Sequence record: OQ383623.1
Reading direction: 5' to 3' (one strand)
DNA length: 64,000 nucleotides
Shown: positions 1-64,000 of the stretch, in pieces
Layout: every line of letters starts with the position of its first letter
Numbering within the stretch: position 1 is the stretch's first letter
Program-made: the position numbers and the translations under genes
Notes under the pieces: generated by a model
The model's database searches: none
What the model saw: the letters and a program-made list of their open reading frames with translations, nothing else
What the model was told of the DNA's origin: nothing

Positions 1-3
1 AGA

Positions 4-744
4 TTACTTTAAGAGATGCAAGAAGCGTGCTGCCTGTTCTGTAAAGTGAAAATACTCGATGGTATCAGGTTCGTCCGAGTGAATGTCATCCGGGTCCAGC
101 AGGTAGCCCGAGATATCATCCGTTAAAACCCAAGCGTCTCCCTGCAGGAAAATACCCATCGGTTTTTCTACCACGGGCATCACCAAGTCGGAATAAGAGT
201 TACCTTCTGCTACCTTTACAATGTCTTCACACGGGTCAACAATATACAGGTTGCAGAGACTACGATCTTTAAGACTGCGATGAAACATCGCTCGATCGTA
301 CCAAATAACCTGAGAACAATTATCTTCGTCACCCGCCACATCGACCAACTCTGTCCAGAAACGATGTAAGAACCAGTTCAACGCACCGGTTATTAGCTCG
401 TTCGGTTTCAGCATTCTAACGTGTTCGTCGTACAACTCTTCCATTGTCCAGATTCGACAATGCTCACGATCGATTGTCGGTAGCGGAGGTATTTGCGGCG
501 GGACTTGTTTAGGCATCGGTTCATCACATCTTGCGTTGTAACGCGCAATTGTTTCGGTAACCAGCTCTGCCACAACATCACAAGCCGCTTCAAATCCCCA
601 CTTGTACAACACGTCGTAATCTTCCATGGGCGCAGCACCAAACTCACGGTTCGTTGCCATCCACGACATCCATCCGTATTGCTCCACACAGTTAATCAGA
701 CTTTGTGTGTGGAGCGTGAGCGATTCACTCACGACTCGCAACAT
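4..744 (-). CDS. hypothetical protein
   Basis: Long ORF; ATG at 744 lies 1 nt after the RNase H stop (TAA C ATG), suggesting translational coupling. No motif recognised. Confidence 0.7.
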   Translation of the reverse strand: MLRVVSESLTLHTQSLINCVEQYGWMSWMATNREFGAAPMEDYDVLYKWGFEAACDVVAELVTETIARYNARCDEPMPKQVPPQIPPLPTIDREHCRIWTMEELYDEHVRMLKPNELITGALNWFLHRFWTELVDVAGDEDNCSQVIWYDRAMFHRSLKDRSLCNLYIVDPCEDIVKVAEGNSYSDLVMPVVEKPMGIFLQGDAWVLTDDISGYLLDPDDIHSDEPDTIEYFHFTEQAARFLHLLK

Positions 745-745
745 G

Positions 746-2260
746 TTACACCTCTTCTTCTCGCAGTATGCGACGGTTTGCGTAATACGCACACCACAAC
801 CCATGATACTCTTTACCGATATAGATTAAGAAGTAACGGATGTAGTATTTTTCAGGACGACACACCGCGATGTAATAACGGCCTTCGGGTTCTTTAATAC
901 GGTTGATTTCCGTACGCGATGGAATATCGATACCGCGAGTCAAAATAACCGAGACAGGTCGTTTACCCATCGGAAAGTCAATCTTTAACGTTATTGACTT
1001 ATCGACGCTACGGTAGTATTCCTTAACAGGCTTACCTTTGTCATCGAACAACAAGTCAGTAATATCATTTAAGACATAACCCTTTTCCTGATGCAGAACA
1101 TCTCTCAACGTTGTAGCGAGTTCGTCACGAATATCCAGCGCACGGTACGACAATAAGGGCGGGCGAAGCATTCTGGAGATGGCCAGGTCTTCAAAGAACC
1201 AGACATTGGAATCTTCTCCACTGAAATGCATCTTGTCTGCCGGTAATCCATCACCTGCCACGTCAACGAACTTCTTACGTTTAACGAACTCATTGTTAAC
1301 AACACCGATTGGATCATACTGCCGCATCTTCGGTGTATCTTTCCATGCCAGGGCGGCGTGGTTGTTTACAATCGTGTAGATGTTATCCCACGGTTGTTTA
1401 GTGAACATTACGGAAAAGTGTGCATCAGGAATCATTTTCCCAATAAACACCAAGTCGTCCTTGTTCTTTGCATGGTTGCCACCAAACATGTAATAGAAAG
1501 TTTCATCTTTCACTTTTACAGTAGGATGGTCCTCGTTCACCAACGGATAGCAATATTTAACCGTACAAATCGGCGGATATGCCGCAAGGTTCATCCCAGC
1601 GGCGATGGGCTCGGGTTCCGCGGATGCAGGCAACTCATCCTTCGACCAGTACGGCTGATATGGAACGCCGTCGTTGGTCGCTGTGATGGCTGAACCTTTT
1701 CTAGCCAATTCGTCCGCCCGGTCGTTACCGTAGTGGCCGGAGTGTCCTTTGATTTTGATAACCTTAACACCCCGTCCTTCTTTTTTCATCTGCTGTTTGA
1801 TTTCCCAGATACGAACAATAAGTTCTTTGTTCGCCAGCGGAGTACCGTCAGCACGAACCCAGCCACGTTTATGCCAGCCGTCTATCCACTCGTTAAAAGT
1901 GTTTACAACGTAACTGGCATCCACGTAGATGATATAGTTCTTCGCGCGGAAGGGCGCGTTCTCAAACAACGTGATGAAGGCGATTAACTCGCCCACATCT
2001 GAGTAGAACTCTTTCGGAACGGGAATAACGGCGTCGACAAATTGAACGGTGTCCGGCAACTCCGGACACTTCACATCCTGCGGCACTTTTTTGTATCCAA
2101 CAGTGGTAATCCGTTCTGAAACACCCGGATGGCTATAAGCCTGACTGTCTTCCAAATCTCCGTTGTTGAATAAATAACCATGAATACCAGCCCCCGAACC
2201 TTTCGGGGACTCAGTATGACTACCATCGGTATAAATAACCGCTACGTCGACGTCTTTCAT
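746..2260 (-). CDS. rnhA: ribonuclease H (RNase HI domain plus long C-terminal extension, jumbo-phage type)
   Basis: IYTDGS, GELIAF, YVDASYVVNTFNEWIDGWHKRGW..ADG..LANKEL and KIKGHSGHYGNDRADELA reproduce the D-E-D-D RNase HI motifs. Confidence 0.92.
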   Translation of the reverse strand: MKDVDVAVIYTDGSHTESPKGSGAGIHGYLFNNGDLEDSQAYSHPGVSERITTVGYKKVPQDVKCPELPDTVQFVDAVIPVPKEFYSDVGELIAFITLFENAPFRAKNYIIYVDASYVVNTFNEWIDGWHKRGWVRADGTPLANKELIVRIWEIKQQMKKEGRGVKVIKIKGHSGHYGNDRADELARKGSAITATNDGVPYQPYWSKDELPASAEPEPIAAGMNLAAYPPICTVKYCYPLVNEDHPTVKVKDETFYYMFGGNHAKNKDDLVFIGKMIPDAHFSVMFTKQPWDNIYTIVNNHAALAWKDTPKMRQYDPIGVVNNEFVKRKKFVDVAGDGLPADKMHFSGEDSNVWFFEDLAISRMLRPPLLSYRALDIRDELATTLRDVLHQEKGYVLNDITDLLFDDKGKPVKEYYRSVDKSITLKIDFPMGKRPVSVILTRGIDIPSRTEINRIKEPEGRYYIAVCRPEKYYIRYFLIYIGKEYHGLWCAYYANRRILREEEV

Positions 2261-2979
2261 TATTCTCCTCGCAACTGCGGTGGAATGTATTCACCTGTAC
2301 ACATTTCACGATGCGCTTCTAACATACGTTCGAAACCGTACGTGCGTGCGACCAGGGCCAAATGATAGATGCGTGCCGTAGAATACGCTTCCTTCGCAGC
2401 GTCAAAGCTAGCGTTATGCTCGTACGCTTCTTTGCCACGGGTCCAATGGTGCGCTTCTGCGTGCCAGTTCGGTTCCAGGCCAAACGCATATGCAATACGT
2501 TCTGCAGTCCGGTCAGAGTCCAATATAGAAAACTTGCGGTACTTGCCCGGCGGGATATCGCACTGCGCGAATGCGTTCATCAGAATTGGAGCATCGAAAT
2601 CGGGACCGCGCATGGTGATAACCATTTTCACGTTGCCCAGATCATCCAACCATTTTTTGGCCGCCCACAGTGCTTCTGGCAGTGGAGTGGTCCCAGAAAA
2701 CGCTTCAATACGTGCTTTCTCGCTCGGTGCGTATTCGGGGTCGCCTTTACCTTCCCAATAACCGACCGTTTGTGGATCGATGTAGAAGATTTCTTTTGCT
2801 TTTGCATCATTGGGGTCGATTTTGTGGTAACATGAACCGATCATTTTCATTGTCGGAACATCGAATGCCACGTTTGCCAACGTTAAGATGTAGGCATCTG
2901 GACGTAAAGCCAGGGTCTCTAAGTCCGTCCCAACAACAACGGTGGGCGTTAAAACAGGCAGAATTTTAGGATATGTCAT
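2260..2979 (-). CDS. DEDDh 3'-5' exonuclease
   Basis: ExoI GTDLETL, ExoII RGPDFDAPIL, ExoIII EHNASFDA. Confidence 0.85.
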   Translation of the reverse strand: MTYPKILPVLTPTVVVGTDLETLALRPDAYILTLANVAFDVPTMKMIGSCYHKIDPNDAKAKEIFYIDPQTVGYWEGKGDPEYAPSEKARIEAFSGTTPLPEALWAAKKWLDDLGNVKMVITMRGPDFDAPILMNAFAQCDIPPGKYRKFSILDSDRTAERIAYAFGLEPNWHAEAHHWTRGKEAYEHNASFDAAKEAYSTARIYHLALVARTYGFERMLEAHREMCTGEYIPPQLRGE

Positions 2980-3025
2980 TTCAACTCTCCACGAGATTAT
3001 ATATCACACTATTGACTATTAACGT

Positions 3026-3063
3026 AAAAAAAGGAAATCCCCTCTTACCCGAAGGTAAGAGGG
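3026..3063 (-). terminator. intrinsic terminator
   Basis: 10-bp stem CCCTCTTACC/GGTAAGAGGG with cUUCGg loop on the minus strand, then a T-tract; lies just after the stop at 3069. Confidence 0.8.
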
Positions 3064-3068
3064 AGTTT

Positions 3069-3548
3069 TCATTGCACAAGGCAACTACTTTTGTGCCGTT
3101 CGTAGGCATGATTAAAAGACTCTCTGTCTTCGCGATAGCTGCGTATGAGAGACTTAATCTGTCGTGACAAATCACGACTAATGTCCTGAGGGCTACGAGA
3201 ACCAGGGTCGAGATATATCCCGGAGGGTATATCATGAAGAGTGGGGCGAATAAACTCTTCACAAAGCGGTGCGGCCATCGGGGTGCGCCACCCCTTAGCT
3301 TCTGCGTAATTGTTCAACGACTTAGCGTACAGATAAACGTAATAAGCATAAGCGTTCACATCCGCAACAAACATTTTCCCTGCCAGCTTTTTCGCCTCAG
3401 GACTGTTCCCACCAGCATAAACTGGTGGGTGTTCTAAAGGACGAAAAGGCCAATCTCCGGTTGAGGAGTAATCTGGGTCTACGTGACGGATGGCTCCAGG
3501 GCATCCTGTCAACAATAGCACCAGTATCGCCACCAAAAATAACTTCAT
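3069..3548 (-). CDS. lipoprotein, possible o-spanin
   Basis: MKLFLVAILVLLLTGC lipobox; RBS GAGGAG; directly follows a TM plus coiled-coil gene. Confidence 0.6.
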   Translation of the reverse strand: MKLFLVAILVLLLTGCPGAIRHVDPDYSSTGDWPFRPLEHPPVYAGGNSPEAKKLAGKMFVADVNAYAYYVYLYAKSLNNYAEAKGWRTPMAAPLCEEFIRPTLHDIPSGIYLDPGSRSPQDISRDLSRQIKSLIRSYREDRESFNHAYERHKSSCLVQ

Positions 3549-3557
3549 GTATGCTCC

Positions 3558-4067
3558 TCATGGATTATTAAGCGTACTGATAATCTCCTGTCGGAAATCA
3601 TTTGCCTCCTGCGACCCTACCGGGCGAGAAGCGGCCTGGTATTTCTTGGCAGGTGGGCTAGACGGATTTAACGGTGCCGGCGGTGTTACCGGCTTGAGTT
3701 CTACAGGCGGAACCGCGGCCTCAGTGCCTGTTCCTGTTGGAGATTTGGTACCATCATATGGCGGTCGAGAACCCAGGCACGTGAAGAGACGATCGTACAA
3801 CTTATTGTTCTCCACTTCGCCATGATCGGACTTCTCTTTTAGCTCCTTATAGGATATCTCCAGATACTGAGTACGCGATTGAACGCTAACCAGTGTGTGG
3901 TATTGAACAATATAGGCATATGAGACAAATGCAGAGAACGCGATCAGTGCCACTATCACTAGTGTCACTATTTTCCCGGCTCGTGTTACTTTCTCCCCCT
4001 CGCCCGGTTTAAATGCTTCCCACAGCATTTGTAAGAATGGAAGCAGTTTGAAAACTGATGCTATCAT
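3558..4067 (-). CDS. inner-membrane protein, possible i-spanin
   Basis: One strong TM helix (IVTLVIVALIAFSAFVSYAYIV), then a coiled-coil-like segment and a Pro-rich tail; RBS GAGGTG before ATG 4067. Confidence 0.55.
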   Translation of the reverse strand: MIASVFKLLPFLQMLWEAFKPGEGEKVTRAGKIVTLVIVALIAFSAFVSYAYIVQYHTLVSVQSRTQYLEISYKELKEKSDHGEVENNKLYDRLFTCLGSRPPYDGTKSPTGTGTEAAVPPVELKPVTPPAPLNPSSPPAKKYQAASRPVGSQEANDFRQEIISTLNNP

Positions 4068-4091
4068 GCTCACCTCGGAGAGTTTTTAATT

Positions 4092-5471
4092 ATGTATGAT
4101 TTACAAGGCTTTATTCAAATAGCGGCTCTGATTGATAATGGCCCTGGCAACACCGCTCCGGTAGGTGAGTTGTCTGAGCTGTCATATTCGTTCGCTAAAA
4201 GCAAGCAGTATTTTACTAAAGAAAATCTGCAGGTGGAACTGGTTGCTTTTACTTCTAAACGTGACGAGTTGCCTATTAAGACCCCGGCCGTCTTTAGCGA
4301 CCACGTTCTTACTGTTTCCCAATGGATCTACCAACAGTCTATCCTGGGCAACTTAAGAAACGACGAAGTTGAATTCCAGCGTTTGCTGTTGGGGCAATTT
4401 AATAGTGTCATCAGCGGTGTTCAGTCTGGCGCGATGATTCAGACTAACAGTAACTGGTTCCCACGTTGGGTCAGTTGGAAACTTGAAACCACAGCAGATA
4501 AAGTCGAAGACCCATCTGATGTGAATAACCAGATTATTCTCTGGTTTGCTGATGAAGATTTCAATCAGGACTATACCGGATTTGAAATTGAAGTCCAAAT
4601 GCCGATATTACCGGTTGATACTTTCTTGGCTGTGAAATCTGTAGTCGAAAAGGCAATGGAAGGGTTCAACCTTCCGGATCACCATAATAAGATTAACGAA
4701 TTAGCTGACGGTTATCCGTACACTAGCCTGATTACTAACATCTATACTTGGCACGACCAGGAAGACTTTGATTCCACCTTACCGATACCGATGTCGGCTA
4801 TCATCTACGGACGCGCGGGTCGTAACCCGAGCAGGATTAAACAAGCGTTACGTGATTACATTTTGGCAAACTCCAGTTTTACTGTGGCGTTGGGTGTCAA
4901 GGTGTTCCCAGAAATCTTTACGACCACCAAGTTCACAATTGTTCCCGGTTGGTCAATTCGTGGGATTCCAAATGAGGAAGACGTTGCGGCATTATACTCG
5001 CCGATTCTCCCATATGATTTCTGGGTCAAAGCAATCTCCCGATTTGGGGAGTGGACTGTTCAAACCATTACGGAAAAAAATAGTGGAGCAATCTCAACTC
5101 CAACTACCGATGTAACGGATTTACCGTCCATCTATAAATCACTAAACGCTGTAGTTATCGCAGGCCCTGAAAACGATTCACGCAAAACGACCCTGCACGA
5201 TACGATTCCCGACTACGCATTAATCGGCACTAACAATGCAGATATTGCGAGAATGTCGAAGAAAACCACCGAGTGGCTGGACTTGTTCTTCCAGGCGTTA
5301 ATCGCAGCGGAAGAGTATCACCCACATTCCACCCCGCTGGATATCGTGAAGCTCGTAGACGACGTCGATCCTAACGTTTACTTCTACGTCTTCGAATTCG
5401 ATAACGTGGAGTATCGTGTCTTGGCCCGCAAAGCTGTTTGGGATGTCCCTGCGGCAGAGCCAGAAGCCTAA
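4092..5471 (+). CDS. putative virion structural protein (phiKZ-like conserved family)
   Basis: 459-aa ORF; the N-terminus GFIQIAALIDN...ELSELSYSF is recalled from jumbo-phage virion proteins near RNase H; not verified. Confidence 0.55.
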   Translation: MYDLQGFIQIAALIDNGPGNTAPVGELSELSYSFAKSKQYFTKENLQVELVAFTSKRDELPIKTPAVFSDHVLTVSQWIYQQSILGNLRNDEVEFQRLLLGQFNSVISGVQSGAMIQTNSNWFPRWVSWKLETTADKVEDPSDVNNQIILWFADEDFNQDYTGFEIEVQMPILPVDTFLAVKSVVEKAMEGFNLPDHHNKINELADGYPYTSLITNIYTWHDQEDFDSTLPIPMSAIIYGRAGRNPSRIKQALRDYILANSSFTVALGVKVFPEIFTTTKFTIVPGWSIRGIPNEEDVAALYSPILPYDFWVKAISRFGEWTVQTITEKNSGAISTPTTDVTDLPSIYKSLNAVVIAGPENDSRKTTLHDTIPDYALIGTNNADIARMSKKTTEWLDLFFQALIAAEEYHPHSTPLDIVKLVDDVDPNVYFYVFEFDNVEYRVLARKAVWDVPAAEPEA

Positions 5472-5481
5472 GGAGGGTTAA

Positions 5482-6105
5482 ATGGCACAACTGTTGCCTA
5501 ACACACCTCAGGTTAACCTTGAGGGGTTGTTCAAGGTTAAGGCACCTTATACGTTGCCAGATAAAGTGATTTACCGTGTTGACGCGGTACAGAACTTTCC
5601 GAAACTCCAACGTAATAATATTGACGTTTATAACAAGTATTATAAACCTGTCGGCCTAACTCGTGACGACTATATCAGCGACGCTAATGTCGAAGCCTCG
5701 ATTGTAACATTAAAGTCGAGGGACGGTCAAGTCTACGAGTTGCCTGATACGTACATTGAGACGTATCCTGGACTGAATGGGTTAAATTATAGACGCAATG
5801 TGGTGGTTATTGACCTGGCATTAATACCCGAATACGTCGATGTCACACTGCTAACGAACGACCTGAAAAGCATCTTAGAACGCGGTTTAGGAATCGATGC
5901 ACGTGTGGACATCACATCGATGGATTACGAAGGGACGGTGACGGAAGAAGAACACTTGCAAATGGAAGCGGTGCGTAAAGCCAAAATCCGTGAGCAGGTT
6001 CCTCTGACAGAACAAGTTGCAACACTCACTAAGCAGAATCAAGAACTGCAGGCGTTGAATGATGCGATGTTGAAAATCCTGAAAGATAACGGGTTAACAA
6101 ATTAA
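5482..6105 (+). CDS. hypothetical protein with C-terminal coiled coil
   Basis: RBS AAGGAGG; heptad tail LTEQVATLTKQNQELQALNDAML. Confidence 0.7.
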   Translation: MAQLLPNTPQVNLEGLFKVKAPYTLPDKVIYRVDAVQNFPKLQRNNIDVYNKYYKPVGLTRDDYISDANVEASIVTLKSRDGQVYELPDTYIETYPGLNGLNYRRNVVVIDLALIPEYVDVTLLTNDLKSILERGLGIDARVDITSMDYEGTVTEEEHLQMEAVRKAKIREQVPLTEQVATLTKQNQELQALNDAMLKILKDNGLTN

Positions 6106-6156
6106 AGAAAAAAAGAACTACCTACTCCCTTGGGAGTAGGTAGGCTTTTATTTTTT
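6104..6156. terminator. bidirectional intrinsic terminator
   Basis: CTACCTACTCCC-TT-GGGAGTAGGTAG flanked by A- and T-tracts between convergent genes. Confidence 0.85.
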
Positions 6157-6162
6157 ATCGCA

Positions 6163-7296
6163 TTACTTGCCGATAATTTCACGCATCATTGCTTTGATTG
6201 TGGCAGCAGTACGTTTCTTTTTCGGCTGCTTGCGGATTTCCGCGTACAGCTTATCCAGGTTCAGAGTTTTCTGTACCTGTGCAGCGATATGCATTTGCTC
6301 TTCGTCGATTTTCACTTCGACGGTCTGCTCCTGCATCTTGCCCAGTTCCTGAATAACGCTGGCAACCGATACCGGATATGCGGTTGATTTCGGACGCTCA
6401 ATGCCGAGGGTGATGAAGATTTCATCATCGATGAACACGTTTTCGATATCAGCCAGGTTTTCCAGAATGATTTCATCGTGGTCTTCATCTTCCGACGCAT
6501 TCGGGTATGGACGTTTGTAGGTGTAATCCCACACGTCATAACCGAGTTTATCTGCGAGTTGTACGAAACCTTCCCAGGTTACTTCGCCGGGGTTGATAGT
6601 CTGGCCACGGAAACCGGGGTTGGCCGTAAAGACTTTCACCCAGTCGATGTTCGCGATGTTACGACACTCTTCCAGCGGCGCGTAACGATCTCCCACTTCG
6701 TCATTGTCAGTCTCTTCAACATGCTCCGCTTCACAACGCTCGAAAGTAACTGAGTGTGGTTTACCGTCGCCGAAGATAACGGAGGCAGCACGCCAGTCTT
6801 CGATAGTCCACTGGACATGAGTCAATTCAATGTAACAATGCCCAACCTTAGCACGGCCTTGTGGGGCACTTACTGGTTTAATCAACTCACCTGGTTCGAA
6901 GAAGAATCCGTCAGAATGTGCAATGGCATACCAGACACCATCAACGCCTTCAACGAGAATAGACCAGTTATAAGGCGCGTGGCAATTTTGGAAAGCTACG
7001 CCCAGCATACTTCCCCAACGGTCATCTGGCGAATATTTCAGTGGCGGCAGGTTATCAAACTGAAGAGTTTGAGAAGAAAGGCACAACTTATTACGCAGGT
7101 GCGGCAGCGGCAGATAAGCCTCCACATTGTTATCGACCAGCGCATTGTAAAGATCCGGGTTGATAACACCGGTGCCAGTGACGTGTTGTGCAATCAGAGC
7201 TTCTGAATATGCACGAATACCTTCGTAGCTAAGCACATACGCACGGTCACGTACTACACGAGCCATATCTTCGATTACGGAAATTGGAAATTGCAT
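6163..7296 (-). CDS. hypothetical protein
   Basis: Long ORF; RBS AAGGA before ATG 7296. Confidence 0.7.
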   Translation of the reverse strand: MQFPISVIEDMARVVRDRAYVLSYEGIRAYSEALIAQHVTGTGVINPDLYNALVDNNVEAYLPLPHLRNKLCLSSQTLQFDNLPPLKYSPDDRWGSMLGVAFQNCHAPYNWSILVEGVDGVWYAIAHSDGFFFEPGELIKPVSAPQGRAKVGHCYIELTHVQWTIEDWRAASVIFGDGKPHSVTFERCEAEHVEETDNDEVGDRYAPLEECRNIANIDWVKVFTANPGFRGQTINPGEVTWEGFVQLADKLGYDVWDYTYKRPYPNASEDEDHDEIILENLADIENVFIDDEIFITLGIERPKSTAYPVSVASVIQELGKMQEQTVEVKIDEEQMHIAAQVQKTLNLDKLYAEIRKQPKKKRTAATIKAMMREIIGK

Positions 7297-7356
7297 GTTA
7301 ATAGTCCTTATAAAAGTCAATGGTATTTTCAGATGATTAGTTACTGCTGTAAAAAA

Positions 7357-7623
7357 CTAGTTACGGTCGGAATTAAAGACGTGCCAGGTACTCCGCCAGC
7401 GAAAGAATCGGGTTATGAAACCACGTATGTGGTAGCCTGAGAACAACATCCAGATGGTAAGAAAGAGTTGCGCCCATGGGGACGTGAGTTCCATCAGATG
7501 TGCGACAATCGCACCGATTACCAACATTACCGTGGAGAATAACAAACTATACATCATCGGAATGTTGTGGCTATAGCGTTTCTCCATCCAGTAGAGAAAA
7601 TTTATTAAACGTTTCACGAACAC
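7357..7623 (-). CDS. small membrane protein
   Basis: Two hydrophobic helices in 88 aa. Confidence 0.55.
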   Translation of the reverse strand: MFVKRLINFLYWMEKRYSHNIPMMYSLLFSTVMLVIGAIVAHLMELTSPWAQLFLTIWMLFSGYHIRGFITRFFRWRSTWHVFNSDRN

Positions 7624-7636
7624 ACACCCAAGAATT

Positions 7637-7669
7637 AAATAAAAGGTGGTCAGACCCGAAGGTCTGACC
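7637..7669 (-). terminator. intrinsic terminator
   Basis: GGTCAGACC-UUCG-GGTCTGACC stem then TTTTATTT on the minus strand. Confidence 0.75.
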
Positions 7670-7674
7670 GTTAA

Positions 7675-8268
7675 TTACGCTTCGGCCTCAAAGAACGGCT
7701 GGTTCGGTACCACTGCATATTCGAGCACGAAAAGATGTTCTGGGGCATCTTCTGCTCGCCACAGTTTGTGGCACGTTGCCAGTTTTTCCAGGATGGTCAA
7801 CCAGCTGAGCTGGCAGAAAGCACGATCGCCGAAGAACAGTTTCTGCAGTGCAATCGACACATCCATATACGCCTGTTTGAAGTCGAGTTCTTTATCGTAA
7901 CCCGCCGACTGTCGCCACGTCAGCACGAAGCCTGCTTCGGTTTCGTTAATTGCTGGACGTAAACCACAAATCCACATCAGCGCCAGATTAACGTTCCAGT
8001 CGAATTCGATACCTTCGTCTTCGTCATCACCAAACGCCGCGTTTAACGCGTCGTAGAAACCGTGGTTCTCTGCGAACCATTCGCCGTACTCAACGTAGAC
8101 AGGTGCTTCGACAGCTTCCCCATCGACTTCACCGATAGGACGCTCAACGTAGTTCGGATTGGTTTGAACGTGTTCCGCACCCGCGCGAATCAGTTCGTAA
8201 ACGTCTTTGGCGGTGATTTGTGCGGCTGTTTTAAGACCTGGATACCAGGGGCGTGTTACGAGTGTCAA
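7675..8268 (-). CDS. hypothetical protein (acidic)
   Basis: 197-aa ORF overlapping the SLT stop codon; RBS AAGGAG. Confidence 0.65.
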   Translation of the reverse strand: MTLVTRPWYPGLKTAAQITAKDVYELIRAGAEHVQTNPNYVERPIGEVDGEAVEAPVYVEYGEWFAENHGFYDALNAAFGDDEDEGIEFDWNVNLALMWICGLRPAINETEAGFVLTWRQSAGYDKELDFKQAYMDVSIALQKLFFGDRAFCQLSWLTILEKLATCHKLWRAEDAPEHLFVLEYAVVPNQPFFEAEA

Positions 8269-8987
8269 AGCAATGCTCCTTTCATGATAGTGTTATTTGC
8301 CAGTAATGTACCGGCCGCAGGTGATATTTTGGTGTACAGCGTATCCCAGATTTTCTGAAGTTCGGCGACGCGTTGGTCGTGGTCTTCCTTCGCAAAAGCA
8401 AGCTGACGTGTTTCAGCTTTCGGTGGTGTCATTTTCGCACCGTAGAATGCTGCGTCTTTTCGGTAGCTGGCCATCCAGCGTTTCCCGACCGGTGATTTCT
8501 TTTTAATCATCGCAACAGCAGCACCCTCACCGAAGCGGTAGCCTAAAGCGATTTCGGCTGTGCTCGGCTTGCGTTTGAGTTGTTTTGTCAGATGATCCTC
8601 GATGTGTTTCATGTAAACGGCAGCAAGCTGTACAGCATACTTCGGTTTATTAAGGTCCGCATTCTTTGGGATGTTAAGTTGTTTCCCATACAGACGTATC
8701 ATGGAGCGTTTAGTGCCTGTCGTCATTTGGACAACACTACTAGCACTGCTCGATTTATTCTTACCCACGTTTTTATTAAAACGGGATTCACGATAAATGG
8801 TGGTCGCGAGCATCCCGGCATGTACGCCTTGTTTTCGAGATGCGGTGACGATGAGAGGTTTAATCTCATTGAACTGGTCCTGGATAAGGACGAATTCTTT
8901 TTGGTGTTTGTTACTGGTGGTCTGGTAAGAAGCGTTGCTGTTGAACGTAGTCATTGCTACCAGAAGAAATAAAATGGTGCGAAACAT
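8265..8987 (-). CDS. secreted lytic transglycosylase (SLT domain)
   Basis: Signal peptide; IYRESRFN (catalytic Glu), ASSVVQM in place of AxGLxQ, LNKPKYAVQLAAVYM, LGYRFG in place of AYNxG. Confidence 0.75.
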   Translation of the reverse strand: MFRTILFLLVAMTTFNSNASYQTTSNKHQKEFVLIQDQFNEIKPLIVTASRKQGVHAGMLATTIYRESRFNKNVGKNKSSSASSVVQMTTGTKRSMIRLYGKQLNIPKNADLNKPKYAVQLAAVYMKHIEDHLTKQLKRKPSTAEIALGYRFGEGAAVAMIKKKSPVGKRWMASYRKDAAFYGAKMTPPKAETRQLAFAKEDHDQRVAELQKIWDTLYTKISPAAGTLLANNTIMKGALL

Positions 8988-9086
8988 GGATGTATCTCCA
9001 AACGGATTTATACTTTTCCGTTCCCAATCCGGGAAGACGGCGCGGACGGCATTGTGCTCCTTTGTAATGTGCCCTGATGATAATAT

Positions 9087-9587
9087 CTATTTGAAACTAT
9101 TTGGGATGATTTTCTCTGCTTCCCTCAGCAGGGTGTCCGGTAAATAGAATCGATAAGTCTGCTCCGTGTGCTGTAGTCGTTTCTGTAAGTGTATAAAGAT
9201 TTCCAATCGCTCATGGTAACGTAACCAACCGTTAGCCATCCCTAGGGGCGGTATCGCAATCCCTCCTTCTAAGTCTTCCCCTAATCGCGCCAGCGCATCA
9301 ATGCCGGACGTGACATAGTAAATCTGCGATTTATAGCGAAAATGGGTTTTAGTAGGAAGGAGTATTACCCCTTCCTCAGGATAACAATAGACCTCACCGA
9401 TAACGATTTGCTCTTTACGGCATTTCTGGCGATAGTCATTATAAAGCGATGGGAAGCGTTCTCGGCACGCCAAGGCAATGCCCCTTCCCATTGCACCAAC
9501 GCAGTTAACTGTAACGACCTTGAAGCGCTCAGGCGCGTTAAACAAGTCGTGGGAGATAATAGCCTCGTCGATCAGTTCTAGTGACAT
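9087..9587 (-). CDS. macrodomain protein, DarG/TARG1-like ADP-ribosyl hydrolase
   Basis: TVNCVGAMGRGIALACRERFP, LLPTK and IAIPPLGMANG match DarG-type macrodomain motifs. Confidence 0.85.
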   Translation of the reverse strand: MSLELIDEAIISHDLFNAPERFKVVTVNCVGAMGRGIALACRERFPSLYNDYRQKCRKEQIVIGEVYCYPEEGVILLPTKTHFRYKSQIYYVTSGIDALARLGEDLEGGIAIPPLGMANGWLRYHERLEIFIHLQKRLQHTEQTYRFYLPDTLLREAEKIIPNSFK

Positions 9588-9786
9588 CTATTGCCATACC
9601 CCATTGTGAAATAACCGGAGACTGGAGCAACGATTCCAGCTCAGTAAGAACTCTGGCTTTTGCTTCTTCGCGCAACTTACGGACTTCCGGATCAGGTTTG
9701 CCTGCGCCCAAATATTGGGGTTCTGTTTGTGGGGTAGGGAAGCCACAGAAAGAACCAACCGTTATTCCGATGATTGTTTTTTGCAT
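9538..9786 (-). CDS. hypothetical protein
   Basis: 82-aa ORF starting at the stop of the upstream gene; overlaps the macrodomain start. Confidence 0.45.
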   Translation of the reverse strand: MQKTIIGITVGSFCGFPTPQTEPQYLGAGKPDPEVRKLREEAKARVLTELESLLQSPVISQWGMAIDVTRTDRRGYYLPRLV

Positions 9787-10209
9787 TTAGCTATTCCTTC
9801 TCACCCACGCTTGCACCGCAGACTCGAAACCTTCGTGTTCGATACCGAGTCGTTTCATTGCCAACATAGTGTTGAGGCTATTCGTAATTTCTTCACGGTA
9901 GCGATGGTCGTCCATCTTACGCCAACACTTCTCCGGGTCAACACCTAAGCGTTGGAGTAGATACGCCTCACGCACCATACCAGGCCGCCAGAATTTAGGG
10001 CGGGTAATCGCGATTTCAATCATGGGTGTCATGTCCAACGTGTGTGCGAGAATACTAACCGGCGTTTCCCCAACTTTATCACGCAGCGCTAAACGTAACC
10101 ACCACTGAACATTTGCTTTGGTTTCAGGTAACAGGTCGTAGAATAAGGCTGTTTCTTCTTCTGATAAATGATCGTATAGTGATTTTGTTTCGCGAATAGC
10201 GGTAACCAT
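9787..10209 (-). CDS. hypothetical protein
   Basis: RBS AAGGAG; 140-aa ORF in a co-oriented run. Confidence 0.65.
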   Translation of the reverse strand: MVTAIRETKSLYDHLSEEETALFYDLLPETKANVQWWLRLALRDKVGETPVSILAHTLDMTPMIEIAITRPKFWRPGMVREAYLLQRLGVDPEKCWRKMDDHRYREEITNSLNTMLAMKRLGIEHEGFESAVQAWVRRNS

Positions 10210-10227
10210 TTTAATGCTCCTTTAGAT

Positions 10228-10746
10228 TTAATCAATCTCGCGTTTAGGGCTCCTGTGAAACTTCACTTCAGGATTATCCTTAAACGTTTCCCAGATAAGG
10301 GACGCATCACCAAGCTCTTTAGTTTTCGTGGTGCGCAAGTGTGAGTCGCCAAGCATAACAGCACAACGCCCTTTTGCCATATACTTTTTAATTTTTGCAA
10401 CCATTTTAGTTTCACGAATATAAAAAGAACGGCTAAAGTTTACAGCCATTCCCTTTTTATCCTTGATATCTTTAGCGTAGGTTGCGTCGCTCCAGTCATC
10501 GATCCCAATAGCAGGGATGCCGAGTTTCTTAGCCAACTCCAGCCCCATGGGCCCAATAGAGTACATCTTCTCCTTTAATGCCTTATCTTGCGCTTTTGCA
10601 GTGTGATGTTCATACGGCCCCAGTTCTTCACACAGTAAAAAATCGTATGGTTTTTTCCGATGGTTATCGATGATTGCCCATTCAACACGATTACGATCGG
10701 CCGTGGTATGAATTTCCCCATATATGTCAACACGAATGTCCGTCAT
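10228..10746 (-). CDS. putative TraB/ChaN/EreA-superfamily protein
   Basis: YGEIH ... LLCEE ... GIDD ... RETKM ... AVMLGDSH follows the GExH/E/R/GxxH pattern of that superfamily. Confidence 0.45.
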   Translation of the reverse strand: MTDIRVDIYGEIHTTADRNRVEWAIIDNHRKKPYDFLLCEELGPYEHHTAKAQDKALKEKMYSIGPMGLELAKKLGIPAIGIDDWSDATYAKDIKDKKGMAVNFSRSFYIRETKMVAKIKKYMAKGRCAVMLGDSHLRTTKTKELGDASLIWETFKDNPEVKFHRSPKREID

Positions 10747-10997
10747 TTTAATTCCTCAAACACTATAGACGCCGGCAGCGTACCAAGCGCAGCTTTAATA
10801 CACGTACTCAGCGGAGTATCATCGAACGCAACACGCCCGATAGTACCCACGTTGATGTGTTTTGGATTTACGGGTAAGAACTCCTTCACCCGCTCGTACT
10901 CAGCCCAACAGACATCGGTGTTTAAAGCTGAAAACCCAGGACGGTGAAACATAAATAGCACTCCTCGCGTAAAAATACCCCACTCATAGTGAGGCAT
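10743..10997 (-). CDS. hypothetical protein
   Basis: 84-aa ORF with a 4-nt overlap with the next gene. Confidence 0.5.
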   Translation of the reverse strand: MPHYEWGIFTRGVLFMFHRPGFSALNTDVCWAEYERVKEFLPVNPKHINVGTIGRVAFDDTPLSTCIKAALGTLPASIVFEELK

Positions 10998-11022
10998 AAT
11001 CGTAAGGAGTGCTAAAACAGGA

Positions 11023-11538
11023 CTATGCTACCGCAGTCCTTAAAGGTTCATCTGCTTCCGCAGGAACCTGTTTCTTAAATTCAAGCCATTGTCCGTCTGT
11101 AGAGACGGTCTTGTCAAAACCGCGAGCGGTAAAGAACGCAATACCAGCTTCCTGGCAAGCGTATATTCCCCCATGCGCACTGGTGAACTGTTCATTCACA
11201 TCAAGCGCATCAAAAATCTGCGTCATCGTTTTACGACGGCGTGCCATTTCAGACACGAACATCGTACGAATCTTCAGAACCCCAGCGATTACGCGATACA
11301 AACAGTAACCAACAGGGGTGCCCCCTTCCAGAGCAACGCAAGCACGGTTCCCCGCCAACAGTTTCTCCAGAGTGAGGTTCGGAATCTCACCTTTTTCGAT
11401 ATGGAGTATGGTACGTTGGTGGTTCAGAAATTTATAATGCAGCCCCAACAGCTGTTTATTTTGTGCTTCCGTTAAATCTGAAGATGAGGAAAGAATGACA
11501 ATTTCGGCCATGAGCTGAATTCCTAAGTGAGCTTTCAC
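11023..11538 (-). CDS. GNAT-family acetyltransferase
   Basis: CVALEGGTPVGYCLY, IRTMFVSEMARRRKTMTQI (motif A), AGIAFFTARGF (motif B). Confidence 0.8.
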   Translation of the reverse strand: MKAHLGIQLMAEIVILSSSSDLTEAQNKQLLGLHYKFLNHQRTILHIEKGEIPNLTLEKLLAGNRACVALEGGTPVGYCLYRVIAGVLKIRTMFVSEMARRRKTMTQIFDALDVNEQFTSAHGGIYACQEAGIAFFTARGFDKTVSTDGQWLEFKKQVPAEADEPLRTAVA

Positions 11539-11657
11539 CTGCGATGAAAGCGAGTAACGAAGAATTGCGTTTGTGTTTTCTTAAGTTTACCGGTAAAGCT
11601 TAGCGGTGTATACCGCTGCAGGTAAAGACCAGTTCTCTATCGGAACCGTGTCTTTAA

Positions 11658-11936
11658 TCAGCAACGTCGTTGAAAACGTCGCGATGCTGAGGTAACCTTC
11701 CGTCGCCACATTCGCTCATGGCGCTTCTGATTACCACGCCAGTCTTCCCCGACTGTGCGTGAAACTGCAAAATCATCCGGCCCGCAGACTTCCGCGATGT
11801 CTGCTAGAAGGTTCTTTGAAGACCCTATAGCCATCCCCACACTCGAAAGAACGATACGCCGGGTTGGCTCGGCCGCCCCTGAACCCACGACCACGGGATC
11901 AGAGACTGTTTCACTGTCACATGATACTTCTCCCAC
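11658..11936 (-). CDS. hypothetical protein
   Basis: RBS AGGAGG before GTG; basic C-terminus. Confidence 0.55.
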   Translation of the reverse strand: MGEVSCDSETVSDPVVVGSGAAEPTRRIVLSSVGMAIGSSKNLLADIAEVCGPDDFAVSRTVGEDWRGNQKRHERMWRRKVTSASRRFQRRC

Positions 11937-11954
11937 TTCGTAATTACCCTCCTG

Positions 11955-12050
11955 TTAAAACCAACCTTGCGTCAATGCAAGGATTGCGCCTAGGGCGTAT
12001 GCGCCTGCTCCTAGTACCAGACTACAGATGATACACCCAACCCACTTCAC
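11955..12050 (-). CDS. 31-aa membrane micro-protein (not in ORF track)
   Basis: GTG overlaps the upstream TAG; MKWVGCIICSLVLGAGAYALGAILALTQGWF. Confidence 0.45.
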   Translation of the reverse strand: MKWVGCIICSLVLGAGAYALGAILALTQGWF

Positions 12051-12181
12051 TAAAATAACCATGATGCCAGAAATGCTCCGATTGCACAGATGATAATCGT
12101 AATGCCAAGGTCTGTCCAGGTGGCACCATCATACGCACCTGTTGCAATCATGGCTGCGTTGACACTATTCACGACTGTCAT
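12050..12181 (-). CDS. 43-aa membrane micro-protein (not in ORF track)
   Basis: MTVVNSVNAAMIATGAYDGATWTDLGITIIICAIGAFLASWLF; overlaps the upstream ORF end. Confidence 0.45.
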   Translation of the reverse strand: MTVVNSVNAAMIATGAYDGATWTDLGITIIICAIGAFLASWLF

Positions 12182-12368
12182 AAGCCGGGTCCCTTAAACG
12201 CGGGGGCTTGCTCCACAGATTACCGAAGTAAACCCCTTCTAAGAACACCAAAACAACTAAGCCCCAAAAGGCAGGCGTAGCGCGAGACATGAAAATACCG
12301 AGTAGCACCACAGTGTGCATTACCACAACTGCCCAAAACTTTAAACGACCAGGTTTACGTCTTGCCAT
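12165..12368 (-). CDS. small two-TM membrane protein
   Basis: MARRKPGRLKFWAVVVMHTVVLLGIF...FWGLVVLVFLEGVYF; RBS AAGGA. Confidence 0.55.
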   Translation of the reverse strand: MARRKPGRLKFWAVVVMHTVVLLGIFMSRATPAFWGLVVLVFLEGVYFGNLWSKPPRLRDPAYDSRE

Positions 12369-12459
12369 GGAATGCCCATCCTTTCGTGCGGATAATCCAA
12401 CCCCAGGCACCACGAATCAACCACAGTGCAATACCGGTTAATACGATACCTTCAATCAT
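12355..12459 (-). CDS. 34-aa membrane micro-protein (not in ORF track)
   Basis: RBS AGGAG; ATG overlaps the upstream TGA; MIEGIVLTGIALWLIRGAWGWIIRTKGWAFHGKT. Confidence 0.45.
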   Translation of the reverse strand: MIEGIVLTGIALWLIRGAWGWIIRTKGWAFHGKT

Positions 12460-12647
12460 GTCCGTTCTCCTATATCTCGCCACTCACAACGCGTGTCAAA
12501 AAGGCGTTCTTTAAGAGCAGAGGCTAAATAGACAACTGCAGCGATAACCACCACGGCTGCACAAAAGGAGAGGTACAGTACCATCACAACAAACTGAAGG
12601 AACTGAAAACCCCACCAAGCCCATAAGCGCCAACCTTTATGATGCAT
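12456..12647 (-). CDS. small membrane protein
   Basis: Long hydrophobic stretch; start overlaps the SbcC stop. Confidence 0.55.
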   Translation of the reverse strand: MHHKGWRLWAWWGFQFLQFVVMVLYLSFCAAVVVIAAVVYLASALKERLFDTRCEWRDIGERT

Positions 12648-15147
12648 ATTTGATTATTACCCCTTCGTTATACACCGGTGGAAGCGTTACACCTTCTGGT
12701 TCTACGACACAGTAGGTGGCTTCGTTAAGTTTAGAATGAACTTCCGCTTCATGCGAAACGACCAGCAATTGAGAAAACTCTCCCGACAACGCCAACGATT
12801 TAATGAAGTTAACTAATCGGTTTTTGTGTTCTTCATCCATGCCTTCAGATGGTTCATCCAATAACAAAGGATAATTTTGTAAACCAAGTGCTTTATACGC
12901 CGTTAAACGAAACATCATGTTGAAAATGATACGCTGTGCTTTTGAACCTTTCTTCACGTCAGGTACCAGTTCTTCATGGTCTTTTAATCGCACCGGGAAA
13001 GTATAATCCAAATCCCCGTCGGTTAGATCGCACGGAATAACCTGCATCGGATATGCCCACACCATTTCGATATACCGATTCATTAAATCCATGATGCGGG
13101 TAATCGCAGCATAAAAGTAACGACGCAATAATCCTTTTTCGGGTGAGACGGCATTGATAATCAATCTGGCATGGTGATGCTCTTTAAGCAATTCAGCTTG
13201 CTCTTTTTCCAGTTCCGCTAAACGTGCAATAGCCCCTTCCATTTGACGAAACCGTTCACGAGCGGAAGTGTACGCATCGAGCTTCGCTTCGCGTCGGTTT
13301 AACAACTCACGAACCACGACGTTGTTAACGGAGATGTTCATTTCCGATACCAGAGATTCGTAGCCTTTTTGGAAACGTTCGATTGCTTCTTTGGTTTGTT
13401 GCAGTTGGGTGGTTTCGCGTTCCAGCTCATTAGCTTGTCTGCGGTATTCTATCAGTCGACGGTTAGCCCCGTCCAGTTGTGAACGGATATGTTCAATTTT
13501 CTGGCTCAGCGCACCATCAACGTTACCTACTGCGGCAACAGCCTCTTGCCATTCCCGTTCCGCTGTTGCAAGCTTCGCCGATTGACGCAGATACATCATG
13601 GCCGAATCTAGCTCTTCAGTAAAGGCACGTGCAATGGCACCGTAACGATCCCGCGCCGTGGTGAAGATATCCAGCTCCTGCAGTTTACGGAAAAACAAAC
13701 CGACAACAGGATGGTTGGAATACGACATGACGATTTCGCGAATCGTACGTAAGCTACGGACGTCCTCTTCAATCTCTTTGCGGTCACGCAAAAGACTATC
13801 CATTTCGTCTTTCAGCTGCTTCTTCCAACCTTCATTATCGTTGATGGCCTTTTCAATTTCAGGTAACGACTTACGAATCCCAGGACGGAAACGGTGGTTA
13901 CACTGTGGACAATCAACTTCTGCAGTTTCTAAGAAGTGTTGACGGTCGTGGTATAAACCGTGTAGCACATTCTCACAACGTTGCAGCTTTTCAGATAGAC
14001 CCGCAGAGGTTAAATCCATACCCTGTAAACGCTTCTCTAACGCTCCCAGGCGATCTGTTGTCTTTAACTGGTCCAGATGCATGGACAACGGTAAATTCCA
14101 GTTACAGGCATCGTTTAACGCGTTCTGAATGCTGTCCACATCAATGCGGGTACCTTCAAACAGAGCCGGGAACATCCAGTTCTGTTGGAACGTTGCCAGT
14201 TCCTGTTTTAAGCTGTCGATTGTTTGTTTTAGACCGGTATGGTTGCGCATCAGATACGCTTGACGCGACTCCTCATCCAGTAGCTGTGACAACTCTTTAT
14301 TGTACATGTTGCATTCAGTTTCAGCAGAGGCAGCTTGCTCACGCCAGGCAACTACACGACTTTGAAACTCGTTAATCAGTTCGTCAGAAGGCAGAACACC
14401 ATAACGTTCCATAATGAGTTTTACGGCCGGTTGCAACGAAGCAATGCGTTTCCGGATACTATCAACCGAAACGGCGTTATCTAAACCGGGTCTCGCTTCA
14501 ATTGTGCGGTTTAATTCCTGAAGCTCAGCATCGAGTTCTTTCAAACGAACTTCCAAACGTGCACGATCTTCTTCATCGTCCACCACGCGCATTTTTGCCT
14601 CACCGATTTTTCGTCCGGTGTGCTCAATGGCCCCACTTAAACTGGAAGCGAGTTTACGCAAACGTCGATAGCAACCAACAACGTACGTCAGATCAGATTC
14701 TGACATTAACGTAAACCATTTACGACGAACTTCGGTAGTGGCGTCAGTTAATAAGGTCTCACCATTAATTAACTCTTTGATTTCTTTGGTGATTCCGGTT
14801 AATTGCTCCACCATGGAGTTGTAAACTTTGGCGTTTACCGAGTCTACGATGGAGACACCTTTAGTGATATTGAAAATACTACAAGACAAAGAAGACCCAC
14901 GTCGCAGGACTTCAAACTTAAGACGGTCGTCCCCGACTAACGCGTAGTTAGTGTAGGAACCACCTTCACGGAATTCTGATTTTGCTGGAGCTAAGGGGAG
15001 AAAAACAGATAGGAGGCTTGTTTTACCGCAGCCGTTGCCACCGAGGATGATGGTAACGGTTGACTTAAGGGTGAAATCAAACGTTTCGATTTCATGTAAC
15101 CCCATGCCGGTAAATCCTTTCAAAATGATACGTTCGACCTTGAGCAT
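12637..15147 (-). CDS. sbcC: SbcC/Rad50-like SMC ATPase
   Basis: Walker A GGNGCGKT, long coiled coils, zinc hook CPQC, signature KGSKAQ, Walker B LLLDEP, H-loop VVSH. Confidence 0.92.
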   Translation of the reverse strand: MLKVERIILKGFTGMGLHEIETFDFTLKSTVTIILGGNGCGKTSLLSVFLPLAPAKSEFREGGSYTNYALVGDDRLKFEVLRRGSSLSCSIFNITKGVSIVDSVNAKVYNSMVEQLTGITKEIKELINGETLLTDATTEVRRKWFTLMSESDLTYVVGCYRRLRKLASSLSGAIEHTGRKIGEAKMRVVDDEEDRARLEVRLKELDAELQELNRTIEARPGLDNAVSVDSIRKRIASLQPAVKLIMERYGVLPSDELINEFQSRVVAWREQAASAETECNMYNKELSQLLDEESRQAYLMRNHTGLKQTIDSLKQELATFQQNWMFPALFEGTRIDVDSIQNALNDACNWNLPLSMHLDQLKTTDRLGALEKRLQGMDLTSAGLSEKLQRCENVLHGLYHDRQHFLETAEVDCPQCNHRFRPGIRKSLPEIEKAINDNEGWKKQLKDEMDSLLRDRKEIEEDVRSLRTIREIVMSYSNHPVVGLFFRKLQELDIFTTARDRYGAIARAFTEELDSAMMYLRQSAKLATAEREWQEAVAAVGNVDGALSQKIEHIRSQLDGANRRLIEYRRQANELERETTQLQQTKEAIERFQKGYESLVSEMNISVNNVVVRELLNRREAKLDAYTSARERFRQMEGAIARLAELEKEQAELLKEHHHARLIINAVSPEKGLLRRYFYAAITRIMDLMNRYIEMVWAYPMQVIPCDLTDGDLDYTFPVRLKDHEELVPDVKKGSKAQRIIFNMMFRLTAYKALGLQNYPLLLDEPSEGMDEEHKNRLVNFIKSLALSGEFSQLLVVSHEAEVHSKLNEATYCVVEPEGVTLPPVYNEGVIIKYAS

Positions 15148-15200
15148 GTTTGCCTTCTAATGAGAAAGTATTAGTCGTTCATATCCAAAAGGTCATGCGT

Positions 15201-15233
15201 AAAAAAGAAGAAATGGAACCCCGAAGGGTTCCA
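15201..15233 (-). terminator. intrinsic terminator
   Basis: TGGAACCC-UUCG-GGGTTCCA plus T-tract on the minus strand. Confidence 0.75.
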
Positions 15234-15243
15234 GAGAGGAGAG

Positions 15244-15870
15244 TTATTGCGGAATAAACTTACGGTGTCCGAGTGATTCCCAAAAACTATCGGTGCGCTC
15301 TTTGGTTAATTCGTACCACGCACGTCCGGCATCAGAATCGACAACCTTTAACGTTTCAGTAAGCAGGAATTTGAACAGTTCTGCGCTACGACCCGGTGCC
15401 ACGCCGTCGAGATATATCGGGATTAAATAACCGGTTTTGATTTCTTCGTACGGTTGCGATTGGTGCTGACCAACAACCCAGGCATCAGCAGCGCTACCGA
15501 CCAAAGTGGTGTTTACAGTTAACTCATCGGAAATCCAGTTAACTGTATCAGCCATTATTGAATCGCCATTGACGTAGAAGAAAACTAAACGTTTAGGTTG
15601 CTCCACCGAACCAGCCAAATCTAATGCAGTAGTTCCGGTGAAGATCGTATTATTGGGATTACGTTCTGCAATAGGTAGAGCAAACCACGCTTCTAGCTGT
15701 TCCCAGCTACGCGGCAGTGCTTCTTTAAACCACTTCACCAATCGCGGGTATTCCAGAAACCCTTCTACCTCTTCTTCCATCAGATTGATACGCAGTTTGG
15801 TATCCTGACGATTCGCTTTCTGACACGTCACCATGTCGTCGATGAAACGAATCAGGGTAATCTCGTTCAT
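15244..15870 (-). CDS. hypothetical protein
   Basis: RBS AAGGA; 208-aa ORF bracketed by terminators. Confidence 0.7.
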   Translation of the reverse strand: MNEITLIRFIDDMVTCQKANRQDTKLRINLMEEEVEGFLEYPRLVKWFKEALPRSWEQLEAWFALPIAERNPNNTIFTGTTALDLAGSVEQPKRLVFFYVNGDSIMADTVNWISDELTVNTTLVGSAADAWVVGQHQSQPYEEIKTGYLIPIYLDGVAPGRSAELFKFLLTETLKVVDSDAGRAWYELTKERTDSFWESLGHRKFIPQ

Positions 15871-15888
15871 GTTTAATCCTTCTTCAAC

Positions 15889-15917
15889 AAAAAAAGAAGG
15901 TAGCCCGTAGGCTACCT
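15889..15917 (-). terminator. intrinsic terminator
   Basis: AGGTAGCC/GGCTACCT stem then TCTTTTTTT on the minus strand. Confidence 0.75.
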
Positions 15918-15924
15918 CTCGTAT

Positions 15925-16425
15925 TTACAGCCCCATATGCATAAGGGAAATGATTGGGACCTTACGGCCACGAATCATTGCATATGGTTCGTACATTTGT
16001 GCGTTAGTTTCGAATAACTCACAGGCCGGAATACGGTCACCGGTGGAAAGTTGTAAGACTTCGATTTGGTCGCCCCAGAAATTGTTTACTAATACGTGGT
16101 CGACAGTGTTGTCTTCACGACCTTCAGGGGTTTTGCAATAAGTGGCTGCAGCGTACCAACCTTTGCGGTATACTTCATAACCCGCATGAAGCATCCGATA
16201 GTACGGACGTAGTTGTGGGGCATTCAACGCAGCATCTAGCCACTCGCTGTGAATGCTGTTAATCAATACGGTCGCTTCTTCTGGCCAGTCGGTGCGGTTT
16301 AGGGTTAACTCGCCTAACAGCTTTAACTTCCAGCCAGTGGAAAGAATGGCACGGGTACGTTCGGGATTGACGTTCATCTGAGTAAAGAAAGAAGAACGGG
16401 TATCGTCGAGAATGTTCATGTTCAT
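15925..16425 (-). CDS. hypothetical protein
   Basis: RBS AAGGA before ATG 16425. Confidence 0.65.
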   Translation of the reverse strand: MNMNILDDTRSSFFTQMNVNPERTRAILSTGWKLKLLGELTLNRTDWPEEATVLINSIHSEWLDAALNAPQLRPYYRMLHAGYEVYRKGWYAAATYCKTPEGREDNTVDHVLVNNFWGDQIEVLQLSTGDRIPACELFETNAQMYEPYAMIRGRKVPIISLMHMGL

Positions 16426-16520
16426 TTGCTTAATCCTTACGAGTAATAGTCGATTAAAAAGGACCCTGCGGCTAAGTGTTGGGGAAATCACCGCAGGGCC
16501 AAAGTGAGATGGGTCGTCAT

Positions 16521-16542
16521 CTCACGTTATAACATCTGTCTG
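16521..16542 (-). promoter_or_regulatory. conserved promoter-like motif CAGACAGATGTTATAACGTGAG
   Basis: Intergenic copy of the motif at 18340 and 22108. Confidence 0.5.
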
Positions 16543-16554
16543 AAAACTTTTCGG

Positions 16555-16938
16555 TTACTGGTCGAGCGCTACTGAACCACGCACCACCCCTTGCTGTTCA
16601 ATAACCAGGAGGCGTTGTTTGGTTTTCGTATTGTAAGCGAGCGACGCGCGAAGCGTCGGGTCGCACGTTATTGTCTCTACCGGCACAATCTCTTGTGCCT
16701 TTGAGTTCAACAAGAAGTAGTAACCAGCCGGACAAGTTTCCTCGCCCTTTGCGTGGACCAGGATATACTCGTCGTGACGGCTGACTTCTTCACATCTGCC
16801 ATCGTCGCCAGTACAGACTTCGAATGAAGGCGGGTTGTACTGATACGGCGTGCCTGGCAGTAAATCTTCTACGCTGGTTGTAGCTGAAGCAGAAGCGGTC
16901 AAGAACACCGCCGCGATAATACCCATAAATCCACGCAT
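16555..16938 (-). CDS. secreted 4-Cys protein (paralog 4 of array)
   Basis: Sec signal (ASA-A); PSFEVC...C-x-x-V...G-x-x-x-CPAGYY...C pattern shared with neighbours. Confidence 0.7.
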   Translation of the reverse strand: MRGFMGIIAAVFLTASASATTSVEDLLPGTPYQYNPPSFEVCTGDDGRCEEVSRHDEYILVHAKGEETCPAGYYFLLNSKAQEIVPVETITCDPTLRASLAYNTKTKQRLLVIEQQGVVRGSVALDQ

Positions 16939-16951
16939 GTTGTTTCCTTAC

Positions 16952-17362
16952 TTAAAAGTCGAGTTTATTGATGCCTACGTTTTTCTTAATCGTAGGGTCG
17001 TACATGATAACTGTCAGGGCATTGTCGCCTGGGTCGCGTGTAAACTCAGCAACGGCTTCACCGCTACAGGCTTGGTTATCATTGTAGTTCATGGATTCGG
17101 CCTGACCTGTTGCCATGTTAATAACCCCGTATTCAGGGTCGCCACATGCGACACCGCCCATCGTTTTCACTAACAGGTAACGGTTGTTATCGGACATCGC
17201 AACGATCTGACAGCTACCGCCTTGTACGTCAGAGTTCTGGCACCAGAACGGCCCGCCGTATTCGTGATCGTTAACAACTTTTGGTAACTCGATACTTCCA
17301 GCGCGAGCGAAGAAGCTAATGGCCAGAGTAGCAAGTAAAACTGGTAATAAAAAATGTTTCAT
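16952..17362 (-). CDS. secreted 4-Cys protein (paralog 3 of array)
   Basis: Sec signal (ARA); PFWC...CQIV...GGVACGDPEYG...C. Confidence 0.7.
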   Translation of the reverse strand: MKHFLLPVLLATLAISFFARAGSIELPKVVNDHEYGGPFWCQNSDVQGGSCQIVAMSDNNRYLLVKTMGGVACGDPEYGVINMATGQAESMNYNDNQACSGEAVAEFTRDPGDNALTVIMYDPTIKKNVGINKLDF

Positions 17363-17384
17363 AATAGTACCTCAATTTTTTGAG

Positions 17385-17876
17385 TTATTCTGAATAGTCG
17401 ATTGTTTTGATGGTTTCCATACCGTAGTACATAGCGATGGAGGCCAGAGTTTTGGTATCCGGTCGCTGTACAAAACCGGCCCTGAAATCTTTGCTGCAAA
17501 TTTTCTCCACTGATAGTTCATCACGATTAGGGATAAGCCATAACGCGTCACCATTGTGACGGTCGACTGCACCCCACCAACCACCTGGGCAATCTTTATC
17601 GCCAGGACGGTGTACGATAGCGACACGACCGTTGAAGGATATGTCAACTACACGACACTGTTTCTTAAGCAGCTTACGCGCATTGCACCAGAACGGCTTA
17701 TCATTAAGATTGATGGTGCGGGTATATGCTGGAATGCTGCCGTTAATACTGCCCTGGAACCCGCTGAATTCGTCAGCGCGTGCCTTAGAAATCCGTAGCC
17801 CAACAACAACTGCCATCAACAGCACAGTAAAAAGCACCACTTTGGCCAAGTGGCGATTAACGTTATTGCATTTCAT
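17385..17876 (-). CDS. secreted or anchored Cys-containing protein (paralog 2 of array)
   Basis: Hydrophobic N-terminus ending ARA; PFWC...CRVV...GDKDCPGGWWG...C. Confidence 0.7.
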   Translation of the reverse strand: MKCNNVNRHLAKVVLFTVLLMAVVVGLRISKARADEFSGFQGSINGSIPAYTRTINLNDKPFWCNARKLLKKQCRVVDISFNGRVAIVHRPGDKDCPGGWWGAVDRHNGDALWLIPNRDELSVEKICSKDFRAGFVQRPDTKTLASIAMYYGMETIKTIDYSE

Positions 17877-18264
17877 TTTTGATATCTCCACGATTGAGGG
17901 TGATGCGACCGACGAGCACATCGTTGTGATAAAAGCTCACAGCAACCAAATTCGGTAATTCCAGTGGCGATACACTGACCGAGGTGACTTTTGGTTGATT
18001 GCACGATATGTCGATTAACCGCTGATACATTTTCAATTTCTTATCAGCGATAACCAGCCCTGTGCAGTTCTTACCGTCCGTCAGTCTGTAGATTTGTAAC
18101 TGTTCGACCTCACGCATCAGTTCCGGTTTTTCATTCGGCGCAATGCCATAATCCGAATCAGCTGATGTGTATTCAGTCACGTCTGGCTTATCGAAAGCAT
18201 AAGTTGCTGCAATACCACATGCGGCCAGAACCACTACTGCTTGTAAGAACTTCTTGATAGTCAT
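17863..18264 (-). CDS. secreted protein (probable distant paralog 1 of array)
   Basis: Signal peptide (AYA-like, TYA); GKNCTG...ISC aligns with the last two Cys of the neighbours. Confidence 0.6.
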   Translation of the reverse strand: MTIKKFLQAVVVLAACGIAATYAFDKPDVTEYTSADSDYGIAPNEKPELMREVEQLQIYRLTDGKNCTGLVIADKKLKMYQRLIDISCNQPKVTSVSVSPLELPNLVAVSFYHNDVLVGRITLNRGDIKNEMQ

Positions 18265-18289
18265 GTTTTACTCTATAGTCGATTGGTTT

Positions 18290-18318
18290 AAAAAAGAATA
18301 GGCTACCCGAGGGTAGCC
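18290..18318 (-). terminator. intrinsic terminator
   Basis: GGCTACC/GGTAGCC stem then TATTCTTTTTT. Confidence 0.7.
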
Positions 18319-18339
18319 AGTTGAGTTAATCTCTTAACT

Positions 18340-18362
18340 CTCACCTAGGTAATATATATCTG
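18340..18362 (-). promoter_or_regulatory. conserved promoter-like motif CAGATATATATTACCTAGGTGAG
   Basis: Similar motifs at 16521-16542, 22108-22130 and 9072-9093; contains TATTAC, the reported phiKZ early-promoter core. Confidence 0.5.
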
Positions 18363-18369
18363 AGATATT

Positions 18370-18957
18370 TTACAATGTGAAGGTTGTGTTAAGAATACGA
18401 AAACCCAATGCTCGCTTAGCGATTTGCATATTTGCAGGCGTGAAGTCCACCAGTTTGATTTGAACGATCGATAAATCGTAAAGCTTGTGAAGCACTTCGA
18501 TTTTGTGTCGCCAATCTGTTTTTTGGTGTAGCTCTATCGTCGTCGGTAACTCACCCAGTCTCGGCAACTGCGCCCCAAGTAAACGATGATGGACTTTACC
18601 GTTTATAGTTGGGGTGCCTTCCGTGACCATCAGTCGCGCATCGATGTAGTTATTTCGCTTAGCGTACTCCATAAAAGTTTTGACATTTATCTTTTCCTCG
18701 TATAGAATGCTGCGAAAGTATTCGTAAATGATGTGTCCTGCCTCCCTACCGCTTTCCGAGTCTGGAATAACCTTATCGATGAAAATCGCAGAGACCACTT
18801 CGCTCCCACGCGAATGCATTGTAATGACCCTATCCCCGTGCTCTGCGGCAGTTAATAATCCACTCACATCAAGCCCCACCGGAAACAAGCCACGACTACG
18901 CATTACGTGCAGGTCTTCTAACTTGTTCTCTTGCAGTCGTAAAATACGTTCTGTCAT
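18370..18957 (-). CDS. hypothetical protein
   Basis: RBS GAGGTG; about 195 aa. Confidence 0.65.
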   Translation of the reverse strand: MTERILRLQENKLEDLHVMRSRGLFPVGLDVSGLLTAAEHGDRVITMHSRGSEVVSAIFIDKVIPDSESGREAGHIIYEYFRSILYEEKINVKTFMEYAKRNNYIDARLMVTEGTPTINGKVHHRLLGAQLPRLGELPTTIELHQKTDWRHKIEVLHKLYDLSIVQIKLVDFTPANMQIAKRALGFRILNTTFTL

Positions 18958-18989
18958 ATACCACACCTCAAATTAATTTGAGTTAAGTG

Positions 18990-19031
18990 TAAAAAATAAG
19001 AGGACTCCAGTAACCACGAGGGTTACTGGAG
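18990..19031 (-). terminator. intrinsic terminator
   Basis: 11-bp stem CTCCAGTAACC/GGTTACTGGAG followed by a T-rich tract. Confidence 0.75.
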
Positions 19032-19036
19032 ATAAA

Positions 19037-19564
19037 CTACACACTCAACGTTTCAATGAATTTGATGCGCGCTGGGTGAAATGTGTGATAAACAGTTACC
19101 GGCGCGTGCGGGCCTTCGGCTGCGTGTATTGCGCCATCGTATCCGCTCAGCAACAGATGGTCATATATCGCACTACAGTTATACGCCACCGATGCCCATA
19201 GTGGTAACTTGTCAAACTCTTTAGGGTGTTGGTGGTAAACCTCCATCAAACCCTTTTCAGGATGACGCTCTTGGATACGCTCCCACTCATTTGTTTCAAT
19301 GAGCAAGTTCCCTTTCTTCTGTGCAACTGTCTGGTATTGATGCGGGGAAAGAATCTCGCGGAAATTACCGATATCGACGAACGGGTCAGTAGGATCGTTG
19401 ATAAATGGATTGGTGATTTCCAAAGAAACGTGGTTGATTAGCCAGCTGGGATTCGTTTTAACAATTTCAGCAGGGACATCGATGTCTTTATAGACAACTT
19501 GAGAACGTGAAAGGTTAGCCTCAACAAACGGCTTATCAGTAACAATATAACCTTCGAGTTTCAT
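19037..19564 (-). CDS. possible ADP-ribosyltransferase-like (ART-PolyVal-like) protein
   Basis: VSLEITNPF and LSGYDGAIH...VYHTFHPARIK resemble the yL.i.NP and GYDG..i....yvvF.p.QIK motifs; the N-terminal YHG motif is not evident. Confidence 0.4.
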   Translation of the reverse strand: MKLEGYIVTDKPFVEANLSRSQVVYKDIDVPAEIVKTNPSWLINHVSLEITNPFINDPTDPFVDIGNFREILSPHQYQTVAQKKGNLLIETNEWERIQERHPEKGLMEVYHQHPKEFDKLPLWASVAYNCSAIYDHLLLSGYDGAIHAAEGPHAPVTVYHTFHPARIKFIETLSV

Positions 19565-20127
19565 TATAAGGCTCCTTTAAAGTGATATGTTAAGCTTTCT
19601 ACGAGATGGCAGGTTTGGCTTTCAAAGAAGTGTAAAATGGGTTCAATGGGCACACCGCCGAGATTATAGACGATTACGTCCTGCTTTAATCCGGCCTCGA
19701 CTTCGCTAAGAAACGATTCGGTTGCGAGTTCACCCTCTGACGAGGAAAGGGTAATCGTTGTTTCCCCATCGTCGCTACTACCAGAGACATCCTGTAAACG
19801 CAAAACGGTCGGTACAGTTTTACTGATACGAATATCTGGCGGGAGTGTAACTTCCAGTAGCGGTGTACGGACTTTACGCGCAAGATAGTTGGTGAATAGA
19901 TTGGGATCAAGCTCACTGACGCCACAGCAAATGCAGTTCAGTAAGGTCGACAAGCTTGTCGTTTTGCGTTCAAATACCCCCTTGATCTGTTTGGCTTTAT
20001 CGCTATAAAGGAACACCAACAGCTGGTCGGGGTTATCCGGTAAATCACTTTCAACCCCTTCCCACTCCGGATCGTTGCGGATGTGCTCTTGCCAGATATC
20101 GTTTCGAATTTCTAGTAAACGGGACAT
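19564..20127 (-). CDS. hypothetical protein
   Basis: Coupled to neighbours; RBS AAGGTG. Confidence 0.65.
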   Translation of the reverse strand: MSRLLEIRNDIWQEHIRNDPEWEGVESDLPDNPDQLLVFLYSDKAKQIKGVFERKTTSLSTLLNCICCGVSELDPNLFTNYLARKVRTPLLEVTLPPDIRISKTVPTVLRLQDVSGSSDDGETTITLSSSEGELATESFLSEVEAGLKQDVIVYNLGGVPIEPILHFFESQTCHLVESLTYHFKGAL

Positions 20128-20136
20128 ACACACACC

Positions 20137-20718
20137 TTACGCAATGTAAATACCACGATGGTTACGGAAACCGTGTTCTTCGGTAAGGTAACGCGCATAG
20201 GTGTGCTCAACGGATGGGGTGTAGCAAACCAGATGCAATTCCTGACCTTCAGCTAGCCCCGGTAACATGACGTTTAGCCAATCCATCCCGCCGTTCTGCT
20301 GTAACGTATCTTGCGACAGCGTTAGTGGCTGAACAATATGCGCTGGGTTACTGTCGTCTTCGCTTTTCGTAAAACGAAGAATAGCCGGACGGGAACCATC
20401 TACTAGTACCGTGCGTGGTAAGTCAAAAGCAACCACCTTCGCTTTCTGTTCGTAGGATGATTTATAACGACGTAACAGTCCAATATCGGTATCTAGTACG
20501 GTAGCCATCACGTTATACAGCATCACTAGACGGGCGTCGTTATCGGTGGTGACGTGTTTTACGAACACCATCATCGGAACACCTTCGCGTTGGAATACCA
20601 CGAAGTCTGCTTCTTTGTATTTCTCGCAACCTTCTACTACCCGTGGGGCTTTCACGCGATAGCGGCGGGTCAGTTCTTCGTAGTTCATTTCATGTTGTTC
20701 AATAATTGGTTGTGGCAT
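20137..20718 (-). CDS. hypothetical protein
   Basis: 193-aa ORF with RBS. Confidence 0.65.
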   Translation of the reverse strand: MPQPIIEQHEMNYEELTRRYRVKAPRVVEGCEKYKEADFVVFQREGVPMMVFVKHVTTDNDARLVMLYNVMATVLDTDIGLLRRYKSSYEQKAKVVAFDLPRTVLVDGSRPAILRFTKSEDDSNPAHIVQPLTLSQDTLQQNGGMDWLNVMLPGLAEGQELHLVCYTPSVEHTYARYLTEEHGFRNHRGIYIA

Positions 20719-20739
20719 GGTTAAATACTCTTTACGGTT

Positions 20740-20768
20740 AAAAAATAAGAAGGGGGTACAAGACCCCC
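20740..20768 (-). terminator. intrinsic terminator
   Basis: GGGGGT/ACCCCC stem plus T-tract on the minus strand after the stop at 20779. Confidence 0.6.
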
Positions 20769-20778
20769 GATGACGAGA

Positions 20779-22017
20779 TTACAGTAAACGCAAATCTGCG
20801 ACAAACAACAGTTGACGGCCGTACTTAGTCACTTCTTTCCAGCCATTGATAACACCCCATTTGATGATAGCGTCGTAATGCCACTGTTTCAGTTCGCTGG
20901 TACCCCACGCATCCCGTACCGCCTTCGCCGACATCAAATAAGCAGGTTCGGCAACGGAGCGCATTTCAGAATCTGGCAGGCGAGAAACAACGGAACTGTT
21001 CACACGCTGCAGCGTTCCTGACACCTGTATCCAGAACGCAGGCGATATTGTATTTGTCGGTCGACAGTCAAATACCCAGGCCGTGTCATTTTCACTGGCC
21101 GGGGTCTTACGCTTATAGATGCTTAACAGTATTTCCGATTGGATAACTTCGCGGAAAACGTTAAGAAGGGTGACGACCTTCTCATTAACCACATCGCCTT
21201 TTTCGACCTTATAGTAATCTTTAAGGTTTCCGGGCTCTGCTATCGGCATTACTGACCAAACATCGGCGTCTAACATCTCACCGAAATAATGGTTAGCGTT
21301 TTCATCAGATGTCCAGAACATCGTATTGCCATCATTGGCTATGGTGACTAGATCACGCAGTGCTTCTTTGGTGTCTTCGTCAATTTCCACAGGTTTGGCT
21401 GCTTCACGCGGTGCGTTTTTCGTGTAGAATCTGCGCTTGCTTACCGCTCTATTCCATACGGTAGTAATTTGGTACGCAGTGAATTCGGGGAACTGCTGCA
21501 CCAACACTTCCGCATCAACATCGAGTCGCTCTGAATTAAAGTTTTGTAATTTCTCATTAAACCCTGTATTCAGCTCTCCGCCAGTCCACCAGTTGCTATC
21601 GCTTAGTGCCGGCATGTCAGGTGTTAACTCGAACACCGGTTTACCGGTCAGCAGAGTAAGAATGTAGTGCACCCACATTGTGTTACCCTCAGCAATGGCG
21701 CGTCCGATGTTTTGATTACCCGATAGGTAAGCTACCCGCGAATCCCCTTCGAATGTCATGGTTAACTCAACCCACGGCGCTAAGTCAGAGACGTGGTGGC
21801 CTAAACGGCACTTTACTTCCCCTTTGTCAAGCAGCCGCTTTTCGACAACGGTTGAGAGCTTTTGTGGCAGGTACGCACAATCCTGCCACGTTACGTCGCT
21901 GTAAGCCATACTCCGAATACTGAACTGCATTCCCAACAGTACAATTGAGTTAGTAATTACTGCATTAAAGAATGCTTCTTTCGGTGTCTGGTAAACTAAT
22001 TCGTATTCGTTATACAT
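20779..22017 (-). CDS. hypothetical protein
   Basis: 412-aa ORF, RBS AAGGA; no motif recognised. Confidence 0.7.
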   Translation of the reverse strand: MYNEYELVYQTPKEAFFNAVITNSIVLLGMQFSIRSMAYSDVTWQDCAYLPQKLSTVVEKRLLDKGEVKCRLGHHVSDLAPWVELTMTFEGDSRVAYLSGNQNIGRAIAEGNTMWVHYILTLLTGKPVFELTPDMPALSDSNWWTGGELNTGFNEKLQNFNSERLDVDAEVLVQQFPEFTAYQITTVWNRAVSKRRFYTKNAPREAAKPVEIDEDTKEALRDLVTIANDGNTMFWTSDENANHYFGEMLDADVWSVMPIAEPGNLKDYYKVEKGDVVNEKVVTLLNVFREVIQSEILLSIYKRKTPASENDTAWVFDCRPTNTISPAFWIQVSGTLQRVNSSVVSRLPDSEMRSVAEPAYLMSAKAVRDAWGTSELKQWHYDAIIKWGVINGWKEVTKYGRQLLFVADLRLL

Positions 22018-22107
22018 TTGGTATTTCCTTTAAAGTACACTAAAGTGACCAAAAACTGTTACTAAAGAACAGTTGGTGTTTAAGCGACTGTGGGTTTATA
22101 CACAATG

Positions 22108-22130
22108 CTCACTAAGATGACATCTATCTG
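22108..22130 (-). promoter_or_regulatory. conserved promoter-like motif CAGATAGATGTCATCTTAGTGAG
   Basis: Intergenic copy with the same 23-nt spacing as the 18340 copy. Confidence 0.5.
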
Positions 22131-22137
22131 TAAAAAC

Positions 22138-22455
22138 TTAGTATACGACCAGCACGACGCAGTCATCGATAGCCAGATTCAGTAATGCGTAGTCGTTACT
22201 TAACCGCTGGTAACGCATCCCTTTTTCAAACTGACTTAATTGTTCAGTCGGCATGGCGTATACCGCGCTTTGCACTACCCCCGTAAACAGTTCGTCGTAG
22301 AACTGGTCTACTTCCCCGACTTTGTAAAAGCGCATTCTTTGATTGTTAGCAAAGACGCTGTCTAGCTTCCCGTTACTGGCTTTCTGTAACGCAGTAAAGG
22401 CACTGTCTGCATCATTACGCTCTAATGCACTTTTAATGGTTTGAAATAAAGACAT
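22138..22455 (-). CDS. hypothetical protein
   Basis: RBS GAGGAG; 105 aa. Confidence 0.65.
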   Translation of the reverse strand: MSLFQTIKSALERNDADSAFTALQKASNGKLDSVFANNQRMRFYKVGEVDQFYDELFTGVVQSAVYAMPTEQLSQFEKGMRYQRLSNDYALLNLAIDDCVVLVVY

Positions 22456-22641
22456 GGTACTGCACTCCTCGTTAGGTTAAAAGTCAAGGTCAACTACAAA
22501 AACAAAAAGGATGTCGGTATCCTACGGATACCTCCGTTTATGTTCGCATCCAATACATAAACCCCCTTACCCCCGTACTCTCCTCGATTGTCAAACGATG
22601 AGATCGAAACGTAAAAAAGTGTAGTATGAGAGGAGGGTGGT

Positions 22642-23574
22642 ATGAATAAATCTAAGTCAGGGTTGCACATCTTCTCGATAGGTATCGTCGCGGAAGATAA
22701 ACCTCGTGGTGCCACTCGAGTTAAAGTCATCCCTATCGAAGTTAACTTTATTAATCCTACAGCTGTCGATGCAACAGAGACACCTGTAGAGAAGCAACAC
22801 AACAGTTTAAGTGGTACTGACAACCTTACTGTAAAGCAAGGTAATGCCATCACTGCAAAATGGATGAAGTCCAACAGCAACCGGGTTAACCCTCCGGATG
22901 TGAAAAAAGAAGACTACGTAAGAATCTGGCGTATCGGTGAAACCGATATGTACTTCTGGGAAGATTTAAACAACAGTAACGTTAAGCGACTGGAAGATGG
23001 GGTATACGCCTGGTCTGCTGACCCAGTAAACCAGATGGCCGATGACCTCTCTAACGCCTACGTACTGAATATCTCCCCGATGGATGGTCACGTTACTTTA
23101 CGCACCAGTATGACTAACGGTGAGAAAAATGCGTATCTATTTCAATTGAACACGCGCGATGGGTTTTTCCAGTTAGTAGATGACGAAGGGCGTAAGTTCT
23201 ACCTTAACTCCCCAGAGGATGACTTAGGGTTTGAAAACGCCTGCCGATCGAAGGTTAATATCAATAAAGAGGACGCTTTCATTTATGCTAAACGTTCTAT
23301 TAATCTCGAGACAAAAACGATTAACGAGAAGTGCGAAACTCGCAACTCTACAGCGTCGAAAAACATGGCATGGACGACTGAAGACTGGAAGACCGATTGT
23401 CCAACGAATCTATTTACCGGCAACCTGGAAGTAGGCAAGGACTTCCTCTATAAGGGCAAGGGTGAAGGTAAGGGTACGTTCACGGTTAGTGAATCGATTA
23501 TCGGTGGTATCACCTTTAGTCTTCACTTGCATACTGGCCATGGTCCGGGCAACGACACTAGCACACCGCACTAA
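22642..23574 (+). CDS. baseplate central spike (gpV/Gp138-like)
   Basis: OB-fold-like start (SIGIVAEDKP...RVKV), beta-rich body and terminal HxH apex motif LHLHTGHGPGNDTSTP. Confidence 0.7.
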   Translation: MNKSKSGLHIFSIGIVAEDKPRGATRVKVIPIEVNFINPTAVDATETPVEKQHNSLSGTDNLTVKQGNAITAKWMKSNSNRVNPPDVKKEDYVRIWRIGETDMYFWEDLNNSNVKRLEDGVYAWSADPVNQMADDLSNAYVLNISPMDGHVTLRTSMTNGEKNAYLFQLNTRDGFFQLVDDEGRKFYLNSPEDDLGFENACRSKVNINKEDAFIYAKRSINLETKTINEKCETRNSTASKNMAWTTEDWKTDCPTNLFTGNLEVGKDFLYKGKGEGKGTFTVSESIIGGITFSLHLHTGHGPGNDTSTPH

Positions 23575-23782
23575 TTTAATTACGTGTGAGGTGTATATTG
23601 TGACAATAAACCTCCTAACTGTAACGATAACCCAAATCGCTTGTACACGGTTAGCCACTTTTTTCGCACAAAAGCCGGTTTATTGTCAACTAATTTACGA
23701 GACGGGGCAGTTAATATGCCTCGAAGTACAAGTAGTTGAACATAGGGTTCTTCTGCTATCATTTGTTAATGGAGATAAGTAA

Positions 23783-23992
23783 ATGAGCATTCGTGAAATC
23801 ACCGCAGGCAGCGACGTTTCTGGTCTGGTAGAAGCAGGCACTGTTCAGGTTTCTGGACTGAGCACCGTTACCGAAGTTACCGAAGCGCTGGCTAAAAAAG
23901 CTGAAGCTGAAGGCGGCGTAGCATTCAAAGTTACCGCTTGTGGCGGCAACAACAAAATGTTCGGCAACGCCATCTATTACGTAAACGCGTAA
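23783..23992 (+). CDS. DUF1471 (BhsA/McbA/YdgH-like) domain protein without signal peptide
   Basis: AGTVQVSG.ST..EV..ALAKKAEAEGG.AFKVT...GNN.M.GNAIYY fits the DUF1471 consensus; RBS GGAG. Confidence 0.7.
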   Translation: MSIREITAGSDVSGLVEAGTVQVSGLSTVTEVTEALAKKAEAEGGVAFKVTACGGNNKMFGNAIYYVNA

Positions 23993-24005
23993 TCGGCCTG
24001 CAGGC

Positions 24006-24062
24006 AAAAAAGATATAGGTACCCTACTCCCAATGGGAGTAGGGTTTACCTTTTATTTTTTT
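24006..24062. terminator. bidirectional intrinsic terminator
   Basis: ACCCTACTCCC-AAT-GGGAGTAGGGT with A- and T-tracts between convergent genes. Confidence 0.85.
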
Positions 24063-25315
24063 CTTGCTTTGTAGCGATGCATTTCAACAAACGGCTTACC
24101 CCAAGCCCCGAAAGGCCCGACGATTGCCTGCGCGTCGTTTACCAAATTCTGGTTATACCAACGCGCGTTCCCCAACAAAAAGTTTTCCCGGTCGAAGAAT
24201 GTGGTATTGAAGACCCACTCCCCTTCTTCCCAGGTCGGCCAGTACCCTACACATTTACCAATACGGTTAAAGATAGGACCTAGCGTCTTCTTCCCATCTG
24301 GGTCAGTCGGGTCTTTTAAATAGAACCGGCCCCAGATAGCGTTGTGGCTTATTCCGTGAATCTCTTTTTCGAGATACGGGTTGTCTATCGTAAAGATAAA
24401 CGAGGATTCGTGCGTCAGCAACGCTTTTAACGTTTCTGAGTTACGAATACGTTGAACGGACGTAGGCGTACTTAAATCACCTACACCGATGGCGTCCCAA
24501 TCGTAATAGCGACGGGTTTCCAATACAATCTTCGCCACGCTAAGGTTTGGCAGACTCAGCATAATCGCACGGTCGCTGAAATAGCCCTGCGGTGGCAACC
24601 AATGCAGAATACCCCCGATGACGAACCCAACGGTTTTCCCTGTAATGGAATCGGGTAAGGTCAACATTAACGAAGAATAGTAATCTCGCGTAGTATCGAG
24701 TTTGTTCATCGTTAAACCGGATATGGGGTAAGTCTTCACTTTACCAATATTCGCCATCACTAGACAGCCGATGTCGGGTGTGTTGGCTCTCCGCACGATG
24801 TTACCAGCGCCGGTTAAGCGAACACCCACTGGGTCAGATTGGTGCGGTACCCATTGACCGTTGATGTTGTACAGTACCCCAGTACGGTATTTCTCTTTCC
24901 ACTCATCGTCGCAGACTACAACAACGTCGTGTGCATCATCAGGATTGAAGTCCTGAGTGTAGTGGTACCCAGGAGGGCACAGGTGCGTTTCTACGGGCAC
25001 ATCTGCATTAATAGACTGGTAGTGCGCCTCAACGAATTCGAGCTTCGGTAAGCCCTTCCCAAGCGTTGGAATCGCGATTCCTGACTTGGTGTTTAACCAA
25101 TCTTGCAACGTGTCCGTACGGTTTTGTAAATCAGCCAGGTGATACTGGCTATAGAAGGTGTATTCAGCACCTAGTGCTTCTAGTCCTACTTCGAAAAAGT
25201 GGTAGTTAGCACAAAGGGTATTTAAGGGCTGCGTGACATCGATGGTTCCCCAAGTTCGGGTGTCTCGAGAGAAGCCAAAAGCGCTGTCGGCCCGCACTTG
25301 ATAAGCAGTAGTCAC
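24053..25315 (-). CDS. putative virion structural protein
   Basis: 420-aa ORF divergent from the fibre cluster; family resemblance recalled from jumbo phages, not verified. Confidence 0.5.
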   Translation of the reverse strand: MTTAYQVRADSAFGFSRDTRTWGTIDVTQPLNTLCANYHFFEVGLEALGAEYTFYSQYHLADLQNRTDTLQDWLNTKSGIAIPTLGKGLPKLEFVEAHYQSINADVPVETHLCPPGYHYTQDFNPDDAHDVVVVCDDEWKEKYRTGVLYNINGQWVPHQSDPVGVRLTGAGNIVRRANTPDIGCLVMANIGKVKTYPISGLTMNKLDTTRDYYSSLMLTLPDSITGKTVGFVIGGILHWLPPQGYFSDRAIMLSLPNLSVAKIVLETRRYYDWDAIGVGDLSTPTSVQRIRNSETLKALLTHESSFIFTIDNPYLEKEIHGISHNAIWGRFYLKDPTDPDGKKTLGPIFNRIGKCVGYWPTWEEGEWVFNTTFFDRENFLLGNARWYNQNLVNDAQAIVGPFGAWGKPFVEMHRYKARKK

Positions 25316-25382
25316 TGGCTGTTTCCTCTAAGGATTCGGGTCATAGTATGAACTCGACGCCCTCAGAGAAAAGGAGTGTAAA

Positions 25383-28300
25383 ATGGCTGTCGTCCCTGAC
25401 CCGCACTATCAAGAACCGGGGAATATGCAGACCGGTGAAGCGGTAACGCCGATCGGTACTAAGTACCGGATGCTGTTCCCCGCACACGCCCCCTTTTATA
25501 CCACATCCCTGGTGGTCAAGAGTGGCGGCAAGAAATTAACATTAGGTGATGATTACGTCATCACCCATGCGTACGTTACGGGCATGGCACGCACTGGCCA
25601 TGTTTGTCACGGCGGCGTGTGGATTACCAACCCGAAATATCAGAGTGGCTTTACACTCGATTACCACGCAATTGGCATCGGTGAAGCCACTGCAGAAATG
25701 ATCGCCGCAGAACGAGAAGCGAATAAAGATCGCTATCCCGTAGACTGCCAATGGGATAACGTCATTGGGGACTTATATTTCCCACCGGTCGATATTAAGT
25801 TCGACTGGGAAAACTGGCGTGGCGAATCCGAGTTGATGGAAGCCATTGTTGCGGTTGGTGCTAAGCTCGGTGAAGCGATCAGTCGCGTTGACCCGATTGC
25901 TCGTAACACGTTAGACCTTCAATATCGCGCCGGTGTCACGCTTATCACATCCGAGCAGTATGCGACGTACGACGGTACTGGCGGCTACACGTATAACGCG
26001 TCGCGTCGTCGTTATTCGTTATCTTACCAGAACACGACGTTCGGTGCGTATTCGTTAGCGGCAAAATACCGTTTACCGAGCATTCCACCGGAAACAACGT
26101 TGAATCCAGGCGAGTTGATCGATTGGATGCTCTGTTACGCAAACGGTGGGGCAAGTATCCTGCGTCTTCAGTTGAAGCAACGCGCGATTTATCTTACCTT
26201 AACGACAGCGATTGGTTCCGGTTCGTCTAATTACAGCTATACGTTGACGACTGGCCTGACCGATACCGAGTTGGCGGGTGAGGTTGAGTTTAGCGTGGTC
26301 AGACGCGAAGGTAACGGCATTTACGACATCACCGTTAAAACAAGCAAGCAAACCGTTAACTACAGCTTTAACGTTGACAACCCGCCGAGCGAATTTGCAC
26401 CAGGGTATCAGAAAACTGATGTCGCTAAATGGTTGAAGTTTAAATCGGGCGTCAACCTAAACTGGTGGGCGGGTGAGAACGATTACGTCCAGATTCGTTC
26501 ATTACCAGGCGCACCGTCACCTGACGTTAACAATGACGTGTACCAGCTGCTGGTAAAATATCACCAGATTGTCGATAAACTGTACCGTGATGCACCGGCA
26601 CACACACACGTGCCGCGCAAGGATAACCCGCATCGCGATTCGTGGGGCGCAATCCGTGCTTTGGAGAATAACGGTATTGCTTCGGACGCGACACTGGTAT
26701 ACGGAAAAACGCAACCGCAGCTGACAGATTACGTTAACAATCTGTTGCCGAAACTGTCAGCGCTGGCGAATAAGCTTTTACGTTTACCGACGGCTGCACA
26801 GTCTATCAACGGCACGTTCGGCATGAAGCCTGGCCTGACTTCAATAACGTCGGCAGTGGGTACCGATGAGTCTGAAGGCGTGGGTGCACAATTTACGGTT
26901 GACCCGAGGGTTATCCGTTTTATTGGACGCGATTCGCAAACCGTTAACGCCGGGAACAATCCGATTACATGGCAAGGTGGGGCTAACCAACTCATCCTTT
27001 ATCCGGATTCCCGTGGATTGGAGTTCAACGGTAAGAAACTGTTGGACCCTACTACGGTCGGGCCGTACCTGCCGGGTAACGAGTCGGGTGGTGATGGACT
27101 GTTTTACGGAACATCCACAGCTACTGTAACCATTAACGGTAACGGTATTCAGTCTGTTCCGTTCATTTGTACTTTTGTTCCACCGGAGTCCGATGACCTT
27201 GGCCTGATGGCTGTCCGTTTGTTGGCTACTGAATTCGGTGATCGTGAGGACTTGGCCGCAACGCCGGCACTCATCAAGAAATTGGATCAGCAGTTTACGG
27301 GCAAGTTGGTTGCCGTTAAATCGTACATCAACGACATGCCACTGACGAGTTCTATTTACATCGATAAAACTAACTTCGGCTTATCGAACGTACAGAACAT
27401 CCCAGATGTGCAATTGCCGATTTCCCCGCTCCAACGAGCTGAGCTGGACAAGTATGCAGTCGTCGGTCACACACACACTCCTGCTGCGCTCGGGATTAAG
27501 CGTGCAACAACGACGGAGTTCGGTTTAGTACAGTTCGGCACTGCGGTTGACGATGCCACGCTGGCATTAGACGGCGCTGAGGTTATCCGGCAGGCTGACG
27601 CTATCACAGAGATAGAGAAGGTTGCGAAGACAGTCGACTCTGGTGCTTCAATCAACATTATTCGTTACGGTTTACCCGGCACAGATATCATTGAAAACGG
27701 CATCACTTACACCGACTGGATGGTTACTATTAAAGCGAACGATTATTTCGTTGGTCGCGAGTACAAAGTACCTCTCTCCACATTTAACTTGGCGGAGCTA
27801 TTCCCAGCGACGCACGAAGATGCTGAGTTTGGCGTGTATGTTGACGCGGCGGGCGATGCTGGCAAGTACATTATCTACGAAAATCCAAACACGGCAGAAA
27901 CTGAGACGATGACCAAAATAGGTTCCATCATCACCAGTGAAACCGGTGTGGTTTTTGTAGAAATCCGCAACGTGACGCGTTTAGGTGAGTTTCGTGAATT
28001 AGGCGAGCATATCGAGGATGATAACGCCCATATTCGACGGGGCATGACGCAAGCTGAATTCGGATTTACTTACGGTACAGGCGGGCCTGTGTGGTCCACG
28101 GGTGCACCGGGTACAAAACGTATAGATGCCGATTGGCGTTACGCGCAGGCTAGCAGCTATACGCCGATGTTGAAAGCGGACTACGATCCGGCTGCTGACA
28201 AATGGACGTTTAAAACAACCAGTTTATCTGTAGCCGATTATCGTTTTGTCCACAACACGTTCCCGATGTTCCAGAATAACGGCATTACCGCAACGTGGAC

Positions 28301-29096
28301 ACCTTTAACCGCAACAGCGGACAGTGTGCTAGAAACGGTAATTGGGTGTTGCCATCACTCGGCCACGTTCATGCACCGTATTTCTGTACTCGTCGCACGC
28401 ACCGCAGGGCGTATTACCACTCCAGGTGGTGTGAGCACGTATGCGGGAATCGCGGTTAACTACGGACGTGCTGCACAGGTTGTTATTGGCTTGAACGGTG
28501 TTACTGGTTCCGGCCATGACTGGACGGCACTTAATCCATCGGTGCGTTTCAGCCACACGCGAACAGCGGACGGTATTTCGTTCGAGGGAACGATTAACAT
28601 CGATTCCAAAACGATTAACTTTGAGCTGACGCTAACCGCGACAACAAAGACGCTGAAATACACCTTGCAGTCGACCGGCGAGTCGTGGACTGAGGATTTG
28701 TCTACCCGACTCCGTCCTGACTATATCGACTTGACGAAACTGATTACCGATCCGAGTACGCCGATTTATCACGGCATGGGTGGTTTGTTTAGTTCCGACA
28801 CAGAAGCGCGTTTGACTTACGCTAACCTGAACACGATGCCGACAAAGAATCGTTATTACGCCACGTTCCTTGACTATGCGATTAACTATTCCGGCTTAAA
28901 CCGCGCAAGATTCTTTACTGGCGTGGTGGATGCGGGTTCAACGATTAATGAGATGAACAGCGCGATGTGCAACTATTCATACAGTTCGTTCCGACCGGTG
29001 GATACAGGTAAAATTCCACTGGTGGCACACCCATCCAAGATGATGACGTTCAATCCGAAAAACACGTCAGCTCGAACACTTATTATTCGTGATTAA
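25383..29096 (+). CDS. tail fibre/baseplate-associated protein (paralog 1)
   Basis: Shared N-domain (PFY..SL.V..GG..L..G.DY), H..KDNPH and HTHT fibre motifs, FGLSNVQNIPD repeat. Confidence 0.75.
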   Translation: MAVVPDPHYQEPGNMQTGEAVTPIGTKYRMLFPAHAPFYTTSLVVKSGGKKLTLGDDYVITHAYVTGMARTGHVCHGGVWITNPKYQSGFTLDYHAIGIGEATAEMIAAEREANKDRYPVDCQWDNVIGDLYFPPVDIKFDWENWRGESELMEAIVAVGAKLGEAISRVDPIARNTLDLQYRAGVTLITSEQYATYDGTGGYTYNASRRRYSLSYQNTTFGAYSLAAKYRLPSIPPETTLNPGELIDWMLCYANGGASILRLQLKQRAIYLTLTTAIGSGSSNYSYTLTTGLTDTELAGEVEFSVVRREGNGIYDITVKTSKQTVNYSFNVDNPPSEFAPGYQKTDVAKWLKFKSGVNLNWWAGENDYVQIRSLPGAPSPDVNNDVYQLLVKYHQIVDKLYRDAPAHTHVPRKDNPHRDSWGAIRALENNGIASDATLVYGKTQPQLTDYVNNLLPKLSALANKLLRLPTAAQSINGTFGMKPGLTSITSAVGTDESEGVGAQFTVDPRVIRFIGRDSQTVNAGNNPITWQGGANQLILYPDSRGLEFNGKKLLDPTTVGPYLPGNESGGDGLFYGTSTATVTINGNGIQSVPFICTFVPPESDDLGLMAVRLLATEFGDREDLAATPALIKKLDQQFTGKLVAVKSYINDMPLTSSIYIDKTNFGLSNVQNIPDVQLPISPLQRAELDKYAVVGHTHTPAALGIKRATTTEFGLVQFGTAVDDATLALDGAEVIRQADAITEIEKVAKTVDSGASINIIRYGLPGTDIIENGITYTDWMVTIKANDYFVGREYKVPLSTFNLAELFPATHEDAEFGVYVDAAGDAGKYIIYENPNTAETETMTKIGSIITSETGVVFVEIRNVTRLGEFRELGEHIEDDNAHIRRGMTQAEFGFTYGTGGPVWSTGAPGTKRIDADWRYAQASSYTPMLKADYDPAADKWTFKTTSLSVADYRFVHNTFPMFQNNGITATWTPLTATADSVLETVIGCCHHSATFMHRISVLVARTAGRITTPGGVSTYAGIAVNYGRAAQVVIGLNGVTGSGHDWTALNPSVRFSHTRTADGISFEGTINIDSKTINFELTLTATTKTLKYTLQSTGESWTEDLSTRLRPDYIDLTKLITDPSTPIYHGMGGLFSSDTEARLTYANLNTMPTKNRYYATFLDYAINYSGLNRARFFTGVVDAGSTINEMNSAMCNYSYSSFRPVDTGKIPLVAHPSKMMTFNPKNTSARTLIIRD

Positions 29097-29108
29097 GGAG
29101 ATTTTTGA

Positions 29109-32100
29109 ATGAAAACGTATCCTTACGATCCTCGGGGTGTAAATCCTGAGTGTCACTTCATCGAGGAACGTATCATCGACTCCGACAATCCTAACGATCG
29201 GGTGGTGATGCTAGATCATCGCCCGTTTTTCGAAGGATTGGTGGTAAGGCTCGCCGGCTCGTCCATACCGCTTACCCGCGGGACGGACTATGAGCTGGAG
29301 TATGCTTTAACACCGTTGGACGACTCGGTGACGACCCCGGTGTTTTGCGGGGTGCATCTTATTAACCCTAAACTGCGTGGTGCGGTGGTCTTTGAAGGCC
29401 AGATGCTTGGGGGTACGTTTTACAGTGGTTTGATTGAGATGTTGGATGAGCTAGTTAAGGCACTCAACAACCCAACGGCTGCAGATTGGCTGCTTTTAGG
29501 TAATCGTCCTTCCCTGTACCCAGCCACCCCTGCAGCGGTAGCTTGGTCGGACATGCTGAATAAAAAGTATGTTGCCTCTGCAGTGCATGATGTGGAGTTA
29601 GATGCCGGGGCGGCCAACGAGCAGATTCGTGAAAAGCTTACTGAGCTGAAAGATGCGGTTTTGGGCTTAGGAACTGAAATCGCCACATTTAACTACCCCG
29701 GACACATTGCGTCCACTAACCCCCACGGGACTACCGCGGCGCAGGCCGGTGCGCATCCTGTCAACCTGAAAACGCCAGATACTTTCCTGGCGTATGGAAA
29801 GACGTTGCGTCAGTTAACCAGCGAGGTCCGTGCACTGGGTCTGCAACAATCGGATATCGACAAGTACATTTCTAAATGGGTATCGAAAGAATCCAAAGGG
29901 GTGTTTAATGCGACGATATCCGGTACTCGTGCCCTGTTCCGTTCTCCTGCTGGTGAATCCGAAATTGTGTTCTCTGCTGAGGCATTCACTCTTAAATCTA
30001 ATGGCTCTGTTGTGTTGGCGTGTGGGTATGCCGACACTACTGGAACCACCCGGTTTATGGAGTGGAAAGCAGGCATCAATACATTACGTATTGAGTCGAC
30101 TGGCAGTGCCTTGGGGATGGATAAGCTGACGCTTAATGGCACGACGTTACTGACCACAACTGCTCTCATGGGCTATCAACAAGACCCTGGTACCGGCGGT
30201 GGTACCGTTGACCCGGATGACAACAAACTGTACATTAGCGGGGTGAACGGCATTACTTTCACGGGTAAAGGGTCAAAAGCCGATCCCGTCACCGGGAAGG
30301 TCACAGCCAAACCCGCGACGACCTCTGAACCCGGCGTTGTGACGCTGACTGATAAGCCGAGCGATGTAGTCAAGGGACAAGCAGTCACCCCAGCTTCGCT
30401 CTTACCGTACGAGGGTGATCTGTCTTCGTACGTCAGGAAGACAACGCTACTGAATAACCAGCCGATGGACACTGGTAGCCGAACGCTAACGAAAAAGGAT
30501 TTGGGTCTGGACTTGGCTGATAACACAGCTGACGTCGATAAACCACTTTCTGATGCGTTGGCAGAAGCAGTTACCGGTCTTAGTGATAAAGGTCACCATC
30601 ACAACTTCGCCGATTTACAGATCCCAACGGCTTCTCAAACAGTTCCCGGTATCGCTCGATATTCTACCAACCTAAACGGCTTGTCAGATAATCGCGGCGT
30701 TACCCCGAATGTTCTGTACGATCTGTCAAAACGTTTAGACGTAGTTGCAGCTGCGCTAGCAAACGCGAAAGAGGATTCCGTGGCCGATTTTGCCGCTGTG
30801 CGTGGTAAGACTTGGACTGTGGGATCTACACGTACCACCCTCGCCGTAACGGATTTGAATTATTTCTATCTGTTAAATGGTGCACGTAAAGAGGGGACGG
30901 TATCTGGTTCGATAGACCTGCAAACCACACCGATGTTCCAGTGGTTCTCTCCAGATAACCGTATGGAAAGAACGTGGCAGAACGCGGTAATTAATACCGG
31001 TGCCGGTATTGATTTTAGTGGGTTTGAGGTTGCCGTCCCGGAAACGAACTACGGTGCGCAGATTGGGTTAACGACAACCGGAATGGGTGATTTGTCGGTC
31101 GTTAACCTCTTGGCGAAAACGTGGGTTCGTTGCGACTCTGGTAAGCTGCGGATTTGGGTTCGTGGCGGTGGTGCTGTTTCTGTTTATCTGGACGGTGAAA
31201 TTATCGGTGCGGGTATTACAGAAGCGGGGTATCTGGAGGCGACTGTCAAAGAGGGGTGGAAGCAACACTGCTTAGCATTCCGTGCAGAATGTAACGATAG
31301 CGCTAAAGCAGCCGCAATTCGTTTCACAATTTACGACGGTGACTTTGCGGTTGGGGCCTCGGATAAAAACACCAAAGTCGCCCGCCTGCAGGAGTTTGTT
31401 AAGACGCCGAACGGTTTAAGGCATTACCTCTATGTGAACATGATAACCGATGCGTTATATTCGCGCGCCGAACCTATTGTGGACACGGAAGGTATTAACT
31501 TGGAACGCGGCTATATCGGCCACATTGATGTCCCTGACGCGGGATTGGTTGCAGGCACGACTTACGAGTTTGAAACGACGTTTGACTTCGGCATGGCGTC
31601 CGAACTTAAACGGCACTTCGAAACACGTCTAGCACACGGGGTGAGTAACAGCGACTGGTCGTTGACGGATAACCCGAAAATGCTGCCGTTGAATAAGGTT
31701 GATCCATTACCTAAACAATGGCTGTATGCGTATCCAACTAACCCGTCTGTTTCTGGGGATAACCTCGTTCGTTTAGATCGTGGGTTATTTGATTATAAAT
31801 TCGTAAGTGCCACCTCGCTCAGGATTCTTCTTGCGGCGGTTGTTTCCACTGAAAACGCGTCCCCGTATTGCTGGTTTACACCAAGCAACCCGAAAGAAAA
31901 TGGAATGGCGACATTCGAGGGTTCGGTGGTAATCGACACTGATTATCCTGAAGTCCCAAAAACCTCGGACGTCGAAGTTTCATTAAACTTCATGGCCCCT
32001 TCTGCTGATGGGAAAGGTAAAACCAGAGTCCTGCGGTGGAGTAACTCCCGCACCAGTTTAAACTGCGGCTTTATTGCTGCGCCGTACGATAAACCAACTG

Positions 32101-33239
32101 GAAGAATTGCCACCACACAATCCAGCGTTACTAATACGCTGGTTGATGCACCTCGTGTAATCAAGAGCGTGGATGTTCAGTCGCCTGACTGTTTAGACTA
32201 TCTCCCGGTTTCAATCGCTAGCGAGTTCGCAGCCATTGGTTCGCGCTGGCTTATTCGTTATCGCTATATTGTTGATACGCAGATACTGCGAATATCGTCG
32301 ATTAGTAAGATAGGCGGCCAGGCTTCGGCAACTATTCGTGAGATAGAATACGACCTTCCGTTTGACGCGATTGATTATTTTAAAGGCGGCGCTTTATCGA
32401 TTAGTGTTACTGGCATCGAAACTGGTGAAGGCGTCACAATCAACCACGGTTTGATGGACCCTTCCACAACAGAAGTAGATTTAAATCGTTTCCATTATCT
32501 ACGCTCGCTATTTGAGTCGTATATTGAGCGTTCTCCGGATAGCCAGTCTTCTGGGCATGAGGAGATGTCGATATCAACCGTCGCGTTCGCGAACTTTGGA
32601 GATAACGTCGATAACCCGGTTACGGAATACATCACGATGTCTGCTGCAAGTGAGGGTTATCCGGAACTTGCACCGAACGGTAAACTCCCAGCGCCGTTTT
32701 ACAAAGGGCTGCAGAAACGTGGTGCTCCGCTACTTGAGTCGGCTCCTGCAGACTATACGTCTAACGGTGGTGAATGGAAGTACGGCTTTATGCGGGCTTA
32801 TCGCCCGACTCAAAATGAGCGTTTTGTGTCGGTAAATGGGACAATGCTCTCTAACTACCCTGGATATATCATCGTGGGTAGTGAGAAAATTCCGGGTAAT
32901 GTTATACCTTTCAGTGCATCGACAACAGCTGTTCAGATATCTGGGACTCTTGCCCGCACGAAACCGATGCAGCCAATTCACATCGTGTTCGTGCCTCCGG
33001 AAGGTTCTGTGCCGCCGCTGCAAGCGAAGTTCACTATTAATGGCGTGGGCAGTAGCGGTAATCCGATGTTCGTGATTACTGAAACGACACCGGTGGAACT
33101 TCGCACTGGTGGCGAGACGATTCTCATTGAGAAGCGTAATCCATTCCATATCCCCACCAGGACATGGGATTGGATTTTACAAACGTTGGATACTGAACGT
33201 AGAAACGAAGGCAACAACTCGGGTGAGTGGGCCTCTTAG
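29109..33239 (+). CDS. tail fibre/baseplate-associated protein (paralog 2)
   Basis: YPYDPRG...PFF...LTRGTDYEL N-domain; HIASTNPHGTTAAQAG; LGLDLADNTADVDKPLS; HHH. Confidence 0.75.
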   Translation: MKTYPYDPRGVNPECHFIEERIIDSDNPNDRVVMLDHRPFFEGLVVRLAGSSIPLTRGTDYELEYALTPLDDSVTTPVFCGVHLINPKLRGAVVFEGQMLGGTFYSGLIEMLDELVKALNNPTAADWLLLGNRPSLYPATPAAVAWSDMLNKKYVASAVHDVELDAGAANEQIREKLTELKDAVLGLGTEIATFNYPGHIASTNPHGTTAAQAGAHPVNLKTPDTFLAYGKTLRQLTSEVRALGLQQSDIDKYISKWVSKESKGVFNATISGTRALFRSPAGESEIVFSAEAFTLKSNGSVVLACGYADTTGTTRFMEWKAGINTLRIESTGSALGMDKLTLNGTTLLTTTALMGYQQDPGTGGGTVDPDDNKLYISGVNGITFTGKGSKADPVTGKVTAKPATTSEPGVVTLTDKPSDVVKGQAVTPASLLPYEGDLSSYVRKTTLLNNQPMDTGSRTLTKKDLGLDLADNTADVDKPLSDALAEAVTGLSDKGHHHNFADLQIPTASQTVPGIARYSTNLNGLSDNRGVTPNVLYDLSKRLDVVAAALANAKEDSVADFAAVRGKTWTVGSTRTTLAVTDLNYFYLLNGARKEGTVSGSIDLQTTPMFQWFSPDNRMERTWQNAVINTGAGIDFSGFEVAVPETNYGAQIGLTTTGMGDLSVVNLLAKTWVRCDSGKLRIWVRGGGAVSVYLDGEIIGAGITEAGYLEATVKEGWKQHCLAFRAECNDSAKAAAIRFTIYDGDFAVGASDKNTKVARLQEFVKTPNGLRHYLYVNMITDALYSRAEPIVDTEGINLERGYIGHIDVPDAGLVAGTTYEFETTFDFGMASELKRHFETRLAHGVSNSDWSLTDNPKMLPLNKVDPLPKQWLYAYPTNPSVSGDNLVRLDRGLFDYKFVSATSLRILLAAVVSTENASPYCWFTPSNPKENGMATFEGSVVIDTDYPEVPKTSDVEVSLNFMAPSADGKGKTRVLRWSNSRTSLNCGFIAAPYDKPTGRIATTQSSVTNTLVDAPRVIKSVDVQSPDCLDYLPVSIASEFAAIGSRWLIRYRYIVDTQILRISSISKIGGQASATIREIEYDLPFDAIDYFKGGALSISVTGIETGEGVTINHGLMDPSTTEVDLNRFHYLRSLFESYIERSPDSQSSGHEEMSISTVAFANFGDNVDNPVTEYITMSAASEGYPELAPNGKLPAPFYKGLQKRGAPLLESAPADYTSNGGEWKYGFMRAYRPTQNERFVSVNGTMLSNYPGYIIVGSEKIPGNVIPFSASTTAVQISGTLARTKPMQPIHIVFVPPEGSVPPLQAKFTINGVGSSGNPMFVITETTPVELRTGGETILIEKRNPFHIPTRTWDWILQTLDTERRNEGNNSGEWAS

Positions 33240-33334
33240 GACGGACTGCCTACGGGCGGGTAGTCCGTAGGTAAACCGCCCTTCCGTTATTGGGAGGGCG
33301 GTCTCCGTTTTATTACAGATTAGGAGTGTTTGCA

Positions 33335-36300
33335 ATGCCGAGAGAAGATGCGGCGCAGTTTAACGGTACCCTCAGTACCGCTACTTACCCGAACCGTTAT
33401 TCGACGGTCATTCCCGTCGAAGCACCGTTCTATCGCATCGGGTTAACGTTAACCGTTACCGATAAAGCAACCGGAACCAAACGCAAGTTAATAGAAGGTC
33501 TTGATTATTTCTTAGGACATTACTTCCAGGAATTAGCCGAGGCTGAGAACGATGCAATATACGGCAGCATAATGCTGCTGAACGCCACAGAGGTAGAATA
33601 CGAGTTGTTGTCGGTTGGTCGACAGTATCGCATCCCTGCTTCTGAAATCGGCAAGTATCTGGTTAAGACGGATATGAAAGACCCGCGCAACTGCGATTGG
33701 TCTGAGCTGATGAAATATCCACCGATTATCTCGCCAATTGACCCGCCAAAAGATCTCGAAGAAGCGATTCTTCGCGATGAAATCGTAAAGGCGTTGGAAG
33801 ATATCCGTCTGGGTATTTTAGAGCGCGCCCACGAACTGGATGAGGCATTTGCCGAAGTTACCGATTTGATTTATCAGAACGGTAAACAGGTGTTTGATGA
33901 CGAAATGTATCAACACCACCTGATTAAAAATGCACATGGTTACACCTGCGGTGACATTGGCGCACTCCCTGTGCTCGGTAAGGCCGTGGATGCGACTAAA
34001 GCGTTTGGACGTACACTGGCAGAGTTAGTGACGTTAATGTCTACCAGTGGCATCCAACAGAAACACGTTGACATGCTTCTGGATAATACCCTGGGCGATT
34101 TACTGGGCCGTATGCGTGTTCTGAATAACGACGCGATTACGTTCCAAACAACGTCTGGTCACGTTATCAGCATGAAGGGTGAGAAGTTCATCATCACCTC
34201 GACAAAACCGCTGGTATTAAAAGCTGACCAGGATAACAACGAACCGGGTATCGCTACGGAGTTCAGTGCTGGTCTGAACACGCTTTGGGTTCACTCGGGT
34301 AAAGCAGGTGACAAGTGGGGCGCTTATGATGCAGGTGTGCTTGCACCTGTGTATAACAGCGTGTATCTCGTTACACCGGATATGGTTAAGATGTACTTGA
34401 CCTCGGTGAAGATACTTCCAGCAAACGCCTACTTCAAGTCCAGCGACACGTTGAAGATTTACGGCTCTGGTAAAGAAACAAACAAAGTTTACATGAATGC
34501 GGAGCTGCCTGCAGCAACCACAACTGTGCAGGGTTTGTTTGCGATTACTAACCTCTCGGCATCCGCTGCGGCGTCCACTGCAATCTCTCAAAAAGCTGTT
34601 ACTGACTTGAAGAACAAACTCGACGGATATGTGGACGACACGTATACAGTCAACGGTAAAGGGTTTGTATTAGATTCAAACGGGCAGATGCATCTGACCT
34701 TAACCGCGGCAGATTTCGGTATTGAGAAAATGGACAATACCGGACCGTTAGAAAAGCCAGTTACTAACGCATTGCGTACCGTGCTATCAGGCAAAGCGCT
34801 TACAACGCACACCCACACCATTGCAGATCTAGATAACGTGCCGTACGCATCCACGTCTGTTACAGGTTTGGCTAAACTGTGGGATGCAATCGACACTACC
34901 TCGGATAAGATGGTCACTTCGCGTCAGGGCTTCTTGCTTGAACAAAAGATTGACACACTGAATGACAAGATTGGTACGTTATTACCGGCGTGGACTGTCG
35001 GCGGATCATCGTACGGCAACAATAACTTCTTGCCTATACCAGTCCAGGGGAACTACGAAGGGTATACCAAAAACCAAACCTGGCAGAAAGGTTTGGCGCG
35101 TTACGAGTCTGGTAAGGTTTACTCGCTCCGTAACGGTTCTAACGGGAATCCACCAGGTGACTGGGCTATCTATTACGCCTATGCTGATGTGTCGCCAAGC
35201 AATACGCTGGAAAATATGCAGCAGACGTCCGTACGTTATCGACCCGCTGGAATGTCGGCGTATCCTGGGGTGAATCTGGTTGCTATTGTGATTACCGGTA
35301 CAGATGCAATGATCTGCTTAGGCAGTGATGGTGCGTATTACCTGGTCATCTTTGACGGCACCATTGACCATGCAAAACATCATCGTGTTGTTAAAGTTCA
35401 GTTGGGCGATTACCGAAATGGTAACGCGGCCGGTGTGATTACAACCGCTCCATGGGTTGTTGATCCATCAACAAACGATTTGATCGTTTGCAACGAGCGG
35501 GTTTATCTGCTCCGTACTGTGCTTACCTCCGGTGACTATTTCGTGAGTATGCGTAGCATCGCACTCGACGAACTTAATCTGGGTGGTAGCAACACGTTTG
35601 TGGCGGATGTGTTAACAGGTGGGATGTTAACGTCGGGAGATAATATCTACTTGCGTCAGGGTCAGAAACGTTCTGATACAGATGTGTTGGTAGCGCCAGT
35701 AACACAAATCTACGCAGACGCATCGGCGAAGTGGAATAGTGCGCGAAATTTCGTCCATGGTCCGGAATGTAATCACGCGATTGGTGTGGATGGGTTGAAC
35801 TTTCGTGTTGGTTTAACTCCAACGGTTTGGTTTGCTTCTACTACAGGGCAAACTATTAACTTTAAACAATGGGTGTCAAGCTTTGTTGTTGATTGTAGTT
35901 CAATGACGATAACGCTGGAAGGTGCTGATCGATTCCCTATTGTGGCCGATCTTACCACGGTTCGTTATAACGGTGGCGCTGAGATTGGGATTCCGAGCCG
36001 GAAATGGGGCGAAGGTCAAGCTAATAACCGAACCTTTGCAACATCGCAAGACAAGTATATCGTTTCGCAAGGACATGCAGGCGATCGCGACCTAATGCCT
36101 TATGTCACGATTACAACGTTAGATGACGGTGTGAGTTGGTACGAGTACCTGTCGTGCGACTACAACTTCAGTGCCAGAAGTTTTAGTGCGGTAATGTTAA
36201 ACCAAGGTCGTGGTTCTATCTACGAGCTGGGTATGGCGTATCCGCTGACTCTGGGAGCGAATTCCAGACTTATCTGGTTGTCACAGCCGCGTACCCGTTT

Positions 36301-38518
36301 GGCAATTGAAGTTGAGTTTGATCCGAACACCACTTATTCAGGTAAAGCGGGGTATGGACCAACTAACAATCGTCGTGTAGTAGATTCTACCACGTACGAG
36401 AATCTGTCGCAGATGTGCCACATTGTTACACCGGCGTCGCCTGGTACAGAGTTAAACGGCTGGTATTGCACAGGACCAGAAACATTCCCTTACCACAACG
36501 TTTCTGGCACTTTCACGATTCATGCCGATCGGTTGACGCTGTCACAAGCCGAATGGGATAAGATGAAGCAGATGATCATCGACGGCGCACCGGCTGGCGC
36601 TGCGAATGGTTATGCTTCGGAATTTATCCTTGCCGCAAATAACGCCGGAAAGGCACTGTTCTCCATTTGGTTCATCGGCATTGGTACGGCCACACCGCTC
36701 ACGTTAGCACAAGTAGCATGTACGCGTACTGTGAACAATGTTAACTTGTTGGATATCTACTACTTTACACTGAAACCAACAATCAGCAACGGGCAGGTAA
36801 CATTCCCGGCAGCGATATTGGCATTGTTTGACTTCTATAACAACCTCGACTATGGCTTGAACTATGCTACGTTGGGTGAGATAACGGGAGGAAAAACACG
36901 CCGGCCGGGACAACCTACACTGGTGTCAGTAGATGGTACTCAGTTCGGGTTGTATCTTCCACACACGTTAACCTTGCGCCAAATTGGCGACTTGGGTGCG
37001 CTTAACTACGGTGTTGGTCTTACGCTGTCTAATGGTACCTGGACGCGTTCTTCTGCTCCACACGGCATTGGACGCATGGCACCATCCCACACTCCAGTCA
37101 GCCCAGCTTATCTGGCTCATCGTGATCAGGTGATGCTACACAACTCATCTCTCGACTACGTCTATTGTGGTGGTATCGCAATGTCGTCGAGAGATTTTGT
37201 CGCGGCTCCTAATTTTAGTGGCCCGACTGAATCGGTTGTCATTGCTGGTGTGGAAACAGCCGAAGGTTGGCTGGTATATGTGACTGAGGAAGTTAACCTG
37301 CGTTTCGGCTCGAGCACTTATAAGCTGCCTACGTGGTATATTGACCTCAGCGCAGCATTTCCAACAAACCATCAGAACCGGACATTCTACCTGCACGCCA
37401 AGGTAGAAAATGGTACACCGAAGTACGTAATGGACGTGACTCAACATCCAGACACTGAAACGGAACTCTATATCGGGTATGTTAAAACGGGCTCGTCGCG
37501 AGTCGTCGAGACTAACGTCGAACATGCTAAGCGATTGGGGGCGGTGAAACAACTGTTGGAACATGCGGCGGTTGAGAATAAGCATGATGTGGAAGTGGGA
37601 AGGGATGCAGCAACGGGCAGACTGGCACCATTGCGTAAAGAAGCGATGGGTCCTTTGTCGATCGATGCTACGAAAGGCTATCTAGATAGTCAGTTGCTTT
37701 ATACCGTATCTGACGCACAGCGTCGCGGTAAAGCGATGGTGTCCAAACGTTTCGAAGGCTTGAAAACTTTGCCGGCGTTTACTCAGGCAAACAAGTCGGG
37801 GGCGTTTTGGAAACATCCTACAACAATTGCGACGGTAACGGCCGATGAGAACGGTGAAGCGGCATCGTTGGGAATGGAGTGGGTAGGTATTCCAACGCCC
37901 GCTTTCTCTCCGACCTCAACGAACTTGATGGTGGTGGTGCAAAGTAAATTCGTCGTCCCAGGTACACCGGGAGTAGAAACGACCTTTAATGTCCACGTTG
38001 CCCCATGGGAGGCGGTGGATGGCTTTTTCTACAACGTCGAAGCGGAAGGTACGGATGTTAACATTGATGAAAATCCAGAAGTGTTATTGCCGTCACCACA
38101 CACCGTGCACCACAAACAGCACTCTCTGCCAGCAGGCGTGCCGTGCACCTTTACATTTGTCGCGGCGGTAAGTTCTTCAGCGCTCGAAACAGCTAACCAG
38201 CATATTTGCTCTTGGCTTTTCACTGACGCTGGGGGACTACCAATCACCACCGATCTTTCGGATAGTAAGATTCAAATCTTACCACAGCCGGGAGAGACCA
38301 ACGGCACACCAGTTGTTCTGAACAGTCGTAGCTACACGTTTACGAATGTGACAGGTGCAATCCCGGTTGTTACCACGGGCGCTCAGGGTTTATTCCCACC
38401 ACCGATCGTGGCGTGGGATGGCGATGATCTTACGTTAACGATTGCGCACGATTGGGTGAACGAGAGAGGACGTCAACAGCCTGATATTATCCAGGTCAAT
38501 CTTATGTTCCGTACCTAA
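33335..38518 (+). CDS. tail fibre protein (paralog 3)
   Basis: PFY...LIEGLDY N-domain; FGIEKMDNTGPLEKPVT; HTHTIADL; ATTTVQG/ASTSVTG fibre repeats; RBS AGGAG before ATG 33335. Confidence 0.75.
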   Translation: MPREDAAQFNGTLSTATYPNRYSTVIPVEAPFYRIGLTLTVTDKATGTKRKLIEGLDYFLGHYFQELAEAENDAIYGSIMLLNATEVEYELLSVGRQYRIPASEIGKYLVKTDMKDPRNCDWSELMKYPPIISPIDPPKDLEEAILRDEIVKALEDIRLGILERAHELDEAFAEVTDLIYQNGKQVFDDEMYQHHLIKNAHGYTCGDIGALPVLGKAVDATKAFGRTLAELVTLMSTSGIQQKHVDMLLDNTLGDLLGRMRVLNNDAITFQTTSGHVISMKGEKFIITSTKPLVLKADQDNNEPGIATEFSAGLNTLWVHSGKAGDKWGAYDAGVLAPVYNSVYLVTPDMVKMYLTSVKILPANAYFKSSDTLKIYGSGKETNKVYMNAELPAATTTVQGLFAITNLSASAAASTAISQKAVTDLKNKLDGYVDDTYTVNGKGFVLDSNGQMHLTLTAADFGIEKMDNTGPLEKPVTNALRTVLSGKALTTHTHTIADLDNVPYASTSVTGLAKLWDAIDTTSDKMVTSRQGFLLEQKIDTLNDKIGTLLPAWTVGGSSYGNNNFLPIPVQGNYEGYTKNQTWQKGLARYESGKVYSLRNGSNGNPPGDWAIYYAYADVSPSNTLENMQQTSVRYRPAGMSAYPGVNLVAIVITGTDAMICLGSDGAYYLVIFDGTIDHAKHHRVVKVQLGDYRNGNAAGVITTAPWVVDPSTNDLIVCNERVYLLRTVLTSGDYFVSMRSIALDELNLGGSNTFVADVLTGGMLTSGDNIYLRQGQKRSDTDVLVAPVTQIYADASAKWNSARNFVHGPECNHAIGVDGLNFRVGLTPTVWFASTTGQTINFKQWVSSFVVDCSSMTITLEGADRFPIVADLTTVRYNGGAEIGIPSRKWGEGQANNRTFATSQDKYIVSQGHAGDRDLMPYVTITTLDDGVSWYEYLSCDYNFSARSFSAVMLNQGRGSIYELGMAYPLTLGANSRLIWLSQPRTRLAIEVEFDPNTTYSGKAGYGPTNNRRVVDSTTYENLSQMCHIVTPASPGTELNGWYCTGPETFPYHNVSGTFTIHADRLTLSQAEWDKMKQMIIDGAPAGAANGYASEFILAANNAGKALFSIWFIGIGTATPLTLAQVACTRTVNNVNLLDIYYFTLKPTISNGQVTFPAAILALFDFYNNLDYGLNYATLGEITGGKTRRPGQPTLVSVDGTQFGLYLPHTLTLRQIGDLGALNYGVGLTLSNGTWTRSSAPHGIGRMAPSHTPVSPAYLAHRDQVMLHNSSLDYVYCGGIAMSSRDFVAAPNFSGPTESVVIAGVETAEGWLVYVTEEVNLRFGSSTYKLPTWYIDLSAAFPTNHQNRTFYLHAKVENGTPKYVMDVTQHPDTETELYIGYVKTGSSRVVETNVEHAKRLGAVKQLLEHAAVENKHDVEVGRDAATGRLAPLRKEAMGPLSIDATKGYLDSQLLYTVSDAQRRGKAMVSKRFEGLKTLPAFTQANKSGAFWKHPTTIATVTADENGEAASLGMEWVGIPTPAFSPTSTNLMVVVQSKFVVPGTPGVETTFNVHVAPWEAVDGFFYNVEAEGTDVNIDENPEVLLPSPHTVHHKQHSLPAGVPCTFTFVAAVSSSALETANQHICSWLFTDAGGLPITTDLSDSKIQILPQPGETNGTPVVLNSRSYTFTNVTGAIPVVTTGAQGLFPPPIVAWDGDDLTLTIAHDWVNERGRQQPDIIQVNLMFRT

Positions 38519-38565
38519 CAGATAGCGCTATGGGGCAAGGAAGCCCCAATCAAAGGAGTTTGGCA

Positions 38566-39768
38566 ATGGCCGAAATCATTCATCAGTACCCGCTCGACCT
38601 TACCGGGACATTAACGTCGAACGCCGTTACACGGCGTATTACGTTAGGTTCTGGTAAAGTTAACCGGGCTTTTGCTTTTCCTGACGGAGCTTTCTACGCG
38701 GATACCTTCCGCTTGGCAGCTGCGAATAAACCAGGTGTCTACCCGTACAAACGCGGCACAGACTACGAACTGATTTTTGCACATACTGCATATCAGAAAA
38801 TGACCAAGAACCGCGAAGTGGTCATGGGTGTGGTGGTAACTAACTCGGCCATTCCTACTGATATCGAAGTCTCTGCGCAAGTCGTTGGTGGTTTTCAGTC
38901 CGCGAACGTCGAAGGTATCCGACAAGCGATTGCGTCTCTGAAAATTGAAGACCGTGTGGTGGACTTCAAGGATCTTCGAAACGTACCCGATACGTTCCCG
39001 TCCGCCCCGACGTATAAAGACCTTGGCGATATCTACGGTTTTGAGTATATCATTACCGTACTCGCGGGGATTAAAGATGCGATTAACTCCGGCTCTGCAG
39101 TACAGCTGGAAGAAATTAAAGGTATTCTGGACGGTCTGAGAAACGACTTCCTCGACGCCTTAAATACCCACATCAATGCCGAAGGTAACGTACACAATCT
39201 CGACATTCATCAGGTTAATGGCCTGACGGAGACGGAGATTCGTGCCCTGATTCAAAGTGTACAGACTGCCATTGACGCCACTATCAACGATATCGGCGAC
39301 TTAAGAGCAGCAGACACGGCGTTGGGGCAACGCATCGATGCAATTGTGGCTTCGTTAGCCGCGTGGAACGACCAGCTTAACGTGGTTGCTCAAAATTACC
39401 AGAAAATGTCGTTAGCATTAGCTAACCTTAATTCTCTGGTGTTGCAATTACAGAAGATGGTTAACGATCTTCAGTCTGCACTGAATGAAACAAATCAGCG
39501 CGTCACGGATCTTGAGAATCAGGGCAAAGACTTCCAACAGCAAATTGATAACCTGCAAGGACAAATCAACAGTCTTAAAACTCAGGTTATAAACAACACC
39601 AACGCAATTTCGCAGGCAAACCAGAATCTGGCGAACCATGCGGCTGCGGATAACCCACACCCGAATTACCTCCATAAACAGTATGGAGGTGTTGTGCAGG
39701 CTGCTGTTCACGTCAACAACAGCCTCACCTCGCGCGACGATGTTCAAGCTGAAGCGGGTACTAAGTAA
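38566..39768 (+). CDS. short fibre-like protein with long coiled coil (paralog 4)
   Basis: QYPLDLTG...RGTDYEL N-domain; about 120-aa heptad region; HAAADNPHPNY; RBS AAGGAG before ATG 38566. Confidence 0.75.
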   Translation: MAEIIHQYPLDLTGTLTSNAVTRRITLGSGKVNRAFAFPDGAFYADTFRLAAANKPGVYPYKRGTDYELIFAHTAYQKMTKNREVVMGVVVTNSAIPTDIEVSAQVVGGFQSANVEGIRQAIASLKIEDRVVDFKDLRNVPDTFPSAPTYKDLGDIYGFEYIITVLAGIKDAINSGSAVQLEEIKGILDGLRNDFLDALNTHINAEGNVHNLDIHQVNGLTETEIRALIQSVQTAIDATINDIGDLRAADTALGQRIDAIVASLAAWNDQLNVVAQNYQKMSLALANLNSLVLQLQKMVNDLQSALNETNQRVTDLENQGKDFQQQIDNLQGQINSLKTQVINNTNAISQANQNLANHAAADNPHPNYLHKQYGGVVQAAVHVNNSLTSRDDVQAEAGTK

Positions 39769-39776
39769 CTTGTTTA

Positions 39777-39822
39777 CGAGCCGGACTATGTTTATGGACA
39801 TAGTCCGCTCGTTCTACTTTTT
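39777..39822 (+). terminator. terminator-like hairpin between the fibre genes and the Cys-rich operon
   Basis: CGAG-c-CGGACTATG/CATAGTCCG-CTCG stem, then TTCTACTTTTT. Confidence 0.5.
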
Positions 39823-39833
39823 AAGGAAGCGTA

Positions 39834-40226
39834 ATGGCGATATCTATTAAAGACGTCAGAAACCGCGTCCAGATAGTCGAAGCTAACATGGCGACAGGCC
39901 CCCGCATCGAGGCGCAAGTGGCCTCTAAAGCCCATAATGCAGCAGACCGATTTGGGGGTTGGACGAAAGCACAGCTAGATTGCGGCGGGACATGTTCTTG
40001 GACGTGCTCTAACGGTTGCTCGCATGGCTGTTCGAGCTGTTCAGGAAGCTGTTCTGCTTCTTGTATCGGTAGCTGTTCTTCGACGTGTGGCGGTAACTGT
40101 TCTGGTTGCTCTGGTTGTTCTGGTGGTTGCAGTAGTAGCTGTACCGGTAACTGTTCAGGTGGTTGCGGCGGCTCTTGTTCCGCAAACTGCTCCGGGGCCT
40201 GCTCCGGCGGCTGTTCAGGTCGCTAA
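39834..40226 (+). CDS. Cxxx-repeat precursor-like peptide 1 (49-aa leader, 81-aa core, 21 Cys)
   Basis: Cys-free leader then near-continuous (C-x-x-x)n of Ser/Gly; RBS AAGGAAG; upstream of radical SAM genes. Confidence 0.85.
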   Translation: MAISIKDVRNRVQIVEANMATGPRIEAQVASKAHNAADRFGGWTKAQLDCGGTCSWTCSNGCSHGCSSCSGSCSASCIGSCSSTCGGNCSGCSGCSGGCSSSCTGNCSGGCGGSCSANCSGACSGGCSGR

Positions 40227-40236
40227 GGGGGATTAA

Positions 40237-40638
40237 ATGGCAATTGGATTAAAAGAACTGAATAACCGATTAAACACGATCGATGCAAACGCTTTAAAGA
40301 ACACCACGAATGTGCAAAACTACATTCGCAATAAAGCTACGAATAACGCCGACTTGTTCGCAGGTCAAGGCCGTTCGCACTATGACTGTGGTGGCACATG
40401 CTCTTTTAGTTGCTCGAGTTGTTCTGGCGGGTGTACTGGGTCTGCTACGGGTGGTTGTGGGTCGACTTGTTCCGCAAACTGTGTATCGGGCTGCAGCAGC
40501 AGCTGTACGGGTTGCAGCTCTTCATGTTCTGGTGGTTGTAGCGGAACGTGTACTGGTAACTGCTCTGGCGGCTGTGGCAAATCCTGCTCCGCAAACTGCT
40601 CCGGCGCGTGTTCTGGTGGTTGTTCAGGTCCTAACTGA
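40237..40638 (+). CDS. Cxxx-repeat precursor-like peptide 2 (50-aa leader, 83-aa core, 20 Cys)
   Basis: Paralog of peptide 1 in both leader and core; RBS GGGGA. Confidence 0.85.
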   Translation: MAIGLKELNNRLNTIDANALKNTTNVQNYIRNKATNNADLFAGQGRSHYDCGGTCSFSCSSCSGGCTGSATGGCGSTCSANCVSGCSSSCTGCSSSCSGGCSGTCTGNCSGGCGKSCSANCSGACSGGCSGPN

Positions 40639-40649
40639 CGGAGGCTTAT

Positions 40650-40856
40650 GTGATCAGTCTCAAGACTATTCGAAACCGTCTCGTTACGGTAGAAGGTTAC
40701 ATTACAACCGCACAGGCAAACAACTATATCGCTAACCAGGGCACCGTGTCGACCACAAATAACCTGGCTGGCTTACCGCTTTCTCACTATAACTGTAATG
40801 GTGGGTGTAGCTGGTCCTGCAGCGGAAGCTGTAGCCGTGGAGCGGGGAATCGATAA
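40650..40856 (+). CDS. Cxxx-repeat precursor-like peptide 3 (48-aa leader, 20-aa core, 4 Cys)
   Basis: GTG start with GGAGG; same leader motif and SHYNCNGGCSWSCS junction. Confidence 0.75.
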   Translation: MISLKTIRNRLVTVEGYITTAQANNYIANQGTVSTTNNLAGLPLSHYNCNGGCSWSCSGSCSRGAGNR

Positions 40857-40878
40857 CAGAAAACGTTCGGAGTATTAA

Positions 40879-41766
40879 ATGAAAAACGATTTGCATCTTG
40901 CGTATAAAACCACATTCAACCACCCGCTGCATCTATCTTCCCCAGATTCAGTGCGTGCACACCTTGCTGACAAAGTCAGACTGATTGCACAGATTCCTGG
41001 TGAGTGGCCAAAGGTTCGTGGTCGCTTCTTGACCGACAAGAAGAACTACACCGTAGAAAATACGTTTAAGATCCGTGATATGGTTGCAGAGGCCATCGTT
41101 ATCTTTAACGGCGATGGTAACTCTCGTGGCGTGTTAGTCGACGGTAAGTATTTCTTCAGTGAAGGGATTTTGAACAACAGCGTCGATTTAGAACTGATGT
41201 TTACACCGTTTGACGAACTTGAAGCAAAACCGATGGCGCGCCGTTGGTGGAGTCCGGACTATCTGGGCTCGTTCCCTTACTACTTTGTACTGGTACCTGC
41301 CGATACGGCAACGTATTTCGACACCGAACCATACATCGATATCGAGGGGTATAAAGAACTCGGCATCACCCGTTTAGCGGACATGATGGCGTATAGCTAT
41401 AAGTTCGTGTGGGATAAAAAGCGTTCTGTCTGGTATGCGCTGACTGACGATTTCGAAATCACCAAACGTATTCGTAAGCCGTGGATGCAACACCTGGTTC
41501 AAACCCGATATGGGGATTACCCGGCGACAGAAGCGGATTTGAGTAAGCTGGTAAGTTTCCTCTTAACGAAGGTGGATTTAACGAAAGAAGAAGCAGAAGC
41601 TGTTTCTGAGATTCGTGGTCGTTCGGTAACGTTGGCCGATTTGAAACGTCTGAACGAAAGACACGCCGACCTGAACAAAATTTTAGCTGCCTATCACGAC
41701 CCGATGCTACTGGTGCCTGGCGCTAATGTAGACGAAGATCCTTTATTCGCCATTGATTATATTTAA
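40879..41766 (+). CDS. hypothetical protein in the Cys-peptide/rSAM operon
   Basis: RBS GGAG; 295 aa; no recognised motif. Confidence 0.75.
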   Translation: MKNDLHLAYKTTFNHPLHLSSPDSVRAHLADKVRLIAQIPGEWPKVRGRFLTDKKNYTVENTFKIRDMVAEAIVIFNGDGNSRGVLVDGKYFFSEGILNNSVDLELMFTPFDELEAKPMARRWWSPDYLGSFPYYFVLVPADTATYFDTEPYIDIEGYKELGITRLADMMAYSYKFVWDKKRSVWYALTDDFEITKRIRKPWMQHLVQTRYGDYPATEADLSKLVSFLLTKVDLTKEEAEAVSEIRGRSVTLADLKRLNERHADLNKILAAYHDPMLLVPGANVDEDPLFAIDYI

Positions 41767-41788
41767 AAATATACTGGAGCAACCTGCA

Positions 41789-42703
41789 ATGACAGATCAA
41801 GTAGAATCCAGGATCTCGTCTGAACTGTACGACAAACCGTCAATTCTGTCGGTTGTCGCAACTTCTAAGTGTAACTTAGACTGTAGCTTCTGTGGAGGGG
41901 CTTATTACATGGATAGAGAAGATACTTCTCGTGAGTTTCAACGTGAAGAGATTCTCTCGATTTTAGAGAAGAATCCGGATATCGGTGAGATTCATTGGAC
42001 GGGCGGTGAGCCGCTGTTAGCGCAGCGTAAGATTGAAGACTTCGTGAACGAGTTGAAGGAGTCTCATCCGAACCTCCGTCATCACATGTACACCAACGGT
42101 TTAAAGATGCGTAAATCGCATCTGCCGTTGCTGAAACAGTTCGACCTTATCTTTGTGTCCATTGACGGCTACAAGAAGTCGGAACGTCCGTTTATGAACT
42201 TTGTAAACGGTGGTAATCACGAAGCGCTGGAAGTGCTGTACGAGCTGGACAACTATTACACCTGGGGTGTGATGACGCGTGACCAGTTAGGTGATAAACG
42301 CTGGTACGAAGATTTCATCGAGCTGCACCGAGCAATCTATCATTACCGTCCAGGTGGTGTGTCGTTGTTGTTTGATGCGATGATGCCGAAACCGTTATCG
42401 CCAGACCACGTCATGAACTTCATGTACGGGTATTGGAAAATACTCGACAATATCGAACGCCTTAACATGCAGAACGATTCTGAATGTGGGCTTGCGATCA
42501 GTAAAATGTTCGATACCGAGTGCAACACGTGCAGTGAAGTGCTGTGGCTTAACGCCGACGGTACGCAGGAGCAAATTCAGAACGCCCCAGAGATATTGGA
42601 AGTCGGCTGTAATCGCCTGGCGCGTTCTATCGGCGTTGATGCGTATAACTACATCAACCGTGTAATTTCTGCTAAGCGTAAACGGGCGGCGAACAATGAG
42701 TAA
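41789..42703 (+). CDS. radical SAM enzyme 1 (short C-terminus, no complete SPASM)
   Basis: CNLDCSFC (CxxxCxxC), WTGGEP, YTNG, VSIDG; RBS GGAG before ATG 41789. Confidence 0.9.
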   Translation: MTDQVESRISSELYDKPSILSVVATSKCNLDCSFCGGAYYMDREDTSREFQREEILSILEKNPDIGEIHWTGGEPLLAQRKIEDFVNELKESHPNLRHHMYTNGLKMRKSHLPLLKQFDLIFVSIDGYKKSERPFMNFVNGGNHEALEVLYELDNYYTWGVMTRDQLGDKRWYEDFIELHRAIYHYRPGGVSLLFDAMMPKPLSPDHVMNFMYGYWKILDNIERLNMQNDSECGLAISKMFDTECNTCSEVLWLNADGTQEQIQNAPEILEVGCNRLARSIGVDAYNYINRVISAKRKRAANNE

Positions 42704-44024
42704 TAGCGAACAGCAAATCCAGTACACACCACGCACGTATCAGGTTGTGACTAACTTGTCATGTAACCTGGACTGCGAATACTGCTACGAGCGTAAATAT
42801 CCGCGTAACAACAAAGTAGCAGACGTGATTGATTTTATCCACGCTTGTTTCGAGCGTGATAAAGATATCCCGAACGTTGAAGTCATCATCGATATCATCG
42901 GTGGTGAGCCGTTCATGCAGCCTAAACTTCTTTTGGCGGCCTTTGAAACCGCAGAGAAGTTATGCGCAGAACACAATCGCCCGTATATGTTCAGTATCTC
43001 CACGAACGGTACGCTTCTGGACCGTCCGCTGAACAAAGAAATTATCGAGCGCTGGAAAGACAAACTGTCTATTGGGGTCTCCATCGATGGTTTACCTGAA
43101 GTCCATGACAAATATCGTATCTTTACCACGACGCGTGAAGGGTCGTACGAAGCTGCGGTACGCGGTTACAATTATCTGAAGAGTGTTGGCATCGCTGAAC
43201 TGGGCGTAAAAGCGACGTTTACGATCGATACATTGCCGCACTATGCCGCCAGCATGAAATCGTTAATTGACATGTCCGGCGGTGGTACCATTTCTGGTAA
43301 CGTAACGTACGAAGATATCCTGCCGCGCCATATGGCGTTGGATATCGCGAACCAGATGATGGACGTGATGGACTACTGGATTGAGAAGGGTCTGCACACC
43401 AACCCGCGTAACACGATTACGCACATCATCCCGGATGGCCTGAACTTTATGGCAACTTGGGACCCGGATTGGCGTGACAAACTCTTACATGACGACTCTG
43501 TTCGTCTCGACCCAGAACGCCTGAAACCGTACTGCGGTACGTTGACGCACATGACCTGTCTCGGCTTTGATCGCAAGATTTACGGTTGTAACCGTTTCAT
43601 GTCCACGGTAACTTCCCGTTCTGCTGTAGCAGAACTGGTCGGTCGTGAGTTTGTGAGCCTGGACGGTGGTAAGCTGTTAGAAGAGATTCAAACGCAGTAC
43701 ACCAACTACCCAGAAACCTGTTTAGGGTGTCCGATGAAACACAGCTGCGGTAGCTGCGCAGCAGCATCGTACGAAAACGGTGAAGGTACACTGGAAGACC
43801 GTAAAGCGTATCACGCCGAGCGTCGTCAGTGTGGTTGGACTACTGCGAAGCTGATGGCGGCGGAATATTGGTATCAGAAAACTGGTACGACTCGCGCATC
43901 AGATTTGCATGATAAATCCATGTGCTATTGTTCACGTTGTGTACGCCAACGTGCTGAAGCAGAAAAATTACAAAACGGAGCCCAGAATGAAGTCAATACT
44001 GATTCACAATTTTACGAAGCGTAA
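42696..44024 (+). CDS. radical SAM/SPASM peptide maturase (Cxxx-repeat-target type)
   Basis: CNLDCEYC, IIGGEPF, ISTNGTLL, VSIDGLPEVHDKYR; SPASM Cys cluster YCG...TCLG...YGCNRF...CLGCPMKHSCGSC...QC. Confidence 0.92.
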   Translation: MSNSEQQIQYTPRTYQVVTNLSCNLDCEYCYERKYPRNNKVADVIDFIHACFERDKDIPNVEVIIDIIGGEPFMQPKLLLAAFETAEKLCAEHNRPYMFSISTNGTLLDRPLNKEIIERWKDKLSIGVSIDGLPEVHDKYRIFTTTREGSYEAAVRGYNYLKSVGIAELGVKATFTIDTLPHYAASMKSLIDMSGGGTISGNVTYEDILPRHMALDIANQMMDVMDYWIEKGLHTNPRNTITHIIPDGLNFMATWDPDWRDKLLHDDSVRLDPERLKPYCGTLTHMTCLGFDRKIYGCNRFMSTVTSRSAVAELVGREFVSLDGGKLLEEIQTQYTNYPETCLGCPMKHSCGSCAAASYENGEGTLEDRKAYHAERRQCGWTTAKLMAAEYWYQKTGTTRASDLHDKSMCYCSRCVRQRAEAEKLQNGAQNEVNTDSQFYEA

Positions 44025-44553
44025 ACTGCACTTGGTCGATCGCTTCCTGCGCAAAAGCAAGCTGTACAATGTGCACGCAATTGTGGCAGGGGAAGACTTC
44101 ACTGATGAAATCCAAAGCCTGTTGATTAAATACGGGCTGAATGTGATGATCCCGGTCTACTGCGTTGAGAAAGGACACGAGTCTGTCGCGGAAATCGAAA
44201 AGCGCAACCCTGGCTTTGAGAAGCGACTGCTTGCATACCCACGCCACAAAATCGAACTGCTACGTCACTCTATTGATGAAGCCAGTCCTGAAAGTTTAGT
44301 GGCGTTGGGCTTGTCATTCCCGCGGATGCGTATTCGTAACTTACGCTCCAATAACCCGGTTGACGCTTATTACACAGAGCGTCAAATCTTCGAAGAACAC
44401 CTGCTCCCGCAGTTGGAAGAAGAAGAGCAACACAACATTTCTCTGTTGTGGGCCGGTAACCTCGATCAGGACTTCCAGATGCTGGACTTCGGTTTGTTGT
44501 TAGAACTTGGCCTGATTGAGGAGGACGAATGTCTGTTACTGACAAAAGCTTAA
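43987..44553 (+). CDS. hypothetical protein in the Cys-peptide/rSAM operon
   Basis: RBS GGAG before ATG 43987; overlaps the rSAM end. Confidence 0.7.
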   Translation: MKSILIHNFTKRKLHLVDRFLRKSKLYNVHAIVAGEDFTDEIQSLLIKYGLNVMIPVYCVEKGHESVAEIEKRNPGFEKRLLAYPRHKIELLRHSIDEASPESLVALGLSFPRMRIRNLRSNNPVDAYYTERQIFEEHLLPQLEEEEQHNISLLWAGNLDQDFQMLDFGLLLELGLIEEDECLLLTKA

Positions 44554-45200
44554 CGAACGAAGAGATCCGCGCCCGTTATTTCCAGCGTGATTTGCCGATT
44601 GATCGTCACGGTAATTTCATGGAACGAATCGGTGCGCAGGATCAGGGCCGTACCGGATTTTGTGCATTACTCCATTACCATCTCATCGAAGGGATGTCTG
44701 ATAAAGAAGCCCTGGCACGCATGAAGCTGTATGAGATGTCGGAGATTGAAGCTAACTTCACATTGAAACGCACGAAAGAGTTTATTGCTAATGTGCTGGA
44801 GATTGACCTCGACGAAATTCGCGGGAATCTGAAATCTACCGCACGTTACATTTACGAAGACGTGCAGAAGATGCTGTTGGAACTCGACCACCGCTACGAA
44901 GATGAGCGCCATGGTTATATCGAGTTTGAAGGTAGTCACTTTCAAGCCGATGAATCGTCGCGTACCATCCTCGGTCAATACATTCAGGCAGATACCGCAC
45001 CAGAATACTGGCTCGATACGCTGAATACTAAGCACAGTCCGTTTACAGTAGCCCAATGTAAAGCGTTGCTGGCCGCTATTGTTGCACGTGACCAAGTGTT
45101 GCACTCAGCAATGGCAGATAACAAACGCCAAATCCGTGAGTTAGCTGAAAAGCGCGATTACACTGGATTAAAAACATTGTCCGAATCACTCGGCATGTAA
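44529..45200 (+). CDS. DUF4376-like tail-fibre assembly protein
   Basis: C-terminal YIEFEGSHFQADESSR...WLDTLNTKHSPFTVAQCKALLAAIV...K fits the DUF4376 pattern (G..fq.D..S...W...dN....lt..ql..l). Confidence 0.65.
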   Translation: MSVTDKSLTNEEIRARYFQRDLPIDRHGNFMERIGAQDQGRTGFCALLHYHLIEGMSDKEALARMKLYEMSEIEANFTLKRTKEFIANVLEIDLDEIRGNLKSTARYIYEDVQKMLLELDHRYEDERHGYIEFEGSHFQADESSRTILGQYIQADTAPEYWLDTLNTKHSPFTVAQCKALLAAIVARDQVLHSAMADNKRQIRELAEKRDYTGLKTLSESLGM

Positions 45201-45202
45201 GC

Positions 45203-45260
45203 AAAGAAAATAAAGGCCCTACCTCCCCGAAGGGAGGTAGGTACCTTTTATTTATTTCTT
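45203..45260. terminator. bidirectional intrinsic terminator closing the rSAM operon
   Basis: CCTACCTCCC-CGAA-GGGAGGTAGG with A- and T-tracts. Confidence 0.85.
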
Positions 45261-45281
45261 AGAAACTACTAAGTTGTTTTG

Positions 45282-45809
45282 TTAAACGAATCCGTCCAGT
45301 TCACCGTTGGTGGTGCTCAGGTCAGTTTTAACGATTGGCTGCGTTACAGTATAAACTGCAAGGCTGGCAGGTTGGTATTTAATGTGGCCTTCTTTCACCA
45401 TAACAGTGATGACTTTCTCACCACTGTCGCCGTCTTCGCGTGAAATGGTGAGTTCAGACAATGCAAACGCATCTTCCGTTTTACCGGCGGCAATTAGATC
45501 TGCGTTGACAAAAGCAAGCACTTCTTCATCGGTATCCCATTCTGCCTGGTCAGCGGTAACTGCTTTCGCACCGATGATGTTCAATGAATTGAGGCGGGTA
45601 TAATGCAGCTCTTTCTCGCCAGTAAAGTTAGCGGATTCCGCGGTGGCAGTGATGGTGAGTTTGGAGTTGCGTGTGTCTCCAGAATCTGCTGGTGAATAGT
45701 CAGCAACAGCGCCGAATGTAACGTCAGCAGTAGTTAACGGACTAGACAGTCCGCTGTTTGCAGCATTAAACAGCGCGACGAGTTGGTCTTTTGCAGAGAT
45801 GACTGCCAT
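45282..45809 (-). CDS. putative virion structural protein (C-terminal TDLSTTNGELDGF motif)
   Basis: Resembles the N-domain of the RDNP paralogs (NS.LTI.A...F.GE..L.Y.RL) and ends in the motif shared with the C-type paralogs. Confidence 0.65.
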   Translation of the reverse strand: MAVISAKDQLVALFNAANSGLSSPLTTADVTFGAVADYSPADSGDTRNSKLTITATAESANFTGEKELHYTRLNSLNIIGAKAVTADQAEWDTDEEVLAFVNADLIAAGKTEDAFALSELTISREDGDSGEKVITVMVKEGHIKYQPASLAVYTVTQPIVKTDLSTTNGELDGFV

Positions 45810-45932
45810 GGTTGTTTCCTTATAGTAGGTTTGTGGTGCATACTAAATCGTTCTAAAAACAACATAGTGGGCTTAATATGACAGTAAAGTTGGCTGTTAA
45901 ACGAGAAAGTTTTTACCACTGAAAGGTACTCT

Positions 45933-46424
45933 ATGAAACGTCTATTTATCGTATTCGCGATTATAAACCTGTTGGCCGGTTGTGTTCAGTCGCCAAGCAA
46001 CATAGGACAATTTAGCGCCACACCAGTAAAGAATCACGACTTGGTGATTTATACATGCACAGGGACGCAGGAGAAGTTTGTAGACTACCGTCCGGTACTG
46101 GACAACCTACAAATGATGCCGCGGTCAGTAACAGTAATGGATGTGGGTGCAAACTGGGTAGCAGCGTGGGACGGTGGCAAACTAGAGTCACCGATGATGT
46201 TTAAAGATACAATTGGCAAAATCGACGGGAATGTTAACACCACCACAGGTGAGCGTTATTACCGTATTAATAAAACCGTAAACGATAGCCCCACTTATTC
46301 TTTTTCGGATGTGAACCCGTATACCGGCGAAGGTAAAGGGATGACATTCTTTCGCTGCAGCAGCGGGTTTATCGGTGAAGTTCCTACTCCGATTACGATT
46401 GTTCCGTTAGAAGAAAATAAATAA
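45933..46424 (+). CDS. lipoprotein
   Basis: MKRLFIVFAIINLLAGC lipobox. Confidence 0.75.
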   Translation: MKRLFIVFAIINLLAGCVQSPSNIGQFSATPVKNHDLVIYTCTGTQEKFVDYRPVLDNLQMMPRSVTVMDVGANWVAAWDGGKLESPMMFKDTIGKIDGNVNTTTGERYYRINKTVNDSPTYSFSDVNPYTGEGKGMTFFRCSSGFIGEVPTPITIVPLEENK

Positions 46425-46426
46425 TG

Positions 46427-46467
46427 CTTACCCACTCCCGTAAGGGGAGTGGGTAAGGGCTTTATTT
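46427..46467. terminator. intrinsic terminator (probably bidirectional)
   Basis: 13-bp stem CTTACCCACTCCC/GGGAGTGGGTAAG between convergent genes. Confidence 0.8.
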
Positions 46468-46549
46468 ACCCTCTAAAACGCTCTGTAACGCTCTCTAAGC
46501 GCATTAAACGTATCAAATGATAAATGATATTACTTTTGATTAAAGTGGC

Positions 46550-47065
46550 TTAGATTTTAACTAGCTTGCTCCAATCGATGGGTTGTTGCTTAACCACTTT
46601 AACGGTACCACGTGTCGGTGACCAGAAGGTGATATCAGGCTGGTTGCGTACGTCAACATGCAGCCAGGTAATATCGCACTCGATAAAGTGAATAAACGGA
46701 AACTCGTTAGGGTTCGCGGCAATATAGTCGTGTACTTTCTGCAACGGAGTATCAAGCATTGTTGCATCAAACGCATTACCGAATTTATGCATACTGCCTG
46801 ATTCGGCGTACAGTTTGTTTGCACGAGTTTGCCAATCTCCACCCTTTGGTTTCTCTTGATTAATAAAGAACTGCAGGGTACGCAGACTACGCTGTTGCTG
46901 GGAACTGGTTAAAATCACCATCCGCCCAAAACGATTACGAATCTGTTGGAGCGAGATTAGCAGTAACGGATTAAGGAAACGAATAGCACCTTCACCATAT
47001 TTCGCGATGTACTCCTGCGGCATCAACTCTTTTAACGCGAAGTTGGCAGGATTCGGATGAAACAT
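46550..47065 (-). CDS. peptidase M15-family Zn peptidoglycan peptidase
   Basis: RSLR, SMHKFGNAFD (SxHxxGxAxD), WLHVD. Confidence 0.85.
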   Translation of the reverse strand: MFHPNPANFALKELMPQEYIAKYGEGAIRFLNPLLLISLQQIRNRFGRMVILTSSQQQRSLRTLQFFINQEKPKGGDWQTRANKLYAESGSMHKFGNAFDATMLDTPLQKVHDYIAANPNEFPFIHFIECDITWLHVDVRNQPDITFWSPTRGTVKVVKQQPIDWSKLVKI

Positions 47066-47074
47066 TTTCTCTCC

Positions 47075-47716
47075 TTAAGGGGTAGTCAGGAACGCACGTT
47101 TGATATTCAAATACTGCACGTTTACCGGTTGCCCATTAGTAATGTCAACACGTTCGTGTTCAGGAATCGCTAACGTACGCGACGTTCTAAAGAACAGGTA
47201 GTTGCGATTATAGGACAACGTCTTTTCTACCGGCCGGCTATAAACCACCTTAGAGTTATCGTCTACATAGGACGGCCAACCAAACTCGTGAACGGCATGG
47301 TAGAAGGACTTACGAATAAAGGTGTCAACGCCTAATGCCTCCATGATACGTAAGAACATCAGGTCAGCGAATGTTTTGTCACATGCACGAGATAGATTAC
47401 CTTCGACAGTGTCAGGGTAAAAGCCTACCGATGAACGTTTCTGGTAAAACAAATCATGCACACAAGCGGCAGCGGCCCAAGGCCCATCCGGATGCAGGAT
47501 AGGACGTAACGCTTCTGGAATGCTTGCCAGGTCCGTCACAAATCCTCTCGGTACCGTTACCCATAACGGGGTATCCGGATGCACACCTGCTAATGCTACC
47601 ATCGCATCCATTCCGGTCTGTTCACGATAGAGGCTGCGCAACGTAAACTCGAAATGGAAATCATCCGTGAGGATAAACCACGGCTTCTCTAACAACGTAT
47701 ACTTAAGTGCTTCCAT
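47075..47716 (-). CDS. DUF1353 family protein
   Basis: VPRGFVTDLASIP, AAACVHDLFY, ADLMFLRIM...R..FY.AV..FG. Confidence 0.85.
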   Translation of the reverse strand: MEALKYTLLEKPWFILTDDFHFEFTLRSLYREQTGMDAMVALAGVHPDTPLWVTVPRGFVTDLASIPEALRPILHPDGPWAAAACVHDLFYQKRSSVGFYPDTVEGNLSRACDKTFADLMFLRIMEALGVDTFIRKSFYHAVHEFGWPSYVDDNSKVVYSRPVEKTLSYNRNYLFFRTSRTLAIPEHERVDITNGQPVNVQYLNIKRAFLTTP

Positions 47717-47723
47717 ACTGACC

Positions 47724-47816
47724 TCACGTCATATAACGCACGAGCATCGTGAGGACCATCAATCCCAGTAAAATGGGCATTAAGCCTTTCGGCCAGTCGT
47801 CGTTGTCGTATTGCAT
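47724..47816 (-). CDS. 30-aa single-TM micro-protein (not in ORF track)
   Basis: RBS GGAGG; MQYDNDDWPKGLMPILLGLMVLTMLVRYMT. Confidence 0.45.
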   Translation of the reverse strand: MQYDNDDWPKGLMPILLGLMVLTMLVRYMT

Positions 47817-47932
47817 GGCTTTACCCTCCGACAGAAGATCGCGCGTAATAGTTTGAAGAACCCAGAATCGTAATACGTTTCCGGAACGGTTTGTACTTCG
47901 GGGAACTTAGGCGGAGTTGGACGGTGGGTCAT
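47780..47932 (-). CDS. 50-aa micro-protein (not in ORF track)
   Basis: RBS AAGGAG; MTHRPTPPKFPEVQTVPETYYDSGFFKLLRAIFCRRVKPC... Confidence 0.4.
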   Translation of the reverse strand: MTHRPTPPKFPEVQTVPETYYDSGFFKLLRAIFCRRVKPCNTTTTTGRKA

Positions 47933-48008
47933 TACGTTTTCTCCTTGCGGCAAAAACAAGGGCGCGCCAGATAGCTTTCATTAAGGCAGCAAACCAATTC
48001 TGTTTCAT
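47907..48008 (-). CDS. 33-aa amphipathic basic micro-protein (not in ORF track)
   Basis: ATGA overlap with the endolysin stop; MKQNWFAALMKAIWRALVFAARRKRNDPPSNSA. Confidence 0.4.
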   Translation of the reverse strand: MKQNWFAALMKAIWRALVFAARRKRNDPPSNSA

Positions 48009-48595
48009 TTGCACATCCCCAACTTAGCCACGTAGTCTGGCATTTCCTGATAGACGCGGCCATACCAGCCGTAAGTAAACTCTTCGTTATCCTCACGCCC
48101 TTCACTGATTTCCGTGTAGTACGCAACCTGATGACAGGTTAAAGCGAACATCAGTCGATTCAGGCCCTCTTCCCCACGGGCTTTGATGAAGCCTTCTAAC
48201 GCTGTTAACGTACGTGGCCCGATACCACCATCGGCATCGATATCATCGTATAGTTTACCCTGGCGGTTTAATACGTTCAGAATACGTTGCAGGGACTTGA
48301 TACAGTTACCGCGTCCTGCGTTGATGCCGAAATCAAACATTCGGTCAGCTAGCAGGACATTCATTTTCATAATCTGGTCTAAACGCATCCGCTGCCACCA
48401 GAGCTTGTTGTAAATGTCTAACGCGATTTCTAAGCTCAGGTCACGCATATCCCCTTTATAGCCATATTCGCGCGCAGTGAGTTCGGTGACACCGCGGTTC
48501 GTTGCTTTGCCCAAATCTTTCGGGTTATTAACGTAACCGGCTTCGATGTTTACTTTGGCACGAATAATGCCCTCTTTACTCCAACGATCGACCAC
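48005..48595 (-). CDS. glycoside hydrolase family 108 endolysin with C-terminal PG-binding domain
   Basis: EAGYVNNPKDLGKATNRGVT (EGGY..hP.D.GG.T..GIT variant), FDFGINAG, LQRILN...DGGIGPRTL; RBS AGGAGG before GTG 48595 (ATG 48622 is an alternative start). Confidence 0.88.
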   Translation of the reverse strand: MVDRWSKEGIIRAKVNIEAGYVNNPKDLGKATNRGVTELTAREYGYKGDMRDLSLEIALDIYNKLWWQRMRLDQIMKMNVLLADRMFDFGINAGRGNCIKSLQRILNVLNRQGKLYDDIDADGGIGPRTLTALEGFIKARGEEGLNRLMFALTCHQVAYYTEISEGREDNEEFTYGWYGRVYQEMPDYVAKLGMCK

Positions 48596-48622
48596 GATAA
48601 CCTCCTGAGTTGATAGGGTCAT

Positions 48623-48654
48623 AAAAAGAAAGCCTCTTCCCCGTGGGGAAGAGG
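48623..48654 (-). terminator. intrinsic terminator
   Basis: CCTCTTCCCC/GGGGAAGAGG stem then TTTCTTTTT on the minus strand. Confidence 0.8.
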
Positions 48655-48700
48655 GCATGGATTATCTTCAGGCTTTAAACCCGTCAAGTTCCTCGTTAAA

Positions 48701-50878
48701 TTACGATAACGGTATCGTTGGCCGCACCCACGGTTTAGGGGCAGATTTGGTATACGGATTACATTCCATCATTTTACCGAGATACGCATCGTAATACACG
48801 AAGCGATCGACGTAGAACTTCTCCACCGGTGCACTACTGGTAGCCGATTTCACCCGGTTGCGTTCCACAGCGAGGCCAATCGCCCCGGTAGGCGCGGGTT
48901 TTAGGGTGAACATTACCGCACGGTTGTAACGCCAAGTGTCGTGCACAATATCAAACTCCGATACACAGTGTGCCATGATACCAAACAATGTGGTGGCTGG
49001 TAAGTTGGCTACAGCATCGCCGTATGGTGTTCCCACCAAACCGCCGGGTATGTTTTGCTTTTTGAACAGCGTACCTGAAATAATCGTACCTAAGAACTCC
49101 ACAACTACAGGTTTGGTTGGGTCGGTGACTTTATCTATCCCATCCGCACTGGCCAATCGGTTGGCATCTAAATCTGCGAGGTAGTCGAGGAACTCTTGGT
49201 ACTCGTCGGTGACATTCGGTTTCACCGTTCCGACGGATACCCAGTTGACGATACTTTTATTCCCACCGACGGCTTCGCCTGCCATCCCAGGGCGAGTCCA
49301 TGACATCCCGTCTTCACGACCGTAGACATAGATCGGCGAGCCGGTAGCCGGGGTGTTCCATTGCTCGAACGCTGTATATCGTCCCGGCTGGCCCCAATCC
49401 CCACCCGGACCGCCATAGTAGCGACTCTGGTAGCCGGTAAATTGTGCGACGACTAACTGGGTAGCACCGCCTTTGTCACGGGACCCAGCTAAGCCGTTAC
49501 GGTTATTGGTGCCGCTGGGCACCGCCGCGCCTGGCCCGAGTGGCGCACCACCAGCTCCACCGATCTTGGTGGTGCTAAACGCATAGTAGTCGCCCCCACC
49601 CCCACCTCCGGCGATAGTGCCGTAGTTTTCGATGGTGACTTTGCCACGGAAGGTATCGCTAATGTGGATTGCGTCAGCTCCGTCCGCTGATGTGTTCGCA
49701 GGCAGAGAATAGACCATACCCGAACCACCACGACCAAGAATGGTTCCCCGGTTAACGAAGTTCCAAACCACCTCGCCAATTTGCGGCAATTCGTCGATAA
49801 CGAACGTCGGTTTCAGGTTGCTGTCGCGATAAACGAAAGCCCCCGCATCTACGGTCACGTTAACAAACAAACGCCCGCACGCCGCATGGTTGGTCAATGT
49901 TGTGGCCCAGTAGCTGTCCGAAAGTTGCGACGTAGTTGTGTAGTTCAGGTTAAGGGTTTGTTCGTTATCTTGATACCGTGCCACATTCAACGTGGCACTG
50001 CCCATGACTTTGTACGAACCCTCTACGGGTGCCAATTGCACTTGTCTCGGCCACTCGCCTGCCAGGTTCTCTACAGGAGCAATTTCGTTTACATCAAAAA
50101 CGCTCCGAATGCCGAGTGTCTCGATGGCCAGAGCGTCGTGCAGGCTACCGGTGAAATCATCCGGGACGTATGTGGTTTTGCCTGCATATGTCTCGAGTTT
50201 GTTACGTGAGAAGAACACATACTTCGTTCCAAACATCCCGCTCCCCGGTCTAGCGGTCAAAGCCACGACGCTGTTATACGCAGAGGTTTGGCCTATATCC
50301 TCCGGGGACATCGGGGCGCTGACATCGACTTTATCAAGATCCACGATCCGTTTGGTTGCATTAGAGTAGAAGTTAATCCACTGCTGTTTATTCGCAGCCT
50401 TTAGCGTGAGAATGATATTGGTAACAGTGTAGACAGTGTTGATATCCACGTCACCGTTTATCACATCTAGCGTTTGGCTGCCGTACCAGATAAGACTTGT
50501 CTGTTTCGCCTGGAACGTGATGCGCGCAGCATTGTTTGTCCAAGTGATAGGCAGGTCTTCAAAGTCGTCGGTTAAAAAGGTAATCCCTAGTAGAGTGTCT
50601 AAATGCGGCAACAGCTCGTGGATGGACACACAGGTGGGAATGGCATCCAACTTAACCTTAGCGAAATAATCAGCAATATTTTGCTTCGTGACTTGGGCCG
50701 TAATTTGACCGTAATTTGAATACCCCGGCCCCCCTTTCAGTGTGACGTCTAGGGTTTTTTCGTCGCGATGCGCCACGGACACCAGGCGTACGTTAGTGGG
50801 GTCTACTGCTCTGGCGACCGCGTTTTTACGGTTGAGCGACCGAATCACGGTCGCCACTAAATCGGGAGTGTAGGACAT
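48701..50878 (-). CDS. virion protein with an internal gp38-like glycine-rich adhesin domain
   Basis: Paralog-type N-domain; NRGTILGRGGSG, IENYGTIAGGGGGG and GGAGGAP..PG GGPGGDWGQPG match the T-even gp38 polyglycine pattern. Confidence 0.65.
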   Translation of the reverse strand: MSYTPDLVATVIRSLNRKNAVARAVDPTNVRLVSVAHRDEKTLDVTLKGGPGYSNYGQITAQVTKQNIADYFAKVKLDAIPTCVSIHELLPHLDTLLGITFLTDDFEDLPITWTNNAARITFQAKQTSLIWYGSQTLDVINGDVDINTVYTVTNIILTLKAANKQQWINFYSNATKRIVDLDKVDVSAPMSPEDIGQTSAYNSVVALTARPGSGMFGTKYVFFSRNKLETYAGKTTYVPDDFTGSLHDALAIETLGIRSVFDVNEIAPVENLAGEWPRQVQLAPVEGSYKVMGSATLNVARYQDNEQTLNLNYTTTSQLSDSYWATTLTNHAACGRLFVNVTVDAGAFVYRDSNLKPTFVIDELPQIGEVVWNFVNRGTILGRGGSGMVYSLPANTSADGADAIHISDTFRGKVTIENYGTIAGGGGGGDYYAFSTTKIGGAGGAPLGPGAAVPSGTNNRNGLAGSRDKGGATQLVVAQFTGYQSRYYGGPGGDWGQPGRYTAFEQWNTPATGSPIYVYGREDGMSWTRPGMAGEAVGGNKSIVNWVSVGTVKPNVTDEYQEFLDYLADLDANRLASADGIDKVTDPTKPVVVEFLGTIISGTLFKKQNIPGGLVGTPYGDAVANLPATTLFGIMAHCVSEFDIVHDTWRYNRAVMFTLKPAPTGAIGLAVERNRVKSATSSAPVEKFYVDRFVYYDAYLGKMMECNPYTKSAPKPWVRPTIPLS

Positions 50879-50892
50879 GGTGACACCTTAGT

Positions 50893-52212
50893 CTATAGCG
50901 GTGGATACCAAGGGACCGGGGCGGTTTTGCTATATGGACTGTAGACCATATAGCCGCCTTTGCTTGGGTCGTAATAGATGAAATAGTTACAGTAATTCGA
51001 GTAATTGCTCGACACTTGTTTGGATTGGTATCCGTTACGGTTTAGTCCCGGGTAAGTAACAGCTGATGTCGTGGTGGTGTAAGCAGTGTGGTACAGTACC
51101 CGCCGCCGGTTAGCAATACTTTCTTGGAACATCTCTTCGGTCGGAAACGCGTGTTGCATCAGCCGTCGAATACTCCCGGTACAGTATTGAAGGCCATACG
51201 GGGAACCCGATAAATCATCCCTTGTTTCAGGCGCTTCCGCCCGGGTCAACACGTACTCGTTTTGATATAACGTGATGCTCATCGTATTTGAGCTGGTTTC
51301 CCGGAACCCCATGTAACGCGCATAACGTTCGACGTCCTTTTCCTGCGCCAAATAGGCCACGTTATTTTTCGGACCAAAGTGCAAGAAGAACGGACGGCGG
51401 AGATTACCCATATCCTCAGGCGGCGTCAATTTCACGCAGTAATTGTACTCCCCACGCATATCAGGGTCTAAGCCTGGGTTGTTATTGCGTGTAGCGACAT
51501 ACCCATAGAGGTCATACGGGTTATCAGTAGCAGCATTACCGATAGTGAACGGGATGCCCGACCATGCCGACAGCGCAGCGATGAACTGGGTCATGTACGA
51601 GTTACTGTTTAGTCGCAGCGGGGTACCCATTGGGATATTGATTATCTGTTGGGTGTACATGCTCCAGTCGAGTCGATAGACCGTGCTGTAAACATCCATG
51701 GGTTCCCAAGCCCCAGTTTCGGTGATGTGGTACAAGTCGGCGAAGCTGGGCTCTTCACGAGTAAAGCTAATAGGAATGTAACCCGTGAATGCGGGGTTAT
51801 CCGATTTAATCGCCACCGTCCGATCGCCCGTTGCCACAGTGATCATTGCAAACTGGCTGTCAGGATACGTTAAATCGTCAGCAGTAAGCACCAACCCACA
51901 AGCTGCGGAAATCCGGTCGATGATGTCGCGGTAGACCGTCGCCCGATAAGGTACTTTAACCGGTACGCTGACGCCTTTAAAATACTGCGAAAGGTTTAAG
52001 CGGTCGTAGTAGATGTCCATCTTACCGCTGTAACCACCACCCTGTAATCCGTTTACCACTATACGGCTGTTGCGGCCATCGCGCAAGGCGTTGGTTAAAG
52101 GACCTTGTAATAACGCCACGTTGGTTGCGTTGAGTGGTTTCTTGAGCTGCGGGTTATCACGATTAATCTGATCCCAAACCAGCTGCATGACAGGTTTGTT
52201 ATAGTTGATCAT
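50893..52212 (-). CDS. virion structural paralog (RDNP N-domain family)
   Basis: MINYNKP...INRDNP...GRNS...NGLQGGGYSG...YYDRLNL, shared with 62574-63401 and the C-type genes. Confidence 0.75.
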   Translation of the reverse strand: MINYNKPVMQLVWDQINRDNPQLKKPLNATNVALLQGPLTNALRDGRNSRIVVNGLQGGGYSGKMDIYYDRLNLSQYFKGVSVPVKVPYRATVYRDIIDRISAACGLVLTADDLTYPDSQFAMITVATGDRTVAIKSDNPAFTGYIPISFTREEPSFADLYHITETGAWEPMDVYSTVYRLDWSMYTQQIINIPMGTPLRLNSNSYMTQFIAALSAWSGIPFTIGNAATDNPYDLYGYVATRNNNPGLDPDMRGEYNYCVKLTPPEDMGNLRRPFFLHFGPKNNVAYLAQEKDVERYARYMGFRETSSNTMSITLYQNEYVLTRAEAPETRDDLSGSPYGLQYCTGSIRRLMQHAFPTEEMFQESIANRRRVLYHTAYTTTTSAVTYPGLNRNGYQSKQVSSNYSNYCNYFIYYDPSKGGYMVYSPYSKTAPVPWYPPL

Positions 52213-52223
52213 TGCAACGTCCT

Positions 52224-52257
52224 AAAAAAAGAAAATAGGCCCTTCAGGGCCTATTTT
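52224..52257 (-). terminator. intrinsic terminator
   Basis: AAAATAGGCCCT/AGGGCCTATTTT stem then CTTTTTTT. Confidence 0.8.
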
Positions 52258-52379
52258 TAGCTGTTATGGTGAAGTACGCTATCCCTTTAACTCCAGCTGA
52301 TTCGACCTGCGTGTTGGGGATTATCCCGCTGAATGAGCCGACACAACAGCTCAAGTGCAGTGGATGAGTAAAACCCCAT
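52257..52379 (-). pseudogene. collapsed remnant of a C-type/RDNP paralog
   Basis: RBS AGGAG; MGFYSSTALELLCRLIQRDNPQHAGRIS matches the C-type N-termini, then frameshifted GVKGIAY..HNS* matches the end of 62574-63401. Confidence 0.75.
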
Positions 52380-52390
52380 ATTAGCTCCTG

Positions 52391-53293
52391 TTAGCTAAGA
52401 ACCAGTTCGATAACGTGGACTACCGACGCGCTATTGGTCGAAGAGGTGTACGATGGTGAGTCTGGTGAGTTGCTGCGATAGTACCAGGGGGTGGCGTTGT
52501 CATAACCGTTGGCAAACAATGTTGAGCTTGAATCGGTTGGACTACCGCCGGAGCGCGTCGGTAAGTCGCCAAAACGTCTTACGACGCCCGCGTAGCGGAA
52601 CAAGCTTGCGAACGTGTTGTGCCACTCGCCATCTTGAAAATAACCACCGCTGCTTAGGTAGGTGCTGTGCCCATAACTGTAGTCTCCGAGTCGAGGCAAA
52701 CGTACCACATACTCGTAACCGTCTTTATTAAATGTCCGACGCTGGTTAGTGGTAGCGACGCCCCGTGGCGGGAAACCGTAGTCATCTGTTCCCCAGGCCA
52801 GACCTTGCTGGTATTGTTCGTTCCACGTCGTCCCTAAACGGGTCACCGTGTCAGGAATGAACAGAATGCGTCCTTTGAAAACGAATTTATGGAACAATGT
52901 TGGAGCTTGGTTCCAGGCATTAAAGCCAATTAAACCATTCAGCTCGGCATGGTTAAGAATAAATTCTTCGTTTGTCAGTGTGCCAAAGTAGCCACGATGC
53001 CAGTCGCCACGAATAAGTTCCTGTGGGCCGGGTCCTGTCATTGGAAAGTCGCCCTGTACAATCGGCAGCCCCATAACCTTTTCAGTGCCCTTTACCGCCA
53101 CGATGCGATATTGATACGTTTTATACGCTTCGGTGGTCTTGTCCTCGTACGTCGTTGTGTTACCTGGTAGTGTTACAATAGGTTCCCCTGGTGCTACTGG
53201 GTTAACACTTTGTCTAGGGTTGTCGTAACGATAGATTTCAATGGAATCTAAAGTCTGGCCTGGCTGTTGTTTCCAGTTTAAGATAATCGACAT
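52391..53293 (-). CDS. virion structural paralog, type A (copy 1)
   Basis: IEIYR...PG.P..TLPG...Y.D FN3-like N-domain; TGPGPQ.L..GDW..GYFG core. Confidence 0.75.
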   Translation of the reverse strand: MSIILNWKQQPGQTLDSIEIYRYDNPRQSVNPVAPGEPIVTLPGNTTTYEDKTTEAYKTYQYRIVAVKGTEKVMGLPIVQGDFPMTGPGPQELIRGDWHRGYFGTLTNEEFILNHAELNGLIGFNAWNQAPTLFHKFVFKGRILFIPDTVTRLGTTWNEQYQQGLAWGTDDYGFPPRGVATTNQRRTFNKDGYEYVVRLPRLGDYSYGHSTYLSSGGYFQDGEWHNTFASLFRYAGVVRRFGDLPTRSGGSPTDSSSTLFANGYDNATPWYYRSNSPDSPSYTSSTNSASVVHVIELVLS

Positions 53294-53296
53294 AGC

Positions 53297-54295
53297 TTAC
53301 TCCACTAACTCGATAACGAAAGCGTACAGACCGACTTTCGCGGCACTGTCAATTAGCGTAACTTGTGAAAGATTACGTTTTGTATTATTAGCTAGACTAG
53401 CATCGAGGGGTGCATACCCGCGAACTAGGACTAATCCCGACTCAGGATCACGTTCCTGGCACAAGAAACCTTTTCCTTGGTAAGCGCTACCGCTCCCATA
53501 AATGTACGCCGGACTGGTATTAGTCCAGTTGGGGAGCATTTGTTTGTTAGGGATGCAATCAGCGAACGGATAAACAAAGTCGTTATATTCGCAGCGACCG
53601 TATTCCAAGTCATCATGGTCTGCGTTTCGTAACGATTCATCCAACGTCATTACTGTCGGTTCGTCCCCATCGGTTAAACCGCGCAGCAATCGCATCCGAT
53701 AGGTGTCGCCTTGCCATTCAAACAACCCACTCTGGTCAACACCCGCCAAATCGCCACGTCCGTTATCAGGACCAAATCCATCAACGCCGTACACAAGCCC
53801 CGCGTTATAAATGTCATTCCATGAGTAAAGTGCAGAGTTAAATCGTCCGCCGTTGTTCATCATGTAATAGACTTTACCATGACGATAAAACTTATTCATG
53901 ATTAGCGTGCTCGTGCCCGATATCCCTGTTAATGCACGAAAGCCCGCAGGCAACGCGTCATAGGTCATCTGTTCTTCGAACGGCAACTGCCCCAGAAACG
54001 CCAAGTCGTCAGTATCGGAATAGTTAATCTGGTCAACGCCACCCACACCACGACGGTTCTTAATGACAATGGATTTCTGTGGGCTGGCTACTGTACGGCC
54101 GTTAACAGTTACTGTTAAAAGATACCAGTAACGGGTGTTAAGAATAACGGTTTCGTCCGTCCATTCCGTTTCGCCATTACTTAAAGTTGCAATAGGGGCT
54201 GGTAATGCCTTAGGATCTATTTTAGCCGTACCCCGATAAATCTTAACAATTGAACCTGCCGGATTTTCATTTTTCCAGCGTAGTGTGAAAGCCAT
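53297..54295 (-). CDS. virion structural paralog, type B (copy 1)
   Basis: MAFTLRWKN.NP...VKIYR...LP.PIATL.NGETEW.D; RRG.G; shared core ending VIELVE. Confidence 0.75.
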   Translation of the reverse strand: MAFTLRWKNENPAGSIVKIYRGTAKIDPKALPAPIATLSNGETEWTDETVILNTRYWYLLTVTVNGRTVASPQKSIVIKNRRGVGGVDQINYSDTDDLAFLGQLPFEEQMTYDALPAGFRALTGISGTSTLIMNKFYRHGKVYYMMNNGGRFNSALYSWNDIYNAGLVYGVDGFGPDNGRGDLAGVDQSGLFEWQGDTYRMRLLRGLTDGDEPTVMTLDESLRNADHDDLEYGRCEYNDFVYPFADCIPNKQMLPNWTNTSPAYIYGSGSAYQGKGFLCQERDPESGLVLVRGYAPLDASLANNTKRNLSQVTLIDSAAKVGLYAFVIELVE

Positions 54296-54305
54296 CTGTT
54301 ACTCC

Positions 54306-55748
54306 TTAGAAGCCGTTCAACTCACCGTTCGCGGTTGCTAAATCTGTTTTAAGTGGAGGTTCTGCCTGAGTAGGCGGTAGTGGACGCGGTGCGTCGACGT
54401 GTGGTTCAAGTACAACCATCGGCCTAACTGTACCTACGCTGCTCGACACGGTCGATAACGGCAGCGCAGTATCGACGTTTGGTTCACCCACCACAATCGG
54501 CTTGATAGGTTCTTCCACCTGTTCCGCAGTTGTTGCTAGAGGTCTCGGCGCATCTGTTGTCGCAACCTCGACTGCAAGAGGGCGAATGCTATCAGGTTGT
54601 GGTGATGGTACATTAGGAATAACCCTAACGCGCCACACAACATCCCCTTCCACATCAGCTAAAGGTAAGACGATGTCGTCCTTATTGATTTCCTCTAAAA
54701 CAGGCCACCAGTAAGTGGTATCTGTGAGGGTTACCCATTCAACTGAGCCACCGCGCATATTGCAACGTTGTACTTTAACAGGGTTACCACCGGTTAACAG
54801 TTGTTGCGTGAAGAAGACGGTGGTTCTGGTTAACCCGGTGTCATTTGCCCAGTCGCCACCCGTAGAACCGTCACCGAGTTGTGAAATAAGCCACAACGGT
54901 GTGGCCTTTGATAAATCAGGACTAACCGGAACGGAGACACGGTAATAATGTGTCTTGTTATTCTCAGTTTTCGTGACAATCAAAGCCTGGTCAACAGGTT
55001 CGATACCGTCTGGATACGGACCAGCGTCCCCTGTACCGAAAACGGCACCCGCTTGATAAAGGGCCGTCCAGGTTGCTGTTAACGTTCCGGTAGTCGGTAG
55101 ATAAACAATCTTACCATCCTTGAAAAATTTCAACCACTCGAAAGTCATTTTCGTTGGGGCAACTTCGGGACGAATTAAGTTGTTTAGTTCAGCAAAGGTA
55201 AATAACTCTTGCTGAGAAACGTGACCGAAGTATCCGTTTGTGCTGTCCCCTGCCAACAGATATTTATTGCCTGGCCCAGAATCTGGATAGTACCCTACGG
55301 CTTCATTCAAATAATCGACCGGGATATAGCCGCGATAGCATACGCTATTATACGCGGTTAAATTAATACGTGTTGGCGTTGCCAGCGATTTGATAGGCGC
55401 GTCTACCGACTGTACACTGCTATCAGATAACCAAACACCGTATAAATCGCGTAGAGCTGGGAGAAGATCCCGCACGGTCTTGGCCGTTTGTGGTACGTAG
55501 ACGCGCGGAGCTATTTTAAATAGATCTGATAATGTTAAACGGTCGTAATAGACCGTTATTTCCCCAGAGAATCCTTTACCGGGTTTACCTACCAACGTAA
55601 TCACCGTGTTACGACCATTCTTAGTGGTCTCGGCAGGAATACCCCTCACCCCAATCGAATCAGCACTGATTCGACCTGCGAGTTCAGGGTTATCCCTTAC
55701 AACCTGTTGGCAGAGCAGTTCCAGTTCGGGTGCGCTATACAATCCCAT
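54306..55748 (-). CDS. virion structural paralog, type C (copy 1)
   Basis: RDNP N-domain, SGPG core, Pro-periodic tail, NGELNGF end. Confidence 0.75.
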   Translation of the reverse strand: MGLYSAPELELLCQQVVRDNPELAGRISADSIGVRGIPAETTKNGRNTVITLVGKPGKGFSGEITVYYDRLTLSDLFKIAPRVYVPQTAKTVRDLLPALRDLYGVWLSDSSVQSVDAPIKSLATPTRINLTAYNSVCYRGYIPVDYLNEAVGYYPDSGPGNKYLLAGDSTNGYFGHVSQQELFTFAELNNLIRPEVAPTKMTFEWLKFFKDGKIVYLPTTGTLTATWTALYQAGAVFGTGDAGPYPDGIEPVDQALIVTKTENNKTHYYRVSVPVSPDLSKATPLWLISQLGDGSTGGDWANDTGLTRTTVFFTQQLLTGGNPVKVQRCNMRGGSVEWVTLTDTTYWWPVLEEINKDDIVLPLADVEGDVVWRVRVIPNVPSPQPDSIRPLAVEVATTDAPRPLATTAEQVEEPIKPIVVGEPNVDTALPLSTVSSSVGTVRPMVVLEPHVDAPRPLPPTQAEPPLKTDLATANGELNGF

Positions 55749-55759
55749 GAAGTCTCCTG

Positions 55760-56659
55760 TTAAGGCAGAACGAGTTCAAGTACCGCAATAGAGCGTATTG
55801 TAGTGGTACCGTAGTTACTCCACGACGGCGACTCAGGGTAAGGTGGACGGTTGTACCACTGACTGGACGTGTTATTCATAGCCGCAAAGAATGCAGATTG
55901 TTGGGCAGTAACCGAATCGATTGAACCGACCGGAAGGTCGTCAAAGCGCGGAAACTGCCCACTGTAGTTGTACAGGCGCGCGAAGGTGTTAAACCACTCA
56001 CCGTCGAGATACAACTCAGTGTTACCGCTTCCAACGTAAGACGTCCAGTATTTGTAGTCGAACAAATACGGCAAGCGCACCACGTATTCGTAACCGTTTT
56101 TCGTCACCGTGCGGCGTTGGTTACGTGCAGTAGCCCAGCCCGGTACATATCCGTTGCCATCCTGGCCGTACATCAGCCCCTGGTTATAAATGAACTGCGG
56201 GCTAGCGTATATTATCGAGTTATCGGACATAAACAGAATACGGTTTTTGTAAATGAACTTATGCCAGGCACCAACGGCGGAACTGAACATATTCACCACG
56301 AGGCTGTTCAGTTCCACGTTAGTGAATAACTCTGCTGGCGTTACTGTTCCAAAGTATCCAGCGTGCCAGTCGCCGTATAACAGCTTCTGGGGGCCAGGCC
56401 CGGTGTCTAAAAAGAACCCTTGGGCGGTAGGGGTGTTGAAGACACGCTCACCGTCTTTAACCGCAGCTATCCAATAACGGTAAGTGGTGTTGTTTTCCAC
56501 AGCGTTGTCTTCGTACGATGTAGCGTCACCCGGAAGGGTTGCCAGAGGCGTTCCCGGTGCATTAACATCAATGGTGGCGTTGCCCGGCGTCTTGCGATAG
56601 ATTTCAATGTTATCGAGCGCCTGTGGCTTCCGTTGTGCAAAGTTTAATGTAATAGGCAT
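55760..56659 (-). CDS. virion structural paralog, type A (copy 2)
   Basis: As type A; RBS GAGGA before ATG 56659. Confidence 0.75.
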   Translation of the reverse strand: MPITLNFAQRKPQALDNIEIYRKTPGNATIDVNAPGTPLATLPGDATSYEDNAVENNTTYRYWIAAVKDGERVFNTPTAQGFFLDTGPGPQKLLYGDWHAGYFGTVTPAELFTNVELNSLVVNMFSSAVGAWHKFIYKNRILFMSDNSIIYASPQFIYNQGLMYGQDGNGYVPGWATARNQRRTVTKNGYEYVVRLPYLFDYKYWTSYVGSGNTELYLDGEWFNTFARLYNYSGQFPRFDDLPVGSIDSVTAQQSAFFAAMNNTSSQWYNRPPYPESPSWSNYGTTTIRSIAVLELVLP

Positions 56660-56661
56660 GA

Positions 56662-57648
56662 TTAATCCTCGATAAGCTCGATTACTGGAATCCAAATACC
56701 GCCGGTCGCACCAGGGACATGTTGTATACGCTGGAGGTTATCCACGGTATCAGTGGAATCCGCCGCCGCCCATCCGCGCGTCAGCCCCAACTTACGGTCT
56801 GGGTCAAACTCCTGACAATGCACCCCACGGCCTGCCACCAGCGATCCATTTCCGAATATGCTGGAGTTCGACCACTTTATCAGGGACATCACTTTTTTCT
56901 TTTCTGGGAACCAGCTACTTATCCCATAGATGAGTCGGTTGTATTCGCTATCGGCAGTATACGGTGACGCGTCATGGAGTTTACCGTCCCACTGTGCATC
57001 GAGTGTCATGACCGGGCTTTCACTGTCGAGTGTTAATCCGCGCAGCAGGCGCATCCGATAGCGGTCACCCAACCACGTAAACTCCCCAGCCTGGTCAACG
57101 TCAGGTAAATCACCATGACCGCCTTCCGGACCAGGTCCCGCCACACCGTACAGCAAACCCGCGTTATAAATCGCATCACGGCTATACAGCGTGTTGCCGT
57201 TCACACGAAGACCACTAAACAGATACAGAATTTTACCGTCTAGCTGGAACTTCATCAAGCCCGGCTTAACAGTTGGGTCGTATCCAGAAAGGGCCACAAA
57301 CCCTGGCGGATAATCACCCGCGCTAGGTAATTCACCGTACGCCACGTACCCGTAATACGCAAAGCGGTCATCACCGTACTGTGGAGCCACGATGCCGATA
57401 CCGCGACGGTTCTGAATCAGAATTGATTTCTGCGGACTGAACAGTGTCCGACTTCCCACTGTCACGGTGGTCATGTAGTAATACGTTGTCCCCAGTATCG
57501 CTGTTCGGTCAGTATACTCAGTTTCCCCGTTAGTGAACGTTGCCAGGGGTTCAGGTAATGCCGTACGCACCAGAGGTTTGGTGTCGCGGTACAGCTTCAC
57601 GGTCGAAGCCCCAGGGTTATTGTTCGTCCAACGAATTGTAAAAGCCAT
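56662..57648 (-). CDS. virion structural paralog, type B (copy 2)
   Basis: As type B. Confidence 0.75.
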   Translation of the reverse strand: MAFTIRWTNNNPGASTVKLYRDTKPLVRTALPEPLATFTNGETEYTDRTAILGTTYYYMTTVTVGSRTLFSPQKSILIQNRRGIGIVAPQYGDDRFAYYGYVAYGELPSAGDYPPGFVALSGYDPTVKPGLMKFQLDGKILYLFSGLRVNGNTLYSRDAIYNAGLLYGVAGPGPEGGHGDLPDVDQAGEFTWLGDRYRMRLLRGLTLDSESPVMTLDAQWDGKLHDASPYTADSEYNRLIYGISSWFPEKKKVMSLIKWSNSSIFGNGSLVAGRGVHCQEFDPDRKLGLTRGWAAADSTDTVDNLQRIQHVPGATGGIWIPVIELIED

Positions 57649-57660
57649 TGTCGTTACCTC

Positions 57661-59157
57661 TTATTGGAATCCATCCAACTCACCGTTAGTATCGCCCAGA
57701 GTAATTTTTGAAGGTTGGGCGATTTGGTCAGTCGTGAGAATAATCGGTCTAATCTTAACGCTAGCCATGCCTGTTACCGCGACGGAATATGCACGTTCAT
57801 CATTGTCCGTCGTGGCAAGCAGAGGACGTGGTGAGTCTGATGACGTTTCCCGCACCCAGGCAGGGGTGGCAGTTTCGGTGTTGTCGGTGTTGAAAACTAA
57901 CGGACGTGGGTTCGCTGCAGCAGAGGTTTCCGTAATAGGCACCACACGAAGCGATTCATTTTGGTCGATGTCCGTCAGAGTAACCACGGACGGTGCCCAT
58001 GTTAATTCTGCACCTTCGTCAATCAACGGCACAGGTTCATTGGCAACATCAAACATCTCCAAGATTGGCCAAAAGCCAGAAGAGGTGTAGATGTAGGTGT
58101 TTGAACGATAGCTCGCACTGATAGACTGGTAATACGCTTGGTCGGCACCGAACTGATGTCGTAACCACACGTAATCCAGGAAGTTAGCATCAGTCGTGCT
58201 AAGAGTTCCCCATTCCCCATATACGTTCACCGACCCCAATTTGCTGGTCAGTGACAGGATAGAGGTGATTGACGGCGGTTTACTCCAATCAGGCGCGGCG
58301 GCGTTCTCGGTGTAATACGGGATAGACATTCTGAAATAATGCGTTCCTTCATCATCCCGTTTTACCATGTATTTCAACTGTTCAACATCGACAGGTGTGT
58401 AAGTCGACTTCGGGCGAGGTCCTGCGTCTCCGGAATCAAATATTGCACCCTTGTTGTACAGGTCTGCCCAGGTAACGTTGCAAATCGCACGGGTCGGAAC
58501 AAACACTACCGCCCCATTCAGAAAGAATTTGAGCCACTTGATAGCGTAGCGGTTAGGCCAGTTGGTGCCGTTATAGAGGGCATACACCATTTCATCAGAT
58601 GTGAATAACTCTTCCGCGCTTACCAGCCCAAAGAATCCGTATAACTCATTACCGGCCATTAATCCTTTTGGCCCAGGACCCGACTTCGGATACATCGCAA
58701 TCGGTTCGTAAACATAGGTCATCTTGCATGACCCGGTATAACACAAGGAGTTAGCGTGCGCCGTCAGAGTTACAGTTTCCGGCGTAGCGTATTTCATTAA
58801 TGCAACGTTTGGACTGGTGATGTCACTCGCGGTTAAGTTCAACCCGTTCAATTCATTGAACGCCGGTAACGCTTCCGCATGGGTTTGTGCGCTACGTGGA
58901 ATACTCACCATATTCGGGCCAGACTTAAATAGACTGGCCAGATTCAACCGGTCGTAATATACCGTTATTTCCCCAGCAAATCCTTTACCGGGTTTTCCTA
59001 CCAACGTAATCTGAGTGTTTCGTCCGTTAACGTTTTTCGCAACAGGAACACCCCTGACCCCAATGGAGTCAGGGGTGATTTTTCCTGCTAAACTGGGATT
59101 GTCACGCACAATTTGTTGGCAGAGCAGTTCCATTGAAGGTTCTGTATACAACCCCAT
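57661..59157 (-). CDS. virion structural paralog, type C (copy 2)
   Basis: As type C; ends NGELDGFQ. Confidence 0.75.
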   Translation of the reverse strand: MGLYTEPSMELLCQQIVRDNPSLAGKITPDSIGVRGVPVAKNVNGRNTQITLVGKPGKGFAGEITVYYDRLNLASLFKSGPNMVSIPRSAQTHAEALPAFNELNGLNLTASDITSPNVALMKYATPETVTLTAHANSLCYTGSCKMTYVYEPIAMYPKSGPGPKGLMAGNELYGFFGLVSAEELFTSDEMVYALYNGTNWPNRYAIKWLKFFLNGAVVFVPTRAICNVTWADLYNKGAIFDSGDAGPRPKSTYTPVDVEQLKYMVKRDDEGTHYFRMSIPYYTENAAAPDWSKPPSITSILSLTSKLGSVNVYGEWGTLSTTDANFLDYVWLRHQFGADQAYYQSISASYRSNTYIYTSSGFWPILEMFDVANEPVPLIDEGAELTWAPSVVTLTDIDQNESLRVVPITETSAAANPRPLVFNTDNTETATPAWVRETSSDSPRPLLATTDNDERAYSVAVTGMASVKIRPIILTTDQIAQPSKITLGDTNGELDGFQ

Positions 59158-59170
59158 GGTATTTACTCCA

Positions 59171-60094
59171 TTACGGTAAGACTAATTCAAAAGCAAAGAA
59201 TATCGTGGCCGAGTTCCCGACACCTGCGGTGTTACTAATCCCCATAGGCACGGTGCCATACGCATAAGCGAATATGTTGTTGCTCCACAAAGGAGCTAAT
59301 ACAGCGGCACCTGACTCATTCGGCTGCGCAGTCGCGCCTTGTCTTTCAAGTGAGTCAATCGCACCAAGACCGAGGGCTGCGTACTGTGCACCGACAGGAT
59401 ACAAACGGCCCATTGTGTTTCGCCATTCACCGTTGTTGTAATCCTGTCCTGAGAGTGCCGCGTCGTACGGGACTGCGTAAGGTAATCGGATACGGTACGT
59501 ACGACCATCCTTCGTGACCTTACAATCTTGTTTAGTCGCCGTGGCTCCCTGCGGAACAATACTTCCGACATCATCGGTCCCGTACATCATGCCGTACTGA
59601 TACGCCATTTGTACCGAGTTGCTTTTCGAATGCATCGTCGCTGGGAAGAAGACAATTCGCCCACGGAAAATAAACTTGTGCCATTCCTGAGGGTCGTAAG
59701 TAAACATGTTTCCCTGCTGCGCGGTTAACATGAGTTTTAACTCGGCAGTATTAAAGAACTCGGTATTAGATACCGTACCGAAATAGCCTGACGCCCAATC
59801 GCCACGCAAAATAGTTTGTGGCCCCGGTCCAGTGTCCGGATAGAACCCTTGCGTAATCGGATTGCCGATAAGTCGTTCATTATCTTTCACAGCAGCTACC
59901 CAGTAACGATAAGTTGTATTCTTCGTCAGGGTATCGATATTATCTACGAACTCTACCGCGCTACCGGATAAGGTGGCGTGGGGTGTGCCTGGGTTGTAAA
60001 CGTCGATTGTTGCGTTCCATCCTTCCTTGCGGTAGATTTCAATCGCGGTAAGACCTTTGCTGGCTTGGGACGGCCAGCTTAACCGTATAGTCAT
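59171..60094 (-). CDS. virion structural paralog, type A (copy 3)
   Basis: As type A. Confidence 0.75.
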   Translation of the reverse strand: MTIRLSWPSQASKGLTAIEIYRKEGWNATIDVYNPGTPHATLSGSAVEFVDNIDTLTKNTTYRYWVAAVKDNERLIGNPITQGFYPDTGPGPQTILRGDWASGYFGTVSNTEFFNTAELKLMLTAQQGNMFTYDPQEWHKFIFRGRIVFFPATMHSKSNSVQMAYQYGMMYGTDDVGSIVPQGATATKQDCKVTKDGRTYRIRLPYAVPYDAALSGQDYNNGEWRNTMGRLYPVGAQYAALGLGAIDSLERQGATAQPNESGAAVLAPLWSNNIFAYAYGTVPMGISNTAGVGNSATIFFAFELVLP

Positions 60095-60103
60095 GACTGC
60101 CCC

Positions 60104-61102
60104 TTACTCGACCAGTTCAAAGATAGGGTAGTAGCGCCCTTTCGTGGTGGGTGATAAATAGTTTATACGCTGAATCGTGGATACGGGTGTTCCACCGGCA
60201 TTGTTAAAAATACCACGATGGAGCACACGGTCTTCCGCGGTGTCGTGTTCCATACAGAGAACACCACCGCCGAAATACTGTGCCAAGGTTCCCAAAGTAC
60301 CCTGTCCCAGATAAGTATAACCGATTGTTGCCCAGTTAGCCCAACGTTGTTTCTTCGGCACCTCGTTAACCATCGTGTAAAGTAAATCGTTATACTCGCA
60401 CGGGTTGGTTAGAGAAGCGATTTCATCGTGGGTTTTCCCATTGTAGTCAGCCACGAAAGGATACGCAGGAGACTCGCTAGACGTCGTCAGGCCGCGAGGA
60501 AGACGCATAATGTACGTATCCCCTTTGTGGACTATCTTAGCGTCTTGTGGAGTGGCTGGTAGCGTTCCATGGCCGTTCTCTGGGCCAGCATCGCCTGTAC
60601 CGTAGACTAAACCAGCTTGATAGAGGGAAGCCCAGTCCACAGGCGTATTCGGGAACTGCGACGTGCTAGATAGCATGTAATAGATCTTCCCGTTTCGGGT
60701 AAATTTATACAACGCCACACGATCGGTTAGTAGGTTAGGGAACATCGCCAAAAATGCAGGTGGCATTTGCGACGGAAGCCACTGTTCGTCGTAAGGAACC
60801 GCACCCATAAACCCTAAACGGTCGTCACCGTTTAGAATAGTCATTGGACCGATTCCCCGCTTCAGTTCAATGGTATATTTCTGGCTAGACGATGCCACTG
60901 TTTTACCGTTGGCGGTTACCGTCAGAAGGTAATAATAGGTTGCGCCTGGTGTGGCGGTGGTATCACGCCATTCTGTCTCGCCGTTTGAGAGCGTTGCAAT
61001 CGGTTCAGGCAAAGCGCTTGGTGTGATATCTTTAACATCACGGTAGATTTTTACTACCGTAGAGATTACGTTTGGATTTTTCCAACGCAAAGTAAAAGAC
61101 AT
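60104..61102 (-). CDS. virion structural paralog, type B (copy 3)
   Basis: As type B. Confidence 0.75.
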   Translation of the reverse strand: MSFTLRWKNPNVISTVVKIYRDVKDITPSALPEPIATLSNGETEWRDTTATPGATYYYLLTVTANGKTVASSSQKYTIELKRGIGPMTILNGDDRLGFMGAVPYDEQWLPSQMPPAFLAMFPNLLTDRVALYKFTRNGKIYYMLSSTSQFPNTPVDWASLYQAGLVYGTGDAGPENGHGTLPATPQDAKIVHKGDTYIMRLPRGLTTSSESPAYPFVADYNGKTHDEIASLTNPCEYNDLLYTMVNEVPKKQRWANWATIGYTYLGQGTLGTLAQYFGGGVLCMEHDTAEDRVLHRGIFNNAGGTPVSTIQRINYLSPTTKGRYYPIFELVE

Positions 61103-61113
61103 GGATGATACCT

Positions 61114-62526
61114 CTACTTAAAGCCGTCCAGTTCACCGTTAAGAGACGTTAACGATGTCTTGTCGGGGGGCGTATACATTTCAGCGGCGGCTGCAATAGG
61201 TTGGAAGTCGACTGTCTTCGGCAGCATTAAAGCAGGCGGATGCAGTGCGAAACTGTTTTCTGAAGTAACAACTACCGGTTCGAAATCGGTAGTATCCGGA
61301 TTACCGAGCACTAACGGCTTGAGGCTAAATGTGTTTTCTGCGGACACACTGCACGGTTGGAGACTGTAATCTACCGAACCATGGATATCTTCTAAACCCA
61401 AGGTAACTGTGGACTTATCCACCAACTCTAGCACCGGGAACCAGTAGTAGTTGCCTGCGCTCGATGATTTTTCTAAGTTTGTCCAACTGGCTCCAGACAA
61501 CGTCGCCATGCGATGATTGGCGACGTTGGTCTTCAGTGTATCTTTCAATAAACAGAACAGCGACCAGTAACTGTTAATCGGTTTGTCCCACGTTCCATTA
61601 TACAGAAAGTTGAACATCTCAAACTCACTACCTGCTAACTCAGCGGCAGTTGGGGTGCCGCTGACGTATGGGTCTTTCCCGGCACTAGGTAGACGAACAC
61701 GGAAGTAAAACCTTTTGTTGTCTGCGCCTGTAAAGCTAATGATGCGTCCCTGGTTAACGGGCGTCGTCGCAGGGTATTTACCATTATCGTCTGTTCCGTA
61801 AACGAGTCCGTTTGTATATAACGTATTCCAGGAGATGGAGCTAGCGACAGGACTAATCGGGAAGTAAATAACCCTACCCTGGTAAAAGAACTTGTACCAA
61901 CCTTCGGCACCAGAATGTACCGGTGGTAACGCACCGGCCGATATAGTGGCATTAAGAAGTTGAGAGTGTGTAAACAACTCTGCAGTTGTGGTTGTTCCGA
62001 AATAACCCGCGATAGTGTTACCTTGCAGCAACGTTTTAGGGCCAGGTCCAGAATCGGGGTAAATTGCACCGCTCGGGACGGTATAACGTATCGTTAAGCT
62101 GCCTGTAAACGCAGGGCAATTACCTGAGATATTTAATTTCAACGTCTGCGGCGAAGCGCTCGGTTTAGGTAAACTTGCGTCAGGCGACTGCAAATCAGAA
62201 GCAACTAATGTAAGCCCCAATGCGTCGTTTATTGCAGGTAGCGCGTCTCGTACCGTTAAGACTGTATCTTTGATAGCCACAGTCGGCACAAAATTAAATA
62301 AAGTGGCCAGGTTAATCCGGTCGTAGTACACGGTAACATTACCTTGTACACCTGTCCCTGGATACCCGGTGAAAACAGCTTTGGTGTTACGCTGGTTTAA
62401 CGTAACTGAAGTTGGGCCGCTGGTTAAAGCAGCGATAGCCGGCGTCAGCTTAACAACTAAATCAGGATTATCCCGATTGACTTGGTCGTATACAAGCAGT
62501 GCCGACTCCTTCGAGTAAAATAGCAT
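61114..62526 (-). CDS. virion structural paralog, type C (copy 3)
   Basis: As type C; ends NGELDGFK. Confidence 0.75.
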   Translation of the reverse strand: MLFYSKESALLVYDQVNRDNPDLVVKLTPAIAALTSGPTSVTLNQRNTKAVFTGYPGTGVQGNVTVYYDRINLATLFNFVPTVAIKDTVLTVRDALPAINDALGLTLVASDLQSPDASLPKPSASPQTLKLNISGNCPAFTGSLTIRYTVPSGAIYPDSGPGPKTLLQGNTIAGYFGTTTTAELFTHSQLLNATISAGALPPVHSGAEGWYKFFYQGRVIYFPISPVASSISWNTLYTNGLVYGTDDNGKYPATTPVNQGRIISFTGADNKRFYFRVRLPSAGKDPYVSGTPTAAELAGSEFEMFNFLYNGTWDKPINSYWSLFCLLKDTLKTNVANHRMATLSGASWTNLEKSSSAGNYYWFPVLELVDKSTVTLGLEDIHGSVDYSLQPCSVSAENTFSLKPLVLGNPDTTDFEPVVVTSENSFALHPPALMLPKTVDFQPIAAAAEMYTPPDKTSLTSLNGELDGFK

Positions 62527-62543
62527 AGGGACTCCGCATCGCC

Positions 62544-62568
62544 AAAAGATGGGGCTCCGAAGAGCCCC
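62544..62568 (-). terminator. intrinsic terminator-like hairpin
   Basis: GGGGCTC-UUCG-GAGCCCC then ATCTTTT on the minus strand. Confidence 0.6.
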
Positions 62569-62573
62569 TACAC

Positions 62574-63401
62574 TTAGCTGTTATAGTGGTAGTACGCCAC
62601 GCCTTTCACGCCTTCCTCATCGATGCCCGTTTGGATAACCACGCGGTCGTACGATTTGTTAGCGAACTGAGCGGTGGAAGTCGGCACATCCTGAACGGTG
62701 TTACTGTTCAGTGGCCCCGCGTAGTTCGGAATACCCAGGTCATCCAACACCTTACGCAAACCAGCCCACTGCGGTAGGCCAGAAGCATCTACTGTCAGTA
62801 GGTTTTTATACGCGGTAAAGTCAATACCGTACGTCAACAAATCAATACACTTCTTACCGAGAGACGGTGAAATAGGCTCTTGAATCGCATTCAAGACATC
62901 TGATTTCACCGAAGTGTCTAGTACCGGTAAACCACGGTTATAACGCAACGTCGCAGAACCGATATAAGCCGGAGATGTCGATAGCGCTGCAATGGTCTGT
63001 GTATTGGTGTAATTTGGGGTATTGGCACCAAACAGTGAGTAGTTTTGGATATCGATTGCGGAGAAGTTTACTCCGTAAGTATCCAAGAGCACCGAAAAGG
63101 CTGAGTGGAGGTTGGGCGCGTCAAACGTGACGAACTGCGCCTGGACAGAAGGACCCCACGGCAATAACCGCGCTAAGTTCACACGGTCGTAGTAAACGGT
63201 GATTGCGTCTCGAAATCCGGAACCCTGAATACCGCGCAAGCGTGCCGACGTATTGCGGTTGTTGGAAGCTGCATTAACGGGAACCTGCGTCACTTTCTCC
63301 ACGTAGCAGTTTGCCGGCGACGCTTTAATAGGTAGGTTTGGGTTATCCCGGTTAATGAGGTCAAAGACCAACTCGTTTGACGGCTTAGCATAGTTGATCA
63401 T
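62574..63401 (-). CDS. virion structural paralog (RDNP N-domain family)
   Basis: MINYAKP...INRDNP...NRNT...GIQGSGF...YYDRVNL. Confidence 0.75.
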   Translation of the reverse strand: MINYAKPSNELVFDLINRDNPNLPIKASPANCYVEKVTQVPVNAASNNRNTSARLRGIQGSGFRDAITVYYDRVNLARLLPWGPSVQAQFVTFDAPNLHSAFSVLLDTYGVNFSAIDIQNYSLFGANTPNYTNTQTIAALSTSPAYIGSATLRYNRGLPVLDTSVKSDVLNAIQEPISPSLGKKCIDLLTYGIDFTAYKNLLTVDASGLPQWAGLRKVLDDLGIPNYAGPLNSNTVQDVPTSTAQFANKSYDRVVIQTGIDEEGVKGVAYYHYNS

Positions 63402-63404
63402 CAA

Positions 63405-64000
63405 TTATACCTCGCTTGGATCGTCCAGATCGTTGAACTGGAGATACAACGTTCCGACGATGGTGGTACAGGTAACAGGCAGTTTCAACACCAGCGCATA
63501 CTTGTACTTCGCGTTTGTCGGCATTGCAACAGGGTCATTCAGACCAACGCTGATAACCTCCGCGCCCGCCAAACCGTAGGAAGCGGAGGTGGTCGCTACC
63601 CATGCAGTACCCGTGATATCTTTCAGCAGGTTAACCATATCCGTTAACGGCTGTCCGGACAGAATACCCGGCACGTATGCCAGCAACTCATCACGGTATT
63701 TGGTGAAGTTGTACGGGTAGGAATAAACCTCTGCAATGACCGCAGTAACGGTTTCGGAACCCATCTGACCGTTCGGGTATTTCAGACCGGCCAGGACGTT
63801 AGTGGTGACCGCAGAGACTAACGACTCATCGCCTTTCACGACTTTAAATGTCGCCTGTCCAACCCAACCGATAGACTCAGGATGTGCAACAACACGCACA
63901 GTTCCTTCGGTCTTATCACCGTTCCATTCGATATCTGCGTCCTGCAGGTCAGCTTCTTCCAGAACAAAACCGTAACGTTGGTTCAGTCCAGGAATGGCCG
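63405..64000 (-). CDS. virion structural paralog, 5'-truncated by the window edge
   Basis: The frame stays open to the window end (AIPGLNQRYGFVLEEADLQD...AHPESIGWVG), so the true start lies outside the window. Confidence 0.7.
   Translation of the reverse strand, partial: AIPGLNQRYGFVLEEADLQDADIEWNGDKTEGTVRVVAHPESIGWVGQATFKVVKGDESLVSAVTTNVLAGLKYPNGQMGSETVTAVIAEVYSYPYNFTKYRDELLAYVPGILSGQPLTDMVNLLKDITGTAWVATTSASYGLAGAEVISVGLNDPVAMPTNAKYKYALVLKLPVTCTTIVGTLYLQFNDLDDPSEV

Follow-up and report, generated by a model that had tools for sequence, protein, structure and literature searches.

Why should a Salmonella phage carry two radical SAM enzymes beside small proteins with long arrays of cysteines, and why among its tail-fibre genes? 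The locus lies at positions 39834-45200 of the window, the 64,000-nt stretch of record OQ383623.1 that we analysed, whose source is Salmonella phage MET_P1_082_240, a SPN3US-like jumbo phage. An original prediction, made from the letters alone, had described a RiPP-like operon of leader-plus-core peptides and maturases whose products might be virion components rather than a secreted bacteriocin. We give a probability of roughly 55% to the reading that the locus is a tail-fibre accessory module with enzyme-crosslinked Cys arrays, and not a classical secreted RiPP cluster.

An Invariant Block of Eight Genes Follows the Fibre Genes

All eight co-oriented, tightly packed ORFs are present as predicted, on the plus strand, with gaps of at most 22 nt and overlaps of up to 38 nt. 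The first three encode paralogous Cys-array proteins, pepA (39834..40226; 130 aa, 21 Cys), pepB (40237..40638; 133 aa, 20 Cys), and pepC (40650..40856; 68 aa, 4 Cys), with Cys counts exactly as first stated. They are followed by a gp165-like conserved partner of 295 aa (40879..41766), the radical SAM enzymes rSAM1 (41789..42703; 304 aa, with an alternative TTG start at 41753) and rSAM2 (42696..44024; 442 aa, with a SPASM-type Cys set), a gp162-like protein of 188 aa (43987..44553; phrog_7988), and a gp161-like protein of 223 aa with a DUF4376 domain (44529..45200). A bidirectional intrinsic terminator does exist, at 45218..45241 rather than at 45203 as had been proposed. It has a 10-bp stem (7 GC pairs), a loop of 4, and T-runs on either strand, and it serves as the end of both the module and the gp160-like gene that converges on it (45282-45809). 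The order gp167-pepA-pepB-pepC-gp165-rSAM1-rSAM2-gp162-gp161 is invariant across 18 related jumbo-phage loci with rSAM2 identities of 63-100%, so that the expected co-occurrence of peptides and radical SAM enzymes holds in 18/18 of them, in one fixed arrangement.

Upstream of the module lie large fibre-candidate paralogues, among them the homologue of the giant tail/baseplate fibre protein gp168 of SPN3US (33335..38518, plus strand; annotation of OQ383623 and SPN3US). In SPN3US, gp168 is a tail protein and, together with gp169 and gp170, a "baseplate/tail fiber candidate" by virion mass spectrometry (PMC5105663, PMC5694885), and gp167 was likewise found in virions in the published virion proteome. 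The gp167 homologue, directly 5' of the module (38566..39768, plus strand), is annotated "viral fiber protein" and matches phrog_2163 "virion structural protein" (E 2e-109) and, weakly, tail-fibre PHROGs. The spacer between gp167 and pepA holds a stem-loop followed by a U-rich tract (39776..39812, plus strand; dG -23.7 kcal/mol, z -4.5, none of 200 shuffles folding equally well). Five relatives have hairpins with differing stem sequences in the same spacer (z -3.1 to -5.4), and a conserved AAGGAA ribosome-binding site lies 3' of the hairpin. The element is likely a leaky terminator or an RNA-stabilising hairpin, and with such a hairpin and U-tract in between, expression of the module may be below that of the structural genes.

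Cysteine Alone Is Invariant in the Repeat

None of the three pep genes is annotated in OQ383623.1, and the sole ORF annotated there in SPN3US, gp166, overlaps pepB in the wrong frame. PepA consists of a helical N-terminal part of about 49 aa, the junction LDCGGTCSWTC, and a ladder of C-[S/T]-G-x units. The ladder of pepA and pepB is not a product of chance: when all six frames of the 64-kb window are scanned, runs of at least five consecutive C-x(2,3) units occur in these two proteins only, and across 18 related phages no Cys column, of the 21 in pepA and the 20 in pepB, falls below 90% conservation. Codon differences fall mostly at third positions (6080/4486/11736 at first, second, and third positions in pepA; 5972/4783/12298 in pepB), which shows the frame to be coding and subject to purifying selection. 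Across the same 18 phages, the N-terminal part and the array of pepA and pepB are both conserved, with no hypervariable core, and Cys is the sole invariant residue of the repeat unit. PepC retains the N-terminal part and the junction; it is short in 18/18 relatives, and only 2 Cys are left in the more distant ones.

All three proteins match phrog_6085 (pepA E 7e-40, pepB E 2e-41, pepC E 3e-25 over profile positions 2-67). The suggestion that they are CXXX repeats of the TIGR04114 type comes close without being borne out in full, since against this 18-residue repeat model they score 18.4 (pepA), 16.4, and 13.7 bits, below the cut-off of 20. Precomputed matches to PF27846 (tSAM_targ_Cxxx_rpt) are found on a pepB-type homologue (P0168) and on a 568-aa fibre of a T4-like phage. 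Asp and Glu are nearly absent from the arrays, and the AF2 model of pepA, with a pLDDT of 44, is uninformative.

Related Arrays Form the Ends of Tail Fibres in Other Phages

At least five other phage lineages carry a related Cys ladder in a tail module. In four of them, which are P2-like, lambda-J-type, and T4-like phages or prophages, a tail fibre itself ends in the ladder. In a Deferribacter prophage (L004), the array ends a 302-aa fibre with HxHxDDRYYTE repeats, 3' of a GpJ-like tail gene, and a 257-aa fibre of a Desulfoluna prophage (L038) has the same layout. In a T4-like 213-kb phage (L006), the 568-aa array protein lies directly 3' of a gp13-like neck gene. A P2-like module (L026) encodes baseplate wedge, tail fibre, a 401-aa fibre-array protein, a radical SAM enzyme, a gp165-like protein, an rSAM2-like enzyme, and sheath. 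The fifth lineage, a Firmicute siphophage prophage (L118), has a looser relative of 226 aa, which matches pepA at E 1e-6 and has no CSW junction; its gene lies 3' of a 1373-aa collagen-like fibre gene and 5' of a radical SAM gene and lysis genes. Radical SAM partners are present in all five lineages, and a gp165-like gene in three: directly 3' of the fibre gene in L004 and L038 and one gene further in L026.

The shared module comprises a short helical or shaft segment, the junction N-A-x-x-L-x-G ... Y-x-C-x-x-x-C-S-W-[S/T]-C, and then about 17-30 Cys in C-[S/T]-G-x units. The family profile phrog_6085 matches the C-terminal parts of the fused fibres from profile positions 5-35 onward, and tail fibre, collar fibre, or minor tail PHROGs match the N-terminal parts of L026, L038, P0184, P0193, P0197, P0210, and P0291. 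A BLASTP alignment to the fibre-like P0184 spans pepB residues 6-123. Of 500 profile matches from 1.84 billion representative proteins, the best 146 include 98 with the array at the extreme C terminus. The fused relatives thus combine fibre homology with location in a tail module, and pepA, pepB, and pepC share the C-terminal module only. By alignment, the three are homologous to fibre C termini and appear to be free-standing copies of that module.

These comparisons bear on the leader-plus-core description, which is probably the wrong frame, because in alignments the N-terminal part of the peptides (about 50 aa) corresponds to the stretch of fibre lying before the array in the fused proteins. 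The earlier preference for a virion or fibre component over a bacteriocin gains independent support from the fibre-fused domain in four lineages and from the looser relative beside the fibre gene in the fifth, all with radical SAM genes. Such arrays on fibre ends, with their enzyme neighbours, make an enzyme-crosslinked fibre module probable and a secreted RiPP less so.

rSAM2 Is a Candidate Thioether Synthase

Both enzymes belong to the radical SAM superfamily (Pfam PF04055: rSAM1 58.7 bits, rSAM2 55.6 bits, cut-off 29.5), and their CX3CX2C triads are invariant in family alignments. In rSAM2, the triad C23/C27/C30 is accompanied in 15 relatives by eight conserved C-terminal Cys (C280, C288, C298, C342, C345, C351, C354, and C379). 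A SPASM domain has 7-8 Cys in the order Cx9-15Gx4C ... Cx2Cx5Cx3C ... C, binding two auxiliary [4Fe-4S] clusters; the order in rSAM2 is SPASM-like, but with Cx2Cx5Cx2C in place of the canonical Cx2Cx5Cx3C. The proposed SPASM assignment is tentative: it draws on these eight Cys and on a full-length match to PapB, and the Pfam model PF13186 finds no match on rSAM2 at E<=1. The best NCBIfam matches of rSAM2 are TIGR04115, the CXXX-repeat maturase, in first place (125.6 bits, mainly over residues 18-235; cut-off 350) and the PapB family (NF047865; 113.6 bits over residues 22-357, cut-off 340); TIGR04463 scores only 57.6 bits. Its best PDB sequence match is CteB (5wgg). The idea of a CXXX-repeat or ranthipeptide-type maturase therefore agrees with the top matches but not with any family cut-off. 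On this evidence rSAM2 is a candidate thioether synthase. In rSAM1, alignment with prophage homologues shows C28/C32/C35, C248, and C274 to be invariant; its C-terminal Cys motif is reduced to two or three Cys, two of them invariant, and its NCBIfam matches are confined to the core domain. Homologues of rSAM1 are present in L004, L026, and L038.

The link between enzyme and array is tight. A CXXX-repeat target adjoins rSAM2 in the 18/18 jumbo-phage loci and in all other loci with full-length relatives, a Cys-array ORF lying at most 7 kb away in every such locus, and a reverse survey from the Cys-array proteins found a radical SAM gene in 3/3 contexts. The phage branch of rSAM2 is distinct, with 34-39% identity among phage lineages and about 25% to the bacterial enzymes.

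Among the closest known counterparts is the bacterial CXXX-repeat system (TIGR04114 and TIGR04115; PF27846), in which long arrays with a Cys at each fourth position likewise accompany a radical SAM/SPASM enzyme and which, to our knowledge, has been defined in silico without biochemical characterisation. The phage loci differ from it in scoring below the cut-offs (125.6 vs. 350; at most 18.4 vs. 20), in the size of their enzymes (375-450 aa vs. about 730-740 aa in the bacterial relatives surveyed), in adding a second, short radical SAM enzyme and a gp165-like partner, in lying inside tail-fibre loci, and in lacking ABC or Tat export genes. The ranthipeptide maturases PapB (freyrasin) and CteB (SCIFF) are likewise SPASM-type enzymes acting on repeated Cys motifs, but on short peptides rather than proteins or fibre domains, and the phage arrays have the next Cys at +4, where PapB substrates have an Asp/Glu acceptor (C-X3-D/E). 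A precedent for protein-sized thioether substrates is provided by CrpC/CrpA of Methanococcus voltae (TIGR04463), for which protein-scale ranthionine crosslinks were reported in 2026 (PMC13692751). There, a SPASM enzyme modifies a Cys-repeat protein that is likewise large and conserved in its N-terminal part, and CrpB, a paralogue with fewer Cys beside CrpA, parallels pepC (PMC13692751). CrpC differs in its radical SAM family, its 17-residue repeat with a C-X-X-Q/D motif, its archaeal host, and a suggested metal-related role with no link to viruses (PMC13692751).

The arrays could also be fibre modules with another chemistry, in which free Cys bind metal ions or Fe-S clusters, or the enzymes epimerise residues, convert Cys to formylglycine, or form C-C crosslinks. 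The arrays are without the Asp, Glu, or Gln residues that serve as acceptors in characterised ranthipeptide substrates, and the near absence of Asp/Glu, which removes the acceptor residues of PapB and CrpC substrates, also counts against thioether stapling. In addition, both enzymes have anaerobic sulfatase maturase among their PDB and NCBIfam matches, rSAM1 fits no family, and the fused fibres bear HxH repeats, motifs that bind metals in other fibres. We nevertheless think another chemistry improbable, since the top matches of rSAM2 are thioether-forming maturases of Cys peptides, Cys is the one residue the repeat never varies, and plain metal binding would not require the radical SAM enzymes that accompany the arrays without exception.

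Other Module Proteins and the Virion

As had been noted, no peptidase or exporter is recognisable: NCBIfam, Pfam, and PHROG searches of the eight module proteins returned no peptidase, exporter or transporter, immunity, or RRE-type match. The cluster motif of rSAM2 begins at residue 23, leaving no room for an N-terminal RRE, and a classical RiPP cluster, with its dispensable, RRE-recognised leader, leader peptidase, and exporter or immunity gene, is a poor fit to the module. On lysis, such a cluster would set free modified cores with an antimicrobial, signalling, or anti-defence role. It would suit three small paralogues with a conserved N-terminal and a Cys-rich C-terminal part, and related bacterial systems are known with 49-67-aa peptides, radical SAM enzymes of about 730 aa, and ABC transporters. 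The missing protease, exporter, and immunity genes, the homology of the "leader" to fibre shaft segments, the conservation of leader and core alike, the location always within tail modules, and the distance of the phage rSAM2 branch from the bacterial enzymes of about 740 aa make it very improbable. For the stapled fibre, the same gap counts in favour, whereas bacterial relatives carry ABC transporter or Tat genes.

The gp165-like protein matches phrog_8030 (E 1e-149), and its AF2 model (pLDDT 88, pTM 0.84) finds no match among PDB folds (best E 0.43), nor does its sequence in the PDB. The gp162-like protein occurs only in SPN3US-like phages and has no Pfam or NCBIfam match. The last gene had been called DUF4376-like and of tail-assembly type; the domain is confirmed (residues 121-205; Pfam 38.8 bits, cut-off 25), but DUF4376 has no established function in tail assembly. 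The protein matches phrog_8169 and, weakly, phrog_2837 "tail protein".

In the published virion proteomes of SPN3US, gp160 and gp167-171 are listed and gp161-gp165 are absent; these proteomes are silent on pepA, pepB, and pepC because the annotations searched do not contain the three proteins. Among the listed SPN3US mutants (PMC5105663), which do not amount to a saturating screen, no amber mutation falls in genes 161-166. The absence of gp161-gp165 from virions would suit a helper outside the virion, with arrays modified in the cell and then serving as transient fibre scaffolds or chaperones, or as intracellular metal or redox buffers, that do not enter the finished particle. Genes directly 3' of fibre genes often encode assembly factors, and the conservation of pepC despite its 2-4 Cys, the terminator-like hairpin 5' of the module, and the small size of proteins unfused to a fibre in the SPN3US-like lineage point the same way. 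This account is unlikely: the array is a covalent, distal part of the fibre protein in four other lineages, and chaperoning does not explain why 20 Cys should be conserved or why two or three radical SAM enzymes should be needed.

A Proposed Stapled Fibre Module

In the preferred reading of an enzyme-crosslinked fibre module, the arrays would be modified late in infection in the reducing cytoplasm, where no disulfides could form. rSAM2 would most likely turn the array Cys into thioether crosslinks, probably assisted by rSAM1 and the gp165-like partner, and the product would be a rod or knob held by covalent staples, resistant to proteases and independent of redox conditions. Stapled pepA, pepB, and pepC may then join or cap the fibre apparatus built by gp167-gp171, and gp161-gp165 would act inside the cell and not be packaged. 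Several points weigh against this reading. All family scores lie below curated cut-offs, the array is unfused in SPN3US-like phages, leaving the attachment of a 130-aa protein unaccounted for, and a simple stapled-rod model does not explain a conserved pepC with 2-4 Cys. The possibly lower expression behind the upstream hairpin, the uninformative model of pepA, and the lack of listed amber mutations in genes 161-166 count on this side as well. Furthermore, radical SAM enzymes are oxygen-sensitive, and these phages are propagated aerobically.

A broader proposal, which we put forward tentatively and at slightly less than even odds, is that tailed phages of several unrelated lineages (SPN3US-like jumbo, T4-like, P2-like, and lambda-J-type, with a looser relative in a Firmicute siphophage) end a fibre in a Cys ladder and staple it covalently in the cytoplasm with radical SAM enzymes of their own. 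Enzyme-made crosslinks in host-binding phage fibres are not known to have been described before. If the proposal is true, no other virion structural protein would yet be known to carry a modification installed by radical SAM enzymes; the staples would replace disulfides in host-recognition organelles without depending on redox conditions, and the in-silico "CXXX-repeat" family would in part be a phage fibre module.

Phage structural proteins are known to be stabilised by the isopeptide chainmail of the HK97 capsid and by HxH metal sites in T4-type fibres. Like the proposed staples, these are covalent or coordinative reinforcements of extracellular virion parts assembled in a reducing cytoplasm; they are autocatalytic or a matter of simple metal binding, whereas the module described here encodes dedicated radical SAM enzymes beside the fibre gene.

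Layout of the Module and Its Flanks

The region 39834-45200 of Salmonella phage MET_P1_082_240 (OQ383623), a member of the genus Seoulvirus, matches SPN3US, the model jumbo phage, at 98% identity and is filled by eight genes in the same orientation; all eight ORFs of the block described in the original prediction are present. Three of them encode the Cys-array proteins pepA (39834-40226; 130 aa, 21 Cys), pepB (40237-40638; 133 aa, 20 Cys), and pepC (40650-40856; 68 aa, 4 Cys). They are followed by homologues of SPN3US gp165 (295 aa; 40879-41766), gp164 (the radical SAM enzyme rSAM1; 41789-42703), gp163 (the radical SAM enzyme rSAM2; 42696-44024), gp162 (188 aa), and gp161 (a 223-aa DUF4376 protein). 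The bidirectional terminator proposed to end the block was located as a hairpin at 45218-45241, with a 10-bp GC-rich stem and T-runs on both strands, which also closes the convergent homologue of gp160 (45282-45809, minus strand), reported in PMC5694885 as a high-abundance head protein with >300 copies per capsid.

Upstream lie the giant fibre-candidate genes gp170, gp169, and gp168, then the gene for the fibre-like virion protein gp167. The spacer between gp167 and pepA contains a stable stem-loop with a U-tract (39776-39812; dG -23.7 kcal/mol, z -4.5), and when spacers are folded singly a hairpin is also found in five relatives, with different stem sequences. The stems are of different sequence and are not brought into register by MAFFT, so RNAalifold finds no consensus structure in the spacer alignment. 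The element is probably a leaky terminator or an mRNA-stabilizing structure; transcription therefore probably reaches the module by read-through, at a lowered level.

Beyond the gp160 homologue, a 163-aa ORF at 45933-46424 (plus strand) starts MKRLFIVFAIINLLAGC, apparently a lipoprotein signal peptide that includes a lipobox, and a 171-aa ORF at 46550-47065 (minus strand) is a homologue of gp158, which the PMC5694885 supplements list at a low level in some SPN3US virion preparations.

Cys-Array Genes Absent from Reference Annotations

The arrays are built from the unit C-[S/T]-G-[S/T/G], with Cys spacings of 3 and 4 only, and are almost free of acidic residues. Among 18 related phages, conservation is at least 90% at 21/21 Cys columns of pepA and 20/20 of pepB, and differences between sequences are concentrated at third codon positions; on this pattern, chance or a low-complexity artefact was rejected as the origin of the arrays. 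An AlphaFold2 model of pepA from an 8-sequence alignment was uninformative (pLDDT 44).

None of the three genes is annotated in OQ383623, and the sole annotated ORF at this place in SPN3US, gp166 (AEP83999 / YP_009153460), is an Ala/Val-rich shadow frame of pepB. Among 5.8 billion predicted proteins no match more than 72% identical to pepA was found, whereas the identical rSAM2 protein is recorded on 598 contigs. Cys-array genes are as a rule missed by gene callers, a systematic gap: reference jumbo-phage genomes either omit them or annotate them out of frame.

Ala/Val-rich ORFs in other frames overlie pepB (40310-40735, plus strand) and pepA (40024-40236, plus strand), and likewise occur in a compared locus (L001:12477-12812). 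One database protein (P0167) starts as pepB and runs on in the shadow frame, a frame slip in metagenomic assembly or gene calling. In phages SPFM9, 10, 12, and 14 (LR535907-LR535912) the region is matched in about 40 short pieces with 46% coverage, and the SPFM rSAM and gp165 proteins are scrambled (P0081-P0084, P0141-P0157), which looks like a problem of assembly sequence quality.

The supplements of PMC5694885 list gp155, 158, 160, and 167-171 in SPN3US virion proteomes and lack gp161-166, which indicates that none of the annotated proteins gp161-gp165 is packaged. Since the gene models used did not contain the Cys-array proteins in the correct frame, the published proteomes are silent on their presence in the particle; SPN3US is an established laboratory model for which mass-spectrometry data already exist.

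The Radical SAM Enzymes and Their gp165-Like Partner

In rSAM2, CX3CX2C spans residues 23-30, and another eight conserved Cys follow a SPASM-like order; the SPASM domain originally assigned to it stays putative, and the Pfam SPASM model has no match on the protein. Its best NCBIfam match is TIGR04115 (CXXX-repeat maturase), but at 125.6 bits this falls below the cut-off of 350; PapB (113.6 bits across residues 22-357) and other peptide maturases rank next. The thioether synthase CteB is its top sequence match in the PDB. Family matches of rSAM1 are confined to the radical SAM core, and two invariant C-terminal Cys are retained; the enzyme fits no one family.

The gp165-like protein has a confidently predicted fold (pLDDT 88, pTM 0.84), for which a fold search against the PDB returned no counterpart (best E 0.43) and a profile search of the PDB found nothing. 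No peptidase, transporter, or RRE was detected in the module proteins, in agreement with the earlier remark that no peptidase or exporter is recognizable.

Two metagenomic jumbo-phage relatives have an extra rSAM1 paralogue between pepA and pepB (L008:3542-4453, L023:3543-4454) and thus three radical SAM genes in each module.

Cys Arrays Fused to Tail Fibres in Other Phages

Relatives of rSAM2 with 32-39% identity are found in other phages and prophages, and in each of these loci a Cys array of the same kind forms the C terminus of a larger tail-module protein. In a Deferribacter abyssi prophage (L004), a GpJ-like tail protein and proteins of 147 and 316 aa precede a fibre of 302 aa that carries HxHxDDRYYTE repeats and ends '...NADQLGGQAGSYYRCSDCSWTC...'; next come genes for a gp165-like protein, a short rSAM, and an rSAM2-like enzyme. 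The Desulfoluna butyratoxydans chromosome (L038) has the same type of layout; here the fibre has 257 aa, and the locus holds three rSAMs plus a second fibre. On a 213-kb T4-like contig (L006/L025), a gp13-like neck gene is directly followed by a 568-aa protein and then the rSAM genes. A P2-like contractile-tail module (L026) runs from baseplate wedge, tail protein, and tail fibre through a 401-aa fibre-array protein, an rSAM, a gp165-like gene, and an rSAM2-like gene to the sheath. A 206-aa protein upstream of this fibre-array gene was considered as a gp161-like DUF4376 protein and rejected, having no match in Pfam or PHROGs. All fused proteins share with pepA, pepB, and pepC the junction N-A-x-x-L-x-G...Y-x-C-x(2,3)-C-S-W-[S/T]-C.

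Less closely related is a Firmicute siphophage prophage (L118). Its 226-aa Cys-array protein, a weak pepA relative (E 1e-6) without the CSW junction, comes after tape measure, Dit, Tal, and a collagen-like fibre of 1373 aa; beyond it lie proteins of 192 and 102 aa, an rSAM, holin, and endolysin. More distant still, and a more elaborate version of the fibre/array/rSAM theme, is a phage contig (IMGVR_UViG_3300027816_002956, L030; 6911-12763) with two giant fibre-like genes, a 199-aa CQxxC-array protein whose CQxxCQ array stands at its end, and four consecutive radical SAM genes.

Homology of the Putative Leader to a Fibre Segment

The small proteins had been described as leader+core peptides. 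phrog_6085, the family of pepA, pepB, and pepC, matches the C-terminal parts of fused fibres from profile positions 5-35 onward, and BLASTP aligns pepB residues 6-123 to a 211-aa fibre-like protein (P0184); the supposed leader is thus homologous to a segment of fibre. Given this homology, the SPN3US-like small proteins look like the distal module of a fibre that has become separate genes; the siphophage prophage, too, has a small gene of its own next to a large fibre gene.

In 1.84 billion representative proteins, a profile search gave 500 relatives at E<=1e-3; among the best 146 of these 500, the array is at the extreme C terminus in 98 and the junction motif is present in 52. Of ten longer relatives sampled, five match tail fibre, tail collar fibre, or minor tail PHROGs in their N-terminal part. 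In P0291 the common fibre motif LDADLLDGKHGSDY was also read by eye; tblastn of this protein against cultured phages, in which the low-complexity filter masks the array, matched its N-terminal part alone, in Vibrio phages.

Among the homologues, P0178-P0183 (1,580-1,800 aa) have as their last ~600 residues one uninterrupted Cys-x-x-x array with 145-168 Cys.

A Candidate Fibre Modification System

We consider a virion or fibre modification system the best-supported reading, with a probability of roughly 0.55. The original interpretation as thioether-stapled virion parts is thereby partly supported: the fibre-fused arrays favour a virion component, with thioether staples as its putative modification, and the leader peptides are probably misnamed. 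In the proposed scheme, rSAM2 would form thioethers from array Cys onto neighboring small residues, and rSAM1 and gp165 would act as second modifier and substrate-presenting partner, giving a stapled rod or knob that would sit at, or on, the fibres. Not accounted for in this scheme are the lack of Asp/Glu acceptors, the conservation of a pepC poor in Cys, and the mode of attachment. Recently reported protein-scale ranthionine crosslinks in CrpC/CrpA show that such chemistry is feasible on large Cys-repeat proteins (PMC13692751).

The survey of cultured phages found rSAM2 relatives in 62 SPN3US-like jumbo phages, with hosts in Salmonella, Escherichia, Proteus, Erwinia, and Cronobacter, and also in 11 uncultured faecal phage contigs; in the supplement of PMC5105663, phiKZ has no counterparts of gp161-165. 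The pairing of CXXX arrays with radical SAM enzymes is already known from genome mining, and one cyanophage paper goes no further than naming an rSAM maturase an "antibiotic synthesis gene". The paper describing MET_P1_082_240 (PMC11180984) makes no mention of 39834-45200, and the full-text literature searched, a 2026 jumbo-phage review included, describes neither radical SAM enzymes acting on phage fibres nor these Cys-array genes. Apparently new are the setting in tail-fibre loci, the fibre fusions, and the conserved gp165-like partner (phrog_8030). If correct, the reading would amount to a new principle of virion assembly, in which dedicated radical SAM enzymes covalently reinforce receptor-binding fibres, and would provide a biological role for an orphan Cys-repeat/radical SAM family known from genome mining alone; protein rods stapled by enzymes would be of interest for protein engineering as well.

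In bacteria, relatives about 25% identical are rSAMs of ~730-740 aa paired with peptides of 49-67 aa, in one locus (L028) accompanied by ABC transporters. Other distant relatives are partnered by families of Cys-array proteins with Tat signals, and a related enzyme of 413 aa comes with a TatA/TatC of its own. In every setting the array would end outside the cytoplasm and the enzymes would act inside it, which fits covalent crosslinks made before export or lysis. In one locus (L122:2996-7107), twin-arginine Cys-array proteins adjoin a radical SAM enzyme and dedicated TatA/TatC genes, and in a Thermoguttaceae locus (L039:520-4689) four twin-arginine Cys-array paralogues stand ahead of a ~740-aa rSAM.

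Follow-up and report, generated by a model that had tools for sequence, protein, structure and literature searches.

In Methanococcus voltae, a SPASM radical-SAM enzyme introduces ranthionine thioether crosslinks into the Cys-repeat protein of the CrpA/CrpB/CrpC system (PMC13692751, 2026). The CrpA and CrpB paralogs share their N-terminal ~47 residues, and these N-terminal domains aid processing without being strictly required (PMC13692751). The maturase PapB uses Asp/Glu acceptors (PMC12373016). In the HXS system (HxsA-D), the substrate matured by a radical-SAM pair together with a small protein is a repeat-bearing protein, not a small peptide, and the matured product blocks phage DNA entry (PMC13128918). 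In the TIGR04114, TIGR04115, and PF27846 families, Ser-, Gly-, and Thr-rich tandem Cys-x3 repeats at the C-terminal end are combined with a SPASM-type radical-SAM neighbor; a literature search returned no characterization of the TIGR04114/TIGR04115 chemistry. Within the searchable literature, no fiber that combines a C-terminal Cys-x3-repeat domain with dedicated radical-SAM enzymes has been described.

The DNA analyzed here (the window) corresponds to the first 64 kb of Salmonella phage MET_P1_082_240, an SPN3US-like jumbo phage. Three adjacent open reading frames, A, B, and C, are followed in the window by genes for an accessory protein, a short and a long radical-SAM enzyme (rSAM1 and rSAM2), and a gp162-like protein (Table 1). 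All three are unannotated in the window's own record, and SPN3US gp166 is annotated off-frame across the B region. A, B, and C are real genes encoding three paralogous small proteins. Each is preceded by a Shine-Dalgarno-like sequence, and each, including its leader, was found to be under purifying selection, with nonsynonymous differences of 0.09-0.28 per site versus synonymous differences saturated at 0.62-0.93. Alternative-frame and reverse-strand ORFs over the repeats, annotated in several records, were rejected as genes because the Cys frame alone is conserved across genera. PHROG 6085 was matched by A, B, and C (E = 3e-25 to 2e-41), and none of them had a Pfam match even at E <= 10. A word-indexed homolog search with residues 1-60 of A returned no match because too few 5-mers are shared, and an exhaustive profile search succeeded instead. 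When C was compared by tblastn to 50,697 phage records, only the SPN3US-like clade was recovered. Neither these peptides nor radical-SAM-modified phage fibers were found described in a literature search. The intergenic hairpin upstream of A had a predicted RNA fold of -24.1 kcal/mol (z = -4.35, matched by 0/200 shuffles) and was not called by a simple terminator scan.

Table 1. Features of the A-B-C locus and its neighbors in the window
Feature	Position	Strand	Remarks
gp167-like coiled-coil virion protein, upstream neighbor	38530..39768	+	PHROG 2163 virion structural protein, E = 2e-109
Intergenic hairpin, then U-rich run	39776..39812	+	Between gp167-like stop and A start
Peptide A	39834..40226	+	130 aa, 21 Cys
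A, N-terminal a/d segment	39834-39890		
A, junction F40-S59	39951-40010		
A, first Cys C50	39981-39983		
A, W56	39999-40001		
A, Cys-repeat tail	to 40223		
Peptide B	40237..40638	+	133 aa, 20 Cys
B, N-terminal segment	40237-40296		
B, junction F41-S60	40357-40416		
B, first Cys C51	40387-40389		
B, F57	40405-40407		
Peptide C	40650..40856	+	68 aa, 4 Cys, GTG start, without long repeat tail
C, N-terminal segment	40650-40703		
C, junction L39-S58	40764-40823		
C, first Cys C49	40794-40796		
C, W55	40812-40814		
Accessory protein	40879..41766	+	295 aa; PHROG 8030, E = 1e-149
rSAM1, short radical-SAM enzyme	41753..42703	+	PF04055 58.7 bits; ORF begins at TTG 41753, start placed at 41789 in the window's record
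rSAM2, long radical-SAM enzyme	42696..44024	+	SPASM-like Cys-rich C-terminal half
gp162-like protein	43909..44553	+	PHROG 7988; start ambiguous, 43909 or 43987
DUF4376 tail-associated protein, downstream neighbor	44529..45200	+	PF14301 38.8 bits; PHROG 2837 'tail protein' weak match

The original prediction held that the three peptides share a conserved leader and a conserved leader/core junction, and the patterns it gave for both fit A, B, and C. With the first Cys and everything after it removed, the leaders aligned above shuffled sequences for A/B (z = 11.3), A/C (z = 5.4), and B/C (z = 7.8), the alignment score being reached by 0/2000 shuffles in each pair. This conservation far exceeds recent duplication, as 69 distinct leader-plus-junction sequences were collected from at least 23 loci. 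On alignment, the leader can be divided into three layers. The first is an N-terminal a/d segment of ~19 residues that is common to A, B, and C of one phage and differs between lineages. The second, in the middle, has one version for each of the classes A, B, and C, and each version is conserved across genera. The third is the junction, in which a hydrophobic residue and x-Gly are followed by about five residues, then by an aromatic residue, one further residue, and Cys-x-Gly-x-Cys-Ser-Trp; it is the hallmark of the family. Leader lengths co-vary within each phage, at 46-50 residues in the jumbo clade and at 55-63 and 48-53 residues in the metagenomic lineages L037 and L040, respectively.

The a/d heptad spacing of hydrophobic residues claimed for the leader proved to be real but short, covering about 2.5 heptads. 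The a and d positions were hydrophobic at 6/6 sites in A, 5/6 in B, and 5/5 in C, occupancies reached by 92, 787, and 3464 of 20000 shuffles, respectively (single-sequence p of about 0.005, 0.04, and 0.17). Across the 69 sequences, the a/d columns were 91-100% hydrophobic. The helical hydrophobic moment of the leaders was not above that of shuffles. An HMM of the N-terminal motif, run against all six-frame ORFs of the window, matched A, B, and C only, which excluded this motif as a docking tag common to other virion proteins. The gp167-like neighbor is absent beside the distant L037 module. A Rosetta-stone link between gp167 and the Cys proteins via lineage L049 was rejected, no such fusion having been found, and a PDB sequence search with the leader profile gave only spurious DARPin and SMC6 matches (E >= 0.2).

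In the junction, the first Cys, the second Cys, and the Ser are conserved in 100% of the 69 sequences and the Gly in 97%. The single aromatic core residue expected at the same position in all three peptides was indeed found (W56 in A, F57 in B, and W55 in C), and A also holds one His. Trp occupies this position in 93% of the sequences and Phe in 7%. The residue had been put forward as a possible crosslink partner; more distant relatives with the same enzyme pair lack it, and a part in crosslinking is possible without being required by the enzyme family. Three such lineages (L046, L048, and L049) have both enzymes and end in a Cys tail but have no Cys-Ser-Trp junction, and the junction was therefore deduced to be a subfamily hallmark rather than a universal feature. 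The idea that the short motif preceding the junction is a general fiber motif was rejected, as a regex scan found none elsewhere in the window and the tblastn comparison of C recovered only the SPN3US-like clade; its only computed support is the presence of the motif in the conventional fiber of L045, which has no Cys tail.

Downstream of the junction, the Cys residues form tandem Cys-x-x-x repeats: among 962 Cys-to-Cys steps, 82% were i to i+4 and 15.5% were i to i+3. The cores are composed of 25% Cys, 28% Ser, and 25% Gly with regular spacing. Asp and Glu are absent from the cores of A, B, and C and each make up 0.1% of 48 family cores, and no His-x-Ser repeats were found. All jumbo-clade members have exactly 21 Cys in A even though the sequence changes, as if its length were constrained. 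Some short C chains have no Cys other than the Cys-x-Gly-x-Cys pair.

The accessory protein has 49 homologs, and homologs were located in L037, L041, L016, and L049. It co-varies with lineage, its C-terminal part being conserved and its N-terminal part divergent. When its AF2 model (pLDDT 90.7) was submitted to Foldseek, no PDB fold match was obtained (best E = 0.13), and BFVD returned only its own ortholog. The C-terminal half of rSAM2 contains eight invariant Cys. About 20 residues precede the CX3CX2C motif in rSAM2 and 36 in rSAM1, and rSAM2 lacks an N-terminal extension of RRE size. An RRE was undetectable in the module by Pfam, NCBIfam, PHROGs, the CteB alignment, and the fold search with the accessory protein, though a small or novel binding element could escape these searches. 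No peptidase or exporter/transporter family was detected between 38.5 and 45.2 kb by Pfam, NCBIfam, or PHROGs. Across lineages, rSAM2 is 35-53% identical, rSAM1 is 24-29% identical in distant modules, and the accessory protein is related at 29% identity over its full length or at an hhalign probability of 97%. The gp162-like protein accompanies the module in L037 and L040.

The best named family was TIGR04115 for rSAM2 and TIGR04114 for A, B, and C, and all of these scores lie below the family cut-offs. For rSAM2 the score was 125.6 bits, far below the 350-bit cut-off, and for A, B, and C the scores were 18.4, 16.4, and 13.7 bits against a cut-off of 20 bits. PF27846 (tSAM_targ_Cxxx_rpt) is recorded for relatives in L037 and L043. 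The locus resembles these families in its Ser-, Gly-, and Thr-rich C-terminal Cys-x3 repeats and its SPASM-type neighbor. Unlike them, it adds a second radical-SAM enzyme, an accessory protein of ~290 aa, the Cys-Ser-Trp junction, and a fiber context. The second-best NCBIfam match of rSAM2 was PapB (113.6 bits over rSAM2 residues 22-357, below the 340-bit cut-off), and the closest solved structure was CteB (5WGG). The alignment to CteB begins at CteB residue 106, the ~100-residue N-terminal domain of CteB being missing from rSAM2. In contrast to the PapB case, the phage cores have no Asp/Glu acceptor C-terminal to each donor Cys. With PapB and CteB as the nearest enzymes, thioether formation from Cys would be the most plausible chemistry.

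The Crp system is similar to the phage locus in its protein-sized Cys-repeat substrate, its paralogs with a common N-terminus, and its SPASM radical-SAM enzyme. It differs in that an RRE is predicted in CrpC, a member of TIGR04463, against which rSAM2 scored 57.6 bits versus a cut-off of 525 bits. Furthermore, Crp repeats span 17-34 residues with C-x-x-Q/D, whereas the phage cores are virtually without Asp, Glu, or Gln acceptors, and the Crp system is cellular rather than viral and has no fiber context. HXS shares paired radical-SAM enzymes, a small protein, and a repeat protein with the locus. Its repeats and substrate are different, however, and it operates in a bacterial defense context with periplasmic export. 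The scores of rSAM2 against HxsB (75.1 bits) and of rSAM1 against HxsC (45 bits) compare with cut-offs of 370 and 267.9 bits, respectively. Ordinary tail fibers resemble relatives of A, B, and C in that the genes of the latter lie in tail or baseplate blocks, in that their N-terminal parts match tail-fiber PHROGs or, weakly, Pfam 'Phage tail repeat like', and in that the pre-junction motif is common to the neighboring conventional fiber in L045. The SPN3US-type members are unlike such fibers in being merely 68-133 residues long.

The profile search covered 1.84 billion proteins and gave 28 matches, 27 of which have the leader/junction/Cys-tail architecture; P0019 looks like a false positive. 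The A-B-C order, with two long chains and one short, is kept in Seoulvirus, Machinavirus, Erskinevirus, Wellingtonvirus, and Derbicusvirus and in the metagenomic lineages L014, L037, and L040. The triad is always accompanied by the ~290-aa accessory protein, the short radical-SAM enzyme, and the long SPASM-type one, and in every lineage examined, jumbo phages and prophages alike, the Cys-tailed protein co-occurs strictly with the radical-SAM pair and the accessory protein. In L013 and L014, peptide C carries an extra C-terminal domain of 80-140 aa.

Other phages and prophages encode tail-fiber-like proteins of 210-570 aa whose C-terminal end is made up of the junction and Cys tail. A Deferribacter prophage has such a protein of 302 aa downstream of a GpJ-like protein, a Desulfoluna prophage and L047 encode proteins of 257/258 aa, and on a 213-kb contig a 568-aa member follows a baseplate-wedge gene. 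In relatives of 211-213 aa, the N-domain matches PHROG 5073 'tail fiber protein' (E = 2e-5 to 4e-5 for P0024 and P0027), while the L041 protein weakly matches Pfam PTR ('Phage tail repeat like') and the L049 protein weakly matches PHROG 3737. Fiber-domain homology or fusion is a property of the relatives and not of A, B, and C themselves. Among the relatives, the N-terminal part ranges from 14 to 456 residues and is often a fiber-like region, and it is replaced in some by tail-fiber-like regions of 140-456 residues.

In the window, the module is flanked by the virion fiber proteins gp167/gp168 and by the DUF4376 tail protein, the latter of which also adjoins the module in L048. The genes lie in a tail, baseplate, or fiber gene block in the window and in L041, L043, L045, L047, L048, and L049. 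The exception is L037, where the module lies outside any tail block among nonstructural-looking genes (nucleotidyltransferase, Acb2/Tad1-like). SPN3US gp167 was found in purified virions (PMC5694885 Suppl. Table 1). The SPN3US virion proteome lists gp167-173 and none of gp161-166 (PMC5694885), and its reference did not contain correct A, B, and C. The published virion search was therefore blind to the three proteins, since the annotations lack A and C and place B off-frame.

From these data, it is somewhat probable that A, B, and C are minimal fiber-like proteins that retain their N-terminus and whose C-terminal Cys domain is stapled by a radical-SAM pair docked at the junction. They would probably constitute an undescribed enzyme-modified fiber part rather than a free peptide with a throw-away leader. 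The original prediction offered two roles for the leader, maturase recognition or a trimerizing coiled coil docked onto the upstream fiber protein. The structural reading is favored in its general form, but the specific coiled-coil docking claims were not supported beyond the ~19-residue heptad stretch, and for maturase recognition the junction is a better location than the N-terminal segment. The structural reading is preferred because the N-terminal part is lineage specific and is exchanged for long tail-fiber-like regions in relatives, because C can bear an extra C-terminal domain, and because no RRE, peptidase, or exporter is detectable. As the junction and Cys tail end fiber-like proteins in other phages, the "leader" is read as a retained N-terminal part, which would serve as the virion-proximal attachment or oligomerization part. 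A, B, and C would be the substrates of the module formed by the accessory protein, rSAM1, rSAM2, and the gp162-like protein. The junction would mark the boundary between the fiber-type part and the enzyme-modified domain and is the best candidate site for maturase docking or registration. The Cys-x3 repeats are probably crosslinked covalently by the two radical-SAM enzymes, most likely through thioethers by analogy with the nearest enzyme families, which would leave the C-terminal and presumably distal domain stapled.

A more specific form of this proposal is distinctly doubtful, namely that A, B, and C assemble in register as a heterotrimeric mini-fiber with an interchain covalent Cys knot and a stapled two-strand tail. 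The three N-terminal a/d segments would pack together as a short bundle of three chains, the Cys-x-Gly-x-Cys pair of each chain would join an interchain knot made by the radical-SAM pair, and the two long chains would run on as the stapled tail. In fibrinogen, the three chains are held together by disulfide rings; the proposed knot would play that part with thioethers, which are compatible with the cytoplasm. The two-long/one-short triad, the conserved middle segments, and the co-varying leader lengths are consistent with such a mini-fiber and are not proof of it.

If, instead, the N-terminal ~49 residues were the true leader of a classical RiPP, they would be bound by the accessory protein or the radical-SAM enzymes and cut off after crosslinking of the core, and a free nonstructural peptide would be released at lysis. 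This is suggested by the leader/core-like layout with an N-terminal motif common to three precursors, which is the classic RiPP pattern, and by the nearest enzyme families (TIGR04115, PapB, and CteB), which are peptide maturases. It also has a precedent in the common N-terminal 47 residues of CrpA/CrpB, which aid enzyme engagement (PMC13692751), and agrees with the position of the L037 module and with the co-variation of the accessory protein with lineage. Such a free peptide is nevertheless considered somewhat unlikely, given that RRE, peptidase, and exporter were all undetectable, that the N-terminal part varies so widely in length among relatives and is often fiber-like, that C-type members bear folded-looking C-terminal extensions, and that the constant 21 Cys of A resemble a length constraint.

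Two further explanations were considered. The repeats could form a metal- or iron-sulfur-binding domain free of covalent modification, with the radical-SAM enzymes acting on another substrate or only delivering clusters. The strict co-occurrence of the Cys-tailed protein with the radical-SAM pair and accessory protein, together with the peptide maturases that are the best family matches of rSAM2, makes this very improbable, even though the Cys-, Ser-, and Gly-rich composition with regular spacing and the lack of a PapB-type Asp/Glu acceptor would suit it and the CrpA authors discussed the possibility. It is extremely unlikely that the module produces an effector in phage-phage or phage-host conflict like bacterial HXS. 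The long and short radical-SAM pair with a small protein and a repeat protein, the weak matches to HxsB and HxsC, and the Acb2/Tad1-like gene near the L037 module point in that direction. Against this, the HXS scores fall far below their cut-offs and the His-x-Ser repeats are missing, PADLOC gave generic radical-SAM core matches and no defense-specific one, the N-termini are not signal peptide-like as judged from sequence, and the fiber fusions and tail-block neighborhoods point to a virion role.

With these results, the junction motif rather than the N-terminal "leader" comes into focus as the conserved functional element of these proteins. If the stapled-fiber proposal is true, some phages attach a Cys-repeat domain to fiber ends and staple it with dedicated radical-SAM enzymes, and RiPP-type chemistry would serve virion architecture and not secreted natural products alone. 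The SPN3US-like jumbo phages would gain a widespread set of components that published virion proteomics could not see because annotation had missed them. For the uncharacterized CXXX-repeat radical-SAM family, there would also be a concrete biological context for reading out its chemistry.

The leader and junction patterns of the original prediction fitted all three of the tandem Cys-rich peptides A, B and C (3/3), the leader being the part before the first Cys and the junction the Cys-x-Gly-x-Cys-Ser-Trp boundary motif. When the sequences were cut at the first Cys, so that no core was included, the leaders still aligned with z scores of 11.3 (A/B), 5.4 (A/C) and 7.8 (B/C), and 0 of 2000 shuffles equalled these values. 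The sole Phe, Trp or Tyr after the first Cys was found at the identical position in each (W56 in A, F57 in B and W55 in C), and all three peptides matched PHROG 6085 (function unknown) with E values from 3e-25 to 2e-41. The sharing of leader and junction is confirmed, far beyond chance.

The window matches, without differences and coordinate for coordinate, the opening 64 kb of Salmonella phage MET_P1_082_240 (OQ383623.1). This phage belongs to the genus Seoulvirus and is related to the jumbo phage SPN3US, whose purified virions contained both gp167 and gp168 (PMC5694885 Suppl. Table 1; PMC5105663). Each of A, B and C is preceded by a Shine-Dalgarno-like sequence; none (0/3) is annotated in the phage's own GenBank record. 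The annotation of SPN3US over the triad consists only of gp166 (AEP83999.1 / YP_009153460.1), a Val/Ala/Leu-rich artefact resulting from a wrong-frame reading over B (window 40310-40735; L007:3609-3944), and its reference proteome lacks all three peptides, with A and C unannotated and B off-frame. In CR5, Phobos and pEa_SNUABM_29, reverse-strand ORFs are annotated there (L004, L005, L012, about 3100-4000); the Cys-repeat DNA is open in several frames. The published SPN3US virion proteome lists gp167-173 and none of gp161-166 (PMC5694885), but the absence of A, B and C from it is uninformative because that proteome could not have detected them.

Features of the window module and of Cys-tailed relatives lacking Cys-Ser-Trp
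Feature	Coordinates	Strand	Size or position
gp168-like fibre/baseplate protein			1742 aa; upstream of A-B-C
gp167-like coiled-coil protein			412 aa; upstream of A-B-C
A	39834-40226	+	130 aa
B	40237-40638	+	133 aa
C	40650-40856	+	68 aa, GTG start
295-aa ORF (accessory protein, PHROG 8030)			downstream of A-B-C
rSAM1, radical-SAM	41753-42703		downstream of A-B-C
rSAM2, radical-SAM	42696-44024		downstream of A-B-C
gp162-like ORF	43909-44553		downstream of A-B-C
DUF4376 protein			downstream of A-B-C
Cys-tailed relative	L046 about 3939-4240
Cys-tailed relative	L048:5889-6221
Cys-tailed relative	L049:5353-6168

Several further features of the locus were observed. Between the stop codon of the gp167-like gene and the start of A, positions 39776-39812 form a stable hairpin (-24 kcal/mol, z = -4.35) with a U-rich run after it; this element was overlooked by a simple terminator scan and could be a terminator, an attenuator or a transcript-stability element. 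For the gp162-like gene two starts are possible, 43909 for the ORF and 43987 in the record, and with either one the gene overlaps the end of rSAM2. In the SPFM records (LR535901, LR535908, LR535911, LR535912 and others) the region was matched only as at least 40 short pieces at ~99% identity, which suggests low-quality assemblies, and the radical-SAM and accessory proteins of these phages look fragmented in the protein database.

The order A-B-C, two long chains and one short, was found in Seoulvirus, Machinavirus, Erskinevirus, Wellingtonvirus and Derbicusvirus (rSAM2 identity down to 63%), in uncultured relatives (L013, L014, L019-L034) and in two remoter metagenomic lineages, L037 (rSAM2 53% identical) and L040. 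For all three classes, orthologues differed by 0.62-0.93 per synonymous site (saturated) versus 0.09-0.28 per nonsynonymous site, from which it was deduced that purifying selection acts on the leaders in the Cys frame. Cys counts in the jumbo clade are 20-23 for B and 2-5 for C, and A never departs from 21; the Cys-x-Gly-x-Cys pair provides the only Cys of the Derbicusvirus-like short chain. The fixed number in A, kept despite varying inter-Cys residues, suggests that length or unit number is constrained.

Residue shares per column in an alignment of 69 distinct leader and junction sequences resolved the leader into three layers. The N-terminal segment is strongly hydrophobic at positions 3, 5, 8, 12 and 15 (91-100%) and usually also at 19 or 20, which together with Met1 gives a 4-3-4-3-4 spacing. 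The a/d heptad spacing originally noticed is real, but it covers only about 2.5 heptads, too few to call a coiled coil. Single-sequence permutation gave an a/d occupancy of 6/6 for A, 5/6 for B and 5/5 for C, reached by 92, 787 and 3464 of 20000 shuffles, respectively. The helical hydrophobic moment of this segment showed no excess over shuffles, since Lys and Arg occur on all sides of the helix. This first layer is common to A, B and C within one phage and differs among lineages; in L037, all three chains bear a different, longer N-terminus. The middle segment is class-specific and is kept within each class across genera. In the third layer, the junction, the first Cys, the second Cys and the next Ser were each present in 100%, the Gly between the two Cys in 97% and a Gly about eight residues upstream in 94%. 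The residue two before the first Cys, an aromatic or hydrophobic position, was hydrophobic in 96%, and the junction aromatic was Trp (93%) or Phe (7%).

The top named family for rSAM2 was TIGR04115, the CXXX-repeat-target maturase (125.6 bits, below the cut-off of 350), followed by PapB (113.6 bits), while the top match of the peptides was TIGR04114, the CXXX-repeat target (18.4 bits, below the cut-off of 20). The solved structure closest to rSAM2 was the thioether-forming CteB; the alignment begins at CteB residue 106, and rSAM2 therefore lacks the N-terminal domain of CteB. The C-terminal half of rSAM2 contains a SPASM-like set of eight invariant Cys. Jumbo-clade rSAM2 also carries, past this region, a C-terminal extension of ~45 residues (about 43900-44024) with a further small Cys cluster, absent from the 358-385-aa relatives. 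The accessory protein gave a confident AF2 model (44 homologues, pLDDT 90.7, pTM 0.86) with no structural match in PDB (best E = 0.13) and only its own orthologue in BFVD. No RRE, peptidase or transporter was found in the module by Pfam, NCBIfam or PHROGs. Peptides, accessory protein and short and long radical-SAM enzymes recur jointly in L037, L040, L016, L041 and L049, with a gp162-like protein in L037 and L040. In two uncultured Seoulvirus-like phages the short radical-SAM gene is present twice, once between A and B (L019:2542-3453; L034 at the same place) and once at its usual site after the accessory gene, and in Desulfoluna-type prophage modules a third radical-SAM gene separates the short and long ones (L045:5003-5977; L047:6087-6992). 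The L037/L038 module lies near a gene hit by the Acb2/Tad1-hairpin Pfam model (precomputed), a nucleotidyltransferase and a GroEL-like chaperonin (7220-7441; 14515-16131), with no recognisable tail genes nearby.

An exhaustive leader and junction profile search of 1.84 billion proteins returned 28 proteins, and with rSAM2 as the query, relatives of 32-39% identity were obtained. In the neighbourhoods of both sets, fibre-like proteins of much greater length end in the junction and Cys-repeat tail. A Deferribacter abyssi prophage encodes, in order, NlpC/P60, GpJ-like, PHROG 'tail fiber protein', 316-aa and 302-aa proteins, an accessory homologue and short then long radical-SAM enzymes; the 302-aa protein has repeated His-x-His...Arg-Tyr...Thr-Glu units and terminates with the junction and 28 Cys. 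A Desulfoluna prophage and L047 are laid out alike, with 257/258-aa proteins, and in L045 a neighbouring 527-aa fibre of conventional type shares the short pre-junction motif and has no Cys tail. On a 213-kb contig, a 568-aa protein encoded after a baseplate-wedge gene carries the C-terminal junction and 28 Cys. P0024 and P0027 (211-213 aa) have an N-terminal domain matching PHROG 5073 'tail fiber protein'; then come a segment aligning to where PHROG 6085 starts (the a/d segment), the junction and the repeats. The genes beside them are the enzyme pair and one of collagen-like or lectin-like type. The reverse case was also observed, the short chain C having an extra C-terminal domain of 140 aa (L013) or 80 aa (L014). 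Among the remotest relatives, L046, L048 and L049 (rSAM2 32-38% identical) retain both Cys tail and enzyme pair and lack Cys-Ser-Trp, L046 having only about 14 residues before the Cys repeats. No Cys-tailed protein was found at loci whose radical-SAM enzymes are only 26% identical.

Overall, the N-terminal part spans 14 to 456 residues among relatives while the enzymes remain 32-53% identical. Since it is swapped for fibre shafts in other lineages, this part is unlikely to be the recognition sequence of the conserved enzymes; the junction, kept beside the modified domain, is the better candidate. A classical RiPP arrangement, in which the leader is bound and then cleaved, is a less likely alternative, supported by the L037 neighbourhood and by the precedent of Crp, whose paralogous substrates have their N-terminal 47 residues in common (PMC13692751). 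From the sequence comparisons, A, B and C would most likely be minimal fibre-like proteins that keep their N-terminal ~49 residues as a proximal part serving attachment or oligomerisation. The original interpretation of the leader as a maturase-recognition element or a trimerising coiled coil docking on the gp167-like protein is thus partly supported: the fusions in relatives favour a fibre-type structural part, while docking on gp167 found no support, as the N-terminal motif occurs in no other window ORF, the L037 module has no gp167-like gene nearby and L049 provides no fusion link. The junction is taken to be the functional hallmark of the family and to delimit the modified domain, and it is likely where the maturases dock or register.

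The cores contain 28% Ser, 25% Cys, 25% Gly and 9% Thr, with Cys-x3 (82%) and Cys-x2 (15.5%) spacings. Since Asp and Glu are essentially absent (0.1% each), the acceptor used in PapB-type chemistry is missing. By enzyme similarity, thioether crosslinks would be the most plausible chemistry. Among characterised systems, CrpA/CrpC comes closest, its SPASM enzyme forming ranthionine crosslinks in a Cys-repeat protein of 29 kDa (PMC13692751), and the rSAM1/rSAM2 pair recalls the paired-enzyme logic of the HXS system (PMC13128918). A full-text literature search found no description of these peptides, PHROG 6085 or radical-SAM-modified phage fibres. Judged by these comparisons, the A-B-C module is considered a new phage-borne variation on the CXXX-repeat / radical-SAM theme, strongly linked to tail fibres by its relatives.
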